A DNA stretch of 64,000 nucleotides from the NCBI RefSeq assembly GCF_038025025.1, contig NW_027117341.1, positions 1,922,001 to 1,986,000 of the forward strand, in the 5' to 3' direction. The notes beneath the pieces were generated by a model. The model had not been told where the DNA came from, did not search any database, and worked only from the letters and a program-made list of their open reading frames with translations. Of the stretch, positions 1 to 64,000 are shown one piece after another; the stretch's first letter is position 1; each line of letters begins with the position of its first letter. A program made the position numbers and the translations under genes. This stretch comes from Phyllosticta citribraziliensis. Taxonomy: Eukaryota.

Positions 1-524
1 GTGGCACGGCGAGTTCTGTTGGGCCGCGGCTCGAGATGGCAGCAAACATGCACGGCTGCCTGAAGCTTAGCATCCGCACCGACGCCATGAACATCTCGAG
101 CGTATGGACCGGCCTGTCGAACCCTGAGTTGAACCCATCGGCAATTTTGGGCGGCGAGGAAGGCATCGTGGACCACCCCAGTACGCGAATGAGGCAGATG
201 GGCACGGCCGATGGACGCAGCGAAGAAGGCTGGGCCACGGTGCGGATAGATGCAAGAGACTGGGGCAAAGTCATGTCTGTTGGAAGACTGGAGGGGAAGG
301 TCATTGCTTGTGAGTAGTGATCTGCCCAGAAGGACTGGTTTGCAGGCCGCTAACCCGAGACAAACAGGCTTTTGCCATAACCACGCCCTGATTGTATACG
401 TCTATCTGCCAACCGATGACGAGGGGCGGGAAGAGTCCGTATTGACGGTAAGTGCACGCGCAAGTGGTCGGTGCAAGTATGAGCTAAATGAAGGCAGTAT
501 TACATCACTTCCTACAGTGAGTGA
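1..524 (+). CDS. HUS1: 3' part of 9-1-1 checkpoint clamp subunit Hus1 (5' end outside window); introns 310-367 and 448-497
   Basis: Spliced translation ...LEMAANMHGCLKLSIRTDAMNISSVWTGLSNPEL...HPSTRM...WATVRIDARDWGKVMSVGRLEGKVIA|CFCHNHALIVYVYL...ESVLT|YYITSYSE* matches the fungal Hus1 C-terminus. Introns GTGAGT..CTAAC..CAG and GTAAGT..CAG restore the frame. Confidence 0.85.
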
Positions 525-3500
525 AGCAGACCAGCTCAATCTAAAATTGTCCGATGGACCAGGGGGAAAAGGGTTGAAAAATAAAAATGGTCAAGTCGAT
601 AAACAAAGCCACCATTGGGGCGTAATCAACGAGGCGCCGCGGTACCACAAACATGATTTGCATGCACGAATTCCCCGCAGGCCAGTGGAGCTTCCCCCAA
701 TTGGCTTCGAGTATTCGCAGTCTCGTGCAGATGCTCTCTCGGAATGGGCTGAGTGTCTTGGCTAGGAATTGGTGGCTTGGAGAGAGACGAGGGTGGCCGA
801 TCAACACAGGGGACGGATCATCCGGCATTGATTCTGCTCATGGTCTGATGCTCCCGATAGGCTTGAACGGGAAATCAAGGGGCCGCGAGACGATCAGACA
901 ATAGCCACAGCGCGGGCAGCGCCACAGCCGTGCGGCCGCGCAGAGGGCCACTGGAGCGTACAGACGGTTTCAAGGCCAATGATTCAGAGGACGAGAGCAA
1001 TCCGGAAGGCTTCTCGACGCCGCCACCGAACGATACGCCACGAAGCGCCAAGGGGAGTTGCAAAAAAAGAAGACGGGTACTAGTGCGGGTCGCCTTGTTG
1101 ACAAGAGACGCATGGTGTCGTCTTGATGAGCTGGCTCCTGCAGGTCGTCAACGACGGCAAGGCCGAGGAATGGCAAGGCGAAAATGGGAATTGCTTTGTT
1201 CGAAGAAGATGCTGGGAAGGGTGTCACGGGAGCATCTTGGTTCCTGCAGCGGCATGAGCTTTGTACGACGGCGGCCACGGGCAGGGGCTGGCGACGTGTG
1301 CTACGGCAGCATGTTTAGCCAGGCACCGTCGAGTCCAGGACGCGTATTCTAAGTGAAACAGCAAGAGGTTGGACAGAAGGGCCCGAGCTGGCAAGCAGTC
1401 GAGTGGATGGAGAGGTGTGAGAGCCACTGCCAGGGGACGAGGAGCCAAGGCCATGGATCGGGTCGAAAAAACGGCGGTGCAGCAGACTATCGCCTGCACG
1501 CAGCATCAATAATGCACCAAGAATATTGACGAGACCACGCGGCCAGGACATGACGCTGTTTTTTCCAATTACGTTGTGACTCTCGAACAATCGTCGATTT
1601 CAAAGCAGCAGGTCTCTGAGAGAAGCATACGTCAGCAATCGGCTGCCATGTGCCTGGAATGATGCCTGGAGTTGACTCTGCCTTGGAGATGGGGCTTGAT
1701 ATGACTGGACCCTTCTCCGCCATTGGCCGGCGGGCGTTTTCGCAGCGCGAGGCCTCTCGCTCGCCCTTTCGCGCCTCAGCCCTACCGAGCAGGGTATTTT
1801 TAGGAATCCGCTTCTGCTTCTCGCGTCATCCGCAGTCAGTGGCCCGTCAGTCAGTCAGTCAAACACCCAAACCCGACACGCACACACGCACGACCCGCCG
1901 CAGTGGCCGTTCCGTCGCATCGCATGCTTCCCAAACCCCCCTCCTGGGTCCTTTGCAGTGCGAGCGCAGGAACTCGCCCGTGTCGTTGTGAAGAATGCAT
2001 GCAGCCCTGTGTCCATTTGGCTCGAGGTCCGCGACGAGCTGATGTTGGTCCACCTTGGTCTATCTTGAGCGACGAGATTCCGACCGGCTCAGCACCTCAG
2101 GGATCAATCGGATGGAAGCGCCAGCACAACGGTGCCGGCACGGCAGTGGGGGACTCGAGATGGAGCATTCGTGCTCCTGCAACCTCGCAACGTGCTGGCC
2201 TGCTACCTAGGCAGGCTGACGACGAAGCCGCGCGCGGGCACTGGCAGCGAGGGCCCGCGATAAGGTGCTGACATTGTCATTATTTTCGGCTTCCCGGGGA
2301 CCTTGGATGACTGTGCTGGCTGCTGATGACAGCGACCTACTTCTTTGGCCGTTGCAGCGTCATGCTCTCGACTCAAAGAGGAAACGGAATGAGAGGTCGA
2401 GAAACTGGTTGCGAGGCTGAAGCCTGCGCCCCATGTCTGGAGTCCCTTGCTTCAGTCGTTTGTCAACGCCGTACAGTACCTGCAGTCCCGATGCTTTCGC
2501 CGTCGGGTTGTGCCACTTCGCAAGCTGCCGACTCGGTGCCCGCAAGAAGCGAATGCCACCTCGCCCCCTCGACCTCCATTTCGTCCCCGGGCCGCCTGTC
2601 AGCTGCTGCTTGTTCTGCCTTGTTGCGGCGTCCAAAGGCAGAGACCGCCATCTCGGCACATTATGGATGACCCCGTCGCGGCGATGATGGCGGCCGTTGA
2701 CAACAGCCTGTCCTGCCTGGTCAACACGCAACCTTTTGTTCCATCCCCTCCGCTTCTCCATCGCGTCACCTTTCACCCACCCTCGCACGTAGCCACGGCA
2801 TGCAGCGGCTGTGGCTTGCAGCAGCTGGGTCGACTCCATGTCCATGGTAGCACCCTCGTCTCTTCTCGTTTATTTTTTCCCTCCCTCTCCTCCCTTTCCC
2901 ATGCCCGGGCAATGCATGATATGGCTGTGTATGGTATGCAGGCAGGCAGGCAGCCTCACACGACGCACGCACGCACGGTACGGTACGGCGCCCCTCTATC
3001 CATCGCTCCATCCACACCTTATTCTCCCTTTCGTTTTCGCCTCGTTTTGCACGACGCAAAAGGGGTTATTCTTTCTCTGACCCGACACGGACAAGCACGG
3101 ACGGATGGACGCGACAGAGGTGGGAGTGAGAACACCTGGACCGTGCCATCCTTTCGCAATGCGATGCGCGTCCAGGGAGCATCTCTCCAGCTTGCCCGCG
3201 CATGCCAGACAGGCAACGAATTGCTCTCAATTACGATGCCAACATCATCACCGCAACCTACCATCAGCACAATCATCATTTTCCAGCCACCTGAACCACA
3301 GGGCCCCTGCGACGCATCGTGGCGCCCCATGCGATAGGCACCGTGACGCAGTCGCAGGGTCCGGGGTCCAAAAGATTTATTTTCTTTGCTCTCCGTTTCG
3401 TTTTCGCTGCTCGCTCTTACACTGCCCTGCCCCGTGCCCTCCCACGTTATGACTAGACTGGTCCTACCTACATACCACCCACCTGCGGCAGGACTATTCT

Positions 3501-3811
3501 TTGATCTGCACCCGGGGAGCCGGTAACCGGCCACACTCTGGCTTGCTTGGTTCCTGGAATACTGCTGCGCATTGGACGGTGTTCCATGAGCCATGTGGTG
3601 GAGGTGGTGGAAGAGGCGGAGGAGCAGCTGGAGCTGGAAACTAGCTGCTGCGGTAATGACCTGTCTTGTGTTTCTATTCCGCTTCTGTACAGCTGCCATC
3701 TGGGGGCTTCTTTTCGTCTTCCCGTCACTTTCTGTTTCTCTTCCCTTCTCTCACTCATATCCTCTCTGTGCTGCCATGTATGTGGGTGGCCTCTGGATTT
3801 AGGCAGAGATC

Positions 3812-3819
3812 ATATAAGT
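3812..3819 (+). promoter_or_regulatory. Putative TATA box for the small GRGGYN-repeat gene
   Basis: ATATAAGT is followed by a C/A-rich leader with no ATG until 4427. Confidence 0.45.
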
Positions 3820-4426
3820 ATCTGGAAAGTCTCCACCACTGTCGACTCATCCATTCCACCATCCCATCCCATCTACCCATCAATCATCCAAGGCATTAAT
3901 CAGTAACCACAAACCACACCGCCGGCTTGTTCTTCTTCTTCCTTTTGCTGGACACCTCCTACCGCTCAACTTTTACAACCAACAACCAACAGCCAACAGC
4001 CAACGCTACTGGCCTAATACCAACAAGCCACGCACACTACACGACTACTTGAACGCATCCCATCTGGTCTAATTTCCTCGCCAATTCAAATCACTCCAAT
4101 TCAATTCAACTTCGCCATTGCTCTCCGTCTCGTCAAACATCCAAACCACACACGCAAAGCCACCCCCACCGCCCCTCAACCTGCGTCTCTGCAGCAAGCA
4201 GATACGCCGACCAGCCTCCACACCACACATACATACGCAAGCGAGAGCAATCCTCCCGTCCACCCGTCCCGTCTGAGTGAGGCGGGCCTACACGTACGAG
4301 CCACGGCAAGACCGACCCAAACACGAGCACAGAGTCACCGCTCGCCTATCCGTCAGCCAGTCCGTCATAAGACTACGCCACACCAACCAACACGCACACC
4401 CGCCAACCACACGACTCACGACCAAA

Positions 4427-4579
4427 ATGGGCCGCGGCGGCTACAACAACCCCAGCTCCACCTCGTCACCGCTCTTCTCGTCCATGCTCGCCTTCCTGGC
4501 ATCTGCATCCGCAGGCCGCGGCGGCTACAACGTCACAATGGCTCTGGACGCTGCGGCGGGGAGGGGCGGGTATAACTAG
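4427..4579 (+). CDS. 50-aa micropeptide with three GRGGYN motifs, function unknown
   Basis: MGRGGYNNPSSTSSPLFSSMLAFLASASAGRGGYNVTMALDAAAGRGGYN*. The start context is CAAAATGG and it is the first ATG after the TATA box. The third repeat uses different synonymous codons. Confidence 0.65.
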   Translation: MGRGGYNNPSSTSSPLFSSMLAFLASASAGRGGYNVTMALDAAAGRGGYN

Positions 4580-5248
4580 ACTATACGCGCTCCTCTTCCT
4601 TCTTCTTCTTCCTCCTTCCAGCGTTTCATCTGCGGCAGCTGGCTAGCTGCCGAGCTATCTCGTCTCGTCCCATCTCCTCCCTGTTCTCTAATCCCGTCAC
4701 GCGCCCGATGTATTGGTGTACGATTATGACTTGGAGTTTTCGTTCTGTTTTGTTCTGACTTGTCTTTTGGCGTTGCTTGCTTGCCTGCATAGCGACGGTA
4801 CAGCGAACGGACGGCGTTCATGCTCATCCTTTCCTCTCTATCTCCATTCCACCTTCTTGTTTCATCTCCCTCTTGGAACGAATGGCGTTCGAATATAGAC
4901 ACGGCACGGCGCGCGCGGCGACGCAACGACGCGATGGGATGATACCACGGACGGACGGACGGCGTTTTTGACTTGTTTTTGGGTCTGTTTTGCGCGTCCC
5001 TCCCCTCGACTTTGTTATTCTAGACAGCGTCTGGTTCTTGAGATGGTGGTGTAAGGCATCGCAACGGATCACTTCGCACAAAAATCGAAAATCTCTCATA
5101 CCATTGACTTTTCCATGGCAGCTAGTTCGCATGTGCTGCTCGATTCGCTACTCAATTTAATCCATCCAGGCGAGTCAAACACATTCTGTGGACACCGCCG
5201 CCGCCTCCGTCGTTGCTCACTGCAGCACCCCACACGCCAATTCTGCCG

Positions 5249-6255
5249 TCAACCTCCAAAGTAAGAGACAGTGACCTTGCCAGGGTCAACACGGGGAAGC
5301 AGTTTCGGAGCGTGATTAACGACGATGCCATCTTGCGGACCAAAGGTCTGGCCATCGCTCGACTTAGCGACAGCATCAGTCAAGGTGAAAGAAGCGTCGA
5401 GCGGCACGGTGTATTTATTAGTCCTGGTATCAATGTACCTCTCGACAATCCACTCGGCATTTTTGCCGCTCAGGACAGAAGCCTGATCGACAGCCTTGAG
5501 AGTCCTGGCGAAAGTCTTCTTCGTGGTTTCATTTTCAATCGTGACGACGCCGACGGTGCCGCCGGCCGACGTCTCGATGCGGAACGAAAGGACGTCGCCG
5601 ATGCGGACTGGGAAGCCCGAAAAAAGGACCATGGCGGTGGGATCCTGCGGAATCCACTTGACGTCTGCTTGTCAGTGCCTTTTTGAGTTGTTTAGGGGTG
5701 GGGTGGGGACTGAGCTCGCTCGAGATATTTTTTTCTTTTTCTTTTTACCTCGTAGAAGGCTTGGATGAGTAGTTTGCCTTGCGCATCTATTTCCATCAAG
5801 ACGCCACACTGGAGGATGGTATTGGTTGAATACCCGTTAATCCCGACCCAGGCCGAGAGACTTATTTTGAGCAAAAGAACTGTCACCATGGTTCAAAGTC
5901 TTCATGGACTAAAAGCGAGAGAGGGGCGGATATACCCGATTGTAGTCCCAGGCTTCGGGGTTTCACCTTTCGGGATGACGGCATTTGGAACGGTGAGCTT
6001 CGCCGAGACGTAGTTGTAAAAGGCAGCCGGAACGTTGTAGACGCTGCTCGGAGGAGGCCTTGGAAGGACGCCGCCAGACCATGGATTAAATGCAGGAAAG
6101 AAATCGTCAGGTGGTTTGGTGGGATTTTTGATGCCGCCCTCGGCGAGCTCCTCGAGTTGGAGGTTGGCGTTCTGGTCTCCGGGGTTCTTCTGGGAAAGCG
6201 CAGCTCGGACCGTAGTGACCGAGAGGAAGGCGGTGAAAAGGGCAGCGAAATGCAT
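5249..6255 (-). CDS. Secreted glutamic peptidase, family G1 (Peptidase_A4/eqolisin-like), paralog 1; introns 5861-5935 and 5657-5748
   Basis: Signal peptide MHFAALFTAFLSVTTVRA; WSGG; LSAWVGING..ILQCGV (catalytic Gln); AFYE|WIP; NAEWIVE (catalytic Glu). Both introns are canonical and restore the frame. Confidence 0.88.
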
Positions 6256-7134
6256 CCTGAGAATGTATGACGGTGTGAAAGAGACAGAATTGATCGCTAG
6301 ATAATTTTGCTGTCATACTGTCTAGCTGCTCTATATACGCCGGCTGACCGGCTTGGACAGAAGAAGGGTGTGCGCACATTGGGAAGTGCGAGCGAAATTG
6401 CGAAAGATTGCTGATGGAACCCAAATGATATTAGAGACGTGGCGCTGACTTTTGGCGACAGAGCTAGGGCGCTCATGTTTAGTGTTCTAGAAAAGATGAT
6501 TTTGAGTGGAGCGGAGCGGAGCGGAGTGAAGCGGAGTCGAGGTATTATGGTCTTACTTTTTAGTTGGATACCCAAGATTTTGCCAAGATCTGGCGTGTAG
6601 CTAAATCACCATCCAGAGAAATATTCTACCATCACAAAATGTTCAGGCACTAAGGCACTAACCCTACCTGCCACTACGAAGGTTACTTCTCTACTGAAAA
6701 TTCTACTCAGTTCGCGACTCAATCCTCCGCTCCCTCCGCCAGGATCTCTTTATTTATGCTGTCTCCGACTGTCGGCGCTTAGGCGATTAGGCGATTTCGC
6801 TGAAGTCACGATTGAACTGGGAGAGAAAATTAGCCAAAGAAGGGGCGCGGAATTAACCATCGCCTTATTTTTCGGCCAGAACTTAAAGGCTTATTTTTAC
6901 GCTTGCTCGCATTCGTATCTTCTCCCGACCCTACGCCACACTTCTTGGATCAACCGCTCTAGCGAGGCCGACGAAGAGGAGGAATAGGTGAGCATGAGGC
7001 ATACACGCTGCATTATTGATCCACTTGACAACGCAGGCAGGAAACGGAGGAGATGAACAGACAGGAGTAGTGCGGTACTTGATGGGTACCTGGGTCCGGA
7101 GGAAGTGCCATCATACGGCTGCCCGACCACTAAA

Positions 7135-8615
7135 CTACAGCAACGCCTTGACTGCCGGCGCTCTACCTTCCTCGCTCGCCTCTCCCCCCTCCCTCCCCCT
7201 CCCCTTCCCCAACCCCAAAAGCCTCCCCGCCACCTTACGCATCAACACCTGCTCCGCGCCCTCCGTAATGCGATACCTGCGATGATGGCGCCAGATATGC
7301 TCAAACGGCTCATGGCGGCTATACCCCCTGGCGCCAAAGACCTGAATGGCAACATCCGCCGCGCGGCACACGAGGCGATTCGCCCAGACGTTGCAGATGG
7401 CCACGTCGGCGCCGACGTCGCGCTCGATGCGCGCCCAGTCGCCGCTGCACGCGTCCATGCGGCGCGCCGTGGCGCGGATGAGCAGCCGTAAGGCGCGGAT
7501 TTGCGCGTGCTGGCTGACCAGCGGAAAGGAGATGGCTTGGTTGGTGCCGAGGGGTGCGCCGAAGGGGGCGCGGTGTTGGGCGTGCGTGAGGCTGCGTGTG
7601 AGGCAGTAGGAGGCCGCGCCGAGGGAGGAGGCGGCTTGGCGGATGCGGTTTTCGTGGACGAAGGTTTGCGCGAGGAGGAGGCCGTGGTGGAGGGGGCCGA
7701 GGAGGGCGGAGCGGGGAACGAAGACGTCGGTGAAGGAGACGGTGGCGTGGTCGGTGGGCATGTTGAGCGTCCTGTTGGAGCGAGCGTGAGTGGATGGGTG
7801 GGTTTGTCCGGGGGAGCGTCAGGGGGAAGGGGGATGGGGGAGACGTACCACTCGTAGCTCTCGACCTTCACCCCCTCTGCGTTTGCCGGGACGACAAAAC
7901 AGCTGATGCCCCCCTTATCCCCGTCCGCGCCGTCCGTCCGCGCAAACACCAAACAATGCGTCGCGTGGTGCATCCCCGTCTGCCACATCTTCCTGCCAGC
8001 AACCCTCCACCCCTCCACACCGTCTCTAACCTCCGGCCTCGCCCTCGTCTCCATCCACGTCGCATCGCTCCCATGCGCCGGCTCCGTCAAGCCAAACGTG
8101 CAGCGCACCTCCCCCCGCAACCTGCCCCCAACCAACTCTTCCCTCTGCGCCGCGCTGCCAAACGCCAGCACCATGGCCACGTCCGGGAAGTTGCCGACGA
8201 CGCTGTGCTCGTTCTGCAGGTCGTTGAATAGCCCCAGCCCCTTGGCTGCCAGGTGCTCGCGGATCACGGCCATGTCGAGGTTGCTGCCGGCGCGCCCGCC
8301 CAGCGCGCGCGGCAGGCTGTAGCGCCAGAAGCCCGCCGCGTCGGCGCGCCGCACCGCCTCGGCCAGCAGCGCCTCCCACGCCGCGTTGGGCAGCCCGTTG
8401 CGCGAGAAGTCGGTGCGCGACGGCTCGCGCCGGTGGTCGAAGAAGCGCGCGTTGTCGTCGGCCGCTTGCAGTGGCGTGATGGTGCGCGCGATGAAGGCGT
8501 CGAGGTCGTCGAGGAAGCTGGGGAGGTGCGGGGGCAGGTCGTCGGTTGGAGTCGTGGGTGTGATTGGTGCTGGAGAGGGTAATGAGGCATCGGGGGAGGA
8601 TGGTGGTGGCGCCAT
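7135..8615 (-). CDS. Acyl-CoA dehydrogenase; intron 7772-7848
   Basis: Motifs TFGLTEPAHGSDA, GRKMWQTG, YEW|TLNMPTDHA, AIQVFGARGYSRHEPFEHIWRHHRRYRITEGAEQV. The GTACGT..CAG intron joins ORFs 7242-8630 and 7135-7761. Confidence 0.92.
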
Positions 8616-9454
8616 GACGACGAAAGACAACTAGGCTAGTTTTTCAGACTCGCAGAAGCGTTCAGACAGAAAGGAAGGTTTTGAAAATGCTCGCTCGATC
8701 TACATATACCACCATCGCGACGGCCTACGTGAGCTGTTAAATCCGGAGTGGTGTCGTAGAACGGTGCGGTGCGGGGATGTCCGAGGTAACAGTCGACCGA
8801 ACAGTTAGCGCCCGCCTCGTGGAGGGAGTGGAGTCTGGGGAAAGCTCCAGCACGGGCCCGCGGCCGTAGGGCTGACAGACGTCATTATTGGCGGCGCAGT
8901 CCAGTCGACCTCACCGTACCAACCCTGGACGACGTGAAAGTCTGCACAAAGAAAATTAATTACTGTATCGCGCCGCCTACTCGCTGTACAATGCTTGCTG
9001 CTGCCCATGACCCATCCCAACTATGCACTTCAATCATTAGCCTTCCAGCCCCACCAAACGTCCCATGCGACAACCACCCATGGAGAGAAAGGAAAAAATA
9101 AACGAGGGAGAAGCCACCCATGGTGTCCACTTTCAACGATCCGAATGCGACTATCACGTACAAAGCTGGCCTGCCTGACCAGCCACCCGTCGCCAAGGGA
9201 CTCGACTCACCAGATGGTTGTTGTCCCTCAAAGAAAAGGAAAAAGTAGTTGCAAGAAGAAAAGGTCGCGGTCAGAGGACCAGTACTCCGGATCCTTTGCC
9301 AAGGTCCGGGGGATCAGTGAGATTAGAGTTGAACTAGTCAACGGCTGAGAATAGAGCGAGGGGAAGAGGGAGTCGAAGATTGTCGGTCCATCATGCAGCC
9401 GGGGCGACCCAGGCCCGTCGCATATGCTCATGCCAATCCACCACGTCTGTCTGG

Positions 9455-12400
9455 CTACTCGCGTGACTTGGACGAGAGGAACTCCACGGCCTATACGCAA
9501 CACACACAGATCAGCCCTCCGTCTCGTCATCCATCATAAGTCGTCATCGTCGTCATCTTGTTTCCTCCTATTTCCATAAATGTCTTTTCGTTCCATCTTC
9601 AAGTCTGCCATGCTAAAAACCATGCGCTTGCGCCGCCGGAGTCTTCCACGTACCTTGTTGATGTCGTAATCGTACTTTTCCAGCGCCGCCAGTGCCTCTG
9701 CCCGCGGGTATCCCATGCTAGTCAGGTTCTTCAAGATTGGATCGTCGTGCTCGGTGCCCGCGCTCAACGCCCGACCTAGCTCTGGCTTTTTTGGAGGCTC
9801 AAGGCTAGAGCCTTGGTCGGCGATGATCGGAGAGGCAGTTTCTTGTGGCCCCGCCGACGTCGGTGCTGGCTGGCTGTCTGAAAGCCCGCTGAAGATGGCG
9901 TCCCAGTCATGGCCACTCGCGGCAGTGCTCTGAGCCGCCGGCTTGGAGCTTGCAAAACTTTGAGTGAGGTGCTCAAAGTCGGAGAAGGAATCCTCGCCAG
10001 TCCTCTGGCTCGAATTCGGGAGCGTTGGCGTGGCCTGGCTGGCAACCGTGTTGCTCTTGCTGGCCGCCGGCGAGTCAAAAACAGGGTTGAATTCATCAGC
10101 ACCCTCGTGGTGTTGCGGGGAGAAAATGTCGTCATCATCCTGGTTTCCAGTCGCATCCTTTGCTTCGGCAAGATCGTCAAAGCCGGCGTCAAAGTCGTCG
10201 TCAAAGGCAGACTTGGACGGCTGCTGCGCCGGCTGCGCGTGATTGTTGACGGGCGAAGTCGTCTTCTCAGTCGACGGATACGACTGAGCCGACTGGTAAG
10301 CGTCCGAAGGAACTGTGGAAGAGGACGGCGTGTTAGCATTGGAGCCTGAGGAAAATTGCCCCGCCGGTGCCTTTCCAGCGGCGCTCGACCCGCCAAACAG
10401 CGTCTGGCCTTGGGTCAGAGTCGGCGAGGGAATGGCCTTATCAGAAGACTCATGAGAAGCCGTGGGATCCTGACGCGAAGGCAGCAGCCCGTCAAACTCC
10501 GGAGGGAACTGGTCAGAGCCCCTGGCGCCATTAAGGCTGCCAGTAGTCTGCTCGTAGCTCGGAGGAGGCTGTTGCGCATTCGGCGTGGGCAGGTCACCAG
10601 CGTTGCGAGAGAGGTCAAGGTCCTTACCTTCATTCGCAGCACCAGTGGCCGTGCCCGGCCGCGACTCGTGGCGAGCTTGCTGCGGGGATGCTGGGGCAAA
10701 ATCGTCTTCGAAACCGCGCTCACTTGCAGAATCGCTATCCTCATCAACGCCCAGGTTCTCAATCGGAGGAAATTCCTTGTTGAATTTGGAGGCCGAATCG
10801 ACTGATCCGTTCAACGAAGAGCCTGTGTGTTGCTTCTCCTGGAACTGGCGACCGGATCCAAAGCCGGCAAAGGCTGCATCAAAATCGCTCTTAGCAGTAC
10901 CAGTCCGAGACGGCCCACTGAACGACGCTGCAAAGCTGTTCTTGCTGGCCTGGCTCTGGCCCGTCGTCTCTGGCTGGATCGGTGTCGCCGTCTCTGGAAA
11001 GGCGCCTGGCATGTCAGCCGCTTCGGGGGCAGCGAAAGACTGAAAGGTAGCCTTACGCTCCTCGTTGCTCGCGGACCTGGCCGCGTCGCTGCTGTGGCTA
11101 ACGGCCGGGGAAAGCGAGCGCTGAAAGGGCGAGGGACCGAGTTCGGAACGCTGCGTATCTGTCCTGTCGAGAGCCTTGGGTTCACCTGCGGAAGCTGAAG
11201 ATCCCGGCGCGTTAGTCGGAGTCTGAACACCATTGCCACCATATCTGCTCGCCGGCGCCGAGGCCTTGACCGAGGAGCTAAAGGAGCCCTGCCGGCCGCT
11301 ACCGTCGCGGATGGGCAGGATGCTGGAGGAGAATTGACGGGACTCGGGAGGCGCAGGGGGCTCGGCGGCACGCGGCGACTCGTGGTAGGATGAGAGAGGC
11401 GGGGACGTGGATGGGGTAGGCACACCTGGTTCCGAAGATTGCACTGATGGACCGGACGGCACGGAAAAGGCCGGGATGTTCGACTCGGCCTTGGAAAAGG
11501 AAGTTGTTGGCGGCGGTCCAGTAGGTTGTTGGCTTCCAAGAGCAGGACCGAAGAAGTTGTCAAAGCTGGACTGAGCATTGTCGCGAGAAAAGCCCGAAGG
11601 AGACATGGCGTTTTCAGCCTGCGGTGCCGGTGACCTCCTAAAAAACGGGTTAGTGTTGTGAGAAGCGTTTGAAGGTGCAGGGCTGGCGGCAGCCGCTGCA
11701 GATCCAGGACGAGCGTCTGACGGGCTTTGCGAGCCTTCCTTCCTCAACTCATTCATCTCAGTCTTGATCTTGTCACGCTCTCCCTCGTTTGTGGCCAGCT
11801 GCTTTTTGCCAATGGCGACCATGCCCCTCTGCTGGCGGGCCTCTGACCGCATCTTGTCGAGCTGAGGACGCAGCTGAGCAATCTCCGCGTTGGTCTGCCT
11901 GATGCGCTCCTTAAGACTGGCATTCTCTTGTTGGTCGGCATTCAAAGCAGTAGCCACCTGCTGGTGCTGCGTCTGAAGATCTTGATAGTTGCCCTCGAGC
12001 ATGGCCAATTCTTGCTGCAGCTTGCGCGTCTCATTGCGCGATGCATTGAGCTTCTCCTCCAGCTGCTTGACCGTCTGAACCTCGGCCTCAAACTGCGTCC
12101 TGAACTGCGACAAACGAGACTCGAGATCACGCTTTTGCGCAGCCGTATTGTTGAGATCGTTCTCGGTAGTGGTCTTCTTGTTGTTGACCTCTTGCATTTG
12201 GTTGCGCAGTGTGCTAATCTGGTTGGACATGTTGCCCAATTCAACACTGTCGTCAGAAATCTTTTTGCTCTCGCCCTGCTCATCTCCAAGCAAGTCATCC
12301 ATGGCAGAAGACTGTTGAGGGGGTGGTGGACTGCGCCCTTGAGAGCCTCCGGTGCCTTGAGTAGTGAGCGTCTGTCCGAATGACGAGGACGGGACAAAGG

Positions 12401-14006
12401 GCTTGAACATGTTTGATGGGTTTTGTGGAGATGGCTGAAAAGTCACCCGCGAAGGTGATCCAGGAGAAGCTGCTCCGCTGCTGAACGGATCCTTGGCGAC
12501 CCCAAAGTTCCCAGAGCCACCAGTGGATTGCTGCTGAACAGGCGGAGAGGAAAAGGCATCCAGACCAAACAAGTCTTCCGAGGCAGACTTTTGAGCTTGA
12601 ATAGCGGGAGGTTGAGCAAAGGCTGCGGTACTATCGAAAGCGCTTGGCTGGGTGACCGCGGGTCTTGTCTGGCTACGCATGCTGGGGGGCACTAGATTCG
12701 GAGGAAGTGCGGACGGGAGAAATTGGACGCCAGGCTTTGGTCGCTGCTGGCGGATCAAGTGCATGGCGACGGCGAATTCGTCCCGGTTCAATCGGCCTTC
12801 TGAGTTGATATCGGCCAAGTCCCAGATTGCGGCGAGCACGTCTTCGGGCAAACCAGAGTCGCTAAAGAAGAGAACAGCCTGCTCTCCAGTGATGAATCCA
12901 GAGCCAGCGGCGTCGACCTTGGTGAATAGCTGGTCATATTGGGCCTTTTCTTGTGGTGTTATCACCCAGTCGTTTCCAGTCTGTTGTGCAGATTGAGGAG
13001 GAGTGGCAAACGGAGGCCTCACGGGCAGTGGACTTGCGCCGCGACTAGCACCACTAAACTGCCGTGGAATGGGTCCCGGAGCTCCGTATGGCCGCGAAGC
13101 AGGCGCGCGTCTTGCCGCCGCCTCGTACAATCCAGCGGGTAGGGATGACGGTAGGCCCTTCATCTGGCCGCTGCTGTAAGATGCTATCAAGTGCATTGCA
13201 ATAATGAATTCGGTGACGCCGAGAGCGCCGCGCTGCTCCGTGTCGGCCAACCCCCAAATGCGGCCGAGGGTCTCGTTTGGCAATCTCGCCTTTTCGAATA
13301 TCGTCTTGGCCATTTCTCCTGTTTGCAGTTAGCACTGCGACCCGTATGTAACCTCGAATATGTACCTGGCAAAAGGCCGTTTACAGCTCCAGACTTTTCG
13401 AACAACCCTGCATATTGTGCGGCCTTGTCTGGCGTCAGAGGAGGGACGCGGATGGGACCGCTCATCTGCGGCGTGATGGGAGACTGTGCGGGCGGTCCCG
13501 CGGGTGCTGGGGAATCAAATTTGGGCAGGGGGCCGGCTACGACGCGTCAGAATAACTCCCTAAACGTGGAGAAGACTCACGTCGAAAGGCCAGCTCGGGG
13601 CTGGGCTGTCTTCCTGCCTGGTAGTGTCCAATGAGACGAAGAACCTGGCAGAATCCCGACGAGGTCAAAAGGCCTCTGTTTTCCGTGTCTGCAATTTGCC
13701 ATATCTTGTCGTGGTCAGCTCCTGAACGTCATCCAAGCTCGGCTCCGAGGTAGTTCCCCGCTGGCTGCGTACCTCTCCCAGGACTGCCGGAGGGAGCTTC
13801 GTGCGCTCAAAGAACTTGACGGCCACCTCGCCAGTGACGACGCCCATCTGCTCGGCATCGGCTTGGCGGAAGAGCTCGCCGAAGACGCGCTTCTCGTCGG
13901 GCGTGAGGTTGAGCGGCGTGTCTGCAAGGCATCAGCATTGTGCAATGCGGCATTGGGCTTGCCGTGGCGACTCACTCAAATCCATGTTTGCAGAGGGGTC
14001 GGCCAT
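9455..14006 (-). CDS. EDE1: EH-domain/coiled-coil/UBA endocytic scaffold (Ede1/Eps15-like); introns 13922-13975, 13705-13772, 13537-13580, 13319-13365, 9491-9653
   Basis: Three EH domains (LGEIWQIAD, LGRIWGLAD..EFIIAMHLI, LAAIWDLAD..EFAVAMHLI), a central coiled coil and NPF/DPF motifs. The C-terminal UBA reads LTSMGYPRAEALAALEKYDYDINK|AVEFLSSKSRE*; the last exon is 9455-9490, so the ORF-track end at 9534 reads into an intron. Confidence 0.93.
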
Positions 14007-14664
14007 GGTGTTTCGCTAGCTAGGCTGTCTGGCGGTAGCCTGCGTAGGTAGGGTCGGAAGTGGGTGGTGACCTGACAGGGCAGCCGGAGGAGGTCGGGCG
14101 GGCCGGTCGAGGACCGTCAGGGTCAAGGGGGTCGGGGTCGAGACGGATGACGACGGCGAGCGGCGTGGGAAGGGCGGAAGCGAAGATGAAGAGAGGCAAC
14201 GCGCGCAAAGGGACGGCGGGGAGAGAGCGTGGTGGAAAGGGCAGGGTGGTTGATGGTCAGGTAGGTATGTAGGTAGAGCTGCTCCCAGCGTCGCGGGCCG
14301 GATGACTTCCTTGCCAGTGCACCGTTGCCAGGAAATTGTCTGGCCCCGCTCTCGCTTCAACGCACCTCCGCCTACGCCTCTTCGCTGTCCGGTCCTGTCC
14401 TGTCCACTCGGTGCATAGTCACGCTGTCAGACTGCTTGCGCCACCGGCTCGCGCACGTCAAAGGGCTCCTCTCCCGTCCTCCGCGCCTGTCACTCGATCA
14501 AACCGGCGCCCCAGCCCGGCCACTCCGAGTAGAGAAGAGCTGTATTGTGCCGTGATTGGAGTATCATCTCGCAGAGTGGATCCCGCCATGTATACTGTAC
14601 ATTGCGCCGTCTTTCCCAGCCTCCAAACGCCCGTAACTGTTTGTACAAGTCATCCTTAAACCGC

Positions 14665-15593
14665 CTAGGTTTGCCTCTGTGCAGACCTCCGATCATCAAA
14701 GTCGGTCCTGCAGTATCCCAGCGCCAGCCCCGACGGCTCCTTTTTGCCCCATGCCTTGCCCAGCAACCAATCCGTGACGCTGATAAACCGCGTCGTCTTA
14801 TCCCAGTCGCCATTCTCCTCGACGTGCTCGATCGTGTGGGTGACGATTCGCCCCTCCTCGTCAAACTCGAAAATGAAGAGACCTTGGAATTCTTCATCGT
14901 CCTTGCCAGCGCCTCCCAAGAAGTCGGCAATCTGCTCGATTCCTGAAACGCCGCGGAATATTGCGCCAACGCCTTTGCCCTTGGTCTTGCCGCACGTCTT
15001 CCACTTGACGATGAGCTTTTCGTGTTGATGTCTGGATGGTGCGCCGCTGCCGCCATTGCGCACCATGCGCTCAGACGTAATGTCGAGGCGTACATTGCCT
15101 AGAATGGGTACTCGACCCCAGGCGACGGGTGCGGTCCAGAGGGCGGCCATGTATGCTATGCGCCCACTGACGGTGGGCAGGTGTGGATGTGTCGATGGGA
15201 ACAGGTGGAGGGTGACTTGTGGCGAGATGATTTCTTGGGGCAGAGGATTTGCGAGGAGCGTTGGTAGACGTTCGTGGAGAATGCGGATTGCTAGCAGCTT
15301 GGGTCAACGTCGAGATTCGTCAAGAGGAAATTGTACTCACTCTTGCCTAGCTTGAGGGTCCGCTCGTCCGGCGGCTTACCATCCTCGCCCTTGTGTTCCA
15401 CAGGCAGCGGACTGGGGCCCGACGAGCTGAACCATTCGCCTGCCTCGATGCCATCAGGGCTGCGGACCTTTGCAAAGGTGCGAACGGTGTGGTGGACGGC
15501 GGCGGGAGCACAAGGCGAGAGTTTGGCGCGGAATGCGCGTGTGCGAAAAAGTCGCGCAGGAGGGGCAATCCACCGCATTATGCCGGTGGTCAT
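14665..15593 (-). CDS. Mitochondrial protein of the MMU163 (S. pombe mug163-like) family; intron 15291-15340
   Basis: Arg-rich presequence-like N-terminus; PPDERTLKLGK|TIRILHERLPTLLANPLPQEIISPQVTLHLFPSTHPHLPTVSGRIAY; FQGLFIFEFDEEGRIVTHTIEHVE. Confidence 0.75.
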
Positions 15594-15940
15594 CTGTGGT
15601 GATCGGTCATAGGACTGAAGAATGGTATAGGACGGTAGTGTAGGAGGTGAGGCTGTGGAGTGAGGGCGAGAATAATGGGGAACTTTCGGGCAGAGGCAGG
15701 GTTGCAGCCACAGCCGACCTCATAGTAACTTCCTTCCATTGGTGCACGAGCCCACTTTGGCTATCGATAAGGCCGTGATGACGTTTCTGTAAATTCATTC
15801 GCCGACTCTTTTTCTCCTCCCTCTCCTCCGCCTGCTCCCCCTCCGGTTTTCTCCTGCACCCCATCCCGTGGTATCCCTAAAGCGAAATCAAAAAGGCAAA
15901 TCGACATCGCAGGCACCCTCAGTCATCCACTCCCAACCCC

Positions 15941-16591
15941 TCACCCACTATTCGTGTTCCGGTCGTCCAGGCAGACGCATATCGCTACCATCAACGCCAT
16001 GTCCACGTTTGGCGCCACAAACAGCCAATATGCCTGCGAGTTGACGAGCAGGTCGCGTGCTCCAATTCTTCTGGTGATGTTTGCTACCGTCTGGCCGGTG
16101 GGCTCGTGTTTGATCTCTGCACCGGTCTGAGTCCACCTGCCCTTCATCGACAGCGTCTCTGATTTCCCACCAATCGAGACAAAGGTGCAAGTTGCCCTCT
16201 GACTTGCAACTGATGACCGAGTCAGTGTAATCAAGTCAGGGAGGCTCCCGCTGCACTTACAGCTCCAATTCCCGCGCACCTCGCAAATCCTGTTCCCCGA
16301 AGGATCTTCGAGATAATAGCTCGGCAGGCATTTCCAAAGGTGCTTGCGGATGGTGAACAAGTCTCTACCCTGCGCGTCTCTGACGTATTTTCGCGAGCTC
16401 ATTGACATGGCCTTGCCTTCAACTTGGAAAAGCTTCCGGCCGTCAAACGTCTTGACAACGGCATCGCTCCCTGACCAGGAGATGCTTTCTTTCATGTCCA
16501 GCTTCTCTTGCTGCTGCGCGATGAACTCGGGAAACAGGCCGAGCTGTGCCGAGTACTGCGAAAGTTGAGAAGAATCATCGTGAGTCGTCAT
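15941..16591 (-). CDS. LURP-one-related / Tubby C-terminal-like (DUF567) protein; probable in-frame intron 16210-16260
   Basis: LFQVEGKAMSMSSRKYVRDAQGRDLFTIRK and C-terminal YWLFVAPNVDMALMVAICVCLDD are typical of the family. GTAAGT..ACTGAC..CAG intron of 51 nt. Confidence 0.85.
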   Translation of the reverse strand: MTTHDDSSQLSQYSAQLGLFPEFIAQQQEKLDMKESISWSGSDAVVKTFDGRKLFQVEGKAMSMSSRKYVRDAQGRDLFTIRKHLWKCLPSYYLEDPSGNRICEVRGNWSCKCSGSLPDLITLTRSSVASQRATCTFVSIGGKSETLSMKGRWTQTGAEIKHEPTGQTVANITRRIGARDLLVNSQAYWLFVAPNVDMALMVAICVCLDDRNTNSG

Positions 16592-19162
16592 TTTGGGCCA
16601 AGTCTGCAGGTTGTAAGAGCAAGGTTGGTCTCTCAGCTGTCCTTTCGGCGAGTTGTGGTTTGAATAAGACACAAAGAAATAGCGCTGACCAGAACACAGC
16701 CATGCGGCCCCCAAAAATCGCCGTGGCCATCGTCAGAGGCTCAGCGCCGACTTGGCCATTTGGGGGCAGAAAGTCGACTCAGGATCAGCCACAGTGCCAC
16801 ATTCCATAATTGAACCGCCAAGGCATGAATTCGTATTGACAGTACCACCACTTTGGACTACCTACTTCAACATCACCATTTTCCAAAATGGGTCACCATG
16901 TTGAAGCTCCAGCCTATCGCTCAAAAGTCTTTCCACCAGGCCTCATCCTATCACCCACCGTATGCCAGGAGGTTTCAACGTCACCCTGACTACATGTGGA
17001 CAGCACTTCGAAGCATTCAACTGCTAGGACAAATGGCGAGGCCATCCGCAGTTTATTGCCAAGGCATGATCAGAGTCATGCCACAAGGCTGATGCTTTAC
17101 TTTGCGCACTATTACTCATCGCTATCTAGAGGTAACTGCAGCAGCAGCAATTCCATGCTGACTTTTACCATAACATCTCGTACATCATCAGCGGACAGAA
17201 ATGTTGCAACATGTTCCGGGTTGGAAACCTTACTTTCAACAAACAGCCCCCATCGTCATTACTATTTAATAGCTCTTCAGCCCTTCAGCTCTCCAAAAGC
17301 TTTCAACCGTCTAGGATTGTTGACATGGGGCATCCTCTCTTGGCAGGATCTACATGGCAATTGTGAAAGAACTGCATGCCGAGCACAAATTGTGCATGCA
17401 CTGAGTTTCTTTGGAGGAGAATGACGCATCTCCATGTCAACGCCCAATGCTAGCAACACGACGCCTCCCGCAGCGACTGACGTCGTTTTTCGATTAACCT
17501 TTTTCATTTTCACTAGTTCAGAAAAATCGACCACTTCTCTGCCACGTCAACAACAAAGAAACTCGGTCTTGCTCGAAGCCTCGATCATGTGGATCAAGCC
17601 TAACCAAATCGACACTCGTCCAACGGTGCATATTCAGGGCTTCGTCCTCCAGTCCCCGAGAACCACCCTGTGGCTTTTGCTGCTTCGGCCATATCCGAAA
17701 CGCAACCTTATTTCCCTGACGCGGTGCAGCGGGAGGCACAGGGCTGCTGGGCGAAGCTTTGGTCGCCCGAGATACTGAGTCTTTCCAAGATCGCCCTCTG
17801 TCATACTCCAAATATCCGGACTCAGTACAAGACTTTAGTCCGACGTTTTCACGACGATAGCGTCTGTCGTCCTTCTTAATCCGCCGCCAAAACCAGCGGC
17901 CAAGGACTGCCGCAGTGAAACCCGAAAAGCCGCACGGCTCTTAAATGTCCCGAAAGACGAAATAGGCAATGGGAGCGCCCGAACAGGCACGCGGGTCGGG
18001 CGCATGCCTGAGACACACTGCGTCTTGACGCAAGATCGCTTTCTGCGCACACTGAACCAACCTGGAACTCGGTCGCTTGCTGCGGGACGCCAAGAAGTCG
18101 AAATGGGCGTTTCGGAGCAAAAGGCCCCGTGGCCAGCACTCGCCAGTGTGTGTTGTTGTAGCTGTGACGCAGCTATCGTCTGGAAACTTGGGTTTCACCG
18201 GAGCCGGTCGATCTTGCGAGTCCTTCCGCGAGGTGCTTCGTCTCAATTTCGTTCTTTATTCTTCTCTTCATGAGGTGACGATCACAATCGGAAGGTACCA
18301 AAGTGTTCTGTGACTGCACGGTTTGGCCGGGCTGTTTGGTGCCTAGTCCCTGCGCGGATCGTGCCAGAGTTATTGTGGCGCCGCTCATAACAAACAGCGT
18401 CTGCGACAGAAAACATTGCAATGAGCCGAGCTCGAGGCCCCGCGCAGTGCCACTGCTTGCTTGGCCCTTTCAATTTCGCGACTGCTTTGGTGGGTAGACG
18501 ACGGTCAGAGGAATAGTTGCGGATCGAGATGGTCGTTTTGACCGTCGTATCGTTTGTACGATCGAAGACGAAGATTGCGGCTTGGGCAAACGGCCAAAGC
18601 CGTGTGCCATGAAGCGAGGTAAAGGACTCGAACCAGAGCAGTCTATGCCCATGCCACGGCAAACATGCTGCGACAGTTTGCGGCCGTATGCAGTGGGCAA
18701 GAACAAGATCCTCTGCCCGCGCTCAGCGCAGCGCAGCATTTTATGATTCTCTGCAACTGTGCAAGAGATTAAATCGAAGCTCGCATAATTACAGAGTCGA
18801 CATCCTGGAGCTGCGGACTGACTTTCGGCTTGCCGCGCGACGGAGCATAGGCAGACGGAGACCTTAAGCCGCGCGTTAGTCGACACCTAGTGACCTCTCA
18901 GGCCAAGATCCCGCATGCCGCCATGCTGTCCCAACAACAAGGAACAATGCCTTGGGCTGCGGGACGGCGATCTACCCAGACCTTGTCGCGTCTAGGGGGT
19001 TTAGTCATTACCTACCTCCGCTCTCTACACTTGCCGCTCTCCACCTTCAACCTCACTCTCTACATCACTTTCACTCTGTGCGACCAATGCCGGATTCCCA
19101 GCCCACGTCGTATGCGTCGTGGCCATAGTACTCATCTCTAATTCTCGCCCTCATGCTTCGGG

Positions 19163-20783
19163 ATGGGATATGACTCGGCCGTCAACATACCTACGTTGAT
19201 TGGAAGCGTTTTGTCTACTTTTGCGACGTTTACTGTTCTTGTGTCTTACTTGATTTTCTCGCAACAAAAGCGTTCTTTCCGCCATGCCCTTGTGTTCAAT
19301 CTTGCAGTTGCAGGTAAGTCGTCGACTCCTTGGTGTGGACAAGGCTAATCGTTGAGCAGAGTTTGTTAATTCGTTGAACAATTCCATTTCCGGATTGTTG
19401 ATTGTCGACCATCACCGAGATCTCGAAAAGGGCATGGCATGCGATGCGAACGGCTACATCGGCCATCTTACTGTGCAGGTGGGAGCATTTTAACCTTAAT
19501 TCGAGCCTTTCTGACGTCGACTCCAAGGCCGCGGACTTTTCGATTCTCGCCATCGCCTTGGTCACACTCTTCACCGTCATTCGAAAGACCTACCTCCCCG
19601 AGACATCCGTCATTAGCAAGGTGTTGATTTGCGCGTCTGTTTGGGTGGTCCCCTTGGTCACTAGTACGTGTCGCAACCCCCTTTGCCTCGCACCGTTTCA
19701 GACCCCCTGACATATGCTTCAGGTAGTACTGCCGTCAGTCTCGACGCCGTTCAGCCAATTGGCGGAAACTGGTGCTGGATTGCCAAACAGCGCATCGCCC
19801 TCCGGTATGCCCTCGGCGATGGATGGAGAGTGGCCATCATCTTTTCCACGTCCTTCATCTATCTTTACATTTACACCTACGTGCGGCGCCACTTCAAGGG
19901 TATCAAGCAACTCCAGGAAGTTATGTCAGACCCGGTTCCGCCTCAGGATTCTTCTCCTCGGCCAATGCCCTTTAGCCACCCGAACGATCCGCTGGAGCTC
20001 GAACTCGACCTCGCCAAGCCGTCTCGCGTCGAATACAGGACCGAAACCTGCTCTGCCATTCCCGAGGTCGACGAGTCGGTCGTCATCCCCAACAAAGACC
20101 GCTTCCTCACTGCGACCTCGATGCCCGACTTCCTCGCCGACGCCGCCTCGGACCGGACGTATCCAATGGGCGCAACGGCGGCCCTATCGGGGGACGATTT
20201 GGAGGCCGGCTCAATCAGCACGCTGCGGCCCAGCGGCAGCGGCAGCCCGCCGGACACGACGACGTCGCTGCACCGGCCGACAACCGACGACTCGACGCGG
20301 CCGCTGGCGTCGCCGTCGCTCGACATGACGTTCGAGTACGCGGGGATGCTGGCGCCGAGCTCGATCCGGCACAAGCCGTCGCAGTCACTGACACTGGCCG
20401 AGTCGATCGCGTCGTCGACGGCAGCAGCGCCGCCGCCCGCCGACGTCTACTCGCCGACGTCGATCCACGCGTACATGGCGACGCAGACGTCGCAGCGCAA
20501 CGCCGCCGTCGAGCGCGAGGTCCGCCGCATGCTGCTCCTCAACGCTTACCCCATCATGTACATTGTGCTGTGGATCCCGGGCATCACGTCGCGGCTCGCC
20601 GAGGCGGCGCTGGGGTACCGTGTGCGCTGGCTCGCCGTCGCGGCCGCTAGCACCCAGTACGTCGGCCTCGCCAACGCCGTGACGTACGGCTGGAACGAGC
20701 ACATGCGCAACGTCGTGCGGCGCGAGTGGCGCAGCGTGTGGGGAAAGGTCCGCAGCGGATTTGGGCGCGGCGGGAAGGGGTGA
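19163..20783 (+). CDS. 7-TM G-protein-coupled receptor, Git3/Gpr1- or cAMP-receptor-like; introns 19314-19359, 19479-19527, 19664-19722
   Basis: SFRHALVFNLAVA|EF, CDANGYIGHLTVQ|AADFSILAIA, GNWCWI, a long Ser/Pro-rich third intracellular loop, MLLLNAYPIMYIVLWIPG and VGLANAVTYGWNE. Confidence 0.88.
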
Positions 20784-23267
20784 GAGAGTGAGTGAGAAAG
20801 TGAGCTAGCAGCTCCAAACGCGGCGGCGGGTCAACTGCGTCTCGTGGCGTGGACCACGCACGCACGCATGCAGGCCGAGGATGCCGGTCATCCTACGCTA
20901 CCCGGACCGCTCGCTCTTCACTCACACCAAAAAGGCAGACAGCCGCGCTACATCTTGCCAAGTGAACGCGGACCACTGCCGATGACGAAGACATGACGAC
21001 CTCGCAGCGCTGGGACGACGTGAGGACTGCCCGCAGGCAGCCGGGCAGGCAGGCAGCATCCTGCAGACGGCGACGACGCAAAACACTACCGTCAGCCGGA
21101 CGACTTCCATGACGACGAGGGCGGCGCACAAACGGCGTTTTGACATTCGTATTCGGATTTGCTGGAGGGACGGACGGGACACATGGAATGAGCGATGAAG
21201 CCTCGATTGGTGGACGGACGGACGGACGGATGGATGGACGGAGGTTGCATATATACCCCTCGCCGGCTGTCATTGCTTTCACATCTCTTTTTTTCCCCAT
21301 TTGCGTTTGCGACGGAGGAGGTGGTGGTGGTGCTGGGGAGAACAAGGCTTCGTCCTTGGGTTGTCGGCTTTACTTTGTTTCGCATTCATGGCGCTATCCG
21401 TGGAAGGATGGATTGGTGGAAGGGGATCAAGGGGTGGTCGTGGGGAGGGGACTTTGGTGGGGGTTGTTCAGGGGGTTATATGTGGTGTGTATTTGTATGA
21501 CTACGTAGTGAGCTAGACGGTCCAAACAAGCTTAACTTTGCCGTGTTATTCTTTTGTGGATGCTTTCGCTCTCTGATCGTCATTTACAACGCCATCACAT
21601 GACAGACTGCAATACCTGTAGCAGAAGCCACAATAAGGTGTAATCACTCTCCTGCCAACGCCCATGCATCATCCTCTCCCTCCCCCTCTACATCACGACA
21701 AACCAGAACTTCTCAACGTACTTCGACACACACTCCTAGCAACGCGCCTCCCCATCAGCAAATCATGCCCTCCCTCAAGCCCTCTCCCAAGATCTCTACT
21801 CCCCCTCCTCTCATTTCATGCTCTTGACCCCACATTCCGCTCCGCTACGCTCCTCTCCGCTGCTCTCCGCGTATCGACGGAGCCTGGAGACTGAATTCCA
21901 CGCCTCGCTTGTATGTCTACCATACAGTGGGAGGCCTTCACACAGCCACACTAATCATCAGCTATATCGAAAGGCTGCTCGTCATGTCGTACCTCCGTGG
22001 ATCGACGGACTGAGTGACTGCGTTGTTCGATTCGCGCTGGTTGGTTAGTTATGTAGGCAGTAAGCCAGTCAGGCGGTTTAGTAGTGGGCGAAATGTAGTC
22101 ATGTGTGTGTCGCTGCTGGCGTCTCCTCTTTCCTCCCCTCACCTCCCCTCTCCACAATCCTATCCATCGTCAGTCACCCATCAATCATCAACCATCCATC
22201 TCCAGACCCATCTCTAACCCACTTATAGCCCCACCCCCCAACTTCCAAGCCCCCCACCCCCGCCACACCCGCTCCCAAGCCTCGCGCAACCCGGCACTTC
22301 CCCGCCGCGGCGACCGCTGTACCCTGTCGTTGCTAAATCTAATCTGCCCCTCTGCCCGTCTGGCTGTTAGTCAGCGCGCTCGTCTCATCTCATCTCATCT
22401 GATTTGACTTAAGCTGGCTTGCGTGGTTACGTAGGTAGGTGTTCGTGTTGTCGTGTTGTGCGGCGCCAGCGGCGGGCCAAGGGGGGCTATGCTACTGTTG
22501 CTACGATGTGTTGTGGTATCTTGTGTCGGCGGAGGTGTTATGCTGCGATGGATGGATGAGTCAATGGGCGGGCTAAAAACCAATTCGGCAAAAGAATCCA
22601 CAGCGGACAGCGGGTAGGGCGACTGGAAAGTGTCTGTCTTTACCCATAGGAGGTGGACGCGGACGCGGACGCGGGTCGAGTAAATGCGGACGGCCGACGG
22701 GTGGAAAGATACGACAATGTCGATGGCTGGCGTCCATCAACATCGCAGGCGAAAGAGGATGGATTAGAAGTGGATATCTCCACGGGCGGGCAAGAGGCGC
22801 AACCGAACGGAAGTGAGTCTCTCTGACGGCCCGTCTGCGCTCCATGTGCTTAGATTGTTGTATGTATTGCGCCCAAAGAACTGCATGCTCCAAAGCGTCC
22901 ACCTCCCACTCCAGTGTATGAAATCTTTTATACCGCCTGTGGAAAGCATTCCTCCCAGAGATGAATATCGAATTCTCTTTTTTTTTGAAGTGCCGAGGTG
23001 TGGAAAGACCTGCGAAAGAAAGACGGAACGCGCCAGGAACGAGCCGTCCGGCGTGCCGACCAAGCGCGGATACCCCTGCTGCGAGATCCGCCGCCGTAAG
23101 CGTCGGCCTAACCTTAATCTCGTGAATGACATTCCCGCTCCGTACCCTAAATCCTATTGCTAGCGCTGCTGATGATGTGCCTGCCCCTGCTCTGCCCGCC
23201 AATCAATGCGATGACAGGTGCGGCTCCGCTGAGCGGGGCGGGTGTGAGCATAAGCTGGGATGCCAGT

Positions 23268-24589
23268 CTACGAGGACGCAAACTCCTGCAAGAACTGAGC
23301 CAGCTTTTGAGCCGCCTCGAGGGAAACGGCGTTGTCTGAGGAGCAGGGTCAGCTTGGTCCCTGCATTTGCCGTTCAGATGTTAGAGGATGTACTCACAGT
23401 TGCTGGCCCTCATGCCGCCAACGCTGCGGTGGCCCTTCAAGCCCGTGAGGCCCCTCTTCTCGGCTGCCGCCAAAAACTCCTTCTCGCGCGCGTCGTCGCC
23501 GCCGTGCACGCGGAAGCAAATGTTCATCCGGCTGCGCGCAGCCTTGTCTGGGACTACGCGGTACACGGACGGATGCGCGTCCAGCACGCCGTACAGCAGC
23601 TCCGCCTTTTGGTTGGCGACACTCTCCTGGCCAGCAATCTTTTGTGCGCCAAACGTGTCCAGCAGCGATTGCATGACCTGGCCTGCGACCCAGACGTCGA
23701 AGATGGGCAGGGTATTGTAGAGCGAGTTGTTCTTGGCAATCGTCGGCCAGTCAAAGACAATGGGACCAACGGGGAGGCTGAGCTGCTGGAGGAGGGTCGG
23801 GGCAGCCATGGGGGTCAGGAGAGACTTTTTGACGATAAGGATGGTGATTCCCGCGTTGCCGACGTTCTTCTGGGCGCCACCAAAGATGACGCCGTACTTG
23901 CGCACATCAACGGCGCGCGAGATAAAGTTGGACGACATGTCGGCAACGACTGGAGTATCATCGTCGGCACCCTCAAGAACAGAGGGGAATGCCGGGAACT
24001 CGACGCCATCGACCGTCTCGTTGTCGCAAAAGTAGGTAAAGGCTGGGCGCGTCGAGCGAGTCCATTCGGCCTCGGACGGAATCTTGCCAAACTTGCCCTC
24101 ATTGGCCTTGCGCGCGTCGACGGCGACATTGACGTGCTCCTTGCCAATCAGCCGTGCTGCCTCTTGCGACGCCTTGAGCGACCACGAGCCTGTGACGAGG
24201 TAGTCCAGCTTCAGTTCGTCGCGGACCTCGTTCTTCAGCCTCTCCAGCACCTCGGAGCCCTTGCCCTCGCCCAGCTCCGCCACGGCACGCTGCCTCCGCC
24301 TCTCGACCCAGCGGGCCACCAGGTTGTAGACGACGGCGCTGAACTCGCCACTGCCGCCGCCCTGCAGGAACAGAATCTCATAGTCTTCGGGAATGTCGTA
24401 CAGCTGGGCCAGAGAAGCCTTGGCGTCGGACAGAATCTTGGTTGCGGCAGCAGAGCGGTGCGAGATTTCGCAAATTCCAATGCCCTGGTTGTCGTAGTTG
24501 AGCAAGACGGAGGCGGCGCGCTCGAGGACGGAGGTGGGCAGCGGGGCGGGGCCGGCGCCAAAATAGTGGATTTCTGAGCGGGAGGGCAT
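23268..24589 (-). CDS. SER1: Phosphoserine aminotransferase; intron 23336-23397
   Basis: HYFGAGPAPLP, EISHRS, FLQGGGSGEF, YFCDNETVDGVEF, ADMSSNF, GGAQKNVG (PLP lysine), SLYNTLP, LKGHRSVGGMRASN|YNAVS. Confidence 0.97.
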
Positions 24590-24725
24590 TGTGAGTACGG
24601 CGAGCAGGTTCCTGGCGTCTTGGAGTGGTTCAAGGAGAGAATGAGACGTGGTGTTGAAAAGAAGAGGGCGGGGAAGTGGAGTGACGACAGCGACGAGTCA
24701 GAGAGGGACAAATTTCGGCCGGTGG

Positions 24726-24733
24726 TGAGTCAT
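24726..24733. promoter_or_regulatory. Gcn4/CpcA (cross-pathway control) element TGAGTCAT in the SER1-LYS4 divergent promoter
   Basis: Perfect TGA(C/G)TCA(T) in a ~400 bp intergenic region between two amino-acid biosynthesis genes. Confidence 0.65.
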
Positions 24734-24994
24734 TGGAGGGTTGCCGACTTCGGGCGGCTCGCGGACAATCCATGGCGTTTGCGGACAATGCAATGAAGAG
24801 CATTCAAAGTCTGTTGGTCGTCAGACATGACCGAGTCGCGTCGAGGTTCGTTTTTGGAGTCTCCATGGTTGCGACAACCTCGTGAAGCTTTGCGCCAGTC
24901 AAGCGGCGCGGATTGCTAAGCGAAAATCCGGGGAAGCCAAAAAGTTCCAAGCCAGGCCGTCTCCTCCGCTCCACTCCCGCAGACAACACCAACA

Positions 24995-27426
24995 ATGGCC
25001 GTGTCCCTACGTGCTGCCGGTCTCTTGGCCAGACGGCCTGCCCTGGTATGCTCCAATTGCTCCATGCCTCACACCCAGCCCTCACTGACCTGGCCGCCTA
25101 GCTCCGCTCAGCTCTGCCCGCCAGTCGCCTTGTTCTCCGCACGCCCCAATCGTTCCACCGCCCGCGGTTATACACGTCCCCGACGGCCTCCAAGAAGCAG
25201 GACCACGTCTTTCACTCCCAGCTCGAGAACCCGGGCGCCTCGTCCCTCCTGTCCACCATTCACAAGCCCACGACTCCGCAAACTTTGACCGAGAAGATTG
25301 TGCAAAAGTATGCCGTTGGACTTCCTGATGGCAAGTTTGTCAAGTCGGGCGACTATGTCACCATTCGCCCTGCCCACTGTATGACACACGACAACTCGTG
25401 GCCCGTGGCTCTCAAATTCATGGGCATTGGGGGTACCAAGATTGCCAACAACCGGCAGACAGTCATGACACTGGACCACGACGTGCAAAACAAGAGCGAG
25501 TCCAATTTGAAGAAATACCGCCAAATCGAGGAGTTTGCAAAGAAGCAGGGCGTCGACTTTTACCCGGCGGGTAGAGGCATTGGTCACCAGATTATGGTCG
25601 AGGAGGGTTACGCCTTCCCCGGCACCTTGGCCGTAGCCTCGGACAGTCACACCAACATGTATGGCGGCATTGGATGTCTGGGCACGCCCGTCGTCCGAAC
25701 CGACGCCGCATCCATCTGGGCTACGACCAAGACTTGGTGGCAGATTCCCCCCATCGCCAAGGTCACTTTTACCGGAGTCTTGCCTCGCGGTGTCACTGGC
25801 AAGGACATTATTGTTGCTCTCTGCGGTCTGTTCAACAGCGACGATGTGCTCAACCACGCCATTGAATTTACCGGCTCCCCGGAGACACTCACCAGTCTCG
25901 GCATTGACGACCGTCTCGCCATTGCCAACATGACCACCGAGTGGGGTGCTCTCAGCGGCCTCTTTCCCATGGACTCGTCCCTCAAGGGCTGGCTGCGCTT
26001 CAAGGCCACCGAAGCCACCATGTACAACGACGGCAACATTCTCGAGAGCAACCGCCTCTCCCGCTTCAATCACGAACGCCTGGACGAATTGTTTGAGAAT
26101 GCGCCTGTGGCAGACCCTGGCGCGACCTACGCCAAGAAGTTGTACCTCGATCTGTCGACGCTGACCCCCTACGTTTCCGGCCCCAACTCGGTCAAGGTTG
26201 CAACTCCTCTGCCCGATCTCGAGGCACAAGACATTACCGTCAACAAGGCCTACCTCGTTTCCTGCACAAACTCGCGCAGCTCCGACATTTCTGCCGCCGC
26301 TCGCGTTTTCAAGGAGGCCGCCGAGAAGAACAATGGCCAAGTTCCCAAGATTCCCGAGCACGTCAAGTTTTATATTGCCGCAGCATCGACGCTCGAGGAA
26401 GCGGCCGCAAGAGAGGCTGGAGACTGGGACACGCTGCTCCAAGCTGGCGCCACGCCTCTGCCCAGCGGTTGTGGCCCCTGCATCGGTTTGGGAACTGGTT
26501 TGCTTGAGCCTGGCGAGGTTGGCGTCAGTGCCAGCAACCGCAATTTCAAGGGGCGCATGGGCTCGACCGACGCCAAGGCGTACCTGGCCAGCCCAGAGGT
26601 TGTTGCAGCCAGCGCTCTGACGGGCAAGATTGCCGGTCCCGGCTGGTTCCAAGCGCCTGAAGGATGGACGGGCGTCGTGCGCGGCGAGGGTGACTTGATC
26701 GGCAACACAATCGAGGACGCTCTTGAGCAAATCATTGCCCAGGCCGACGCCATGGTGTCTTCAGCGGAGCAAACCATTGGCGCGGCTGAGCCCAGCGCCT
26801 CGACGCCTGCAGACAGCTCTTCGTCGTCAGAATCCCTCACCGAGATCCTTCCCGGCTTCCCCGAGGTTGTTCGCGGCGAAATCGTTTTCTGCGATGCTGA
26901 CAACATTAACACGGACGGTATCTACCCAGGCAAGTACACGTACCAAGACGACGTGACGCGGGAAAAGATGGCCGAAGTTGTCATGGAAAACTACGACAAG
27001 ACTTTCGCCTCCACAGCCAAGGCGGGCGACGTGCTGGTGTCGGGCTTTAACTTTGGCTGCGGATCGTCGCGCGAGCAGGCCGCCACCGCTATTCTGGCCA
27101 AGGGCATCCCGCTGGTCGTGGCGGGCTCGTTCGCCAACATCTTTGGCCGCAACAGCATCAACAACGCACTCATGGGTGTCGAGGTGCCTAAGCTGGTCGA
27201 GCGTCTGCGCACCGCTTTCCCTGCCGACACCAAGGAGCCTACCCGCCGCACAGGTTGGACGTTCGAATGGGATGTGCGCCGCAGCAAGGTCACTGTCACC
27301 GAGGGCCCTGGGGGCGACAGCTGGAGTCAACGCGTTGGCGAGCTGCCGCCTAATGTGCAGGAGATTATTGCTCTGGGCGGTCTTGAGAAGTGGGTCATGA
27401 AGAGCATTGCCGAACAGGCGCAATAG
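24995..27426 (+). CDS. LYS4: Mitochondrial homoaconitase (alpha-aminoadipate lysine pathway); intron 25046-25101
   Basis: Presequence [17 protein letters not shown]|; [88 protein letters not shown]. Confidence 0.97.
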
Positions 27427-28574
27427 TAGGAGTGCACTGAGTTTGTGTATGAACTTACGCCTTGTAGGAACAAGGGGAAAGGAAAAGCATTGGCGGGATC
27501 TTTGTTCTTCTTCTGACGATGTGATGGGCCGGCTTGCACGTCTTTCTTCGACTAACCGGGTTTGGAGGTGCTGGGAGTTTTTGCGCTCTTTCTTCATTTC
27601 TTTTTGGATGATGCCATGGAGACAGGTGGTAAGACTATGGCAGCGACGGATGCTACAGGCGCGAGCTGATTTACCATGACCCGGGACAGCGGATCAAAAA
27701 GCAGCAGCGACGCGACAACACGCTTCAGACGCGTCTTTTCAAAAAGATTAATCCAACAGTCTTGCTCGTACCTAATGATCTGCCAATTGCATGTTGCGAT
27801 AAACGACGCGCCTGATGAGCGACAAAAATTACTTCGAATGAAGAGACTGGTACGTTGACTGTTAGGGTTTGAGGATAAGAATAAGCTCGGATTTTACAAG
27901 CGAGAGCCTAATCTGGTCCCTTATCGCATCTGCTGGACTATACGGTCGCTCGAATAGGAAAAGAATCTCCCGCAGCCTCGTGAGCAGAAGACGTCACTTG
28001 GTGGGTTCTGCCTCGATGTGGCAAGTATCTAAGTAAACATCTCATCCCGCTTGGCGGACAGCAAACCCGCTGAAACGAATAATAGCAACGGAAAGTAGAA
28101 GTCGTCGCCCGCTACCGATCTAATACTAGCAGCCGACTTTGGCGACCAATTTCTTTGCGAAGCGTATGTTGGGGCCCCTTCTATCTTTGAAGAATCATGG
28201 CCCGGACTGCGGACTACTTCGTTGCCGTATTGTGGATCTCGGGAGAAGTCCCTCGGAAAGTAAGCGTGTCCTCGCTTTGTTATCTCTGATCCGAATGATT
28301 CCAATCGCCGACTTTGTTTGCTAAAGGCTACTAAATTGCGTGTCCGCTTTTCTCTTAAAAGTAGAAGCAGCTCATTTCCCTACGTTGGTTATGAGCCTGT
28401 TTGTCATTCCTAAACTCATAAGCGTCGGCTGTTGCGAGAGTGCCCCCTTTAGTTCTACGCAAGAGCTTCTTTCTTCGTCGGCTAGACGATGTATAAGAAG
28501 CAGCCGGATCGTGATGGCGGTGCAATTCAACAGCCACTCGTTGTCTCGTTATTGCACCGCAGGTCTTTACCAAG

Positions 28575-29583
28575 ATGCACTTCACCACCACCTTTGCCAT
28601 CCTTTTCTCGGCGACTACAGTCCTCGCTCTTCCCGGGAAGCCTCAGCCGCCACAAAACACTGTTGCAAAGACCGACAAAACCTCATCTGACTCATCTGGT
28701 GATGATTGGCCCGTCTGGTTTGGCGTCACCATCGACAAGCCCCCCTCGGGCAAATTCACTGGCATTTCCGCCACGCTCAAAGTACCAACTCTCAAACTTG
28801 GCGATCAGGAAGGCCCCAACGGATATGGGTACATCTGTTCCACTCGATGGATAGATACATGGACGAAGCTGACAGGATCTCTGAAAGCGTCTCCGCCTGG
28901 ATAGGCCTCGACGGCGCCAAAGACAGCGATGATGTTCTCCAGGTCGGCGTCAACATGTTCATTACCAGTGACGGCGCCAAACTGACCGTTCCGGACGGAG
29001 ACAATCTCATTCTGCGCGGTGTGCCCGAGGTAAACAGCATAACCCAACGCCCCTCGCAAGGAACAAAGTCACTCACAAGAACTTCTCTTTGCAGTGGTAC
29101 CCCACGCCATTCACCGAGTGGACAGAGAAAGAGCTCAAAATCGTCTACGGCGACGTCATTAACCTGCGCGTCGAGTCGACCAGCGAAACGGCCGCCACCC
29201 TGTACATCGAAAACACGAACACGGGCGTGAAAATCAGCAAGCCGATGACGCCGCCCAAGGGGACCAAGCTCATCGGCAACACGGCCGAGTGGATCGTTGA
29301 GTCGCTCATCGGGCCCGACGGCAAGTTCCTGCCGCCCCCTGACTTTGGCACCATCGCCTTCTCAGACTGCGTGGCCACAACGAGCGATGGCAAGACGTAT
29401 GGTCCCGATGCTGGCAAGGTCTTCGATCAGGGGGATAAGCTGAAGACGGAGACGAAGGGGAATACGGTCAATGTCAATTTTGTTCCGGAAAGCGCGTTCA
29501 TCAATCCGGGGAAGCCCGGGGGCAAGAAGAAGCCACCTGCGGAGAGTAGCACGACTGGTGGCACGGCTCATACTGGTCAGTGA
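28575..29583 (+). CDS. Secreted G1 glutamic peptidase, paralog 2; introns 28829-28887 and 29030-29094
   Basis: Signal peptide MHFTTTFAILFSATTVLA; G|VSAWIGLDG..VLQVGV; E|WYP; TAEWIVES; PDFGTIAFSDC. Confidence 0.9.
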
Positions 29584-31210
29584 TGACGATGATGGAGGTG
29601 GTGACGATTTACTGTTTTCGCAGGTTGTGGGGCGGGTCCTGGGGCCTCTGGCTATCGGAAAGATGGTGAATATACCAGGGTTCGCCCGCCCCCCTTTCCC
29701 CCCCTTGATTGACTTCCTAGCTTGGTGGAAGAATTGACTTCGAAGTTGACCAATTGAAATAACTCAAGACTCGATTCAAAACTTCTCCGAGAACAGTCTG
29801 TATACTATTCCCGCTTCTTGTGAAGCCAGTGCGAGTAAGTGCCAATTCAACAAGCCCCTTTGCGAGCAGCCGTGATCGTGTTACTGCGCGTAGTTTACTG
29901 AATAGCCGTACAAGCGCTACCATTGATGAGGCGCAGAGAGCCAGCGACGACAAGCTGGCGACAGCGAACTGATTTGGTGTCGCTATACGAAAGCTCCGGC
30001 AAGCGTATTTGTCTTGGATTGTTGTGGAGCGCAACACCATGAGCGAAAGTTCTGCCGGGCGGTGTGGATTGTATTGGTAATAGCTCTCAGCGACAAGTAA
30101 CATACCTTGTGGTTATTGCGCGAGGAGGCTAAGCCGAGCACCAAAGCGTACCTTGCAGCTCCAAACGTGGCTGTGCGGACGACCCCGAGCGCCCGCATCA
30201 CAAACGCTCTGGCGACCAATCAGAGAAACCCCGACTACCTTTCTCGAAGCCTCGGCATCTCACCGCATGCCAGATCGACTGGACATGATTTGCTCGGTCT
30301 CGCCGTGGCCAATGCGGTGCGATCCGGAAGTATGTGCCTGGTTCGCGGTTGGCGGAACTGACTGGCGGACTGTCTTTTGTAGGTTGCGCCACGACCGTGT
30401 CGCCGTGCCCGACGCGTTCTCGTCCATTTGCAGAGCCTCCTGCGGATGTAAAATTAGAACAGCGGCGTTGCCAAGTCCGGCAGGTCCTTGCGACATATCT
30501 AAGTTCAAGGCCAAGCTTTCACCACACAGTCCACGGGGAGCGTTAGTCAGAAGAGTGAGGTCGTCTTCCTCGCAACAAAAGACGGGATCTGGCGTTACGC
30601 TGTGGTACCTGAATCCTGTCGGCTTGTCTCAGTCCAACTACTGCCGACGTCGTCGTCACAAATGTCGCCGCGCTAAACCGTAATCAGACCTCTCTGTCAC
30701 TTTGTGCGGCGGAAATACCATTTTGCGTTGCGGGACGTTGCGGATGACGGTGGGAACTCGCTGTCAAGCTTTTTCTTTTGCAGGGAGTTGGAATTGCAAG
30801 TCCAAAAATACTTTCCAACTTCATGCCACTTACCACGTCCTTCCAGCTTCAAGAAACAAAGAGACCGAGAAAACAACAGAACCATCTCGCGACTTTCCTC
30901 TACAGAGCAGTCTAGAATTTCACCCAGGATCAATTAGGCAAGATGAGCATGAGCAAGCAGGATCTAGTGCGCACGAAGGTGTATCTTTCAAAGTTCTCGC
31001 CGAAAGTCAAGCGTCGACATCTTTCCAATAGTTAGAATCAGTCAAGCAGTTTTTCCAATTTACTGCCCGTAAGTTTGTCCTCCTAAAGCTGCACGCCTCT
31101 CGATCTGCATTAGACCTCCTGCCTGAGTAGACTTTTAGGCACGAATATATAGGATAGCTCAACTGCACGGTACATCCGCTTTTTTCTTCACTCCTTTTTG
31201 GGCATACAAG

Positions 31211-32214
31211 ATGCATTTCTGTACCGCCCTTCTCGCACTTCTTTCGGTCACCACGGTCATGGGTGGCGTCATCCCACAAGGCCCTGGCCACGTCCACCTG
31301 GGCCCCAGCAACAAGAAAACTCAGACTTCCATGAAGACAACCGCGGAGTCATCTGACGGAGGCACTGACGACTACGAATTCATATGGGTCGGCGGCGTCA
31401 TCGAAGCGCCTCCCGCGAATGACCGCTTTGTGTCTGTCTCGGCCAAAATTATTGCTCCTAATCCCCGTTTTCCCGCAGACGACCAGGGAGGCATAGATTA
31501 CGGGTAGACCCCTCACGCAATCGATACTGGAATCGGAATTTGAACTGACGTGTTTTTGTCGAAAGCGCTGCGGCTTGGCTCGGCATCGATGGCTACAACA
31601 ACCTTTTCGTGCTGCAGATTGGTTTCCTTTTTCGCATCAGCGCGCAAGGCGTCATCAGCTACGACGCCTGCTACGAAGTGAGCAGCCCCAGCCCCAGCCC
31701 CGCCATAAAGCGCACGGAAAACGCTGACACTCTGTCCAAGTGGTATCCCGGCCTTCCCGAGTGCGTCTACATCAAGGAAATCACAATCAATCCCGGCGAC
31801 GCTCTCTCCCTGAGCGTCGAGTCGGCAGACGGCACGGCAGGCACCGTCACCATCGAAAACGAGACCAGAAACCAGCACTTCAGCATGCCACTGACGGCAC
31901 ACGATGAGTCCGAAGTCTTGCTGGGCCAGAACGCCGAGTGGATCGTCGAAGAGTATCAGTCGACGGGCAAACCGCGCTCGCAGCCCCCTGATTTCGACTC
32001 TCTTGAGTTCACCGAGGCGACGGCCAAGACGAGAGATGGCCTCACCCTCACGCCGGCGGATGGTAAGCTTGTCGATTGGGCGCCCAAGCTTTCTGGATCT
32101 ATTGGGCCGGGCACGGTTACTATTACGTACACGGGTGAAGAGAAGGACTGTGGTGCCGCCGGCCAATCTGAAAGTTGCCCTGGCCCTGGTAACTCTGGTA
32201 ACACTGGTGGATGA
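31211..32214 (+). CDS. Secreted G1 glutamic peptidase, paralog 3; introns 31504-31565 and 31678-31740
   Basis: Signal peptide MHFCTALLALLSVTTVMG; G|AAAWLGIDG..VLQIG; CYE|WYP; NAEWIVEE; PDFDSLEFTEA. Confidence 0.9.
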
Positions 32215-33469
32215 ACTTTTCCTGGCATTTGCGGGGTTTGGTTGATGTGGCCGAAGCATGAATGGGCGCGCAGAAAAGCACGAGGAACAAAACGAAGAAC
32301 GCGCATTTCCACGCTAGTCCTAGAAATAGATCAAGTTAATTGTTGCTCAATAATCACGCCATGTCAGTTCCCTTGTTTTTCGGCTTCATGTGGTAGCTCT
32401 TCAGGAGAGAAATGCTGATTTGCAGGGGCAGGAAACACATGTCGACGAAAGAACCCCAGCAGAACACCGGGCCGCTCATGAAGCGGCAATCGAGCAGAGG
32501 ACGAATCAGCAAGCCAAGTAGTCAGGGAGCCAAGACGAGGGAAAATCCCGCGGACGCGCAATGGTCGCGGGGGAAAAGTAAACCTCCGCGGACCACCCCC
32601 TTTGTAGTATAAAGTGCCTTTATACAGCCGCGCACTGCTTGCCGACAGTCTTTAGGCTCTTGATCTGCCTGTATAAGCTGAGATCATACCGTTGGACCCT
32701 GATCTGAAAGCGAAAGCAGAAACTCTTTTCCTGCTTTTGCTCTGTGTTCTTCTTCGTCTGGCGCATGTACGTACGTAATGCCTAGACACCTCGTTCAGTT
32801 CTTCGAGGCATCAGTGATTTAGTTTTGCTTTCTTGGTTGAAAGGAGAAAGGGGAACCTGGGAATTTTGACTGTAGGGAAGTTGTTGGAGAGTTTGGTGCG
32901 TGGTGGCCCGTTGCGTCGCGGTTCGTCTTCATGGATGGACTTGCCATGCCAGACGGAGCTGTCAAGAGTTCGAGATCTTACGGCGTGGCCTCTTGCGCGA
33001 TGTACCCCTCTTACCATCGCAAAAGGGAGGCCCCAGTCGCAATTCTCCCATTCGCCGTCTCATGAGTGCGAGCCTGAGTTTTTGATGCTGCCCTGATGCT
33101 CTGAATTTTCGCCCAAGGGCTATGAAGGCAAAGATTGTAGAAGTTATGATTCCCTGGTGTACAACGTCGAAGTGATTAGGGGCGCTCGCCGCTGCTTTGG
33201 CCACTGAAATTAGTAGAGCGTCACTCACGACGCCACGAACCGGTGGCGTATGAAGAAGTCAGTCGCTTTTATGGCTGTTCCTCTCCTTGTTAGGAGCAAA
33301 AATATTGACTTGTCGTTCTTGCATTCTCTCATGAGACGTTTGTGTGCTGCGTGGGTGTTGAAATGAATGAGTAACTGACTAAAGTAGAAAAGGCAAGCTC
33401 TAGACTTCGATTGGAAAGGTGAAAAAGCAAAGGTACGACTGCGTGGGAAGAATTGCAACAATCAGGCAA

Positions 33470-35410
33470 TCAAATGCGAACCATTCCAAAGGGACTGTTA
33501 CTATAGTCACTGTAATCACTGTAATCGTCCCTATCCGAGCTGTCCAGGGACTCCGATTCATCGCTCGAACTGCCGCTGGCATCGGTGTCCCTGTACAAGT
33601 GATCGCGCGGTTCCTCTTCAGCGTCTTCGGTGCTGCCTCCATAGCCGCGCTGTTTGCTCTCTCTTTCCGCGTCGAGCGTCTGCTCTGTGTGCAGCCATTC
33701 CATGCGGACTTTACTCGTGTGTCGGCATTTGAACGACGTTGGCCAGTTTTCGGGTTGAATTGTGAAGCGAAAGCCCGCCTCGCGGTTCTCAAAGGTCATC
33801 ATGGAGCCATCACAGTGCCGCGAATACTTTCCGCACACCTTGGTCAGCGTCTTCAGATCAAACCAGTCGACCAATCTGTCGCTCGATTCGGCCCTCAATC
33901 GCTCGTTGCCTTGGGCGGATCCTCGGTGGTAGGCGCAGCGCCAAGGGGAGTTCGCGAGTGCGTCGGTCATCCGGGAAGCCCTCCAACTTCTAAAGACCGA
34001 AGCTTCTTTGTCGTTGTATCTCTCTCTATCGATGAATTGGTCATAGAAGATGTCTGCGATGAACAGACCCATGAATATTGCGTTGTCTTGTATGGTGGTC
34101 TTGCGCCGAATGCCTCTAGAATCGCTTGGTTTGTTACATTCGATCATGTCCAAGATTTCGAAATTAGTCCGTCGGTCTAGGACTTTATCGAGAGATCGGG
34201 GGAGCAAGTATTCTTTGCCACATGCTCTGTAGACTCTTTCAGTGGAAAGCGCCAATCTCCTTTGGGTGCAATGGCAATCCGGAAGTGATGTGATTATGTT
34301 CATGGCATCACATGCCTCAAGAGCATAGCCCATCAGCCTCTTGTGCCGAGGGGTTGTCCGCCCACTTTCCAGGTAGTTCTGGAAGGCCTCAAATATGGGC
34401 TCCTGTATCATTCCTCGCTTGGCCAAGAGGATGGTCCGAAACCATAGTCGGCATAGGTACACAGGTCGCTGTGCCTCAAGAACCGCATCGAGAAGTACTT
34501 CAGACGATTTCTTGTCCATGTTCACCTCGATATTGGCGAGTGGTGATGTGCCGTCTTGGTCCGCTACCATTGCCATCGCGCCATAGAATCGGTCTTCAGC
34601 ATCTCTGCTGAGATAGTACCCAGTACTCATCATTTCGAGTAGTTCCCATAGCTTCTTCTTGCCTCCACCAAGGCGCAAATCAGTCAGAACTTTTATGCTT
34701 TTGATGAGAGCCGGGAAAAGTCCGGACGAGCCCTCCATTGTCCGACATAGGCCGCTCACTCCGGTTTCAACCTTTTCGAAGCTGGCTTGCTTGTTCCCGA
34801 TGACAAAGACAATTTTCTTTGCAACAGCACACTCTTGAACAACCCAAACACGTCTCCAGTATGCAAGTCGCGAAAATTGCTTGACGGCGCTTTGCATCTC
34901 TTGTGGGAGTTTGTTGAATTTCAGACAGCGTTTCCACTTATGGCCCCGAAAGAAATTCTCGAAATCCAGGATTGGCGTCAGGCACTCCCCTTCTCTTTTG
35001 GTCATGTCAAGCCATGCCAGCACTTTTTCTGCATTGCGAAAGATGTCACCCATGCGTGGAATCTGCTGCTGTTTCTCCTGCCTATCACTTTGGTCCAAGC
35101 AGATTTTGTCGGTCCAGATCCATGTGCTGCATATCCTTTGGTTCCATGCCCAATCAAGAAAGCGCCCCAGACTGTCGTGAACCGGGAACAAGTACAGTCT
35201 GCCCCCAGGTCTCCTGCGGAGGTAGATTTGTCGAATTTCAGTGTCATCTCCCCAGCAGTATGACAACGCTGTGTAAGTGGCCCGGGTCTGTTCCCTGTAG
35301 TGGACGTCGCACACAAGTAGCCCGTTGATTTTTCGTTTCTCCAGCTTGATGAGACGGATTGTTGACGGGGTTTCGAGATCCTCATACGGGAATTGATTTA
35401 ACAGTGCCAT
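33470..35410 (-). CDS. HET-domain (heterokaryon incompatibility, HET-6-like) protein, paralog 1, ~646 aa, intronless
   Basis: FPYEDLETPSTIRLIKL, YTALSYCWGD, WIWTDKICLDQSDRQEKQQQIPRMGDIFRNAEKVLAWL, YWRRVWVVQE. The start at 35410 was chosen by alignment with the two paralogs. Confidence 0.9.
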   Translation of the reverse strand: MALLNQFPYEDLETPSTIRLIKLEKRKINGLLVCDVHYREQTRATYTALSYCWGDDTEIRQIYLRRRPGGRLYLFPVHDSLGRFLDWAWNQRICSTWIWTDKICLDQSDRQEKQQQIPRMGDIFRNAEKVLAWLDMTKREGECLTPILDFENFFRGHKWKRCLKFNKLPQEMQSAVKQFSRLAYWRRVWVVQECAVAKKIVFVIGNKQASFEKVETGVSGLCRTMEGSSGLFPALIKSIKVLTDLRLGGGKKKLWELLEMMSTGYYLSRDAEDRFYGAMAMVADQDGTSPLANIEVNMDKKSSEVLLDAVLEAQRPVYLCRLWFRTILLAKRGMIQEPIFEAFQNYLESGRTTPRHKRLMGYALEACDAMNIITSLPDCHCTQRRLALSTERVYRACGKEYLLPRSLDKVLDRRTNFEILDMIECNKPSDSRGIRRKTTIQDNAIFMGLFIADIFYDQFIDRERYNDKEASVFRSWRASRMTDALANSPWRCAYHRGSAQGNERLRAESSDRLVDWFDLKTLTKVCGKYSRHCDGSMMTFENREAGFRFTIQPENWPTSFKCRHTSKVRMEWLHTEQTLDAERESKQRGYGGSTEDAEEEPRDHLYRDTDASGSSSDESESLDSSDRDDYSDYSDYSNSPFGMVRI

Positions 35411-36141
35411 GGTGAAGGAGAGAGGTGAGGTCCAGATGTCAACTGCAGAACTGTCCCAGGCTAGGGGAGGAAATGGTGCGTTTTTGCACTCATAAGGCGA
35501 GAATAAGCGCCAGGCAATGTCTGCGGGTGTCAGCAGTGTTTCTAGCGCCCAGCGGCTGCCAAAGATAGCCAAGTGGCTTGGAAACCACTGGCAGACGTCG
35601 CTCTGGCCCCGCAAGATCTCCTGAAGATTGTTTCATGACAGGAAGCCAGCATTTTGGCTTGTAGGGCCTATTCGATAGCTTGGCTGATGGCCGAGGTGGT
35701 GTTGCATGCGGTGCATGGGGGCTGTATTCCGGCTTTGGCGAATCAGCATCGCCCCACGCGGCAGCAGATAGGAACGATAGCAAAATCTTGAACGCATAGC
35801 GCTTCTGGAACGACGGGTAGCTGATCAGCGAGAGAAGCAGAGAGCGAGGAAGAGAAAGAAAGCCTACAAGGCCGGAAGTTCTTCGAAATGAGTGTGTGGA
35901 AGTGGCAGTCGCGCCCCTCCCAAGCACGTCTGATTGCGTAAGCGAGCAGCCTCAACTCCCCGCCTTCCTATCCTTCCTCTACCCGCATGACGATCTTTTT
36001 GTTCATCCTTGGAGATCCCATCCATTTCGTAGCCTTTGCTCGTGGCATCCATAGTGAACAAAAACGGGCCTTCGGGAGTGTGTTGATTGACCAATACAGT
36101 GCCGTTTGTTTTGTTGCCTCCCAGCAGACCCGACAATGCCA

Positions 36142-37977
36142 TCAAAGCGGTCTCCGACTCAGTACTTGTTGAAGCCTTCCGTAGAAATTTGTAGTGCCTG
36201 CCGTCTTTTTGGGTGGAGCACCGTAGACTGGGGCGGTTGACATATGTCGTCTCTTGACAGACTCTTCGTGTGCGCGCGCCTCGAGGCTTGTCCGAGGATG
36301 TCTTTTCAAGACAGGCGGAATTGTATTGTCGAGGTGGCGGTGGGAAAAGGAGCCTTCGATTGGGATGATGCGACCAATCATCCGCCGTGCGAGAGAGTGT
36401 TTCGTATCGTTGTTCCCATCTGCTCCTCCCTGCCGGGCAGTCGTGGGGTGGTAAAACTGAAGGAGAATTTCAATCTGTATACCCAGCCTGAGCAAGCTGC
36501 TGGACCGTGTTACATATTCCGAAGATTGCAAGACCAGTCGAAAGCCAGCTTCGGGTATCTCAAAGATCATACTCCTCTTCGCCTCGCATTGCTTCATGGG
36601 ATGTACTAACTGCTCGTCGTACCGAGCACCTAGGTAATCCACTCGGCTTGCTTCTTCCCTTATCTTCGATGCCCAGCCGAGGCGTCTTTTCGCCAGATAG
36701 GCTGCGTGTTTCCACACTGAATATTGAGCAAGATTGTGCTCTCGGATCAAATGAAGAGACTTGGCTCGACAGCAGGATTCTATGGCAAGGAAGATGCCCA
36801 TGACGATTGCTCTGTCCTGAACGTTAGGCGTGAATCTACTTTGGTAAAGGTCATCAAGCAAATTTTTGAAACTGTAGCGAAAATTCTCCGGAGACTGTTC
36901 CCACCTCGAAGTGGAAATGACAAAATCCAAAGCATTGTAAGCGCGTAGCGCATGATGCCCCAGCTCTTTATGTCGTTTTGAGGTTCGATCGCTTGCCATG
37001 AATTCCCGGAGGAGGTCGGGTACTGACTCCTGCACCATCTCGTTGACTTTGAAAAGACCTGCCAGTTCTGCAAGGCCTGTCTTCTTTGAAATGGCCGACC
37101 AGTTTGTGTATGACAGCTGTGACTCAAACACTGCCTCTAGAAAAACATGGGAGGGCGGCTTGTCGTAATCGATGTCAATAAAATCCCTAGGTGATGTGCC
37201 GTCGCGATTCGCGGAAAGTAAGCCAAGCGCGCCGTAGACTCGATCCTGAAGTCGTTCACTTTTTAAAGTAGTGCTTTCCCGCAGCACATCCCAAAGCTCG
37301 CATTCTCCAACCACACGCAAATGGCGGATAAACTCCAGGGCATTCTGCCCGGGCATATCGAATTTCCCCCAAACATGCTCAAAATCAATCTCAAGGTTGC
37401 CGATGACGACAATGACCTGCTTCGCTCTTACAACTTCTTGGACTATCCATATACGTTTCCAGTATTCGTTGGACATGACGGACCTTGTCGCATTCCTTAA
37501 CGACCAATGGGACTCGTTATGCGGGATGAGCTTGTGGACATGCTCAAGAATCTGGCCAACTTTTTGGGATTCGTTCAGCCAGGATATAACCTGCATAGCG
37601 TTTTGAAAAATCTCTCCCATTTGCGGAATCTGGTGAGCTTTCTCTTCGTTATCTCTTTGATTAAGGCAAATCCGATCGGTCCAGAACCAGCGATCGAATT
37701 TGCCTTGGTGCCAAGCCCAGTCAAGAAACCGCCAGAGATTCTCATGAAGGGGGAAGATGAAACTTTCACCAGCTGGCGCATCTTCGGTCTCGACGAGGAT
37801 CTCCCGGGTCGGTGTTGCATCTCCCCAGACATATGATAGGGCGTAGTACTCAATGTCGGTTTGCTCAGCATGGCGGAGGACACAGACAATTGTGTCGTTG
37901 ACCTTTTGCTTCTGTATTTTGATGAGGCGAATTGTTGACCGCGTGGAGAGCTCGGTATATTGGAATTCGTTTGGCAT
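36142..37977 (-). CDS. HET-domain protein, paralog 2, ~611 aa, intronless
   Basis: FQYTELSTRSTIRLIKI, YYALSYVWGD, WFWTDRICLNQRDNEEKAHQIPQMGEIFQNA, YWKRIWIVQE, DRVYGALGL. Confidence 0.9.
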   Translation of the reverse strand: MPNEFQYTELSTRSTIRLIKIQKQKVNDTIVCVLRHAEQTDIEYYALSYVWGDATPTREILVETEDAPAGESFIFPLHENLWRFLDWAWHQGKFDRWFWTDRICLNQRDNEEKAHQIPQMGEIFQNAMQVISWLNESQKVGQILEHVHKLIPHNESHWSLRNATRSVMSNEYWKRIWIVQEVVRAKQVIVVIGNLEIDFEHVWGKFDMPGQNALEFIRHLRVVGECELWDVLRESTTLKSERLQDRVYGALGLLSANRDGTSPRDFIDIDYDKPPSHVFLEAVFESQLSYTNWSAISKKTGLAELAGLFKVNEMVQESVPDLLREFMASDRTSKRHKELGHHALRAYNALDFVISTSRWEQSPENFRYSFKNLLDDLYQSRFTPNVQDRAIVMGIFLAIESCCRAKSLHLIREHNLAQYSVWKHAAYLAKRRLGWASKIREEASRVDYLGARYDEQLVHPMKQCEAKRSMIFEIPEAGFRLVLQSSEYVTRSSSLLRLGIQIEILLQFYHPTTARQGGADGNNDTKHSLARRMIGRIIPIEGSFSHRHLDNTIPPVLKRHPRTSLEARAHEESVKRRHMSTAPVYGAPPKKTAGTTNFYGRLQQVLSRRPL

Positions 37978-40020
37978 GGTCGAGACAGCCGAGACAAGTC
38001 TCGAGTACTTTCCAGAACGCGCTTGAAAGAGTGGACAGAACAAGAAATTCGCTCAAGTCGGTCGGTGGCAGAAGATGGAACGATTGAAGAAATGTGTTTC
38101 CCAGTCGCAGCGGAAAGGGAACAGGAGGAGTTGCGCGTGCGCAGCCAAAAAAGATGGAGTTGAGGCCTCGACAGCGGAAGAGGAGAAAATTACACCAAAA
38201 TTGATGGGACTGGGCACCAAAACGATTGAGTATGGGGTTGTCCTGCTGGCTCTGAAGATGCTCTTGGCAGCACCTGAGGGGATGTGAATGGTGATAGACT
38301 GCGTGAGCAAGGATTTACCCCGATGCATTGAGAAATCAGGAAACACGGTCTGATTTGCTGTTCATGAAGCCGTCGCCAGGCTCGTCGTATGATTCAGTTG
38401 GCTCGTGTCGCAACTCTGGCGCAAGTCGCTTTTCCAGATGGTTGTTCAATCGTTCCTGCAGCACCTGCTGCTATGTTCTCCGCAATGCGTCGGTCGGATC
38501 GCATGCTTTGACGCTTTCGACGGGTTGATGGTTCTGCGGCTTGGGCGTCTTACTGCTCAGCCTGCTGCTCGATGAACGGTTGGGTCAAAGACTGTTGCTT
38601 GACTGCCCTCGAGTGCAGTGAGTAATGCCAAAGCATCAGGAAAAGCCCGATGACATGTGACAAGGCTTTCGATCGATATAATCAGACAGAGATGGAGTGT
38701 CTGAGTCGAGTTCAGAGAGGGACGATACCTCGCTGTCCAAAGGGAAAGGAGGCTCAGTGGTGGGGGCGATGACTGCACAGCCACGCATCCTGGAAAGTCG
38801 ACAGGCCTGCGGATGATGGATGATTGGAACGACTTAGGCGAGATGCGGATGTTGTCCCCATGTCGGCAAGATGGCGCGCGCTTACTCGTAGATCTCTACA
38901 TCTGGCAAGATGCTGCGTGACGGAAAGGGAGCACACAGGGTTGTCTGCAGAATATTTCCCATTCTGGCGATCGACCCGACGATGTTGAAGGCGTCGACCA
39001 ATCATATATGGCGCGCCAAACTACAAGTGGTTTAGCTCGAGCTGAACATCAAGGTCGAACGTCGTTCAAAAAAATATCAATGAAATCAGTGACCATCACC
39101 CACCCGTCGTCGACTTGGGCGGTGTGGAAGATGGACGGCAGAATGGGTCAACGGAGAAGCCGTCAGAGCGAATGGCTGCCCGGGTTGTCAGGTCGATTGC
39201 TGGTCTTTCGGCACCATGATATGGAAGGATCTAACAAACCAAAGGCCTGAGAGAGGACAGATGTTGTGAAGCAGCTGAAGACGATCGGAGTAGATGAGCG
39301 TGTTGTTCGATGGATGGATGGATGGATGGTTGGCGCCATGACGACCGTTGGTGGTGTTGAGTTGCTGCCGGGTAACGGGGCGGTGGCGGACGGAGGCGGC
39401 GCGAAGCGAAGCGAGGAAGGTGGTCCGGGCTATATGGATCGTCAGGGTCATTTATTCATTTTTTTGTTTGGGCCACCTTGGATATTGGCGACTGGGCTGG
39501 TGTGTGGTCGTCGGAGAGACTGGCCATGTCTCTTTCTCTTGCTATTGCTTTGGTCGACGTTGCAGTTGGATGTTTGATAGATAACACTGAAGGCTGAGGC
39601 TGAGGCTGTGGCTGGGCGAGGCGGTGCTGCCGTGTCAGTGTGGCTCTTTGACCACCAGACCTCCCTCAGGCGTCAAAGCCGAATCCAAGGCTGCTGTCCA
39701 ACCTCGTCTCTCATCCACCTGTCTTCGCCTTCAGCCATCGCCCAAACGAACGAGCAATCTCCTTCACCAATCGCCCGCATCTTCATTATTCGCCTAATCG
39801 CAGGCCGGGGGTGCCTCTCTTGAAACCGACGGGAGTTTCGCCGCGCATTGAGCTCCATAGCTGCCCGCCGCCGGACTGTGCGCGCGCTTCCGTCCTTGGC
39901 TGCGGCCCCTCCGTCACCACCATCTCTCCGCTCTGCTGCCGCCACGACCTCTCCCTCTCAATACAATAAACCGACCTACCATCAAAGGCAGCGTAGTCGC
40001 TTCGACGCTGCCCGCTCGCC

Positions 40021-40698
40021 ATGTCGTCCTATCTCTCCAACCTCCTCACCACCACCACCTCGCGATACAACTCGCTGCGACGCAACCTCCTCGACAGCGA
40101 AGGCGACGGCGACACCGAAGACGACACGCACATTGCCCGCGTCTTGCGCGCATACTACATGGAAAAGGGCCGCCCGTTTCCGCCCTGGCTGCCACCCGAC
40201 CCAAAGGCTCCCGCTACGCCCTCGGCCCAGCAATTCGTGCGTTCTACGGCACCTCAGACACAGCAGAGCGCCCCCAGCAGAGGCGGCCTCAGCGATCTCT
40301 GGGACCCGCCGGCACAGCAGGCTCCTCCGACACAGCCCACCTCACTGCGCAACCGCCCGGCGCCGCGCATGGTCAACTCGCAGGGCAGGGTGCTGCCGCC
40401 GCAAGATGTCATGAGCAGCCAGGGGCGACCACTGCCCAGCCAGCGCGCCGGTAGCTACCAGAGCACGCAGTCGACATTGTCGTCGCGGCCCTCGGTCGAC
40501 ACGCCGCCGCCGGGTAGCAGCGGTGGAGGAGCCACGGCTCAAGAACGACTGAAGCAACGACTTTGGGGGTCGGGCAGATCGGGGAGTCCTACCGGCAGCG
40601 TCAGCCCCGGAGGTACTGGATTATCAACACCTACTCGCAACCCATTCGAGAGATCTCACAGTGCTAACCCCCCATACACAGGGGGTCGGTTCAGATAA
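40021..40698 (+). CDS. MSO1: Sec1-binding exocytosis protein, Mso1-like
   Basis: N-terminal DGDTEDDTHIARVLRAYYMEKGRPFPPWL matches the Mso1 Sec1-binding motif; the remainder is low complexity. Confidence 0.82.
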   Translation: MSSYLSNLLTTTTSRYNSLRRNLLDSEGDGDTEDDTHIARVLRAYYMEKGRPFPPWLPPDPKAPATPSAQQFVRSTAPQTQQSAPSRGGLSDLWDPPAQQAPPTQPTSLRNRPAPRMVNSQGRVLPPQDVMSSQGRPLPSQRAGSYQSTQSTLSSRPSVDTPPPGSSGGGATAQERLKQRLWGSGRSGSPTGSVSPGGTGLSTPTRNPFERSHSANPPYTGGRFR

Positions 40699-41427
40699 TA
40701 GGAACGGACGACGAGCAACGAAACAGACGCGAACCCTCGATTGCCATTGCCGACCGACGATTAATCCTAGCGGGCCTAGGGCGGGTATGCCCATGTCGAG
40801 GATTGCATAGCGCTGGGCTGGGCGGGTCATGTGTGGCGTTACGGAGACTGGGACATTAGGGGCACAGTTTGCTGCGTACTTGCAGGCTCAGGCTGGACAC
40901 TGACAGGCTGGCTGATAATGCGGAGGGAGCATGCTGGAAAAGCAGTCTTTTACTGTGGGATAATTGCGATGGATGGCGTCAAGAGAATGGCATGGCATGA
41001 GATTGCTGGAATCATGGCACTTGATTGTTCAGATCCACCAACTTGATTCGTGGTGAGTTTAGGCAGCAGAATTAATTCGTATTCTCTCCAAGCAGTGACT
41101 TCGAAACCCCTTTTCACGTGAAAATCATTTGATAGTGATGGAAATATTTCTCAGCGAAATGAATTGTTTCTTGGAAAAGGTCAACGCCAAAGAACGGGTT
41201 GGTTGCTTGCGCCACACGTCAGTGAAGATCAAGGAACGGAAGTGAGGAGCAAGAGTGTGGCGCAGCTCAACCCCGCTAGCGCAACGCTAGACGTCATCGG
41301 CCCATCCCCGCCATCCATCTCACTACACCAGGCTGCCCTATCACACCCCAACGCGGCCCTGTGACCGCCCTACCGCTGCGCCTTTCCATCCACCCACAGA
41401 CCCACCCGGCACATATAAACTTCCATC

Positions 41428-44235
41428 ATGGCCTCCTCATCGGCCGCCCCCTCTGCTCCTGAATCATCTCCAGGCCCGCCGTCACCAACCGCTTCTTTCT
41501 ACGACATGTCTGACGATGAAGAGGGCGAGTACAACACCATCAAGCACACCAGCAGCGGGAAGGGTGTGAAGCTGCTCTTCACCAAGAGCAAGGTTGGTAG
41601 ACTCCTTCCTTGTCCACGAGTGGCGTAACTGAGACAGCGCTCAGGTTTACGTGCACCCGACGCCCTCGGCCAAGGACAACATTCCCGGCTTCATTGCCTT
41701 GGTTCAGCAGAAATCGAGCGACTCCGGCTCTGAGTCCAGTGATGCGCGTCCTCCATCGTCTGCCGCTGCGTCTTCGCTGCTCCTCTCCTGGGTCCCCGAG
41801 TCGTCCCTCGGCGACGCGTACTCGACCTATGTCAAGGTCGACCTCTCCGACTCGTCGTCGCCACCGCGCCAGTCGTACCTGGTGCCACCACCACCCACGT
41901 CCACCCACGGCAGCTCGTCGCTCGGAACCTATGCCTTTGCTGTGCCCGTGTCGGAAATTTACAGCTTGATGGTGCGCCCGCCGAGTATCGGCTGGTGGTT
42001 CGGTAGCGTCATCATCAACACGCGCGCCGGCGATAGTTTTCCCGCGCTCTTTTTCCACGACTCCGAATGCCAAAGCACCATCCTTCAGCGCAAGAAGCTG
42101 GCGCGCGAGAGTTTCGATCCCTTTGGTGAGGCCGGCGGGATGTTTTGGGGTGGCGACGAGGTGTTGCGATGGTTGAAGCGGTACGTGCGCGTCGTGCGCA
42201 GCACCGCCGAGCCCAGCTGCTACCTCATCGAGCCGAGCGAGGCGGACTTGGTTTCATTCGCACAGGACGAGAAGAAGGAAAAGGGAAAGAACAAAGCGGA
42301 AGGTGAGAGCAGCAAGGATGCAGACAAGAAGGCTCCGGGCGGGATGGATCCCATAACAAATGCGCTCAAGCAGGCGCAGTGGAATTTTCTCGAGAAGATG
42401 AGCCAGGTGACGACGTTCACGCGCCGGACTGCACAGGCTGTTGCCGACAATCCTAAGGTGCCGCCGCCAGTGCGGCGCTTCATGAAGAGTCCCGAAGTGG
42501 AGCGCCTGCAGGAAGAGTTTGACAGCGCGCGCATCTACCTGGCACGATGGGCCATGGGTATTGCGGAACAGAGCGAGCGCGAGCGTAACCAGCGGATATG
42601 GACGGCCAAGGATGTGCTGGCGATGGAGCAGAGTGAGGTCGGCGAGTTTGAGATTCTGGACATGGAGGCGGGTAACCTGTCGCTGAGCGACCGACGACGA
42701 CCGGTGACGATGGAAGAGTGGAAAAAGTTCTTTGACCTCACGACTGGCCGGCTGATTGTCACGCCTGACGAGGTCAAGGAGCGTGTCTTCCACGGTGGGA
42801 TGGATTCGAATGATGGTGTGCGGAAGGAGGCGTGGCTGTTTTTGCTCGGCGTCTACGAGTGGGACAGCACCGCCGATGAGCGCCACGTAAAGATGAACAG
42901 CTTGCGCGACGAGTACATTCGGCTCAAGGGCGCGTGGTGGGAACGCATGGTGGAGGGCAACAACACGGAGGAAGAAACGGAGTGGTGGCGCGAGCAGAAG
43001 AACCGCATAGGTATGTCTCCCGATCTCCAACATTCACGACCACGCAGGCTGACATTGGCCCATCTTACGGGGTCCGCCATGTAGAAAAAGACGTCCACCG
43101 AACAGACCGAACAGTCCCCATTTTCGCAGGCGAAGACATTCCGCATCCAGATCCGGACTCACCGTTTGCCGAGACAGGCACGAACGTGCATCTCGAGCAA
43201 ATGAAGGACATGCTGCTGACCTACAATGAATATAACAAAGATCTGGGCTACGTCCAGGGCATGTCGGACCTGCTCGCACCCATCTACGCCGTAATGCAAG
43301 ACGACGCTGTGGCGTTTTGGGGATTCGTTGGCTTCATGGAGCGCATGGAGCGCAACTTTCTCCGCGACCAGAGCGGTATGCGACTGCAGCTTCTCACCCT
43401 CGACCAGCTGGTACAGCTTTTGGACCCGACCCTTTACCTGCATCTCCAGAGCGCCGATTCGACCAACTTTTTCTTCTTCTTCCGCATGCTACTGGTCTGG
43501 TACAAGCGAGAATTCGAATGGAACGACGTCCTACAGCTGTGGGAGCGGTTGTGGACCGACTACCTCTCGTCCAACTTCCACCTCTTCATCGCGCTCGCCA
43601 TTCTTGAGAAGCACCGCGACGTCATCATGCAGCACCTGCGCGGCTTCGACGAGGTGCTCAAGTACATCAACGAGCTCAGCGGCACCATCGACCTCGGCTC
43701 GACGCTCGTCCGCGCCGAGGCCCTCTTCCGCCGCTTCCAACGCACCGTCGAGGCCGTCGACCGCAAGAACTCGCGCTCGTCCCTACCCATCCCGAGCACC
43801 GCGAAGCTCCTCCTACGCCAGCGCCGCCGCAACGCGTCAGCCTCGCCGTCACCTGCGTCAAGACGCGCGGCCAACAACCGCGGCAAGTCGACTGCCGTCC
43901 AGAACAGCGCCTCCCCGCCGCCCGATGATCCCGACGACCGTAAGGAGGTCATCAGCGACGAGCTCCGCGCTCTTCTCAGCCGCGAGATCCCCCGCTTGGA
44001 GCGCGACGAGCAGCGTGGCGCCGGCGAGCCGGGTATCGGCGAGAGCGGCGCGCGCGCGAGGGGCAAGATGGCGGAGAGTGGCTCGGAGCAGACAGAGAAG
44101 GACAAGAGTGCTGAGAGTGCGGATGGCGGTGCGAGTGCGGGTGATGGTGCGAAGGCGAGTGCGGGGAGCAGCGGTCCCAGCAGCAGGAGCGCGAGTGCGA
44201 GTGGCAGTGGCAGTGGAAGTAAGAACGGCGCTTGA
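41428..44235 (+). CDS. GYP7: Rab GTPase-activating protein (TBC domain), Gyp7-like; introns 41593-41644 and 43011-43084
   Basis: VKLLFTKSK|VYVHPTPSAKDNIPG, FPALFFHDSEC, RKEAWLFLLG, RI|EKDVHRTDR, GYVQGMSDLLAP, FFFFRMLLVWYKREF. Confidence 0.94.
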
Positions 44236-45915
44236 GTACGACTGGTAAGAGTGGTCGATGGTTTACTTGAGACTGCATCTGCATCTCTTCCTTTTTTCTC
44301 TCTTCTTTCATCGGCTTTGCTCTTTTCCCTCTCCTCTTCCTCCTCTCCTTCCTCCTCCTTCTCCTTTCCTTTTCTTCTGGGGTCTGACGGGACGGCACGG
44401 GACGCGACGGGACGGGGCGGTACTGGATTTGAACTGGGTGGTACGGTATTCGGAACGGAATGGAATGGACTGCACGGATTCACGGCGGCGACATCAACCT
44501 ACTGGTAACTTGTCGATATGACCATGACCATGGCCAGGACTGACCGGCGGACATGGACGGGGCCACGGGACGCGTGGATTGATAGATATCCAGGCTTGAA
44601 ACTCGAACGAACACTGTTTTCTGGTTCTTTTTGATGATATTCGGAGTGGAGGAGCTCGTTTGGCTGACAGGCAGGATGTGGAGAGGTGGAGAGGTGGTTG
44701 TGCTGAGCGTGAGGGCGCGGAGGGGGAGGGGGAGGGGGAGGGGGAGCGGGAGGGCGCGCCTACCTTCCTCAGTCATTCATCTTCCTCGTGGCTCTGAGTG
44801 CCTGCACGGCAGCTTTGGACGTTGTCATTCTTTTCTCTTCTTTTCCTCTCTACCTAACACCACCGAAATCGGAATCGAAGCATCGCATGTCTCTCGCCAC
44901 AACTCGTCTCGGCTTCTCTCAATTCGCCCTCTCAACTTGCCTCATTTTGCGCGCTCTTGTACCGCCGCCTTTCAGTCGCTGTTGACCAAGTGCTGCGCTA
45001 CGCCGCGACGCGTCGGTAAGTGCCTACTATTGCTATTGTTTGTCGTGCCGCCGTTGGGATTGGATGCTGACAAGCTTTCAGCCTCCGCGAGCTCACCAGC
45101 GAATCAACACTGCCCAATCACCTCTCCACGAGCCGAGTTCGCCACAACTTCGCCGCCCTCAGCCTCCTTCGCGTCTTGCATTTAGCGTCTCTCAGCCTCG
45201 GTGTCTGCAAGTTTGCATGGCTTGCATGGCGTCTGCTGTTGACGCAAGCCGGACTACCTTGGCTTTGGCGCGGTATGCTTGATTGGCTGACTGACTCCCT
45301 TTATCATATACTGACCCCTCTACCTATTTAGGCAATGAAGTACGCCCAGCTATGAATTCAACACGTCAAGTTAGGTCAACTACCTTATTCACCACGGCGT
45401 TTGGCAGCATCATCCACCACATCATATTATCACGTCTCACCTAGCGCGTCTCATTCAGTGCGTCTTACTGAGCGTGTCTTGCTTGAATGAGACAACGCGT
45501 TGAGCAAGATGTGGTACAAGACAACGCGCTTAGCCCAATTAGGCAACTTTGAACGCTGCAAGAATGCAGCTGATGGTGATTTATTGCCTAAATGGGCAAG
45601 AGGAGCCAGTAATTGAAAAGGGGAAGTTAGTATTTGAAAAAGGGGAGTCAGTAATCTGATAGCCATTTAAAATGTTTGTTGACGTGCCACCAAGCAGTAG
45701 GTCAAGAAGCAGATTCGACGAAACTCCAAAACGAGAAGAAAATCGAGCCACAGAGAGGAAAAAGCAAATCGAGCCGCAGAGAGGAGCTGAATATCGAGCA
45801 GCGAGAACAAAAAAAAAAGATACGCCTTCGCGCTGGCTGTAAAGCGGCCAGCTTCGAGTTTAACGGTACTAGAGGAGCCGCGGAATATTCCTGGTCCTCA
45901 TAGCGACCGTTCACC

Positions 45916-48288
45916 ATGTCAAACGAGTATCGATACGCTCCTCTTGAGACCCCGTCGACGATCCGAGTCATCAAGATCCAAGAGCAAAAAGTCAACAACG
46001 AAGTCGCATGCGTCATCTGTCACGTCGACCAAACCGAATTCGACTATGAAGCGCTTTCATACGTCTGGGGAGACTCGACGCCAACCAGACACGTGTACCT
46101 GGGAAACGAAGCCGATCAAACGTGCTTGTTCCCGCTGCATGAGAACCTGTGGCGCTTTCTCAACTGGGCGTGGGACCGACGAATGTTCAATAGTTGGATC
46201 TGGACTGATCGAGCCTGTCTCAATCAGCATGATGGCAAAGAAATGGCACAGCAAATCCCCAGAATGGGAGAGATATTCAATAACGCGGAGCATGTCATCT
46301 CTTGGCTTGACATGTCTGAGAGAGAGGGGCGGCATCTGGTATGCCTTCAGTATTTCTCGCTAGCTGAGTTTGATGAAAAATTGGAAAAGGAGCTTGGAGG
46401 TGGATCGGCAATCCGCCACCGGGTTTCCCAGGAAACAGAACTTGTCGCGTATGCCGTATTGCGACATGAATACTGGAACCGCCTCTGGATAACGCAAGAG
46501 GTTGTGAACGCTAAGCGTCTAACCGTTATGATCGGAGACCACGGAATGGACATGGCCGACGTGGAGACAATGACCTCGCTTTTCGAGAGCAACGCGGATT
46601 TTGAGGCCTTCCTTCAACTCTGGCCACTGTACTCGCGGCGTGGACAAGACCAATTCAATAACCTACGGAACATGCTGGACCTGGTGGTGAGTGCCGAACT
46701 CAAATGCAAACTACCTCAAGATCGAGCCTATGGAATCTTGGGCCTGGTAGCTGATAACAGCGACGGCTCGTCGGTTGGTGACTACATACAGGTTGATTAC
46801 AGTAAGTCACCATTTCAAGTATTACTTGACGCATTACTTGTGGCTGAATCATCGTGGGATGAATGCGTGCCCAACTTGCTAGCTATGCCGTTCGTAAAGG
46901 GGAAGGTGGTGACTGAGCCAGTATTTGACCTCCTTGAGGAATACTTGAGCAGTGACCAAACATCAGAAAAACACCGAAAGTTGGCGCTTCACACCATCCA
47001 GGCATGCGATTGCTTAGTTATGATGTTCAACATTTCTGAGTGTCGTCCGAGCGCCTCCACCCACAAGGCATTCTCAACTCTTTTAAGAGAGTTGAAATGG
47101 AGCGGTTTCAAGCCTACGTTGCAAGAAAGCGCAGTGATGACAGGAGTTGCGCTTGTGCTTAGCCATGGCGCAGGAGATGAAATGTTCGAAAATTGGAATG
47201 CTCGCCAAAAGCACAGTCTTCCGACGTGTTCCGCCTGGCGATGCGCCGAGCACATGGCTGGAGGAAGAAATTATCCGCAAAGGGGTCAAAATTATCTCAA
47301 TTGGTTCCGCAGAAGGGAACGCCATGTGTGGCCACATGAACCCGAGTTTTTGACAGGGAAAAAGCCTGGAAGGGGAAATGAGCACCTGCTTTTCATGAGA
47401 GAACTTCCCGGGACGAGACAAGACTATTTGGACTGGTGTGACGAGAGCCAGGAAACGACGAAAAAGGTGCGCACACGTTGGTTAAATTATCTCAATTGGT
47501 ATTCCAAAGAAAGGGAGTGCCATCGCAAGCCGCCATTGGAAAGATATGCGCCTCTTTTCAAGCGAAGGGACAAATGGGAAGGCTTATTCTTGGATCCAGG
47601 ACTTGCCAAAAGGGCATGCGGCCATTATACGGACGGTGGGAACTGCGATGGGTCGACCATGATGTTTGAGATTCCGGAAGTTGGCTTTCGCCTGGTGTTC
47701 AAGCTGAGTGGAAATAGACCGGGGGGCCAACTATTCATCCACTTTCGGCTTCCAAAACCGGATCAAGAAGAGGAAGAGCGGGAGGGAACCCAGGGACATG
47801 GACAAGAAGGAGTCATCCAAAAGGAAGGAGATGAACGAGGAAAAGAAGAAGGAGAAGAGGAAGAAGAAGAGGAGGAGGAGGAAGAAGAGGAGGAGGAAGA
47901 AGAGGAGGAGGAAGAAGAGGAGGAGGAAGAAGAGGAGGAGGAAGAGGAGGAGGAGGAGGAGGAAGAAGAACAAGAAGAAGAAGAAGAAGAAGCAGAAGAA
48001 GAAGAAGCAGAAGAAGAAGAAGAAGAACAAGAAGAAAGGAACTGGCAAGATGACCTACCATACTTCCCTCTTATTTGGAGCAGCGGATTCCATTCATACA
48101 CACGCACGGCCCGAGGCTTTGCCCCATTCCACCAATTATGGACAGGCAAGCGCTACATATTATGCTCGCATTACTACGATTGTGACGTGGAGGATCCCGT
48201 AACCCTCTGGTTTACCGACTGGAACAAGCCAGTCCCGCGCCGTCTGCGGAACGAATCGTATTTCATGCAACATCTCGATGAACCCTAG
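45916..48288 (+). CDS. HET-domain protein, paralog 3, 790 aa, with an internal repeat insertion and a poly-Glu tract
   Basis: YRYAPLETPSTIRVIKI, YEALSYVWGD, WIWTDRACLNQ..QQIPRMGEIF, YWNRLWITQE, DRAYGILGL. Confidence 0.9.
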   Translation: MSNEYRYAPLETPSTIRVIKIQEQKVNNEVACVICHVDQTEFDYEALSYVWGDSTPTRHVYLGNEADQTCLFPLHENLWRFLNWAWDRRMFNSWIWTDRACLNQHDGKEMAQQIPRMGEIFNNAEHVISWLDMSEREGRHLVCLQYFSLAEFDEKLEKELGGGSAIRHRVSQETELVAYAVLRHEYWNRLWITQEVVNAKRLTVMIGDHGMDMADVETMTSLFESNADFEAFLQLWPLYSRRGQDQFNNLRNMLDLVVSAELKCKLPQDRAYGILGLVADNSDGSSVGDYIQVDYSKSPFQVLLDALLVAESSWDECVPNLLAMPFVKGKVVTEPVFDLLEEYLSSDQTSEKHRKLALHTIQACDCLVMMFNISECRPSASTHKAFSTLLRELKWSGFKPTLQESAVMTGVALVLSHGAGDEMFENWNARQKHSLPTCSAWRCAEHMAGGRNYPQRGQNYLNWFRRRERHVWPHEPEFLTGKKPGRGNEHLLFMRELPGTRQDYLDWCDESQETTKKVRTRWLNYLNWYSKERECHRKPPLERYAPLFKRRDKWEGLFLDPGLAKRACGHYTDGGNCDGSTMMFEIPEVGFRLVFKLSGNRPGGQLFIHFRLPKPDQEEEEREGTQGHGQEGVIQKEGDERGKEEGEEEEEEEEEEEEEEEEEEEEEEEEEEEEEEEEEEEEEEEQEEEEEEAEEEEAEEEEEEQEERNWQDDLPYFPLIWSSGFHSYTRTARGFAPFHQLWTGKRYILCSHYYDCDVEDPVTLWFTDWNKPVPRRLRNESYFMQHLDEP
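47854..48036 (+). repeat. Coding GAA/GAG microsatellite (~60 codons, nearly all Glu)
   Basis: Includes four perfect GAAGAAGAGGAGGAG units at 47881-47940. Confidence 0.95.
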
Positions 48289-48369
48289 CAATTTTCTGTC
48301 CAACACTGCACGTCTGGAATGAACATCATGGCCGCGTAGGCACCCTTCATCAGCGAGCTCTCCAGTCGT

Positions 48370-48745
48370 CCCAAAGCGGCAGTCCCCATATCGTGTCCAA
48401 CATCAAACGTCTAAAAGTTGCGTCTTCACGCGCACAGGCCATGTCACCATTCTGCCCAAAGCGGCAGTGCCTTATGGTCCAACATCAAACGTCTAAAACA
48501 ACAGCAAGGCTACGGATCTGCATTCATCCCGCCGGTCCGGTTTTCGTTCAGTCCGCCCAAAACAGCAATCTCTCCATCCACCATCCATCCATCAAGCAAA
48601 ATCGAACGTCTAAAAGTTGCATCTTCAGGGCACAAGCCACGTCACCATTCGCCCCACAGCGGCAATCTCCCATACTGCGTCATCATCCATCCATCAATCA
48701 TCCAACATCCAACATCAAACGTCAAACATCAAACATCAAACCTCT
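48370..48745. repeat. Degenerate tandem repeat downstream of HET paralog 3
   Basis: Recurring blocks CCCAAAGCGGCAGT (48370, 48455), CCAACATCAAACGTCTAAAA (~48397, ~48479) and AACGTCTAAAAGTTGC.TCTTCA..GCACA.GCCA.GTCACCATTC (~48406, ~48605). Confidence 0.8.
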
Positions 48746-49100
48746 ATCTGATGTCTTCAACGCATGACCCCGGCCTCCTCTACCCTTCGCCACACCTACA
48801 CCAGCATCCTTAGCTGAGCTCGAATGTGGCTGAGGTGTGTCCTTCATTAGGTGAGGTAGTGGTGTGGCTGAAAACCGTAACATCCGGATGTCGAGCAACA
48901 ACGAACCCGTCCGCCGCACGCCCACGACCCCCGTCCCTTTCCATTCCTCCTCCTTCTCCAGGAGATCAACTGAAATGCGTCTCACGCTGGCCATGTATCT
49001 ATCTAGCAGGTACAGCAGGCGGATGGGGAAAACAACAGCAAAGTCTTCTCGGGCAGGGCCGGCCGGGCCGGTCGTGAGAGATGAGATGAGATAGATTCGT

Positions 49101-49132
49101 ACTGTACCACTGTACCACTGTACCACTGTACC
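49101..49132. repeat. (ACTGTACC)x4 short tandem repeat
   Basis: Read directly from the sequence. Confidence 0.85.
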
Positions 49133-49599
49133 ATGCCATGCGTACGGTACGGTACGGTACATAGGCTGATGATGTGGTAACTACCCGCTATCCCTCACCA
49201 CCACCATCGCGGCGGCGAAGGAAGGTGCTGTGCGTGCGTGGGTGGCTCGGGTCGGGTCGGGGGGTCGGGGACTTCTTTAACTGAAAGTGAAAGTCTCCAC
49301 TGTTCTTCCAACGTCGAACGACGTGAGAGCGCACAGGCCAGCGTTGTTAGCTGAGCTCGCATGTGGCTGGTGTGGCTGCGTCCTTGGGTGAGGTGCCAGG
49401 TGGTGTGGCTGAAAAGGGTACTACATGTCCACGTTCCCCCCCCCCCCCCCCCTAGATCAAGATGATTGGTTTCGCGTATGATATGATGCTCGCGCGCTAC
49501 ATCTAGCTAGCTACATTTATATACATCAATCAAGTGCACCCGCCTTCCCCTTTCCCTCACCACTCTCTCAGCCTCAACGCCCTCAGCCCCCTCCCTCAC

Positions 49600-52500
49600 T
49601 CACCACCCAAACACCGTACTCACGCTCCCAAACCCCCACCACGTCCCCACCACGCCCACCGCAAACGTCGCAACACACGCGACGCCCACGCCCGCCGCCG
49701 CCGTCAAAAACCGCGGGCAAAAGACGCGATAGAGCATCAAATGCCGCCGCAACCACGCGACCTCGACCGCCGTCGCGAGGCCCAGCATGACGAACACGGC
49801 CACAAACGACGCGGCGGCCATGGCGACGGCGCCCAGCAGGCCGGGCCGTTTGGGCGGCGCGCGCCACAGCGGGATGGCGGGGACGGCGACGGCGGCGAGG
49901 ACGAGCGGCGCGAAGGTGTTGAGGGCGACGAGCAGCGGCGAGAGCGGGTAGGCGACGGTGTGCGTGGCCAGGAACGCGGCGTCCCATTGGATGCTGGGCA
50001 GCGTGGCCGAGTGGCCGGTCGTGAAGAAGTGGGCGAGGGCGAGGAGGGCGAGGGCCGTGGGGCCGATGGCCGAGGCAGAGGCGCGCGTCGGTTCGGACGA
50101 CGACGAGGCCGCCGCGACGGGCAGGTTCGGCGTGTTGAGTTTGTTGGCCGCGAGGATCTCGAGCACGCAGAAGATTTGCACCAGCATCGCGGCCATGGCG
50201 CCCGCGCCCATCGGCTTCTGCACGTGCACCAGCAGCAGCGCCCACGCCGGCAGCACCAGCGCGTACCGCGTGCCATGCACGTTCGCATAGCCGCGGATCT
50301 CGAGCGCCGTATTGGCGTCCTTGGAGACGACGGTCGAGTCGGCCTCGTCGCCGGGCCGCGCCTCGCGCGTGCGGATCTGCAGCAGCGGCTTGCACCACGC
50401 GTAGACGGTGTAGCCGACGGCGAGCGCGATGCCCATGGTCACGCGGCTGAAGACGACGCGGATGCCCTTCTGGCTGCGCTTGGGGATCTGCGGCAGCAGG
50501 TCGGCGTCGTCGGCCGCGTCGAGCCCCCAGAAGATGGCCGACAGGAGCAGCCCGATGCGGAACGTGAAGCCGAGCCAGAAGGGCGCGAGCCCGTGGTACG
50601 AGTGCGTGCGCGTGTAGAAGAGCTTGACGGCCTCGGGCAGGGCGAGCGCGACGGCGAAGGGGATGGCGAGCTGCCACAGGGCCGACGTCGACGACGTCGA
50701 CGAGGCGTAGTACGTCGACCGGCAGTAGGGCATTTGCTCCTCGCGGCAGAGGCGCGACAGCGACGAGAGGCGCGTGAGGACGATGAAGACGAGCGAGTGG
50801 TAGCAGCCCAGGGTGCGGTCCTCGGCCTTGTCCTGCCGCAGCGACGACGCGAAGAACAGGACGCCCAGCGTCGCCAGCAAGAAGTACAGAATGCGGTCTT
50901 CCCAGATGGTGTACGAGTTGGACGCAAAGCCCACGGCCAACAGCGACGGAAACACCAGACTGACCCAGCCCCAAAAGGACGTGGGAAGGGGGGACCGCAC
51001 GCGGAACTTGGCCGTGAACAATGCAGACGCCAGGCCGATGAGGGACAGCACGGCGCCGCCAAAGAAGACCGAGTGCTGCACTTCGAAAGGCTCGACGAGG
51101 TAGCCAGCGGCCGCTCCGCCCGCAGCGCCGAAGAAGAGGCCTAGCAACCCCCTCATCAACAACAGCGGCGTCAGATCCGTGTGGTCGCCCGTGACGCCGC
51201 GCGCGTAGACGACGAGCACGGCCAGCGACGCCGCCAGCACGCCTATGCCCTGGACCATGCTGACGAGGTGGAACTCGGCCCACAGGCTCTTGCACACGCC
51301 AAGCGTCACCTTCTGGTAGCCCGAGTACCGCTCATACACCTGCTTCCACTGCTCCTGGGTTGGTTTGGAAGTCTTTTTGAGTGCGTCCCACGTCCGCTGC
51401 GCCGTATCCCACAGCCCCAGCGGCGATACTTCCTGCTCAGTAAGCCCCTTGGCCAGCGCGTACTCGTGTTGGTATCGGTGGATCTGCGCGGCCGCGAGGC
51501 GGTTGACGAGGGCGAGGTTGCGATAGTCGTCGCCGCGCGGGCCGACAAAGGCCTCTTCAATCGGCTTGCCGAGATTGTTGAACGGTATAGGCAGGCCGAG
51601 GAGCAGCGCCAGCGTGGGAACGAGGTCGATTTGGTTGACTGGCCGCTCCTTGGCCGTGGCAGGCGGCTGGACGAGGTCCGGGTGGCTGCGTCCAAAGATG
51701 CCCCTTTTCGAGTACATCCACAGCGCGGCCTCGACCTCGTCGTCCGACTCGCCGCCGTGGTCGCCCTTGGAGTCCATGCCGTGGTCGCCCATGACGACCA
51801 GCAGCGTGTCGTCGTCGAGCGTCTCCACCACGCGCCGGAACACCCCGTCCATTTGTTGCAGCTTGGCCGCCATGGCCGGGTGGTCCGGCCCGTAGCGATG
51901 GCCCGCGTGGTCCACGCCCAAGTAGTGCCCGATGAGGACGTCCCACTTGGTCGAGTTGGCGGGCGCCAGGTAGGGGAAAAGATGCTCGCTGACCCCATTG
52001 TCCACAGTGTGCAGATCCCACACGTTGAACGAATCGTAAGGCCGCGTGAGCTCTGCGTCAAACAAGCCTGGGAACAGCGAGTGCCAGGTGTCGTCGCCCA
52101 AATGAACCACATTCTTGCTCGCATTACGCAGCTGCGCGATCAAGTTATCCTCGTCAATGGCGGTGCCGGCAAAGTTGGACCCTGCGTCGATAAATGTTGG
52201 CAGCGTGCCGGTCGTCAGTCCCTTGAGGCGCTGCAGCGTCGTCGTCGGCGGATCCGCAATGAACGGCAGCAGCACCGCATTGTTGGGCTTCTTGACCGCC
52301 ATCTCGTGCAGGAACGGAATGGCATTGTGGAAGTGGTGCGGCTCAGCGTCGTCCTCGCGGGGTAGGAATGGAACCGTAAAGTCGTAGCGCAGCGCATCGA
52401 CGATGATGACGACGGCCTTTTCAAACGACTTTGGATGCCAGCAACCCTTTTCGACCGTCCCTGGAGTATGCGAGGCGCCATGCAAGTCTATCGGGGGCAC

Positions 52501-52824
52501 CGCGCAATCGGATTTGTCGTCCAGAACCAGACGCGTCAGGAGAAAACCGGTGGTGAAGAGGTACAGGCCGAGGATGTGCAGAACGCTGCGCCAAGTTAGC
52601 TGACGACACGAAGCCTGGAGGCAAACTTACCTCATGAGGACCAAAAAGGCCACGAGCAGGCTGTGGGAGCTCTTGAACTGCAGCTCCCGCCGTTTGTCGG
52701 CCGCCTTTGCATCTCCAGACCGGTTGCGGAGGCCTTGGGCTTCCTCCTGGTCTTGCCTGGCCTTTGCGGCGGCAAACTGGGCGGCAATGCCCTGATATTC
52801 GGACCTGGGTTTGCCGTCCTCCAT
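49600..52824 (-). CDS. GPI13: GPI ethanolamine phosphate transferase 3 (Gpi13/PIG-O); intron 52586-52630
   Basis: LFTTGFLLTR, IIVDALRYDF, ADPPTTTLQRLKGLTTGTLPTFIDAGSNF, GDDTW, WDLHTVDNGV, HYLGVDHAGHRYGPDH, GDHGMD, and a multi-TM C-terminus with HLMLYRVFCPRF. Confidence 0.95.
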
Positions 52825-53587
52825 TGGCGCTTCGATTGAAGTGGCTACCGAAATGACATTGGGCGAAAGTTGCGGCGAGCGAGAGAGGCAGCTTGGTCGG
52901 CGAAATCAAAGCTCAAGCTCGGCAAAGGTTCGGATCGACGTCAGCATCTGGATCCCTGCGGGCGACGGGAACAAGCTTAATTTCGAGCGGCCGGGCTGTT
53001 GCCATGTGAGAGCTCTATTTTGGTAAACACACCGGCCGACGGCCTCTCCCGCCTCCGCTACTGCAGGAACCAGGCACCGTCTCCACCTTTCCAACGGCGC
53101 CCTTTTGCGGGTTTTGTATCATACATTACAGAATAGAAGCTATAAACTTGCGAGGGGAGCGCTAGTCCCCACGCGCAAACCGACTATCCAGACAGTTTTG
53201 CAGCAGAAAACTAATGGGTGGGGGGGGTGGTCTCATTGCGGATGTGCCAAAAGCAAGCGCGCTGCAAGAATGTACAGAAAAGGACGCCGAAATGTGCAGT
53301 GCAAGGGCCTTTTCATCAGGAGCTCCCAGAGCCGCTCCTCCGCAAACGCCAACGCTGCAGGTTGTCGAGTGGTGGATTGCATTGGGGGAATAAACAATAA
53401 GGAGGGTGAGCTGGCACCAACACCAGTAAAAGAGTGCAGACCGCCGAGGAATCTGCACACAAGAAAAATCGTCATCAAAGGTAAAGAAAGAAACTGAGAA
53501 AGCTCAATCGGTCGTAGCCAGGGGCTTTCAATGGTTGGTAGGACGGGCATTGATTGCTAAGGCAAGTGTCCGGGGTACGAGGATGGC

Positions 53588-54148
53588 TCAAATCGAGTAC
53601 TCGTTCTTCTCGGTGGTCTTTTCCTTGAGACCACCTATGCGCTCGAGGTCGAGGGAGACGAAGCGGTCGTTGTGGTCCTTTTGATAGGGCGGCAGCTGCT
53701 CGTCTTGGACGGGCTCGAGACCGACGCTGTGCTCGCCGACGCGAACGACGACGACGCGGCCCGGCTGCTTGCTGCCCTTGTCGTCCACTTCCTCGGGGAA
53801 AGTTATGCGAATCTCTGGGATGGGACTGTCAGGAGAGCGCGCTTCGTTCATGAGGTCCTTTTTCTCATCGTAGACGTATATCGAGCCGCGGTTGTCGCCA
53901 GGGTAGGGAGGGGCCGTGGTCAGAGTCAGGCTGCGGTGGTGGTGCGATACCTTGGCATTGGGATCGTGCTCATTGTACATGGGCAGGTCCGACTGCTTCT
54001 TGGAGTTGCGTGCGCGGCGAAGCAGGAAGAGGGCAATGACGGAGAGGAAGGCGACCAGGACGAGGACCAAAAGAGCGATGAGGAGTTTGATCATGGCGGG
54101 CGTGAGGTTGAAATCGCCGCTACGGCGGACCAGAGTCGAGTAGGCCAT
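53588..54148 (-). CDS. Fungal single-pass membrane protein with PY-like motifs, 186 aa, function unknown
   Basis: Start context CACCATGG; N-terminal TM LLIALLVLVLVAFLSVIALFLL followed by RR; LPMY, APPY and LPPY motifs; IPEIRITFPEE..GRVVVVRVG..GLEP..LDLERIGGLKEK; coding-like codon bias. Confidence 0.8.
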   Translation of the reverse strand: MAYSTLVRRSGDFNLTPAMIKLLIALLVLVLVAFLSVIALFLLRRARNSKKQSDLPMYNEHDPNAKVSHHHRSLTLTTAPPYPGDNRGSIYVYDEKKDLMNEARSPDSPIPEIRITFPEEVDDKGSKQPGRVVVVRVGEHSVGLEPVQDEQLPPYQKDHNDRFVSLDLERIGGLKEKTTEKNEYSI

Positions 54149-56788
54149 GGTGAAACGAGTGGCGGTGGACTGGTATTGTTGGGGTGGACCTGTGTCTCCG
54201 AGAGCCAAAACAAGTGCGCAGGGGGCCGACGAGGAGGGTCGAAGGGTGTTGGAAGACGCGTGTTTGAGTTGAAAGTGTCTGGGCAAATCGTGAGCAATGC
54301 GGCGGGCGAGTATGCGCGGCGGGCGAGGACTCGGCTGTAGGGCGTAGCGTACCGGCGCAAGGAGTTTTTCGGGGCGGCGGGCACTTGAGCGGACGGTCGA
54401 GAGTGTTGTTGTGGTCGTGGAGAAAGAGTGTATGGCAAGACAGTCGGGCTGAGAGAGTGAAGCCGGCGACTGGAGGTGCTCGCAAGTGGAATGAACGACG
54501 GCGGACGGGAAAGGAAAAGAGAAAGGAAGTCGGGGACGAGAGACGTGCGGGTGTTGAAGAAGGGAGCGGGAGGAGGAGCAGGCGGTTGTCATGCATCCCA
54601 ATTGGGACGCTAGCGCCGAGACGGAAATTGCGCTGCTGGATCTGCCAACCAACTCTTGGACCAACATGCACCTCGCCCGCAGCACGGCGCTTGCGTGGAC
54701 CGTCCAAGCGAATCACGATCTCCTCCATCATGTCTTCCGTCGTTGTCGGCGCTGCGGTCGAGGGAGTCGCTCAGGAGCCAAGCTCGTCAAGCCCGTCGAC
54801 GGCGACAGGGAGACGACGCAAATCATTCCTCACGTCGAGTCCCTTTTTCCATACACAGATAGAGTTGCCGTTAAGGTTATTGCGAGCGCGGTCTCCTGCG
54901 GCGCATCCGGTGTCATAGAGATGAGAAATCTGGGGGTCGACGCAAGGGAGGCCTGAGGCGGCGCTGCATTCCCCGCAAGGAACTCGACAAGACTGAAGAC
55001 TTGGACTTACAAAGAGACTCGCACGTGGAAGGTGATGATGTTTATGTAGGCCCTTCATTCTTTGCAGCTCGGCAGGCTGGGCTGGCCAAGATGACGCACG
55101 CAGCAGAGTGGTCCACAGAAACGGCAGGCATTCCAGAATCCAGACCACCTCAGACGGCGACTCGAAGGGCCGAAGTTTGTGCGCTGCTGAGAATAGAACA
55201 CCTCAGGCGCCGGCAGGCAGCCCACCAGCGCGAGCGAATGTCAGTCGGTCTGCCTCAGACACCAGAGAGCAAGAGGCTACGAGAACGACTACGGTTCGTT
55301 ATCGCGGGCTTGGCATCAGACGACAGGCTTTTTAGTCGTTATCTCTAGCTGCGGTGAAGGTGGAGCAGCGGGTTTGGTCAGGTCTGGCGTGCGGGCCGAC
55401 GGGTGTGCAGCGTGACACGGGGGCATTTGGAATTGGCTTGGAGGGCAATGGACAGGTTCATGTTGCGTCGGAAAATAACAGAGCAGAGGGAAGCCAGCGT
55501 CTCATCGGCAAGGCGAGGACGCTGTGAAACCATGCTGTCTCAAGATGGTGCGCCGGGGAGCGGCAGAGCAGTCGTTGACCATTGGAGTGGCTGCGTATGT
55601 AGTACGGTGGACGGATGGAATGATGGGAAGATGTGGAGTCGTGAGGTGGGGTGGGTGAGGATGGCGACGACAACAAGACGGATGTTCGTTGATGGATTGC
55701 GACAGACAGGCGGCAGTCGGTCGAGTCGAGACACGGAGCAGCCCTGCGCAACGGCGGCACGCGACTAGAGGGGAGAGGGAGAGGGAGACGTCCATGAGAG
55801 CCTGCGAGATCGACTGCGGCCCCATTTTTAGCAGGGCGACAAGGGCAGCCAGGCGATCCATGACCTGAACCAGAGGGGATCTCAGCCTGAGAGCTGGAGA
55901 GCTGGAGAGCGGGCGGCCCGCAGAGCCACAAACACCATCTTCGACTAGGTACCCTCTGCCTCTGACTGGGGCCCCTCGCAACTCTGTCGCCCTGCCCTGA
56001 CTCCCCGTCCAACACCAAGACGCCCGCCCTACCAAGACTCAGACGACTTCCCTTCCCGCATCCTCCGCCGCCGCCGCCGCCGCCGCCGCCAAACTTCGCT
56101 GCTCCACACCTACACCTCTCGTCGCTCCCATCCTCAACACCATTCTTTTGCTCGTCCGTCCCCTCGTCCCCTCGTCCACCCTCCGCTGGCCCTCGCGCTT
56201 CCGCCCCTCCCGCGCGCTTCCTCGCTCCTCATCCGCTGCCCGCCGCCCGCCGCCCGCCGCCCGCCTCTTCCAAAAACTACCTCAGTACCTACCTTACACG
56301 TCCTCACGTCCCTCTCCCACTCCCACGGGAGCCCGTCCACTCGACTCGCCGTCCTTTGCCACGACGCGCCAGATTCCTCGCTTCCTCGACCTGCAGCATC
56401 CCTTGCCTCTCCACCCGCTCGCGACACCCTCTGCGCCTTCTTGGGACGAGAGAGGCACTCACTGATGCGTCCCTTGACAAGCGCGCGAGCATACCACTTC
56501 GAGCTTAGCATGCGCAGTGCTTGACACACACACACAAAGCCCTCTGTAATTACTGTCTACCCAAGGGGCCCCAATCGCTCCAACCTGCCGAGCCCTCTCT
56601 GTATATTCCACTTCCCTAAAAGGTGCCTCCTCGCTCCCTCTCTCTTGCCGCCGCCCTCCGTCGTCATCCATGCTGACCCAGCCTGCACCACAGCTCCCGC
56701 TCCACACCACCACAACCACAACGCATCCTACTGGCTTGGTGCTCCCAACGCCTCGCCCTCTTCGACCCTCCTACTCCTCCACCAACAG

Positions 56789-59768
56789 ATGATGGTCTCG
56801 GGCATGGTCAGCAGGCAGACGTTCCCGCTGCAGACGGGAAAGGTGCGTAAGCCTACCACGCTCGTGTGCGACTGCAATCCTGACCCTCCCCAGGCCATGT
56901 CGGCCTCCCGCTTCGGAGATTTTGGCGGTGTCCGCCCTTCTGACGACGAACGCCCCGCTGCGCCCCCGTCCTTTACAAACGGCTCCAAGACCTACGGCAA
57001 CATCTGGGGCAACGGCGCCCTCAACACCGCCTTCGCCCCGAGGGACCGTAAGGCCACGGCCTCTTCGGGTCCCATCCGCCCGCTTGCTAATGTGCGCGCA
57101 GAAAACGCCTCCTACCGCTCGTCGCTGCCAGAAGAGGTCGAGGGCAAGACTGGTTCAGGGTCTCTCGTCGCCTCGTCAGAGACGGACCAGTGGAGCCATC
57201 AACGGACTCCATGGAACATATCCGAAACAACGACTCAGCCCGTTGCAAGCCGGAGAGCCTCGAGCGTGTCGCCCGTCAGTCACGTCCCGTCCTCGCAGGC
57301 CTACGTCGACCCCACGTCCCAGCGCTTTCCCGTCTCTCGCGCCCCCATGATGGCGCAGGCCCTGGCCACAAAGTCGACGACCAAGCCCAACCTCGACCCT
57401 ACCTCGGGAAATTTTGTCGTCCGACGTGCCACGGATGACAGATATGGCGATTTTGGTGGCTTTGTCGACATTGACCCGCGCCAGAGGTCGGCCGACTCGG
57501 GCATGAGAACCTGGACCGATGCTCCAACCCTCCACTCGCCGACTGAAGAACGCCGCAGCGTCGCCAATTCGGAATACTTTTCCAACTCGAGCGCTGCCCC
57601 TTCGCGGAGCGGCAGTCTGCCTCCATCGCGCCACGGTTCGGATCCTGTACAGTTTCCCCAGTCTGCCGAGCCCTATGCCCGCTTTTCTCAGCCAGTCTCG
57701 GCCGCTGCCCGTGGGCAACAGCAGTCCATGTCAGGCCAGGCCAATGGCCGCTACCAGGAGCGAATTGATTCGGCATACAGTGACATCATCTCCCCATTTT
57801 CTCGCATGTCTGTAGACAACAAGATGCCCGAACAAGCCATGACGCTGCACAAGTCGTCGTTCAATGCGCAGACCAGTGCAGCCAACTACGGCCACCAGCA
57901 ATCAGTGTATGCGCGTCAAGTTGCGGACATGACTCAACAGCATCTCGGGGCCGAGGACAATGGCGCCGGCTCCTTTACTCCTGAGGGCTACCCCAATCTC
58001 AACTCCAACCAGTACGACCACGCACCGCTGCGCGGCTTCCAGTTTGGCAACCGTGCCGGCGTCATGACGCCTGGTGTGGATTTCCGGCAGAGCCCGCAAT
58101 ACTACTCCACCGGCGGCACGCCGCCCGTCTACGATCCTCTGTATCCCTCGCGTAACCCTCAAAATGGACGTTCGCAGCAAGATGCCGTGGTGCTGGAGAG
58201 AAAGCTGCGGGGCATTCAGCAAGAACAGCAAGGCTACCCGCCATACGCGCAGCTATCTGCTCAGTTTCCGCGTCAATTCGACCCGTACATTTACAGCATG
58301 CACATGAATGGCATTCCGGGCATTCACATGCACATGCCGATGATGCCGGGGATGATGCATCAGATTGAGCCGCCAAAGGGTCCCAGACAGGACGAGAGCG
58401 GCCCGGGTCTCAGAAGTGCCATGCTCGACGAGTTCAAACACAACAGCCGCAGCAAGCACTACAACCTCAAGGTGTGTTGACCGTCTAGCGCCAACTGCAA
58501 CTGCTAACTGTTTCAGGACATTTACGACCACATTTGCGAATTTAGCGGCGACCAGCATGGCTCTCGCTTCATCCAGCAAAAGCTCGAAACGGCCAACAGC
58601 GACGAAAAAGAGCGCGTGTTCAAAGAGATACAGCCGAACGCGATGCAGCTCATGACGGACGTGTTTGGCAACTATGTCATCCAAAAGTTCTTTGAGCATG
58701 GCGACCAGAACCAGAAGCGCATTCTGGCCAATCGCATGAAAGGCCATGTCTTGAACCTGTCGCTGCAAATGTACGGCTGCAGAGTGGTCCAAAAGGCGCT
58801 CGAACACGTCTTGACCGACCAGCAAGCGTCAATGGTCAAGGAGCTAGAGAGTCAGGTCCTACGCTGCGTCAAGGACCAAAATGGCAATCACGTCGTCCAA
58901 AAGGCCATTGAGCGGGTGCCCGGGGAACACATTCAATTCATCGTCGACGCATTCATCGGTCAGGTGTCGACGCTCTCGGTCCACGGCTACGGGTGCCGCG
59001 TCATCCAGCGCATGTTGGAGTACTGCGATCGCCCCGCCCGCCGCGCTCTTCTTTCAGAGCTCCACCTGTGCGCCATGACTCTGATCCCTGACCAGTACGG
59101 CAACTACGTCACGCAGCATATCATCGAGCACGGCGAGCCAGAGGACCGTACCAAAATCATCGACCTCGTCAAGTGCCAGCTGCTCGCCTTCGCCAAGCAC
59201 AAGTTTGCAAGTAACGTTGTCGAAAAGTGCCTCGTCTATGGCACCGACGAGCAGCGGCGCGACATGATGCGCAAGGTGTGCGAAAAGACGGAGCGGGGAG
59301 AGAGCACGCTCGTGTCCCTCATCAAAGATGGCTTTGGCAACTATGTCATTCGTACGTATTGCGGCCGCTTACACTACGACACTGCTAACCTGGACAGAAA
59401 AACTCTTGGACACCCTGACCCCGCCCGACTATGCATACTTTGTAGACCAACTCCAACCCGAGATCCAAAAGGCCAAGCGGACGCTGGCGGGCAAACAGGT
59501 CCAAGCTGTAGGCGCCTTGCGTGGCGATGACCAGCACAAGCTAGCTAACAACCTCAACAAGGTCGAAAAGAAGATGCATCGATTTGACACGCACAGCATG
59601 GTTCCGGACGCGGCTCAGCGCAACAGCGTCAGTCCGACCCTGCTGAGCACTCAGCCCTCGGCCACGGGCTCTCCCAAATCGGGCATGACGGACGACAAGA
59701 GCACTCAGCCTAGCTCGCCTCCTACGGTGGCCAGCGACTCTCCGCAGCTGCAAAAGGCTGCTCCCTGA
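56789..59768 (+). CDS. PUF3: Pumilio/PUF RNA-binding protein (Puf3-like); introns 56843-56893, 57048-57101, 58472-58516, 59352-59397, 59508-59561
   Basis: Eight PUM repeats with canonical recognition residues: SRFIQ, NYVIQ, CRVVQ, NHVVQ, CRVIQ, NYVTQ, SNVVE, NYVI|Q. Long low-complexity N-terminus. The exact start (56789, 56792 or 56804) is uncertain. Confidence 0.9.
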
Positions 59769-60926
59769 TGGCTGTGACGCTTCGGCCGAGAAACGGCATG
59801 GCAACACGGTCGGCGCGAACATATCAACTGTTTCATACTGTCTGTTTTCGATCGTTCGCTTCGGCGTTTGACGGTTGGCGTTCCTAGCAAGGAACATGTT
59901 GCCATTTCGAGAACGAATCGCGCCATAGACGACCTGGGTCCCTCGACGCAGGGCAGCCCAGCTAACACGCTTCACCATCACCGCCTCGCCTTTGACGGGC
60001 CTCGCGCCGTTTCATCGCGCGGCGTCGCGCCTTTGCTGCCCCTGGAGCATATGTACTATTCACCCCGTTTCGATTTCGTGTTTTTCCATTTTTTTCCCAT
60101 TTTGCCGCCTTCAAGACGGTGTGTGCATGGCAATCTTTCCTGAGCGCGGGAAGGAAAGAAAAAAAAAGACTGAAAGATAATGGCGCCTTTTTCGATTTTC
60201 TGCGAACAAAATGAGGGGTTCAGGGGTTTTCTTCACTTCTTTCGGGGTTGTCTATTTCTCGGCCTGCGCTGACCGACAGAGCCGCCACCTTCGCTAAAGA
60301 CTGATTGAACGACGACGACTAAATTTTGACGCTGTCACGCTACAATGTACAACGAGAGTACAATGGTGTGAATGAATGGTACGGTAGGGGAAATCGGAGC
60401 AACATGGCCTCGTCGTTTGTTTGTTTTCACCTGTCTCCTTGTCTGTTTGCTCGGGCTCTTTTCGGGTATGACGGTAGATGTCCACGTCTGTCATGGCCAC
60501 TGAACGCGTACGTACGTAGGTACAACAGGACTATAGTCGGCTGTCGGCGTTGTCAGAATGTTTTTTTTGCGGTCTGCCATTGTTGTACCTTTGTACATTT
60601 TTCTTCTCCACGCTCGCTCGCTCGCTCGCTGCTGTCGTTGACCAGTTGCTGTCCGTCTGACGGCGTCCTTGGCTACCATTGCTTCTCGTTCGGATAGAGG
60701 GTCGTCTGGAGTATGAGAATAGGCCAAATATGACTTTTTTCCATGCTGGAGTGCCTTGCTTGCTGGGTCTTGGTACAAACTCCTTGCATCGTCGTGTGCC
60801 GGCTTCTGTTGCTCGCACCGCCGAAATCGGACCGAAGCATCTCCTCGCCCCTGTCCCGCCGACCACCATCGTCATGCATCCCACCTGAACGTTACCTCGC
60901 ACCCAAAACACTTTGCACCCCGCTCA

Positions 60927-62604
60927 ATGACCACGCCACGCCTCCCCTTTCTTCGCCCAACTCTCCTCCGCTCGCTGGGCCGCTCCTCCGAAGCCAGCGC
61001 AATACCCAGGCACGCCCACTGTCCACGCTTAAGATCGCGGCCGCAGCAACACCCCCGAGGAGCGGTGAGGGGCCACCAGCGCTCGTTTGTGACGACGACG
61101 AGGGGCTGCGTAAGGGTCGACGCCAATCCAACGCAAAGATATGGCACCGCCAACGAGCCAATACCTCCAACCAACCCGGCACAAAAAGATGGGAGCGGTA
61201 CCGGCGCCAACACCAAGGCGAAGAGCGGGTCCAAGCAGAGCGCAAAGCAAAAGGCGGGCGCCGCAAAAGGAGGCAAAGATGTAGCGGCGGACAAGCAGCA
61301 AGAACAGCATGCGGCGCCGGCGATATCTGGCGACGTCCCCAAGGTTTCGCCGACCATGTTCGAAACGGAGAATACGACTGCGCCGTCCATCACGGCGACT
61401 CCTCCTCCGCCGCCGCCGACCGATAACGGCGACGGCGACGGCCGCGGCGGCGGCACCACCACGACCGCCTACGACACGCACGACGCTCCGGCGAGCGAGG
61501 ACGCCTCGGGCGAGGTGCTGCGCATGCCGCCGCCGTCGCCGCGCAAACCGCACCTGACGACGCCGCCCTACGTGCACCACTTCGACACGTGGTCGCTGGT
61601 CAAGCAGCTCGAGGGGTCGGGCTTCGACGAGTCGCAAAGCATCTCGATCATGAAGTCGATCCGGCTGACGCTGAACCAGAATATGGAGATTGCACGCGCC
61701 GGCCTCGTTTCGCAGTCGGACGTGGAGAACGAGACGTACCTGTTCCGCGCCGCGTGCAGCGAGCTGGCCACCGAGGTCAGCAATAATCGGAAGGCCGAGA
61801 ATGAGCGCATGCTCACGCAGCGCAACCAGCTGCAGCATGAGGTGGACATTTTGGGCCAACGCCTCGGCCAGGAGACGGGCAATCTGAAGGATGAGCTCAA
61901 GGGCATGTTTGACGACCGCAACATGGCGGTGCGCATGGAGCAGCGCACCATGGAGACCAAGGTGCGTCGCGTACCACGTCCACCCACCCATCCCATCTCT
62001 CTCTCCGTTCCTCCTTCTCTCGCTTTCTCCTGTGCGTCACTGGATCGAATGTTGAGCTAACGCGTCGCAGATCCAAGAGCTCAACTACAAAATCACCGTG
62101 GCGCTCAACTCGGACGCGCGCTCCGACGTCGAGGGCCTGCGCTGGATCATCACGCGCCGCGCCGTCACGGCGCTCGTCATCGTCGCCGCCGCCATCCTGG
62201 CCACCCTGCGCTACTCGTCCTACATGACGCACACGCAGGCCGCCGACCGCAGCGCCCTCTCGTCCTCATCCAAATCCAAATCCAAGCCCTCCAACGCCGG
62301 CGGCAACGGCGGCTCTAACGCCTCGTCGTCGTCGTCGTCGTCTCCCGAGCACGCCGCATCGCAGTCGTCCGCGGGCGCCGCTGCCGCGCACGCGACCCAT
62401 GGCGACGCCGCGGCCCAGGCCGCCCACCACCACGACGACGACGCGCACGGCAACAGTCCCATCGCGCCGGATGCGGGCGCTGGTGCCGTCTTCGCCGCTG
62501 GCGGCGTGTATGGCGGCAGTGCGGCGATGCGCGCGCTGGACCAGCGCGATGGCGGCGCCGGCGACGGCGTCATCGTCAGCGAAGGCGGCGTCAGTCTGGG
62601 ATGA
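60927..62604 (+). CDS. Mitochondrial DUF1640/CCDC90-family coiled-coil protein (Fmp32/Put7-like); intron 61962-62070
   Basis: Presequence MTTPRLPFLRP; PPYVHHFDTWSLVKQLEGSGF; ENETYLFRAACSEL; K|IQELNYKITVALNSDARSDVEGLRW followed by a TM segment. Confidence 0.85.
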
Positions 62605-64000
62605 GCTGAGCTGAGCTGAGCTGAGGAGGTGCGACTGAACTGGACTGAAAAGGGGGGGAGAGAGAGAGGGTGTGGGTTGTGTGGATATCTTAGCTACAGT
62701 TTTAGAAGAGGAGCGGTCCGCGCGAGCGGCAAAAGTTCTTGGTTCACGCGGCGGCAGCAGAAGCAGCAGCAGCAGCGAGGGAGAGAGGGAGGGAGGTTGA
62801 AGTGAGGATGGGAGCTGCAGGGCTTGGCTTGGCTTGCCTGGCTGGCTAGGGCTGGTTGGGGCGTCGTGAGTGAAGAAAGAAATGAGCCCTATCCCCCCTG
62901 CATACATGCATGCTTTCTGCATGCTTTCTGCACCACCTCTACCACCACCGCTGCCGCCGCCTGCATATCTGCATCTGCATGCAGGGTGGGTGGGTGGGCA
63001 AGGGACTGACGGATGGTGGCAAAGGGACAGACCCGGGAATCGGGCACCTCATCTCATCTCATGTCATATCGTTTCTTCACTGGCGGTCTTGGCGGTGGTG
63101 GGGTGACGGGGAAGTGGGAGATGGGAGAAGTGAGTGAGGACGAGAGAGCGAGCGTGGGTGGGAGTGTGCTGTGTCTGGGCTGGGCGAGAGAGAGAGAGAG
63201 AGAGAGAAGGAAAGGAGGTCTGGAGTGACAAATAGAAAAGATACCCCCCTACCTACATATGTAGCAATCTACAATCTATACAATCTACAAACTTCATCAC
63301 TCTACCTTACTCTACTCTAGTCTTCTTTGTCAGGCCAATCATTGCCACTGCCATCACAGCAATTCAATCCCATGCCGACCTGAGCACTTTCAGGGCACGC
63401 GTGCACTTGCTTCTTCAGGCACGGGGCTTGAAGACGCGCAGGAAGGAACCAGCCTCCTTGCGTCGTCGTCGTCGTGTCGTGTGTAGGTGCAGAAAACATC
63501 GGCACGGCACGGCATGGCATGGGTGGATCGGCGCCGAGGGATGGGAAGTGTGCCTGGATGGGTAGTTGGGTGGGCGAGATGGTGCGTCCTCGCTTGACCT
63601 CTCTTCTCCTAACTTTGCAGATTCCTTGCGATGGGTGGACGCGTCGCGGCACCGCCGCCGTGTGGCATGCAATCACACAACACCCAGACCGTCGTTTCTG
63701 CAGTCTACTAGTCTTCCAGTCTTCCAGTCTTCCCTAAGAAACTAGGGACAGCCTCCACATACTGCATACTGCATGTTCCTTTAGCAGAACTGCCGGCTTT
63801 GTATTCGAGCAGCAGTGCCGAAGCGTAGGTGCGTAGAGGAGGGTTGGCGGGTTGGCGTGCGATGGTGGTGGAGCACTGCCTGTGGTTTTGAGGAAGGTGT
63901 TTTTGTAGATAGGGGGCATGGCATGACCGCATTCTACCGCCCTATGGGCCTTACGCTTCTGATCACTGATGACGGGGGCGAGGTATCAAGGTATGCAGCA

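Follow-up and report, generated by a model that had tools for sequence, protein, structure and literature searches.

A small open reading frame (smORF) on the forward strand of a stretch of Phyllosticta DNA, at positions 4427-4579 of the 64,000 nucleotides analysed as a whole (the window), is very likely the Phyllosticta member of an undescribed family of Pezizomycotina smORFs, as judged from sequence comparison. We are highly confident that the pattern of sequence change reflects a real gene and a real family under selection at the level of the peptide, and the hexapeptide motif GRGGYN is probably the functional unit. The conclusion suggested by these comparisons is that GRGGYN, with the initiator Met directly before its first copy, is the sole selected element and that the 22- and 9-residue spacers of the window peptide would be filler. 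Each gene carries 1 to 6 copies of the motif, either fused in one ORF or arranged as separate 7-codon ORFs on the same strand. Free-standing mini-ORFs, synteny with MnmE in relatives and arrays of the motif in calpain-family proteins move the emphasis from the 50-residue peptide to the six-residue unit.

The smORF runs from ATG to TAG and encodes 50 residues, MGRGGYNNPSSTSSPLFSSMLAFLASASAGRGGYNVTMALDAAAGRGGYN, before the stop. Its start codon and first motif copy (MGRGGYN) together occupy 4427-4447 in the context ACCAAAATGG, and the start context is good. The exact hexapeptide is encoded three times, at 4430-4447, 4514-4531 and 4559-4576; the second copy forms residues 30-35 and the third residues 45-50 of the 50, with the TAG directly after it, at the end of a final segment that spans 4559-4579. 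Between the copies lie a Ser/Ala/Leu-rich spacer of 22 codons (4448-4513) and a second spacer of 9 codons (4532-4558), neither of them conserved in the family, whose spacers cannot be aligned. Internal methionines occur at M20 (4484-4486) and M38 (4538-4540, in the context ACAATGG). The sequence-only reading of this DNA had described a 50-residue smORF with three exact motifs, a synonymous third copy and these same two methionines, and each of these features is present as described; its placement of the second copy, given as AGRGGYN at 4514-4531, holds for GRGGYN, while the leading A lies outside that span. The N-terminus is the motif itself, MGRGGYNNPSSTSS, which by reading is not a hydrophobic signal sequence. 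The peptide contains no Lys, no RR and no KR site, and gaps of 25 and 12 residues separate its RGG units.

Copies 1 and 2 use the same codons (GGC CGC GGC GGC TAC AAC), and their nucleotide identity ends at the motif borders. Copy 3 reads GGG AGG GGC GGG TAT AAC and differs from them at 5 bases, which change 4 of the 6 codons, all synonymously. The proposal that the peptide, and no DNA repeat, is what selection preserves is borne out by the purely synonymous divergence of the copies. The degenerate DNA pattern that encodes GRGGYN would be expected 0.005 times on the two strands of the 64 kb and was observed three times, always in the frame of the smORF; with up to two mismatches allowed, 7 matches were found in the window against 1.82 expected, the three exact ones being the smORF copies. 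The GC3 of the smORF frame is 0.82, a value that speaks weakly for coding because the strand is C-rich anyway. From the motif and codon pattern we infer that the smORF is translated.

Several other readings of the frame were considered and set aside. As an exon of a longer gene it would be at odds with the family, whose members share the motif positions at which they begin and end, and the in-frame sequence upstream looks non-coding and has no Pfam match. A hydrophobic stretch at residues 16-29, which the family does not conserve, is too short to act as a signal or to span a membrane. Against N-myristoylation at the N-terminal Gly speaks the Arg beside it, which misfits the consensus, and a mating-pheromone precursor is disfavored by the lack of Cys/CAAX and of Kex2 repeats. 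A ubiquitin-tail-like RGG cleavage site would be a further, speculative idea.

The smORF is likely preceded by a C/A-rich, G-poor 5' leader at about 3850-4426 on the forward strand, its limits being estimated from skew and sequence; between 4001 and 4500 the GC skew is -0.43 and the AT skew +0.26. C/A-rich leaders also precede the family ORFs in 7 other loci. A TATA-like TCATATAAG is read on the same strand at 3811-3819. Downstream, a pyrimidine-rich stretch at 4580-4720 (limits estimated, by reading only) is the likely 3' untranslated region. A peptidase A4 gene on the reverse strand (5249-6312, with the Pfam match on 5249-5671) is convergent with the smORF, and a gap of 670 nt separates it from the smORF stop. 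Past this gene, Pfam matches identify an acyl-CoA dehydrogenase, an EH-domain protein, MMU163 and a LOR-family gene. The 4.4 kb upstream of the smORF contain no ORF with a Pfam match, and a search of 2500-6500 against Rfam returned no match at E<=1. The Pfam scans of the window covered 33 ORFs (32 within 1-20.8 kb and one at 15.9-16.7 kb), defined from stop to stop and at least about 110 residues long, a definition that short exons could escape. Farther away, at 40021-40695, lies a gene for an Mso1-domain protein. An exact look-up of 10 window ORFs in the public protein collection found this encoded protein present and the other 9 absent; the 90% cluster to which it belongs contains proteins from several species of Phyllosticta.

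Contigs from related organisms offer a limited view of recent change. Those of run X8 (related organism D) span 3300-4982 and contain 72 substitutions and 58 gap letters, those of run X6 (related organism B) cover the smORF in two pieces, and run X7 contributes small pieces only. Contigs of run X2 are identical to the window and carry the same organism label as the best-matching run, X1, so they are not independent; the depth of the X2 contig drops from about 271 to about 6 near 5604/5629. Among the differences listed, two fall within the smORF: T>C at 4504, in the Ser codon 26, and A>G at 4537, in the Thr codon 37. Each is a synonymous third-position change, and the listed differences there include no indel. 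This absence of amino-acid change in relatives would lend coding weak support. For X8, 34 of the 72 differences are listed, namely 2 within the 153 nt of the smORF, 19 within the 1127 nt before it and 13 within the 403 nt after it; among these listed differences the substitution density of the smORF is not visibly below that of its flanks.

Relatives of the window peptide were recovered from public proteins only by sensitive searches. A word-indexed single-sequence search at similar length gave no match, and an exhaustive search of 1.84 billion representative proteins gave 4, two of them relevant. The first, P0004, is a 59-residue hypothetical protein of Thermoascus crustaceus (E 4e-4) that aligns with the window peptide without gaps and with all three motifs in register. 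The second, P0002, is a 658-residue metagenome protein with 11 exact GRGGYN copies. The remaining two matches, P0003 and P0005, appear spurious. A profile search built on two sequences then yielded 58 candidates, of which 24 are small proteins with E<=10, P0004 included. Together with the window peptide these make 25 proteins with 60 exact GRGGYN copies, 2-5 in each. The named sources of the small members are Aspergillus wentii, A. arachidicola, A. homomorphus, Thermoascus, Exophiala mesophila and Lasallia pustulata, and all of these members are annotated as hypothetical or uncharacterized. Phyllosticta itself belongs to the Dothideomycetes (Botryosphaeriales), and by named sources the family ranges over Eurotiomycetes, Lecanoromycetes and Dothideomycetes.

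The architecture of these proteins is simple. In 24 of the 25 small members, the first motif immediately follows a Met. An alignment of the 25 has a mean column identity of 18%, and its invariant columns are those of the motif only, although the invariance of the first copy is partly built in, as both protein searches and the locus scan described below start from words or patterns that contain the motif. Spacers in the small members are 2-32 residues long and differ heavily between close relatives whose motifs are untouched, for instance between P0013 and P0014; the divergence of P0009 and P0011 resembles a frame shift restored before motif 2. As defined here, a family member is a protein of fewer than about 100 residues that begins with Met-GRGGYN, repeats the exact motif at least once beyond a non-conserved spacer and ends either right after a motif or in a short acidic tail; the window smORF has these traits and is of the former type at its end. 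Five of the 25 small members have their stop immediately after the last motif, as do 4 of the 19 matches classed as longer, metagenome loci L001 and L004 and every one of the 6 distinct mini-ORFs; proteins P0017, P0018, P0029 and P0030 and both of those loci end like the window. In the Eurotiales type an acidic tail, and no stop, follows the second copy. Met occurs at -2 of 14 of the 35 internal copies in small proteins and at -1 of 11 of 83 in long proteins, a pattern that would be in keeping with mini-ORFs having become fused, or with independent initiation.

Among the longer matches, P0050, P0052-P0056, P0058 and P0061 were considered as fusions and rejected as such; they look like over-extended gene models that end in the small ORF. 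One of them, the Aureobasidium melanogenum model P0058, has as its C-terminus a 3-motif ORF ending in GRGGYN. The 3-motif, motif-terminal layout of the window recurs in this other Dothideomycete as well as in P0018 and P0029.

Annotation resources do not recognize the family. At curated cut-offs, none of the 25 small members matches Pfam (the best E-value, 0.06, is to unrelated families), and P0002, P0004, P0047, P0049 and P0060 have no Pfam match. DUF3602, probably a fungal GRGG-motif family, is among the Pfam families whose cut-offs the small members fall short of. The ESM Atlas gave no usable match. A search of the literature for the string GRGGYN found nothing on such a gene family, and one of its occurrences proved to be an artefact of a peptide written ...RGGY-NH2. 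The locus tags of six named members and the name DUF3602 were likewise not found in the literature searched. Among the matches listed for smORFs and micropeptides in filamentous fungi there is no such family, and the supplementary tables of ribosome-profiling or proteogenomic studies could hold such ORFs. The view that the peptide family is undescribed agrees with these Pfam and literature results. It had also been expected that gene callers would miss the window ORF, and indeed the exact peptide is absent from the protein collection; neither the single-sequence nor the profile searches returned a Phyllosticta-named match, though the collection holds a neighbouring Phyllosticta protein.

Metagenome contigs, scanned with the pattern MGRGGYNx[PVA], provided 11 loci from 7 distinct lineages; L003, L005, L006 and L007 are the same sequence in four assemblies and were counted as one. 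In four of the seven lineages there are free-standing 7-codon ORFs (ATG-GRGGYN-stop), which no search had demanded. Locus L011 has three of them (2151-2174, 2339-2362 and 2423-2446) without a longer ORF. The lineages of L002, of L003/5/6/7 and of L008/9 each carry a single mini-ORF, which lies 130-200 nt ahead of the main ORF and out of frame with it. The mini-ORFs are not exons cut by a splice donor because no GT follows them. The window has no free-standing MGRGGYN mini-ORF, its sole three motif matches lying inside the smORF. In about 166 kb of loci and window, all motif copies are on one strand and within about 300 nt. Across 28 copies from 8 distinct loci, the window included, codon usage varies freely among GGN, CGN/AGR, TAY and AAY, and a single residue departs from the motif in these copies, the six-copy ORF of L001 having one GRGDYN. 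Codons change from CGC to AGG, and there is therefore no constrained DNA or RNA motif.

The genomic setting of the metagenome loci is regular on one side. In all 7 distinct lineages a convergent TrmE/MnmE gene (by family, yeast MSS1) lies 55-500 bp past the smORF stop. The MnmE proteins of four of these lineages are 51-57% identical in pairwise comparison, and the pairing of MnmE and smORF is old because the proteins have diverged to this degree. MnmE is the only conserved neighbour of the family loci; a tblastx comparison of the upstream regions of 4 loci and the window found no common neighbour. No MnmE was found in the 64-kb window by tblastn with 4 MnmE proteins, and we treat the MnmE neighbour as a frequent, not a defining, feature of the family. 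An Mso1 gene is present both in L001, at 7 kb from the smORF, and in the window, at 35 kb; the two are 53% identical, and this is at most a faint trace of common regional ancestry.

GRGGYN also occurs in large proteins. Five Pleosporales proteins of 802-1095 residues with a calpain-family Peptidase_C2 domain have 5-9 exact copies each, mostly with a Q before them, in a disordered linker with conserved sequence flanking both sides. The long proteins P0002, P0047, P0049 and P0060, which are without a domain, have 4-11 copies. A gene model from the plant Drosera rotundifolia, which could be a merge, has 8 copies behind an MBOAT_2 domain. Degenerate copies (GRGGHN, GRDGYN, GRGGFN) are present in the long arrays and absent from the 2-3-copy ORFs. 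The arrays in calpain-family proteins indicate that the motif also works, or at least persists, when embedded in polypeptides; those in calpains, in the other long proteins and in the Drosera model may also be convergent low-complexity repeats. The PY-NLS of yeast Hrp1 also contains an exact GRGGYN, according to a table in PMC8140498.

How might such a gene work? The best overall explanation, with a likelihood that falls just short of even, is a multi-copy short-linear-motif peptide that would serve as ligand or competitor of a putative reader protein. The gene would deliver one or several RGG-type linear motifs as small, disordered, cytosolic peptides. These could bind a putative protein that reads GRGGYN in large proteins, for example in the linker arrays of the Pleosporales calpain-like proteins, and act as soluble ligand, adaptor or competitor, with a valence set by copy number. 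The mode of action would resemble that of the insect tal/pri/mille-pattes peptides, which according to the abstract of bioRxiv 10.1101/376111 act through a protein partner, in a Mlpt-UBR3-Shavenbaby module. The mechanism rests on this analogy because the reader protein is only putative, and action as ligand or competitor is accordingly proposed in a tentative spirit, as a possibility that stays below even. What is known of GRG/RGG motifs makes an arginine methyltransferase or a karyopherin-beta2-type receptor candidate readers. Against the mechanism stands the fact that free hexa- and heptapeptides are usually short-lived in the cytosol. The window is also without two features of its relatives, the upstream mini-ORF and the convergent MnmE, and this was counted against the explanation. 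The frequent stop right after Asn could point to a role for a free C-terminal Asn, something that a pure linear-motif reading would not call for.

In the main rival reading, ribosomes would make a hexapeptide product with GRGGYN as its core, either free or modified, such as a signal, a cofactor-like compound or a natural product. It would account for an invariant core repeated with variable linkers, for the stop right after Asn in the window, in L001 and L004, in the five small proteins and in every mini-ORF, and for mini-ORFs that encode exactly Met plus the core; directly encoded precursors of 5-7 residues have precedents in microcin C MccA, a heptapeptide that ends in Asn, and in biarylitide BytA. 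The fused ORFs would then encode multi-core precursors from which cuts before Gly and after Asn free the motif, and the 7-codon ORFs would need only removal of Met. We nevertheless consider a precursor unlikely. The peptide has neither a signal peptide nor a dibasic site. Peptide-tailoring families (UstYa/DUF3328, tyrosinase, P450 etc.) have no Pfam match among the 33 ORFs of the window or the 51 ORFs of four related loci, where MnmE is the only conserved neighbour and nothing is shared upstream. Exact copies inside large intracellular proteases are hard to reconcile with a dedicated precursor, and the Eurotiales type continues, after the second copy, into an acidic tail and not a stop.

The MnmE pairing and the mini-ORFs could instead be read as regulation in cis or by antisense, in which translation of MGRGGYN (by stalling or licensing) or a transcript that runs into the convergent 3' end would tune the neighbouring gene. 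Seven-codon ORFs are typical of regulatory short ORFs, the convergent MnmE is retained in 7 of 7 metagenome lineages despite the divergence of the four MnmE proteins compared, and the window too has a convergent gene, the peptidase A4 gene, 670 nt downstream. This is improbable all the same. No same-strand ORF that could be regulated lies downstream, the absence of MnmE from the 64-kb window makes the pairing dispensable, and rearrangements would seldom hit so short a convergent gap, which may be the reason for the synteny. In addition, 5-9 exact copies within long translated proteins argue against a peptide that arrests the ribosome, and strictly synonymous variation indicates that the peptide, and not the RNA, is constrained. 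More improbable still is a silent relic or chance-preserved frame in the window genome of a family that is functional elsewhere. The usual MnmE neighbour and the upstream mini-ORF are both missing, and among the differences listed the substitution density is not below that of the flanks. Such a relic would nonetheless have kept three exact motifs, a good start context and an open frame that ends right after motif 3; its third copy has diverged at 5 bases with no amino-acid change, its layout recurs in A. melanogenum (P0058), P0018 and P0029, and the two differences listed from relatives are synonymous.

In a bolder reading, the family would be a dedicated fungal peptide system whose active species is the encoded hexa- or heptapeptide (M)GRGGYN, a diffusible regulator or modified small molecule that acts on a conserved target and is made from 7-codon ORFs on one mRNA or by cutting fused ORFs; this we regard as somewhat unlikely. 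If true, it would be a fungal counterpart of tal/pri or of the bacterial mini-precursors, conserved across at least three Pezizomycotina classes and invisible to gene callers. Multi-copy motif smORF genes are already known as a kind, and there is a real chance that the GRGGYN family is a new peptide system. Hardly any conserved micropeptide genes are known from filamentous fungi, since ORFs this short are dropped by annotation pipelines, and the family illustrates that motif-repeat logic can recover coding genes that homology- and length-based annotation misses. The signature is a clean one, with six residues invariant across three classes, variable copy number and fusion state, and free 7-codon ORFs. 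It makes the family a tractable entry point, as one synthetic peptide can serve as bait and a start-codon mutant can part peptide from RNA function. The pairing with MSS1, which functions in mitochondrial tRNA modification, and the calpain-like arrays are two concrete places to seek function.

The family can be compared with several other systems. The Pleosporales calpain arrays share the exact hexapeptide with the small proteins, often with the same preceding Q; unlike the small proteins, they are embedded in Peptidase_C2 enzymes of about 1000 residues, and the literature searched holds no description of them. RGG/RG proteins such as yeast Hrp1, with its PY-NLS, have in common with the family a GRGG core plus an aromatic residue in a disordered context. 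The canonical RGG/RG box consists of closely spaced, degenerate RGG repeats in RNA-binding proteins, two or three units at most a few residues apart. In contrast, GRGGYN is invariant at six residues, its spacers span 2-32 residues, its carriers have 7-100 residues and there is no PY element.

Fungal multi-core RiPP precursors (the ustiloxin-type dikaritins and the Kex2-processed repeat proteins, or KEPs) likewise repeat identical short cores in a small precursor. Such precursors combine a signal peptide at the N-terminus with Kex2 dibasic sites that flank the repeats and with tailoring genes in a cluster, all of which the GRGGYN smORF is without. The conclusion of the sequence-only reading that the peptide does not fit KEP or dikaritin precursors is therefore upheld by the missing signal peptide (by reading) and Kex2 site and by the lack of a tailoring enzyme nearby (by Pfam). 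The bacterial microcin C MccA and biarylitide BytA offer a different likeness, namely genes of 5-7 codons whose product is the peptide, and MccA also ends in Asn. They lie beside modifying enzymes, for MccA an adjacent gene for the ThiF-like adenylyltransferase MccB. The GRGGYN genes have no sequence relation to them, and the scans revealed no modifying enzyme close to the loci; the window peptide does end in Asn, and the Pfam-scanned neighbours in the window and four loci include no ThiF-family match.

A parallel in gene organisation is offered by insect tal/pri/mlpt. These animal genes have ORFs of 11-32 codons that share the motif LDPTGXY, which is absent from the 50 residues of the window peptide, and the likeness is one of gene organisation only. 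The GRGGYN genes differ in being fungal and unrelated in sequence, in having a 6-7-residue unit that is often fused in one ORF, and in a partner that is putative. What the two have in common is one RNA with several tiny ORFs that share a short motif, in a copy number that varies between species.

A convergent gene for MnmE/TrmE, the MSS1-type mitochondrial tRNA-modification protein, lies 55-500 bp from the smORF in seven of seven distinct metagenome lineages. Convergent copies were located on four of the contig loci (L001:5914-7986, L004:1758-3686, L007:10392-12796 and L011:2502-4725), with partial matches at L002, L010 and L008/9, the last pair representing one lineage. Pairwise identity among the MnmE proteins is only 51-57% (four proteins compared). 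The smORF and MnmE transcripts probably overlap at their 3' ends. At L011, the GRGGYN motif is encoded by three separate ATG-GRGGYN-TAA ORFs of 7 codons each, spaced within 300 nt (L011:2151-2446), and no longer ORF joins them across this interval. Synonymous codons differ among the three, and the stop of the convergent MnmE gene falls ~55 nt past the last of them.

In the window itself, no Pfam-matching ORF was found on either strand within positions 1-4426, the ~4.4 kb upstream of the smORF, in contrast to the gene-dense remainder. A contig of sequencing run X2 covering window 3300-5604 (6216 letters long) has a mean word depth of ~271, and the next contig of that run, at 5629-5861, has a mean word depth of ~6, placing a step at 5604-5629 that could stem from RNA, a mixture or record filtering. 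A gene for the Sec1-binding protein Mso1 is common to the window (40021-40695, + strand, 35 kb from the smORF) and L001 (12116-12757, - strand, 7 kb from the smORF), with 53% identity between the two; its proximity to the smORF in both may be a trace of mesosynteny. Elsewhere in the window, three long ORFs of 611-790 aa (33470-35410 and 36142-37977 on the - strand, 45916-48288 on the + strand) have similar N-termini, ...ETPSTIR[LV]IK[IL]..., and are putative paralogues within a HET-type family.

The motif also occurs within longer gene models. The last 50 residues of P0052, a 1239-aa Aspergillus felis protein annotated as an ankyrin-repeat protein, constitute a typical two-motif smORF sequence (MGRGGYND...MQGRGGYNDVHSDDD), and this model is probably a fusion of an ankyrin-repeat protein with a neighbouring smORF. 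P0048, a gene model from the plant Drosera rotundifolia, carries beyond its MBOAT_2 domain 8 exact DGRGGYN copies (residues 369-656). Two genes may have been merged in this model, the repeat may have arisen by convergence, or the motif may have a reader in organisms other than fungi. Five Pleosporales calpain-family (Peptidase_C2) proteins of 802-1095 residues (P0057, P0059, P0062, P0063 and P0064) contain 5-9 exact GRGGYN copies each, arrayed in a disordered linker C-terminal to a Lys/Glu-rich stretch, as at residues 719-847 of P0057. Because conserved sequence flanks the array in these proteins, a gene-model merge is ruled out as its source.
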